Shown: piece after piece, positions 1-16,188 of the stretch
Numbering within the stretch: the first letter of the stretch is position 1
Layout of the letters: each line of letters opens with the position of its first letter
Assembly: GCA_032161105.1 (NCBI GenBank)
Contig: JAVHTD010000037.1
Origin: Candidatus Thermosaccharophagus tengchongensis
Lineage (GTDB): Bacteria > Armatimonadota > Fervidibacteria > Fervidibacterales > Thermosaccharophagaceae
Length of the DNA: 16,188 nt
Reading direction: 5' to 3' (one strand)
Translations under genes and position numbers: made by a program
Notes under the pieces: generated by a model
Databases searched by the model: none
What the model was told of the DNA's origin: nothing
Seen by the model: only the letters and a program-made list of their open reading frames with translations

Positions 1-435
1 GAATGCAACCCTTGCAAGCGTCGTTTCATTGGTGACGAATCCCTGGTCAAACTCCTGAATCGCATCCGGACGCTCAAGCGATATGCGATTGAAATTTTCA
101 ATGACATCGTTCCCCAAAGCATTTATATCAACCGACCTACCGCAGCAACTTTTGCAAAGTGCTGAAGTGAACGGAGCTATACCATTGTCATCGCACAGCT
201 GCTTGCCGCTCTCTGTAAGCCTGATTGAGCCATCCACGACCTCTATGAATCCGTGCTCATTGAGCAGCTCAAGGAGCGTGCAAAGGACTCGCATTGGGAC
301 TTGGCTGCGCTCAACAACCTCCCAAATGTCGTCAGTGGTGCGAAGCGCCATCAGCGTTCTTTCAACATCCCTTGGTCCGACATAGGTTTGTGAACGCTCA
401 CAAAGCTCACTACGCAAACGGTTCAGCGTCACCAT
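1..435 (-). CDS. bpsA: N4-bis(aminopropyl)spermidine synthase (branched-chain polyamine synthase A, DUF43 family), N-terminal 145 aa; truncated by the window edge
   Basis: Manual minus-strand translation from ATG at 435 (SD GGAGG at 445-441) is open to position 1: MVTLNRLRSELCERSQTYVGPRDVERTLMALRTTDDIWEVVERSQVPMRVLCTLLELLNEHGFIEVVDGSIRLTESGKQLCDDNGIAPFTSALCKSCCGRSVDINALGNDVIENFNRISLERPDAIQEFDQGFVTNETTLARVAF. It follows the recalled Thermococcus BpsA pattern: D-x-W-x-V-V, winged-helix LT-x-x-GK, CxxC-x-GR, and RP-x5-FDQ-x-[FY]VT-x-ETT-x-ARVA. Confidence 0.9.
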   Translation of the reverse strand, partial: MVTLNRLRSELCERSQTYVGPRDVERTLMALRTTDDIWEVVERSQVPMRVLCTLLELLNEHGFIEVVDGSIRLTESGKQLCDDNGIAPFTSALCKSCCGRSVDINALGNDVIENFNRISLERPDAIQEFDQGFVTNETTLARVAF

Positions 436-459
436 ACGCACCTCCGGCTCACGGTTGGC

Positions 460-498
460 AAAAATAAAACGCCTGCTTCCGCCGCTCAGGGAAGCGGC
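460..498 (-). terminator. Intrinsic terminator (attenuator) between the promoter and the bpsA start
   Basis: Minus strand: GCCGCUUCC (498-490), loop CUGAGCGGC (489-481), GGAAGCAGGC (480-471, one bulged A), then G and UUUUAUUUUU (469-460). It ends about 15 nt before the bpsA SD. Confidence 0.8.
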
Positions 499-629
499 TC
501 CCAATTAACCATCGTCACCTTTCTCGGATACGCGCTACTACTCCCCCTCAAATGGGTTGTAGTAGCTGCGATGGCTTACGCATCCGCATGAGCGGCAAAG
601 GCGACGATGGATTCACCAGCTTTGCTGGT
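460..629 (-). ncRNA. Unclassified structured 5' leader RNA (riboswitch/attenuator-like) of bpsA
   Basis: 5' hairpin ACCAGC-AAA-GCUGGU (629-615). P1 is 14 bp, CCAUCGUCGCCUUU (610-597)/AAAGGUGACGAUGG (522-509). P2 is 8 bp, CGGAUGCG (586-579)/CGUAUCCG (532-525). P3 is 8 bp, GCUACUAC (566-559)/GUAGUAGC (541-534), with an apical CCC/GGG. P1 and P2 each contain a G-U pair on the minus strand that would be an A-C mismatch on the plus strand. Flanked by a promoter and a terminator. Confidence 0.75.
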
Positions 630-634
630 TACAC

Positions 635-663
635 ATTATAGCTTGAAATGGACTGGATGTAAA
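635..663 (-). promoter_or_regulatory. Sigma70-type promoter driving the leader and bpsA
   Basis: Minus strand TTTACA (663-658), 17-bp spacer, TATAAT (640-635). Predicted TSS about 628-629, exactly at the first leader hairpin. Confidence 0.8.
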
Positions 664-811
664 CCTCGGCTGCGGCGAGATACATTAAAACGCCCACTCA
701 CGGGAAGCAGCTCGTCATAATTGGTTTGTGAAAGGGAGCTTTGGTGATGCTGTTCAACGAACGCCGCTACATATAACACGCGAACACACGCAGTGAGAGT
801 GGTGAGCCCCG

Positions 812-1321
812 ATGGGAAAGGGATTGGATGAGTGGGACATTTCACAGTTGAGCATTGAGAGGATGAGATTGAGCGATCTGGATGAAGTGATGGAACTTGA
901 ACGGATGTGCTTCACGCAACCTTGGACGCGAGGCATGTTTGAGAGCGACTTACTTCAAGGCGAATTCACATATTACATCGTCGCAAGGCTTGAGGGGAAG
1001 CTTGTAGGTTACGCCGGGATGTGGACCGCAGGCGGTGAAGCTCACATAACGACGATTGCCGTCCATCCAAACTTTAGGCGAAGGGGAATAGGAAGCGCTC
1101 TGATGCGCATGTTGCTTGGGGAAGCACTTAGGAGAGGTGCTGAAATAGCTGTGCTTGAAGTCAGGCGCAGCAATGAGGCTGCACAACAACTTTACAAAAA
1201 ATGGGGCTTCAGACTCGTTGGAGTGAGGCGCGGCTACTATTCAAATCCGCCGGAAGATGCTCTCATCCTTGAACTGCCTCTAACTGATTATGCGGTGAGG
1301 ATGCACAGCGATGCGAGATGA
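812..1321 (+). CDS. rimI: Ribosomal protein S18-alanine N-acetyltransferase (GNAT)
   Basis: Motifs DLDEVMELERMCFTQPW, EAHITTIAVHPNFRRRGIG (acetyl-CoA binding), LEVRRSNEAAQQLYKKWGF and RRGYY...EDA. Exact start uncertain. Confidence 0.88.
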   Translation: MGKGLDEWDISQLSIERMRLSDLDEVMELERMCFTQPWTRGMFESDLLQGEFTYYIVARLEGKLVGYAGMWTAGGEAHITTIAVHPNFRRRGIGSALMRMLLGEALRRGAEIAVLEVRRSNEAAQQLYKKWGFRLVGVRRGYYSNPPEDALILELPLTDYAVRMHSDAR

Positions 1322-3330
1322 ACTCACATGCACATAACCTCAAGGGAGATCAAGCGAGGGAAGGAAAGTTGAACCCGCTCTCTGAGGGCACTCAAGTTGG
1401 GATGGCAAATGCGGTTTCTGTGGGCGTCTCGGAAAAGGGAATAACATGGCGTGCGCTTGCCATCGGCATCCCCTTGATGGTTGTGAATGTTTACTGGACA
1501 ACCGTTGTGGAAGTGCGATGGTATACATTGGACACAACGAGCTTGCCGCTGTTCATCACCCCGATCTTCATCTTGCTGTGTGTTGTGCTACTGAATGGCG
1601 CATTGAAGAGGCTTACCGGGTTCGGTTTATCCCCGGCGGAGCTGATTGCAGTTTATGTCATGCTTGTGGTATCAAGCTCACTCAGCGGGCATGACATGCT
1701 CCAAAACTTGTTTGGCAGCATGGCTCACGCAATTTGGTATGAGTCACCAGCTAATAGGTGGGCTGACCTGTTCCTTGATTATTACCCGAAGTGGCTGACG
1801 GTGACCGATAAAGAGGTGCTGCGTGGCTTCTACATTGGTGACAGCTCGCCGTATGATGCTCTGACCATTTTAACATGGGCAAAGGCGCTCTCGTGGTGGA
1901 CGCTGTTCATATCCTTCCTTCTGTGCATCATGTTCGGGTTGAATGCGATGCTTAGGCGCCAATGGACGGAACATGAAAGGCTCGCCTTCCCAATCATTCA
2001 ACTCCCATTGGCGATGGTTCACCCGACAGCGATTCGCTCATTTTGGTTGAACAGCTCAATGTGGCTTGGCTTCGCTACAGCTGCATTCATTGACATCGTT
2101 AACGGGCTTCACCAACTTTACCCGAGCTTCCCATACTTCACTTACATCAAGCTTTACAACTGGCATGACTTCATCACGAATCGCCCTTGGAGCGCTATAA
2201 GACCGCTGCGCACATCCATGTATCCGTTTGCGATAGGTCTGTGTTACTTGCTTCCGCTTGACCTCTCACTGTCGTGTTGGTTCTTCTTCCTCGTGCGCTT
2301 TGCCGAGCAGCTCTTTGGGGCAACATTCGGCTGGGATCAAGTCAAGGGCTACCCGTTCTTCAACCAACAGGCTGCCGGCTCTTGGATTGTGCTCGGGGTA
2401 TGCGCATTGCTCGGTTCAAGGCACTGGCTCAAGGAGGTAATCAGAAGGGCTATCCACGGCAAGGATGACCCAGAGGAATGCATGTCATACAGGCTCGCAC
2501 TCGCATTGGTGCTTATTGGGGCTGTGGGCATCTGTTGGTTCAGCTTCCGCATCGGTATGGGTTGGCTCTCAACAGTTGCCTTTTACTCCATCTACTTCTC
2601 TTATGCCCTCGCAATAACGAGGGTGCGCGCTGAACTCGGCGCACCACATGAGATCTACTTCGCTCAACCGAGATTTGTCATCGCCGACATCTTTGGGACA
2701 TCGCGCTTCCCCACGAAAGAGCTTTTGGCGATCAACATGCTTCACTGGTTCAATCGCGGCTATAGATGCCATCCTATGCCGAACCAAATGGAAGCGTTCA
2801 AGATGGCTCAAGTGATGGGCATACCACAGAGGGCAATGATGAAACTGCTCGTAGCCTCATTCGCGCTCGGCATGCCGATTACATACTGGGCTAACTTGCA
2901 TGTTTGCTACCGTGAGGGTGCTGTGACGCGCTGCAGGGGATTCAAGAATTGGGTCGGGTGGGAGTCATTCAATGTGCTGGCAAGCTGGCTGACAAGCCCT
3001 CAACAGAGGCAGTGGAGAAACATCTATTGGATGGTTGGCGGTGCAGCAGTTGTCATTGTGCTGCGATGGCTGCGGTTATCATTCACCGCCTTCCCGTTGC
3101 ACCACGCCGGTTATGCACTTGCCATATCGTTTGCGATGGACTACTTCTGGTTCGCCTTCCTCATAAGCTGGATGGCTAAATATTTCATCCTGCGCTTTGG
3201 CGGAATACAAGCGCACAGAAAAGCCATACCATTTTTCCTCGGACTAATACTCGGAGACTACACACTCGGAAGCTTTTGGGGCATATATGGTCCAGTTAAG
3301 GGTGTGGAGACATATCGCATCTACATCTGA
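1318..3330 (+). CDS. DUF6785/DUF6784-type polytopic membrane protein (putative OPT-like transporter)
   Basis: Many hydrophobic helices, with motifs typical of this family as I recall it: LSPAELIAVYVML, LRRQWTEHERLAFPIIQLP, ITRVRAELG, FPLHHAGY and C-terminal K..ILRFGG...RKAIPFFLGLILGD. The real start may be the ATG at 1402; the 1318 start overlaps the rimI stop (ATGA). Confidence 0.7.
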   Translation: MNSHAHNLKGDQAREGKLNPLSEGTQVGMANAVSVGVSEKGITWRALAIGIPLMVVNVYWTTVVEVRWYTLDTTSLPLFITPIFILLCVVLLNGALKRLTGFGLSPAELIAVYVMLVVSSSLSGHDMLQNLFGSMAHAIWYESPANRWADLFLDYYPKWLTVTDKEVLRGFYIGDSSPYDALTILTWAKALSWWTLFISFLLCIMFGLNAMLRRQWTEHERLAFPIIQLPLAMVHPTAIRSFWLNSSMWLGFATAAFIDIVNGLHQLYPSFPYFTYIKLYNWHDFITNRPWSAIRPLRTSMYPFAIGLCYLLPLDLSLSCWFFFLVRFAEQLFGATFGWDQVKGYPFFNQQAAGSWIVLGVCALLGSRHWLKEVIRRAIHGKDDPEECMSYRLALALVLIGAVGICWFSFRIGMGWLSTVAFYSIYFSYALAITRVRAELGAPHEIYFAQPRFVIADIFGTSRFPTKELLAINMLHWFNRGYRCHPMPNQMEAFKMAQVMGIPQRAMMKLLVASFALGMPITYWANLHVCYREGAVTRCRGFKNWVGWESFNVLASWLTSPQQRQWRNIYWMVGGAAVVIVLRWLRLSFTAFPLHHAGYALAISFAMDYFWFAFLISWMAKYFILRFGGIQAHRKAIPFFLGLILGDYTLGSFWGIYGPVKGVETYRIYI

Positions 3331-3365
3331 GGCAACTTCAAGTGGCTTAATGGGGGGTGAGGCTG

Positions 3366-3887
3366 ATGGAACTGTTTGAGGTGTTTGAGAGGCGACACTC
3401 AATACGGGCATACTCTTCAAAGGAGGTATCCGACGAAATTTTGAGGCGCATACTTGAGGCTGCAAACTCAGCGCCATCAGCTGGCAACTTGCAAGCCTAT
3501 GAGATTGTGGTCGTTAGAGATGCAAAGAGGAAACAGCAACTTGCAGAGGCTGCCTATGGACAGACATTCATTGCTCAAGCGCCCGTGGTGCTCGTCTTCG
3601 TCCAAAACCCGCAGCGTTCTGCCATCCGCTACGGGCAGCGTGGGGCGACACTTTACTCGCTTCAAGACGCGACAATAGCTTGCACATTTGCACACCTTGC
3701 AGCCACAGCACTCGGCTTGGGAAGCTGCTGGATTGGCGCATTTGATGATGATGCCGTCGCAAGAGCAATAAATGCTCCAAAGGGGCTGCGCCCTGTGGCG
3801 ATACTCCCAATTGGCTATCCGGCTGAGCAACCTTGGGCGACGCCGAGGAGAAAGCTTGATGACCTTGTCCATTGGGAGACACTCTAA
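3366..3887 (+). CDS. Nitroreductase family FMN-dependent oxidoreductase
   Basis: Motifs RRHSIRAY, APSAGNLQ, LAATALGLGSCWIGAF, PIGYPAE and PRRKLDDLVH. ATG at 3366 follows a GGGGGTGA SD. Confidence 0.92.
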   Translation: MELFEVFERRHSIRAYSSKEVSDEILRRILEAANSAPSAGNLQAYEIVVVRDAKRKQQLAEAAYGQTFIAQAPVVLVFVQNPQRSAIRYGQRGATLYSLQDATIACTFAHLAATALGLGSCWIGAFDDDAVARAINAPKGLRPVAILPIGYPAEQPWATPRRKLDDLVHWETL

Positions 3888-4125
3888 CCAACAGCGTTCG
3901 TTTGCCCGTTAAGCCGCAGTGAGGGGCATCATCTGATGGCGCTGGTTATTGCACACCAGCGTGGAATGTCACCAGCCGCACAGCTCCACCTTGCAAACAT
4001 CAAAGCCATGGTAACCCATTTGCGAAATGGATAATCATTGTCGCGCAACTTGATGTTGAATGGAGTTGCATGGGATAAAGTTAACCGACGAACTAAAATG
4101 AGCATCAGGCAACGAAACACGCTGC

Positions 4126-4542
4126 ATGCAGGGAGTGGTGAGAGCTGTGAAGACGATAACGATACGGAGCGACTCGCGCATGCAGCTAATAGACATTACC
4201 GAGCAAGTCGCATCCGTAGTCCGTGAATCCGGGATTAAGGAGGGCGTGTGCTGCGTATTCGTTCCACACACAACCGCTGCCGTCACCATCAATGAGAATA
4301 CCGACCCATCAGTGACCAAAGACCTCCTAACGCAACTTGAGAAACTCATACCGCAGGTGTCACCGCACTATACGCACATTGAGGGCAACGCCGATGCCCA
4401 TATCAAATCAACAATCGTCGGATGCAGCGTATACATCCCAATAACAAATGGCAGACTCGCACTCGGGGTATGGCAGGGCATATTCTTCTGCGAATTTGAT
4501 GGACCGAGAAACAGGCGAGTGTATGTGCAAGTGATCGGGTGA
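4126..4542 (+). CDS. yjbQ: YjbQ/UPF0047 family protein (secondary thiamine-phosphate synthase enzyme)
   Basis: Motifs IDITEQV, FVPHTTAAVTINENTDPSV, HIEGNADAHIKS and LGVWQGIFFCEFDGPRNRRV. The real start may be GTG at 4147. Confidence 0.92.
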   Translation: MQGVVRAVKTITIRSDSRMQLIDITEQVASVVRESGIKEGVCCVFVPHTTAAVTINENTDPSVTKDLLTQLEKLIPQVSPHYTHIEGNADAHIKSTIVGCSVYIPITNGRLALGVWQGIFFCEFDGPRNRRVYVQVIG

Positions 4543-4700
4543 AACAGCCCCGACGATGAGGGATGAACTGCATTACATGTTCCACAAGCTCCGCTCATGT
4601 GGTTAGAGGCATCAGACGCACAGATGCGCAAATCAAGCTTGAGTGGATTGATGCGGCTTTGCGCTGCAGCTCCCAGCGAGTGGATTAACTGCCAATCGCC

Positions 4701-5489
4701 TTACAGGAGATCTTTGAACCGTTCCCTTAGGGACGGCAACAGTTTAAAGTTGGTATTGTCCGTTTGAAGCGGAGTGATGGAGATGTAACCCTTTGCGAGA
4801 GCCGAGACATCTGTTCCCTCCACATCCTCAATGACCGGGCATTCAGAACCACGCCAGTAGTATGGACGCCCCTGAGGGTCATATCGCATTTCCAATTCTC
4901 CGACATACCGCTTCCGCCCACGAGATGTCACGGCTACGCCCTTCACCTCCGAGAGCGGCAAGTTTGGCACATTGACATTGAGCAGCGAGTCCGGAGGCAA
5001 CCCCTCCTTGAGCAGATATTGAGAGAGCCTGATGGCGACTTCGCATGCCGTCTCATAGTGAGGTTGCTGATGTGGGCGATTTAAAGTGGCTATTGAAATG
5101 GCGAAGGAAGTTATACCATGCGTTGCACCCTCCACTGCAGCCGCCACGGTGCCCGAGTAGATTATATCGTCGCCGACATTCTCACCATCATTTATGCCGG
5201 ATATGACCAAGTCGGGTTTCCTCGGGCACAGCACCCTCACTCCGAGAGCAACGCAATCTGCCGGTGTGCCGTTGCACGAATATATTGTGCACATCCTATC
5301 GCTGCGTATGCACTCAACTCTGAGTGGCTTGTGGAGCGTAACTGCATTGCTCACGGAGCTCCTCGGTCTATCCGGTGCAACGACTACAACATTGGCTATC
5401 TTGAGGAGCGCCATCGTTAGGCGATTTAACCCCTCGGCAAGATAGCCATCGTCATTGGTAACCAATATGAGGGGGCGTTCGTCGGGCAT
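4701..5489 (-). CDS. surE: 5'/3'-nucleotidase SurE
   Basis: Motifs ILVTNDDG, VVAPD..RS, GTPADCV, PDLVISGINDGENVG, YSGTVAAAVEG, LNVNVP and GYISITPL. Start moved to ATG at 5489 (purine-rich SD upstream), which removes the overlap with serA. Confidence 0.95.
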   Translation of the reverse strand: MPDERPLILVTNDDGYLAEGLNRLTMALLKIANVVVVAPDRPRSSVSNAVTLHKPLRVECIRSDRMCTIYSCNGTPADCVALGVRVLCPRKPDLVISGINDGENVGDDIIYSGTVAAAVEGATHGITSFAISIATLNRPHQQPHYETACEVAIRLSQYLLKEGLPPDSLLNVNVPNLPLSEVKGVAVTSRGRKRYVGELEMRYDPQGRPYYWRGSECPVIEDVEGTDVSALAKGYISITPLQTDNTNFKLLPSLRERFKDLL

Positions 5490-5511
5490 TATCTCGTCCC
5501 CTCTCGGGGAT

Positions 5512-7134
5512 TTAAGTTCCTTCCGACAATGGTGGTCCGAAGTAAACTGAGCGCACATCAATGATGTTCGGGAATGTCTTCATCTGCTCCACGAGTTCGC
5601 TTGGGACCGGATTGTCAACGAGCATGATCATAATTGAATGCCCGCCGACCCTTTCCCTCCCAAGCTGCATATTTGCAATGTTGATGTTGTGCGAGCCGAG
5701 CAATGTTCCGACTCTGCCGACTATGCCGGGCTTGTCATACTGCTCAAATACGAGGGCATACCCTTCGGGTATCACATCCACATGATACTGGTTGATCCGC
5801 ACAATGCGCATTCCGACATCCCTTATCAGTGCTCCGGAGACTGTCCACTGCTCTTGCGTCGTTATAACCCTCGCAGTTATCAAGCTTGAGTAGCCAACAT
5901 CCTCCGTGGTGCGCTCATCCGTGAACCTAATTCCTCTTGATTGGGCTATGAGTGGCGCATTCAAATAATTCACGCTCTCGGAAAGCCTCTTCTCCAAGAA
6001 ACCTTTGAGGAAGGCATTGGTCAATGGTGCCGTGTCATATGAGGCAAGCTGCCCGGCATAGAAAAGTTGGATGAGCTTTATCCCGCCACGGCATATTTGA
6101 CTCTGGAAGCATCCCATGCGTTCAGCCAAAAGCATAAACGGCTTGAGGAACTCCCTAACCTCCGGTGGGAGCGGTGGCATGTTGACGGCATTCTTCGGCA
6201 TCTCACCGCGGAGGACTGCAAGCACTTGCTCAGCGATATCCTTTGCTGCCACCTCCTGCGCCTCAACCGTGCTTGCGCCAAGATGCGGCGTTATGATCAC
6301 ATTGTCAAGTTCAAGGAGCTTGCTCCTCCATAGCGGTTCAGTCTCAACAACATCAACTGCTGCACCGGCTACCTTACCATCCACCAACGCCTTGTAAAGT
6401 GCTGCCTCGCTTATGACTGCGCCACGGGATGTGTTAATGATCATTACGCCGTCCTTCATCATCTCAAACTGGCGCGTATCAAGCATGTGATATGTCTCAT
6501 CCGTCAATGGCACATGAAGCGAGATTACATCAGCCTCCCTCAGGACCGCTTCAAACTCCTTCCACTCAACCCCCTTCTGTCGGGCTGACTCCGGGGTCAC
6601 AAATGGGTCATAGCCTATGACCCTCATCCCAAACACCTGAGAGAGCCTCGCCACATAGCTACCTATGCGCCCTAAGCCAATGATGCCGATTGTCTTCCCG
6701 GCAAGCTGCATGCCCATGAACTTCCTTCTGTCAACGCTCCCGCCGGATTTGCTCTTTTCCTTCAAATCCGAGTGAGCCTGCACAATGCGCCTCGCTAATG
6801 CGAGCAGCAACGCCATCGTATGCTCCGCAGCGGCTATGGTTACAGCATCCGGCGAGTTGACAACATATATGCCCCTTTCAGTCGCGGCTGCAACATCTAT
6901 GTTGTCCACGCCGACACCAGCCCTGCCTATCACCTTGAGCTTTTTGGCGGCGTTGATTATGTCCCTTGTAACCGTTGTTGTGCTTCGCACAATGAGGGCG
7001 TCATAATCGCCGATGATGGATTTCAGCTCTTCGGCACTTATGCCGGGACGCACATCCACATCGGCGACCTGTGACAGAATTTCAATGCCAACTTGAGCAA
7101 GAGCATCTGTGACAAGCACCTTGCAAGGCTTCAT
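5512..7134 (-). CDS. serA: D-3-phosphoglycerate dehydrogenase, long form with ASB and ACT domains
   Basis: Motifs LIVRS.T, IGRAGVGVDNIDV, AAAEHT, GIIGLGRIG (NAD binding), INTSRG, TPHLGAST.EAQ, and C-terminal ACT DKPGIVGRVGTLLGSHNINIANMQLGR. SD GAGGTG. Confidence 0.96.
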   Translation of the reverse strand: MKPCKVLVTDALAQVGIEILSQVADVDVRPGISAEELKSIIGDYDALIVRSTTTVTRDIINAAKKLKVIGRAGVGVDNIDVAAATERGIYVVNSPDAVTIAAAEHTMALLLALARRIVQAHSDLKEKSKSGGSVDRRKFMGMQLAGKTIGIIGLGRIGSYVARLSQVFGMRVIGYDPFVTPESARQKGVEWKEFEAVLREADVISLHVPLTDETYHMLDTRQFEMMKDGVMIINTSRGAVISEAALYKALVDGKVAGAAVDVVETEPLWRSKLLELDNVIITPHLGASTVEAQEVAAKDIAEQVLAVLRGEMPKNAVNMPPLPPEVREFLKPFMLLAERMGCFQSQICRGGIKLIQLFYAGQLASYDTAPLTNAFLKGFLEKRLSESVNYLNAPLIAQSRGIRFTDERTTEDVGYSSLITARVITTQEQWTVSGALIRDVGMRIVRINQYHVDVIPEGYALVFEQYDKPGIVGRVGTLLGSHNINIANMQLGRERVGGHSIMIMLVDNPVPSELVEQMKTFPNIIDVRSVYFGPPLSEGT

Positions 7135-7508
7135 TCAGCGAACCACCTCGCCACCCGAAAATCAATAGCGAGATCACCTTGAGGTTTGATGCAAATGGAT
7201 AAACGGCATTGCCTGCCTCACAACACGAAATCGCACATGACGGCTGTTCAAATTCCTAACGCAATTATGCCACGAGGATGCGAATGGATACGGAGTCATA
7301 AGCTACTGCCTGTAGCGCCGGCTCGAAGTGTGAGTGGCTATGGCAAACAAGCCACACGCGAAGCTACACCCACCAAAATGCACGAGCGCCGTAAAGGACG
7401 AACGACAACACTGCAACCAAATGCACTTGCGATCAAGAGCAACCGCAACTTAAATAGCAGCGTCTAACTGGATGACATCGGTGATGGATTTTTGCAACAA
7501 TGAATTTG

Positions 7509-7550
7509 TGGATGCGCATCCAAACGGGAAGGATGACAAGCTTCTCATCC
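7509..7550. promoter_or_regulatory. Tandem palindromes (operator-like) upstream of the DUF1559 gene
   Basis: Perfect 14-bp TGGATGCGCATCCA (7509-7522) and near-perfect 20-bp GGATGACAAGCTTCTCATCC (7531-7550), about 40-85 bp before the ATG at 7593. Confidence 0.45.
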
Positions 7551-7592
7551 CAAGGGGGAGCGCAACTCTGACCTCACGGGAGGCGAAGTGGC

Positions 7593-8480
7593 ATGAAGCG
7601 CGAGCCGTTAAAGTCAACGCTGGCGTTTACCCTGATTGAGCTTTTGGTGGTCATCACAATCATTGCCATACTGGCAGCGATATTGTTCCCCGTCTTCTCA
7701 CGCGCTCGCGCGAAGGCGAGGAACGCAAGTTGCCAGTCCAACCTGAAGCAGATTGGCACAGCCATCATGATGTATGCGGAAGACTACGACGGCTTCCTCC
7801 CTGACAGCGACCCATTCTACGGCAGTCCTAACCAACCCAATTTCAAGACGCACGGAGTTGGGTGCTGTTGGGCGTGGGCGCTTTTGCCGTATGTGAAGAA
7901 TGTGGAAATATTCAAATGCCCAGAGAAGCCGAGGTTCTTCCCCGATGTGCCAGAGGGCAAGAAGCCGTTTGGAGCTCCGGGGGAGCCAGATGTGGTTGGA
8001 TGCATTGGCACAGACCCAGCGTGTGGACCAAACCCAAATGACAGAAGCAGGCAGATAGGGTATGCCTATAACGGGGCATTCTGGTGGAACGCCGCAGTTA
8101 GAGCTGGGATCGTGCAAGGTAATGAAGTGCCCGGCTTGCAAGGGCTTGACAAGGCTCACCTGTCTGAGGTTGAAGACCCAGCTGGAACTGTCGCAGTCAC
8201 TGATTCAACTGCAGCGGGCTACTACCAGATATATGACCAAGTTGCAGCCTCTCAAAATCCACAGGCACCAACTGGTCCAAACGACCCCAACTGGAGTCAA
8301 GTAAGCGGCAACTATCCCGAATATAACATGCCACAGGCGAGGCATGCTGATGGTTTCAACATACTCTTCCTTGACGGGCATGTGAAGTGGCGCGGCGTTT
8401 CTTACCGCGATGTTAGCGGGAGAAAAGTCCCAGAGGGAATAAAGCCGTGTGAGTTGACCATAGGCGAAGACTGCCAGTGA
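7593..8480 (+). CDS. Prepilin-type N-terminal cleavage/methylation domain protein with DUF1559 and H-X9-DG motif
   Basis: Leader [43 protein letters not shown], then [25 protein letters not shown] and C-terminal [24 protein letters not shown]. Confidence 0.93.
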
Positions 8481-8614
8481 TCACATGTCACGGACTTAAA
8501 CCGCCAAGATACCCCTATGATAGTGACGAGGTTGGTAGAGCAGAATGTTTTATGGCGTTGCTGTATGCCCTTGTTCAAGCAACACCGCCTAAGGCGCAAG
8601 AAGGTGAATGGCGG

Positions 8615-9691
8615 ATGAAGTGCATTAGGTGTGTTGGTGCCATTGTGATGGCGTTGTTAACCTTTGCTACAACACATGTGCGTGGGCAATCCGTGGGAGA
8701 AGTCAGACAAGTGTTTGCGCTTCAAATTGGCGATGGCACGCTCATATTGAGCTACGGCGCACCGATGGCTGGCATTATCGGCTCAAGCCCTTACCCACAT
8801 AACTTCTCGTTCATCACGCCACCGCCATCAATGGAATACATCATGCTGCCGACACGCCCTCTGTATAAGCCGCCAGCGGATTACACCTTCCCACCAATCG
8901 GCTACTATCCATGGCAATATCCAGTCGTCGTCCTTTACCCATATTGCTATTGGGGCTGCCCAACCTACTGGTGGGATTACAAGCCATCACTTTGGTTAAT
9001 GCTGACTCGCCCGCCAGTCATCCTGATATTTAAGTTGAGCAGGGCAAAGAGCGACGATGTTGCACAGCGCTTGAGGGAATCGGGGATTCACCCGATGCTG
9101 CGTTTTATGCCGTCTGGCGACAAGCTCGTTGTAACAGGTCCTCAAGAGGTCCTCACCGGCGTTGGGCAGGCGCGCATAAGGGAGCTAATCAAGGCGCTTG
9201 ACGAAGCACCACAGCTGAGCCGAAGCGAGGACAGCCAGAGGAATTTGAAAACGATAAAGCGCAGGGTGATAGTAAAGACCTACCTTGCAACATCAGATGA
9301 TGCACAACCCGAGAGCTCCCTCCCACAAGACATCATTCAAGCTTCAAATACACTGGGGCTGAGTTCGGTGCGCATGTTGCGCACCGATGAATGCGATGTC
9401 TCAATTGACCAAGTGACCACACTGAATTGGGAAACCACACGGAGCTCCACGATGAACGAGCCGCGCCTCAATGGCAGCTTGCGCATTCGCCCAATAGCGA
9501 TTGATGATGCCGCCACCCTGATGAGCCTGGACTTAAGCGCCTCAGTCGGATTGCCATCAAAATCGCTACGGGCAAGGCATGCCATAAATGCAACCATACT
9601 TTGCGATGGCGATAAGCCAACGCTCGTCATAAGCAACAATGCTGCAACTCGCTCATCGCTCATCTTGCGAATCCAACAGGCAAGCAGATGA
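8615..9691 (+). CDS. Exported hypothetical protein with Pro/Tyr/Trp-rich region and a NolW-like (Secretin_N) domain
   Basis: ATG at 8615 after AAGGTGA gives a signal-peptide-like start MKCIRCVGAIVMALLTFATTHVRG. The segment IFKLSRAKSDDVAQRL...KLVVTGPQEVL...IRELIKALDEAP resembles a NolW repeat. The ORF track starts it at 8477. Confidence 0.6.
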   Translation: MKCIRCVGAIVMALLTFATTHVRGQSVGEVRQVFALQIGDGTLILSYGAPMAGIIGSSPYPHNFSFITPPPSMEYIMLPTRPLYKPPADYTFPPIGYYPWQYPVVVLYPYCYWGCPTYWWDYKPSLWLMLTRPPVILIFKLSRAKSDDVAQRLRESGIHPMLRFMPSGDKLVVTGPQEVLTGVGQARIRELIKALDEAPQLSRSEDSQRNLKTIKRRVIVKTYLATSDDAQPESSLPQDIIQASNTLGLSSVRMLRTDECDVSIDQVTTLNWETTRSSTMNEPRLNGSLRIRPIAIDDAATLMSLDLSASVGLPSKSLRARHAINATILCDGDKPTLVISNNAATRSSLILRIQQASR

Positions 9692-9830
9692 ACGGCTCTG
9701 ATGATTCGCCCCCAAAGCCATCTCGCCTTCCTGAGGATGAATGGCATGGTGAAATCCCTTGATGCGCATGTTGGCATGGATGCAAAACCACATGGTTAGT
9801 TAACGCCACCATGGTAGCCACAACAAAGCG

Positions 9831-10691
9831 CTACTTCGGCTTCCTGAGCTGTTCATTGATCACTTGCAACATGCTCGTGGCGAGCTGGACCAATTCCCTC
9901 CGCTTAGCCGTTTTGATGAGGCGCTCACAAACCCTTGCAGCCTCCCTGAGCTCATTTGCCGAGTAGTGAACTACGGCGAGTTGAAACTGCGCCTCTTCAG
10001 CAACAGATGCATCGCCGCGCTGCGATGCAGCTATTGAGAGATGCTTCTTTGCGAGCTCCACTTGCCCACGATATGCATACCTCGTGCCGAGATGCAAATT
10101 GAGCGCCGACGCATATTTTCCCTTCCCCTTCGTCAGCTTCATCACCCTCTCAACGAACGGCATAGCCAACTCAAGCTGATCGCGCTCAATGAGGGCAACT
10201 GCAGCTTGATACGCGGCATTAACATCCTTCGGATTGCTTTGGGCACGCCCGAGGATATCACCGAGTGTGACGCCGCTGAGAACCTGCTTCAACAGCTCTG
10301 TCAGTGGCTCCTTAGGAATGTAACCCGTGGCAAGGTCAATCAACTCACCATCGCTTGAGAAAAACAGGAGCGCCGGAAGGACATCGCTTCTCCCGGCGAC
10401 ATAGCGTTTCCATAGCGCCTTCCCATCGCCATCGTTCAAATCCAACAGGGCGCAAACGAATTGGCGCATCAACCGCTGCACCTCCTCCGGGGAGAACATG
10501 AGCGCCTTGCTCTCAAGGCATCCTTTGCAGTTGGCATCGTAGATGAACACGGCAACTATACGGCGAAGCTTTGCGCCACTTGAAAGCGCCTCCTTAAGGG
10601 AACTAACCCACTCAACATCGGGACAAGATGAACCTATGAGGAGCAGGAGAACAGCGGCTGTAATGGCACATCCAGTTTCCTTGCAACTCAT
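9831..10691 (-). CDS. Exported thioredoxin-fold (CxxC) plus TPR repeat protein
   Basis: ATG at 10691 after GGGGTGG. Hydrophobic N-terminus, then VEWVSSLKEAL...VAVFIYDANCKGC...FVCALLD...LPALLFFSSDGELI (thioredoxin-like), then TPR-like helices (AAYQAAVALIERDQLELA; EAQFQLAVVHYSANELREA). Confidence 0.75.
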   Translation of the reverse strand: MSCKETGCAITAAVLLLLIGSSCPDVEWVSSLKEALSSGAKLRRIVAVFIYDANCKGCLESKALMFSPEEVQRLMRQFVCALLDLNDGDGKALWKRYVAGRSDVLPALLFFSSDGELIDLATGYIPKEPLTELLKQVLSGVTLGDILGRAQSNPKDVNAAYQAAVALIERDQLELAMPFVERVMKLTKGKGKYASALNLHLGTRYAYRGQVELAKKHLSIAASQRGDASVAEEAQFQLAVVHYSANELREAARVCERLIKTAKRRELVQLATSMLQVINEQLRKPK

Positions 10692-10938
10692 AGAGCAGTC
10701 CACCCCACTGTGAGCACAGCTTTTCAAGAGCTGATGCGATAACTCTCTTACAAGGTCGCAGCGCAACCGCAAATGGCGTTGAGAGCTTCAGCATCAAGTC
10801 AAAGCATACGACATTGCTCAACGCACCGCAAGCTGCATGCCTGCGCTTTCCGATGCCCGAACAATGAGACGCCAATTACGGCTCCAATGCAACCTTGCGA
10901 ACCTGCCCAACTTAAGGCACAGCTTTGGCGATGCTCGC

Positions 10939-10967
10939 TTAACCGAAACGCGTGATGCGATTATAAT
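10939..10967 (+). promoter_or_regulatory. Sigma70-type promoter of the dnaX operon
   Basis: TTAACC (10939-10944), 17-bp spacer, TATAAT (10962-10967), 76 bp upstream of the dnaX ATG. Confidence 0.6.
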
Positions 10968-11043
10968 GTTGGATGCACTTATGCGTTTTAACTCCGTTGT
11001 GCTCATTGGCACCACTCGGAGGGTGTGCGGGAGGGGGCGCACT

Positions 11044-12861
11044 ATGCCATACGAAACTTTATACAGGCGCTATCGCCCGAAGACTTTTGATGAGGTCGTT
11101 GGACAACCCCATGTTGTGAAGGCTTTGACCAACGCCCTCAGGTTGAGGCGTTTTTCACACGCTTACCTGTTCGCCGGGCAGCGTGGCACGGGCAAAACAA
11201 CTGTTGCAAGGCTGCTCGCAAAGGCGCTCAATTGCATCAACGGTCCGACAGAAAGACCATGCTGTGAATGCGAAGCCTGTTTGGCAATACAGCATGGCAG
11301 CTCAATGGATGTGATTGAGCTTGATGCTGCATCTCACACCAAAGTGGAGCAAATAAGGGAATTGATTGTGAGCCGAGTGGCATTCATGCCGGCACAACTG
11401 CGCTACCGAGTTTTCATCATTGACGAAGCGCACATGCTCTCAGCCTCGTCATTCAATGCCCTCCTCAAAACGCTTGAGGAGCCACCAGCGCATGTCGTAT
11501 TCGTGCTCGCCACAACAGACCCTCACAAGATACCGCCAACGATACAATCACGCTGCCAAAGGTTTGACTTCCGCCCGATACCGCCGATGCTCATTGTAGA
11601 GCGAATGGAGCAGATACTTGAAAGCGAACGGCAAGCCGGCAATGTGAAAACAACGGTGACAAAGGATGCACTGGAATTGATTGCGAAGGCTGCAAGCGGT
11701 TCGCTGAGGGATGCCCTGAGCATGCTTGAACAGCTGCTGCTTACAGACGAGGAAAGGGTTGACTCTGCAGCTGTCAGGGCATTGCTTGGGATGGTTAGCG
11801 AGGAGCTGCTCTATGGGCTCATGTCATCAATTGCCGATGGCGATGTGAGTTCATGTTGGAGGTTAGTTAGGAGCGCCATAAACGAGGGGAAGGACATCTT
11901 CCAACTCGTAAAAGACTTAATGGCATTCGGGCGCGAGTTGCTCGCCATGCATGTGGGCAAGACGGAATCAGACGGGAGCGATGATGAGCGCGCTGAGACT
12001 ATGAGGGTGCTTTGTGAGAAGCTCTCGCAGGAGCAACTTATACGCATCGTTGAATGCCTGTCCGAGACCGAAAGGGAGATGCGCCTGAGCAGCGACCCTC
12101 ACCTCGCTCTTGACATAGGCTTGCTGCGAACCGTGATTGAAGCACAAAAGGCAGCCGCCAAAACCATGGGAGCCGTAGAGCAAGTCACCGCACAGCAACC
12201 TGCATGTGATACCAGTCTCGCATCAGCTTACGCGGCAAGCGCTGACGAGGCGTTTGAAGGCGACGCCGCTCGCAGCGTTGCGAATAGCAGTATGAGCGCG
12301 GATGGAAAGGATGCGCCAGAAAATGATGCCGACGATGGCAGCGATGTGAAGCTTCTCTGGAGAAATGTGCTTGAGATGCTGCGCAGCCGTAAGCTGACGA
12401 CATTCGCTCTAATTCAGGACAGCGAACTTCTGCGAGTGGATGGTGACACGCTCATCGTTGCCCTTTCGCACCCATTCCAAAAGGAGTATATGGAAGACCC
12501 GGAGAGGAGAAGGGCGGTTGAGGAAGCAGCATCAAAATTGCTCTCAAGGGCTTGCTCAATAAGGTTTGTGCTCTCTGAGCAAGCGGAGCAAATGAAGCGT
12601 TTGACCGAGAGCACATTTAAATCGCTCAAGGGCACAAGTTTCATTGAACCGAGAGGCACAAGTCAATTGGCTAACTTGGACCTGCTGCAATTAAGTGAAC
12701 AGACGCCCGAAGACGCCGCCAGCGAACAGGCGCAGCTTGTTGAAGCGGAGAATGAAACTGAAGCAAGTGACGAAGGCAGCACAGGCTCAGAGAGCAAGCT
12801 GGACAGCACTATGAGGATGCTCTTCAGGATCTTCCCGCACTCGGAAGTGATCGCGGAGTGA
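11044..12861 (+). CDS. dnaX: DNA polymerase III subunit gamma/tau
   Basis: Motifs LYRRYRPKTFDEVVGQ, HAYLFAGQRGTGKTT (Walker A), Cys cluster CINGPTERPCCECEAC, IIDEAHML, NALLKTLEEPP, TIQSRCQRFDF and GSLRDA. Start set at ATG 11044 after GGGAGG; the ORF-track extension to 10837 would contain the promoter. Confidence 0.96.
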   Translation: MPYETLYRRYRPKTFDEVVGQPHVVKALTNALRLRRFSHAYLFAGQRGTGKTTVARLLAKALNCINGPTERPCCECEACLAIQHGSSMDVIELDAASHTKVEQIRELIVSRVAFMPAQLRYRVFIIDEAHMLSASSFNALLKTLEEPPAHVVFVLATTDPHKIPPTIQSRCQRFDFRPIPPMLIVERMEQILESERQAGNVKTTVTKDALELIAKAASGSLRDALSMLEQLLLTDEERVDSAAVRALLGMVSEELLYGLMSSIADGDVSSCWRLVRSAINEGKDIFQLVKDLMAFGRELLAMHVGKTESDGSDDERAETMRVLCEKLSQEQLIRIVECLSETEREMRLSSDPHLALDIGLLRTVIEAQKAAAKTMGAVEQVTAQQPACDTSLASAYAASADEAFEGDAARSVANSSMSADGKDAPENDADDGSDVKLLWRNVLEMLRSRKLTTFALIQDSELLRVDGDTLIVALSHPFQKEYMEDPERRRAVEEAASKLLSRACSIRFVLSEQAEQMKRLTESTFKSLKGTSFIEPRGTSQLANLDLLQLSEQTPEDAASEQAQLVEAENETEASDEGSTGSESKLDSTMRMLFRIFPHSEVIAE

Positions 12862-12915
12862 AAAACAGCCCTGCGTGTTTGCGGAAAGTTAAACTGAGTG
12901 GGAGGGATCAAAATC

Positions 12916-13254
12916 ATGCGCAACCTGCTCCAGCAGCTCCTGATGAAGAAGGCGATGCACCTTCAAGAGCGCGTGACATCGCTGCAAAAGGAACTTGACG
13001 AGATGAGAGTTGAGGGCATAGCCGGAGGTGGCGCTGTCAAAGCCGTTGCATCCGGCGCCGGCGAATTGCTTGAGATTAAGATTTCGCCAGAGTTGCTCAA
13101 GCCTGAGGAGATTGAGCTCGTTGAAGACCTTGTGCTTGTTGCAGTCCGTGACGCATTGGCAAAGGCTCAAGAGGCATCGGCGGAGAAGTGGCGCTCATTG
13201 CTCGCCGAACTCGGAATGCCAATCAACCTTCCCATTGATAAACTCTTTGCTTAA
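12916..13254 (+). CDS. ybaB: YbaB/EbfC nucleoid-associated protein
   Basis: Motifs VEGIAGGGAVKAVASG, IKISPELL.PEEIELVEDLVLVAVRDALAKA; canonical position between dnaX and recR; SD GGAGG at 12901-12905. Confidence 0.93.
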   Translation: MRNLLQQLLMKKAMHLQERVTSLQKELDEMRVEGIAGGGAVKAVASGAGELLEIKISPELLKPEEIELVEDLVLVAVRDALAKAQEASAEKWRSLLAELGMPINLPIDKLFA

Positions 13255-13305
13255 TGTCCACCCGCTCAAAGCGAGCTAAACATCCATTAAGCTCGGTGAT
13301 GCGCG

Positions 13306-13938
13306 ATGGAGCTGACGCCGACGCTCGCAAGGCTCATGCAAGAGTTAGAGAAGCTTCCGGGCGTTGGTCCCAAGACGGCACAGAGGTTGGCATTCTACAT
13401 CCTCTCACGCCCGAAGGAGGAAATACTCTCACTTGCAAAGGCGATCATTGATGTCAAGGAGCGCATAACGACATGCAGGCGCTGCTTCAACTTCTCCGAG
13501 GAGGAGCTTTGCCCAATATGCAGGGATGAGAACAGGGAGCAGTCCACAATTTGCGTCGTTGCAGACCCGCTTGACTTGATGGCTATTGAGAGCTCAGGCG
13601 CATACAAAGGTCTCTACCATGTGCTTCACGGCGTCATATCACCGCTTGATGGAATTGGACCCGAAGACCTGCGCATAAGCGAACTTGTAGAGCGGCTTAA
13701 GAGCGAGCCCATACGGGAGATTATTCTCGCACTCAACCCAACCGTTGAAGGTGATGCAACGGCACACTACATAGCCAATCTTTTGAGACCGTATGGCATA
13801 AGGATATCGCAACTGGCAATGGGCATACCGGCTGGTGGCGACCTCAACTACGCTGATAGAATGACAATTGCAAGGGCACTTATGGGCAGACACGATTTCT
13901 CCGGACTCGGCGATGGAGACCTGCCGACCACCCCGTAG
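13306..13938 (+). CDS. recR: Recombination mediator RecR
   Basis: HhH motif LPGVGPKTAQRLAFY, zinc finger CRRC...CPIC, and Toprim YHVLHGVISPLDGIGPEDL, EIILALNPTVEGDATA. Confidence 0.97.
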   Translation: MELTPTLARLMQELEKLPGVGPKTAQRLAFYILSRPKEEILSLAKAIIDVKERITTCRRCFNFSEEELCPICRDENREQSTICVVADPLDLMAIESSGAYKGLYHVLHGVISPLDGIGPEDLRISELVERLKSEPIREIILALNPTVEGDATAHYIANLLRPYGIRISQLAMGIPAGGDLNYADRMTIARALMGRHDFSGLGDGDLPTTP

Positions 13939-13977
13939 GAAGCTCGCAGCATCGTGCGGAGGTGCCCCAAGAAGGGG

Positions 13978-15909
13978 ATGTATAAGTTCCGATCGCTAAA
14001 ATGCAGCTGTGGTGCGCCATGCAGGCACGGCGCAGTCGTGGCAGCGATAATCAGGATCGCTGTTTCTGGGGTATTGCTGCTCATCGCATTCACCATAAAG
14101 CTGCTTAGGTTGGATGAAGCGCTCTTCATGTGGGCACTCATAACTGCAACGCTCATCTGCGGTGCACCAATTGCAATTGAGGCTGCAAGGGCTGTTTTAA
14201 GGTTGCGCTTTAATGTTCAGGCATTGATGACCGTTGCCGCCGTTGGCGCAATTGCCATAGGCGAGTTCTCAGAGGCAGCAGTTGTGCTCTTTCTCTTTGT
14301 GGTTGCTGAGCTGCTTGAAGAGATGAGCGCACAGCGCGCAAGGGATGCACTGCACCAGCTACTTAAGCTCGCCCCGAATGAGGCAACGGTCAAACGCGAC
14401 GGCGAGGAAGTAAGGGTCAATGTGGATGATGTGCATGTCGGTGACATCGTCGTCGTTAAGCCGGGTGAGCGCATACCAATTGACGGCATCGTCATAAGCG
14501 GACAAGCCAATGTAAACCAAGCGCCAATAACGGGCGAACATGCCCCGGTGATAAAAACTGTTGGAAGCAAAGTCTTCGCCGGCAGCATAAATGTTGACGG
14601 TGCAATTCAAATCAGGGCAACTCACACAGCTTCCGAAAGCACAATAGCTCGCATGGTCAAGCTCGTTGAGCAAGCCGAATCTCGCCGCTCAACTGTAGAG
14701 AAGTTTGTGGACAAGTTCGCCAGCTACTATACACCAACCGTAATTGCGATGGCAGCTTGCATTGCTATTCTTCCGGCGGCATTTGGCTATGGCGCATTTG
14801 AGACTTGGCTTTATAGGGCGCTCACTTTGCTCGTCATTTCATGCCCGTGTGCGCTCGTGATATCAACCCCGGTTGCGATAGTGTGCTCGCTCACCGCAGC
14901 CGCAAAGAATGGTGTGCTCATAAAGGGCGGGATTTATGTTGAGCAGTTGGCGGGCATCAAAGTTGTAGCCTTTGATAAGACGGGCACGCTGACAACCGGT
15001 GAACCACAGGTGACGAATGTCATCCCGATGAACGACCATACTGAAGAGGAGGTTCTGAGCATCGCCGGGGCGCTTGAGTCAATGAGCAAGCATCCACTGG
15101 CACAAGCAATTGTAAAGGAGGCTAAAAGGCGCTCGCTCAACATAAAGCGAATGAGCGAATTCAAAGCCGTGCATGGGCTCGGCGTTATCGGGAAAATTGA
15201 TGGCGCCGAATACTTTGTTGGACAAATTGAACTGCTGAGGCAACACAATGTTCCAATTGACGAGGTTGCAAGAATCATTGAGGAGCTCAATTCGGAGGGT
15301 AAGTCAACAGTCCTGCTCGGCACACGGGAACATGTGTGTGGCATCATCGCCCTCTCTGATACGCTGCGAAGCGATGCAGCATCAGTCATTGAGCACTTGC
15401 GCAGACATTGCAACAAACGGGTCATAATGCTGACCGGTGACAGTGCCGTTGTGGCGAAAGCCGTCGCGGCAAAGCTCAGCATTGATGATGTGAGGGCTGA
15501 GTTAATGCCCGAAGACAAGGTCGGGATAATACGAAAGCTCACCGATGAATACGGTGGCACTATTATGGTGGGAGACGGCATCAACGATGCTCCAGCAATC
15601 GCAGCTGCAACTGTCGGCATAGCGATGGGGGCTGTTGGAACCGATATTGCCCTTGAAGCTGCACATGTGGCGCTGATGGGCGACGAACTTGAGAAGATAC
15701 CATTCACAATTCACCTCAGCAAAAAAGCCGTGAAAATTGTCCATTTCAACGCAGCCTTTTCAATCCTCATGAAGGCACTCTTTGTGTTGCTTGCCATCGC
15801 TGGCTTTGCCACGCTGTGGATGGCAGTAGCTGCTGACATGGGCACCTCACTCATCGCCACAGCAAACAGCTTATGGTTGCTAAGGGCAAAACCTTTAATG
15901 GCGCAATAG
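13978..15909 (+). CDS. Heavy-metal P1B-type ATPase, P1B-2 (Zn/Cd/Pb; ZntA/CadA-like)
   Basis: Motifs KPGERIPIDG, ITGE, SCPCALVISTP, FDKTGTLT, SKHPLA, MLTGD and GDGINDAP. Lys in the penultimate helix (ILMKA) and ADMG in the last helix are the P1B-2 signature. Start may be GTG 13954 or ATG 13978. Confidence 0.9.
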   Translation: MYKFRSLKCSCGAPCRHGAVVAAIIRIAVSGVLLLIAFTIKLLRLDEALFMWALITATLICGAPIAIEAARAVLRLRFNVQALMTVAAVGAIAIGEFSEAAVVLFLFVVAELLEEMSAQRARDALHQLLKLAPNEATVKRDGEEVRVNVDDVHVGDIVVVKPGERIPIDGIVISGQANVNQAPITGEHAPVIKTVGSKVFAGSINVDGAIQIRATHTASESTIARMVKLVEQAESRRSTVEKFVDKFASYYTPTVIAMAACIAILPAAFGYGAFETWLYRALTLLVISCPCALVISTPVAIVCSLTAAAKNGVLIKGGIYVEQLAGIKVVAFDKTGTLTTGEPQVTNVIPMNDHTEEEVLSIAGALESMSKHPLAQAIVKEAKRRSLNIKRMSEFKAVHGLGVIGKIDGAEYFVGQIELLRQHNVPIDEVARIIEELNSEGKSTVLLGTREHVCGIIALSDTLRSDAASVIEHLRRHCNKRVIMLTGDSAVVAKAVAAKLSIDDVRAELMPEDKVGIIRKLTDEYGGTIMVGDGINDAPAIAAATVGIAMGAVGTDIALEAAHVALMGDELEKIPFTIHLSKKAVKIVHFNAAFSILMKALFVLLAIAGFATLWMAVAADMGTSLIATANSLWLLRAKPLMAQ

Positions 15910-15933
15910 ATTTTTTGAAGTATATGCCAAATT

Positions 15934-16188
15934 TTATCGCCATTTTCCGAAATCGCCGCCGGGCTTCAAGTAAACTACCGCCAATGGTGGCAAATTCAAC
16001 CGAACCGAAAAAGGTCGGTTTTGCCAAGGCAACTCTTCCGCCAATACCTCCGTCCCATGCTCCTCGTCCCTTGTCCCTCCATATCGCTGCCAGTCAGTAT
16101 TGAGAACTTCCTTCCAGACTCCACCGAATGGAACGCCGATACGATAGTCGTGCCGAACGACGGGCGTGAAATTGCAAACCACAACGAC
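15934..16188 (-). CDS. glgB: 1,4-alpha-glucan branching enzyme, C-terminal 84 aa (partial)
   Basis: VVVVCNFTPVVRHDYRIGVPFGGVWKEVLNTDWQRYGG...PFSVRLNLPPLAVVYLKP matches the GlgB C-terminal beta domain. The frame is open to the right edge. Confidence 0.9.
   Translation of the reverse strand, partial: VVVVCNFTPVVRHDYRIGVPFGGVWKEVLNTDWQRYGGTRDEEHGTEVLAEELPWQNRPFSVRLNLPPLAVVYLKPGGDFGKWR

Follow-up and report, generated by a model that had tools for sequence, protein, structure and literature searches.

A conserved leader RNA upstream of the branched-chain polyamine operon in thermophilic Armatimonadota: a candidate transcription attenuator with interleaved pairings

Comparative sequence analysis indicates that the DNA between the promoter and the start codon of bpsA, the gene for branched-chain polyamine synthase, in Candidatus Thermosaccharophagus tengchongensis encodes a real, conserved cis-regulatory RNA of a previously undescribed type with a well-defined switching core. 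The reading that we prefer, which we hold tentatively and which falls somewhat short of probable, is that this leader is a cis-acting transcription attenuator and a candidate riboswitch of the bpsA-pdaD-speD-speE operon. A pseudoknot together with an intrinsic terminator would form the OFF state, an antiterminator would form the ON state, and the likely effector would be a polyamine. Searches of the main texts of freely accessible papers, with matches judged by title or abstract, returned no report of such a leader for bpsA, for branched polyamines or for Fervidibacter. The full-text literature searched also contained no description of how bpsA or branched-polyamine synthesis is regulated, and a riboswitch goes unmentioned in the available parts of a 2026 review on branched polyamines (PMC12979288) and of the paper on Fervidibacter sacchari (PMC11535203).

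Results

Architecture of the leader

The window, the whole stretch of 16,188 nt that was analysed, carries the leader close to one end and on the minus strand. From 663 down to 433, the order of elements is a promoter, a structured leader of about 170 nt, a hairpin followed by a U-tract, and the Shine-Dalgarno sequence (SD) and ATG of bpsA (Table 1). The promoter, the stems, the terminator, the SD and the start codon had been proposed in a preliminary description made from this single sequence, and all of them were recovered at the same positions on that strand. Based on a promoter scan, the site at 663-635 is the top-scoring promoter-like site of the entire window. The small hairpin near the 5' end (629-615) is kept as a hairpin only in the closest relatives of the window.

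Table 1. Elements of the bpsA leader in the window, listed from the promoter to the coding region.
Element	Position	Strand	Description
Promoter	635..663	-	sigma-70 type; -35 TTTACA 663-658, 17-nt spacer, -10 TATAAT 640-635; 11/12 consensus matches
5' hairpin, ACCAGC/GCUGGU	615..629	-	near the likely transcript start
P1 5' strand, CCAUCGUCGCCUUU	597..610	-	14 bp with 522-509
P1/P2 internal loop	between P1 and P2	-	asymmetric: 10 nt (5' side), 2 nt (3' side)
X0 heptamer, GCCGCUC	590..596	-	5' side of the P1/P2 internal loop; putative pseudoknot strand
Distal domain	525..586	-	P2, bulge, P3 and 17-nt loop
P2, 9 bp	586-578 with 533-525	-	predicted by RNA folding
Bulge, 11 nt	577-567	-	between P2 and P3
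P3, 8 bp	566-559 with 541-534	-	predicted by RNA folding
P1 3' strand, AAAGGUGACGAUGG	509..522	-	pairs with 610-597
Linker from P1 to expression platform, 10 nt	499..508	-	variable, often A-rich (alignment by eye)
Terminator hairpin	498-471	-	followed by U-tract UUUUAUUUUU at 469-460
X1, terminator 5' strand, GCCGCUUCC	490..498	-	498-492 can alternatively pair with X'1
Antiterminator hairpin loop, CCCU	491-488	-	between X1 and X'1
X'1 heptamer, GAGCGGC	481..487	-	in the terminator loop; potential partner of X0 or of X1
X'2, terminator 3' strand, GGAAGCAGGC	480-471	-	then G, then the U-tract
SD, ATG and first 145 codons of bpsA	1..445	-	SD GGAGG 445-441, ATG 435-433; the contig end cuts the gene

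RNAfold analysis of the minus strand from 630 to 430 (201 nt) gave a folding energy of -87.1 kcal/mol, compared with -67.2 +/- 4.4 kcal/mol for dinucleotide shuffles (n=200). The difference corresponds to a z value of -4.49, and none of the 200 shuffles was as stable as the leader. The fold of the opposite strand is 10 kcal/mol less stable, in agreement with the earlier assignment of the structure to the sense strand of bpsA. The terminator hairpin at 498-471 is formed by RNAfold as well. This G+C-rich hairpin lies on the sense strand and upstream of bpsA, and the U-tract comes directly after it, which are the features of an intrinsic terminator. A simple terminator scanner omits the hairpin owing to its 9-nt loop, as the scanner allows at most 8 nt.

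The regulated operon

The open reading frame that follows the leader in the window encodes the N-terminus of BpsA, as identified by a match to Pfam BpsA_C. The rest of bpsA, followed by pdaD, speD and speE, opens another contig of the same genome (C34), so that the operon order reads bpsA-pdaD-speD-speE. Three relatives have, downstream of bpsA, genes for a pyruvoyl-dependent arginine decarboxylase (PvlArgDC), an S-adenosylmethionine decarboxylase (AdoMet_dc) and an aminopropyltransferase of the spermidine synthase family (Spermine_synth); one of the three additionally has a gene for an arginase-family ureohydrolase (Arginase). As set out in the available part of the 2026 review (PMC12979288), the thermophile route leads from arginine to agmatine, N1-aminopropylagmatine, spermidine and then the branched polyamine. 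Since the gene set of the operon is that of the thermophile route, the leader fronts the whole pathway, beyond a single enzyme. The preliminary description had assigned to the leader the control of bpsA. Its place directly upstream of bpsA holds in every case, but the downstream unit is the four-gene operon and is wider than bpsA. The divergent neighbour of the motif is a gene for a GNAT acetyltransferase. One metatranscriptome run contained only a 254-nt contig that corresponds to window positions 112-365, within the coding region of bpsA. At one locus with a long spacer (L021), a promoter scan found no second promoter between the terminator and bpsA.

Relation to known RNA families

Does the leader belong to a known RNA family? 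A search of the whole window against Rfam 15 at the gathering thresholds gave no match; such a search had been suggested for the leader at the outset, and no family reached its gathering threshold there. When the part of the window from 400 to 830 was searched with E values up to 10, the sole match was PyrR210, which scored 16.8 bits (threshold 59) and lies upstream of the transcript. Five related loci, searched with E up to 1, gave no match. Models of the SAM clan matched neither the window (E up to 10) nor the five relatives (E up to 1), and the leader is predicted to fold into one long hairpin or into a three-way junction, as against the four-helix junction of SAM-I. The earlier judgement by eye, that the leader lacks the consensus of several known leader classes, SAM-I and cobalamin among them, agrees with this absence of Rfam matches in the window and five relatives, and on the same searches we rule out membership in a known Rfam family.

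A repeat or mobile element is ruled out as well, as the motif has a single copy in its own genome and one true copy in each relative. In one genome (G001) the model gave a second match, which falls within an ORF of 773 aa. The preliminary description had named an Rfam match, other gene contexts, a repetitive nature and a lack of conservation as grounds for abandoning its reading; we looked for each of the four and encountered none.

Distribution and genomic context

BLASTN detected relatives of the leader in front of bpsA in each of the 3 other genomes that belong to the genus and in 2 of the 20 from the sister family. With a covariance model made from six sequences, the motif was identified in 22 of the 24 genomes of the order, with one true copy each, and in all 14 of the high-quality genomes. 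The two genomes of the order that gave no match are 61% and 63% complete. In a phylum sample of 151 genomes, the model matched all three genomes of f1, to which the genus of the window belongs, and all ten of f2, and no true match was obtained outside f1 and f2 in this sample. Four genomes of the phylum outside f1 and f2 gave weak matches (L028-L032), which were rejected as plain terminators or as a stretch that has neither P1 nor X0. The motif was not found in two bpsA-bearing families of the phylum, f17 (5/5) and f23 (1/1). In one family of the phylum other than those with the leader, an operator-like palindrome precedes bpsA in its place.

A DNA pattern made from the two invariant heptamers was run against some 186,000 species genomes and a metagenome collection. 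The loci that also matched the covariance model, 19 of 35 from genomes and 18 of 80 from metagenomes, were all of the Fervidibacteria type, and those with names came from Fervidibacter, Thermosaccharophagus, Caldisaccharidevorator or unclassified Armatimonadota MAGs. The pattern loci outside Fervidibacteria (16/35 genome and 62/80 metagenome loci) failed the model and were judged by eye to be chance matches. Many of the off-target loci lie in an apparently conserved coding region of Acidobacteriota. One locus (L102, 13.9 bits) was rejected for its absence of P1.

The total came to 52 matches, which represent 27 distinct sequences. About half of the sequences came from the DNA pattern that demands both heptamers; all 22 genomes that the model identified independently of the pattern carry them too. 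On the same strand, bpsA lies downstream at a distance of 19-180 nt in 51 of 51 loci. This comparison across genomes, which the preliminary description had proposed as a check, places the motif always upstream of bpsA and always in the same orientation. All 29 distinct upstream sequences have a promoter of the form TTGACA-17-TATNNT at the corresponding place, with scores of 8-11 out of 12, and the -10 element in these sequences ends 33-44 nt before X0. Because this layout, promoter included, recurs in 27 distinct sequences and is accompanied by covariation, the leader is more than a product of chance. All members come from one order, so the sequence counts overstate the number of independent events. 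The range of the motif is narrow, a single order of thermophilic Armatimonadota.

Covariation of the scaffold and the terminator

The P1 stem showed compensatory changes at all 13 of its 13 pairs over the 27 distinct sequences, with 97.1% of cells paired, and the terminator stem showed compensatory changes at five of eight pairs. None of 500 shuffles of the 27-sequence alignment matched the observed covariation values. Sliding the partner columns left 38-51% of cells paired, as compared with 89% in the actual alignment of the 27 sequences. Similar signals were obtained from the 19 sequences of the Fervidibacter genus (g2), where compensatory changes occurred at 9 of 11 pairs in P1, 4 of 8 pairs in P3 and 4 of 7 pairs in the terminator. 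By eye, all 27 distinct rows of the alignment show a U-tract of 7-10. The leader is a conserved structured element with covariation in the 5' UTR of functionally related genes, a layout and gene association consistent with a riboswitch.

The distal domain is the variable part of the leader. It consists of P2, a bulge and P3 in the genus of the window, of a three-way junction in the sister family (P2, P2a and P3, the last of which covaries), and of a plain 7-bp hairpin in one genome (L025). Across the Fervidibacter genus, the three-way junction is nearly invariant. The constant core therefore consists of the upper part of P1, the internal loop with the P2 base next to it, and the 3' hairpin. 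The strong covariation of the stems is of the kind that the preliminary description had named as support. The distal parts that it stressed, P3 and the second internal loop, are variable and are replaced in relatives. In J2/1, one family has GAG or GGG where the other has AGU or GGU, and the variation extends to the linker that follows X0. Overall, the unpaired junction bases are conserved less than those of most metabolite pockets. A K-turn made of P2, AGU and GA was considered and rejected, since the GA bases make covarying Watson-Crick pairs in P1.

Pairings of the two heptamers

X0 (GCCGCUC) is invariant in all 27 distinct sequences and is the exact complement of X'1 (GAGCGGC). The sole variation in X'1 is GGGCGGC, which occurs in three sequences and gives a U-G pair with X0. 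The seven pairs of X0:X'1 are 100% paired over the 27 distinct sequences, in which the identity of BpsA goes down to 49%. As for the two helices of the putative H-type pseudoknot, the terminator stem covaries; X0:X'1 is complementary at 7/7 positions in 27/27 sequences but is invariant save for three U-G cells. Because both strands are near-invariant, this pairing rests on the perfect complementarity of the two heptamers, without covariation. As judged by that complementarity, X0 and X'1 can form a predicted pseudoknot that links the internal loop to the terminator loop. X1 is separated from X'1 by 2-4 nt, and X'1 from X'2 by 0-1 nt. Such a geometry would fit an H-type pseudoknot, as 2-4 nt could span the deep groove of the 7-bp helix and 0-1 nt would allow coaxial stacking. 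RNAalifold offered a different partner for X0, the GAGC in the three-way junction; it is confined to g2 and absent in f1, L025 and L027, and was rejected.

When transcripts were folded with their end at X'1, a stage at which X'2 has yet to be transcribed, X'1 paired with X1 (GCYGCUY) in most sequences. The X1:X'1 helix is paired in 95.8% of 189 cells, compared with 30-70% in slid controls. X1 varies at six of its seven positions and still pairs with both X'1 and X'2. One pair of the X1:X'1 antiterminator carries a compensatory change. In the genomes with GGGCGGC as X'1 (3 of 22), X1 has the matching C, which amounts to a change from U-A to C-G. A BpsA tree was made with 20 BpsA rows and 5 unrelated rows, two cut genes being left out. 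Two of the three GGGCGGC genomes are sisters in a well-supported clade that excludes the third. Their placement implies that the double change, or its reversal, took place at least twice. X1:X'1 is a conserved alternative helix predicted to sequester the 5' strand of the terminator, as is characteristic of attenuators with a terminator and an antiterminator.

A longer antiterminator, made by extending X0:X'1 into the 5' strand of P1 and X'2, was rejected; it gains only 2-4 extra pairs and is lost where the terminator covaries, as in L104 (rows inspected by eye). A leader peptide was rejected too, for AUGs in the loop occur only in f1 and their ORFs have 3-13 codons and no SD. The two switching pairings, the X0:X'1 pseudoknot and the X1:X'1 antiterminator, do not figure in the preliminary description.

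Stability of the competing helices

Energies of the competing helices were calculated with the nearest-neighbour model, and the values at 70-85 °C that follow are rough model extrapolations. At 70 °C, the medians over the 27 sequences were -4.8 kcal/mol for the antiterminator, -5.5 kcal/mol for the terminator with its loop held unpaired and -7.2 kcal/mol for the free terminator. The calculated energy of the X0:X'1 duplex was -7.4 kcal/mol at 65 °C, -5.5 kcal/mol at 75 °C and -3.6 kcal/mol at 85 °C. Even when no pseudoknot is formed, the model gives the terminator somewhat greater stability than the antiterminator. Four members, G001, G002 and the two from g3, have a weak antiterminator, with about -0.2 to -0.4 kcal/mol at 70 °C. 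According to the available part of its description (PMC11535203), a cultured member of the class has a growth range of 65-87.5 °C. The competing helices are predicted to lie close together in energy and to be marginal at the temperature of growth, as a switch requires.

Discussion

How, then, could such a leader act on the operon? X0 sits in the internal loop of the P1/P2 scaffold hairpin, where it would mimic, as a decoy, the 5' strand of the terminator. In the ON state, X'1 would pair with the adjacent X1 to make the antiterminator; with X1 occupied, the terminator would not form and RNA polymerase would enter the operon. In the OFF state, the distant X0 would capture X'1, which would set X1 free to pair with X'2, so that the terminator would form and transcription would stop at the U-tract. 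The OFF state would amount to an H-type pseudoknot with the intrinsic terminator as its second stem. The helices would compete during transcription. The antiterminator is local and is made first, and it should therefore be the default state, with read-through. The pseudoknot is long-range and therefore should need help to win, which an effector would give. We consider this effector most likely to be a polyamine made by the operon, either spermidine or the branched N4-bis(aminopropyl)spermidine, which would bring about feedback repression. A polyamine is favoured because repression by the end products is the simplest control for an operon that makes them and because polyamines favour compact RNA folds. 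The known spermidine riboswitch, which turns polyamine genes OFF by termination, provides a precedent (PMC10853860, available part). We accordingly rank an OFF switch that responds to a polyamine above a non-selective gauge of polycations and temperature, which is its main rival, and both above another metabolite of the pathway or a protein factor. The weak conservation of the junction bases between the two families tips the balance a little towards readings of lower selectivity.

The non-selective gauge would use the same switch without a ligand pocket, the pseudoknot reporting in a general way on the stability of RNA tertiary structure at the temperature and polycation level of the cell. Heat or a shortage of polyamines would melt the pseudoknot and favour the antiterminator, turning the operon ON, and ample polyamines would favour the terminator, turning it OFF. 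All three competing helices are calculated to be marginally stable at 70-85 °C, within the range of 65-87.5 °C in which the cultured member grows (PMC11535203, available part). According to the available part of the 2026 review (PMC12979288), branched-chain polyamines confer stability on nucleic acids, ribosomes and tRNAs at high temperature. The poor conservation of the junction bases between families and the dispensability of the distal domain in L025 point in the same direction. However, the elaborate scaffold, with a three-way junction that is near-invariant in the Fervidibacter genus, suggests more than a passive holder, and we regard a pocketless gauge as rather unlikely. A protein could instead set the balance between pseudoknot and antiterminator by binding to the P1/P2 scaffold or to X0; a polyamine-responsive protein and the N-terminal domain of BpsA itself are the candidates that come to mind. 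Such a protein-dependent attenuator would account for the poor conservation of the junction bases outside the pseudoknot and could use the long regular stems as a binding platform, and the operator-like palindrome before bpsA in another family of the phylum makes protein control plausible. It is nevertheless distinctly unlikely, as no gene for a candidate protein was seen in linkage with the motif, whose divergent neighbour encodes a GNAT acetyltransferase, and the complete switch is contained in the RNA alone.

The same platform of pseudoknot and antiterminator could also serve a riboswitch for a different metabolite of the pathway, such as SAM, dcSAM, MTA, agmatine or arginine. The operon encodes a SAM decarboxylase and an arginine decarboxylase, and its enzymes use such compounds as substrates or release them as by-products. 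Against them stands the lack of any resemblance to SAM, SAH or other known Rfam aptamers, and a pseudoknot as the bound state would make an OFF platform, which fits an end product better than a substrate; such a riboswitch is improbable in our judgement. Least of all do we favour the absence of a switch, in which the leader would be a constitutive structured element for stability or processing, or would end as a terminated small RNA acting in trans, and the alternative pairings would be by-products of G+C-rich repeats. The prediction of the terminator as the most stable local fold would suit it. Yet a strong terminator that stands 25-180 nt in front of an operon for an essential pathway, with no second promoter in the scan of L021 alone, calls for control of read-through. 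Moreover, X1 keeps its pairing with both X'1 and X'2 while varying at six of seven positions, and X0 stays the invariant exact complement of X'1. A leader without switching function is highly improbable on these grounds.

A bolder reading would make the leader the first riboswitch-like sensor linked with branched-chain polyamine synthesis, in which formation of a pseudoknot at 65-85 °C depends on the polyamines made by the operon itself and in which the expression platform is of a new design. We regard this reading as possible but doubtful. If it is true, the cell would gauge whether RNA tertiary structure holds and would tune polyamine synthesis to temperature. Fervidibacter sacchari, a member of the class, is in culture and its transcriptomes are published (PMC11535203, available part), and for this reason the leader switch is directly testable. 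A compact, heat-stable switch of unusual topology would be at hand should the mechanism be true.

Attenuators of the trp type have mutually exclusive leader helices, 1:2, 2:3 and 3:4, which decide whether the terminator forms. The present leader resembles them in that mutually exclusive helices would govern a hairpin with a U-tract. It differs in that the pairings are 1:3 and 2:4, interleaved as a pseudoknot, against 2:3, and in that there is no leader peptide. Cobalamin riboswitches form a kissing interaction between a loop of the sensor domain and the loop of the hairpin in the expression platform, and here too the loop of a platform hairpin is predicted to pair with the loop of an upstream domain. 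The fold and the ligand domain are different, however, the Rfam cobalamin models give no match, and the docking strand of the present leader would double as a decoy for a local antiterminator. The preQ1-I, SAM-II and fluoride riboswitches have a ligand-favoured H-type pseudoknot that captures a strand of the alternative helix of the expression platform. The strand-capture logic that we propose is common to these riboswitches and the present leader. In contrast with them, the second stem of the pseudoknot here would be the terminator itself, and the capturing strand lies about 100 nt upstream in the internal loop of a large scaffold, with no similarity in sequence or model. To our knowledge, interleaved pairings of 1:3 and 2:4 against 2:3, with an upstream decoy copy of the terminator 5' strand, are unusual among known systems. 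If true, a decoy strand that steals the partner of the antiterminator, with the terminator as the second stem of the pseudoknot, would be a new platform design.

We know of only one class of polyamine riboswitch, which re-used the SAM-I fold. In this spermidine riboswitch, a variant of the SAM-I aptamer, binding of spermidine switches expression OFF by termination, as described in the available part of Salvail et al. 2023 (PMC10853860). The two RNAs are alike in their position upstream of polyamine biosynthesis genes and in their use of an intrinsic terminator (PMC10853860, available part). The spermidine riboswitch retains the SAM-I fold, whereas the present leader matches no model of the SAM family and is predicted to form a long hairpin with an internal loop and a pseudoknot to the terminator loop. 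If the proposed mechanism is true, the leader would be a second, unrelated RNA, placed over the entire thermophile-type polyamine pathway, and it would show how hyperthermophiles couple their polyamine supply to need.

Conserved and variable parts of the leader

The leaders of the genus Fervidibacter carry a conserved 5' tail, GGACAAUUUGGG(N)AA, between the -10 element and the P1 stem (e.g. locus L019, positions 1465-1512), and this tail likely lies at the start of the transcript. A looser version, CAGCAAAGYUGG, is present in the genus of the window at 628-615. No partner pairing with the conserved tail was found. At the other end, in some Fervidibacter leaders a long spacer separates the terminator from the gene, with about 180 nt from the U-tract to bpsA at loci L021 and L023. 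The spacer contains a TTGACA hexamer, and a promoter scan of L021 detected no -10 element to match it.

The search pattern built from the two invariant leader heptamers also matched a conserved 142-nt stretch in Acidobacteriota (L034, L037, L038, L041, L054, L064 and several metagenome loci). This stretch reads as coding DNA. We rejected it as a member of the leader group and regard it as a chance match with no relation to the motif. It presumably resembles succinyl-CoA synthetase beta.

Genomic context and transcription

In the genome under study, bpsA is split across two contig ends, and about 80 codons are absent between them. A 254-nt metatranscriptome contig from sediment (run X18) matches window 112-365, within bpsA, with 4 differences; it bears on the bpsA part only and says nothing about the leader. 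On the divergent side, the GNAT gene and the DUF6785/DUF6784 gene overlap at the GNAT stop. The relative G001 shares the GNAT neighbour (L156:6585-7118). Polyamines or a ribosomal protein are both conceivable as the putative GNAT substrate.

Features flanking the leader and the remainder of the operon
Feature	Location	Strand	Remark
bpsA, 5' part	window 1-435	-	cut by contig end
bpsA remainder, then pdaD, speD, speE	G000:C34:1-1876 (L178)		
GNAT acetyltransferase gene	window 812-1321	+	divergent from leader promoter region
670-aa protein, DUF6785 + DUF6784 domains	window 1318-3330	+	

Control of bpsA in a related family

The bpsA genes of family f17 in the same phylum (L172, L173, L174 and L177) are without the leader. 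At all four loci a perfect palindrome, AGGGATACCCC-N3-GGGGTATCCCT, lies between the promoter and the bpsA SD, directly 3' of the TTGACA / TATTATAT promoter. The palindrome looks like a candidate repressor operator or a 5' hairpin. The same gene, bpsA, appears to be controlled by another solution in this family, with the palindrome in place of the leader.
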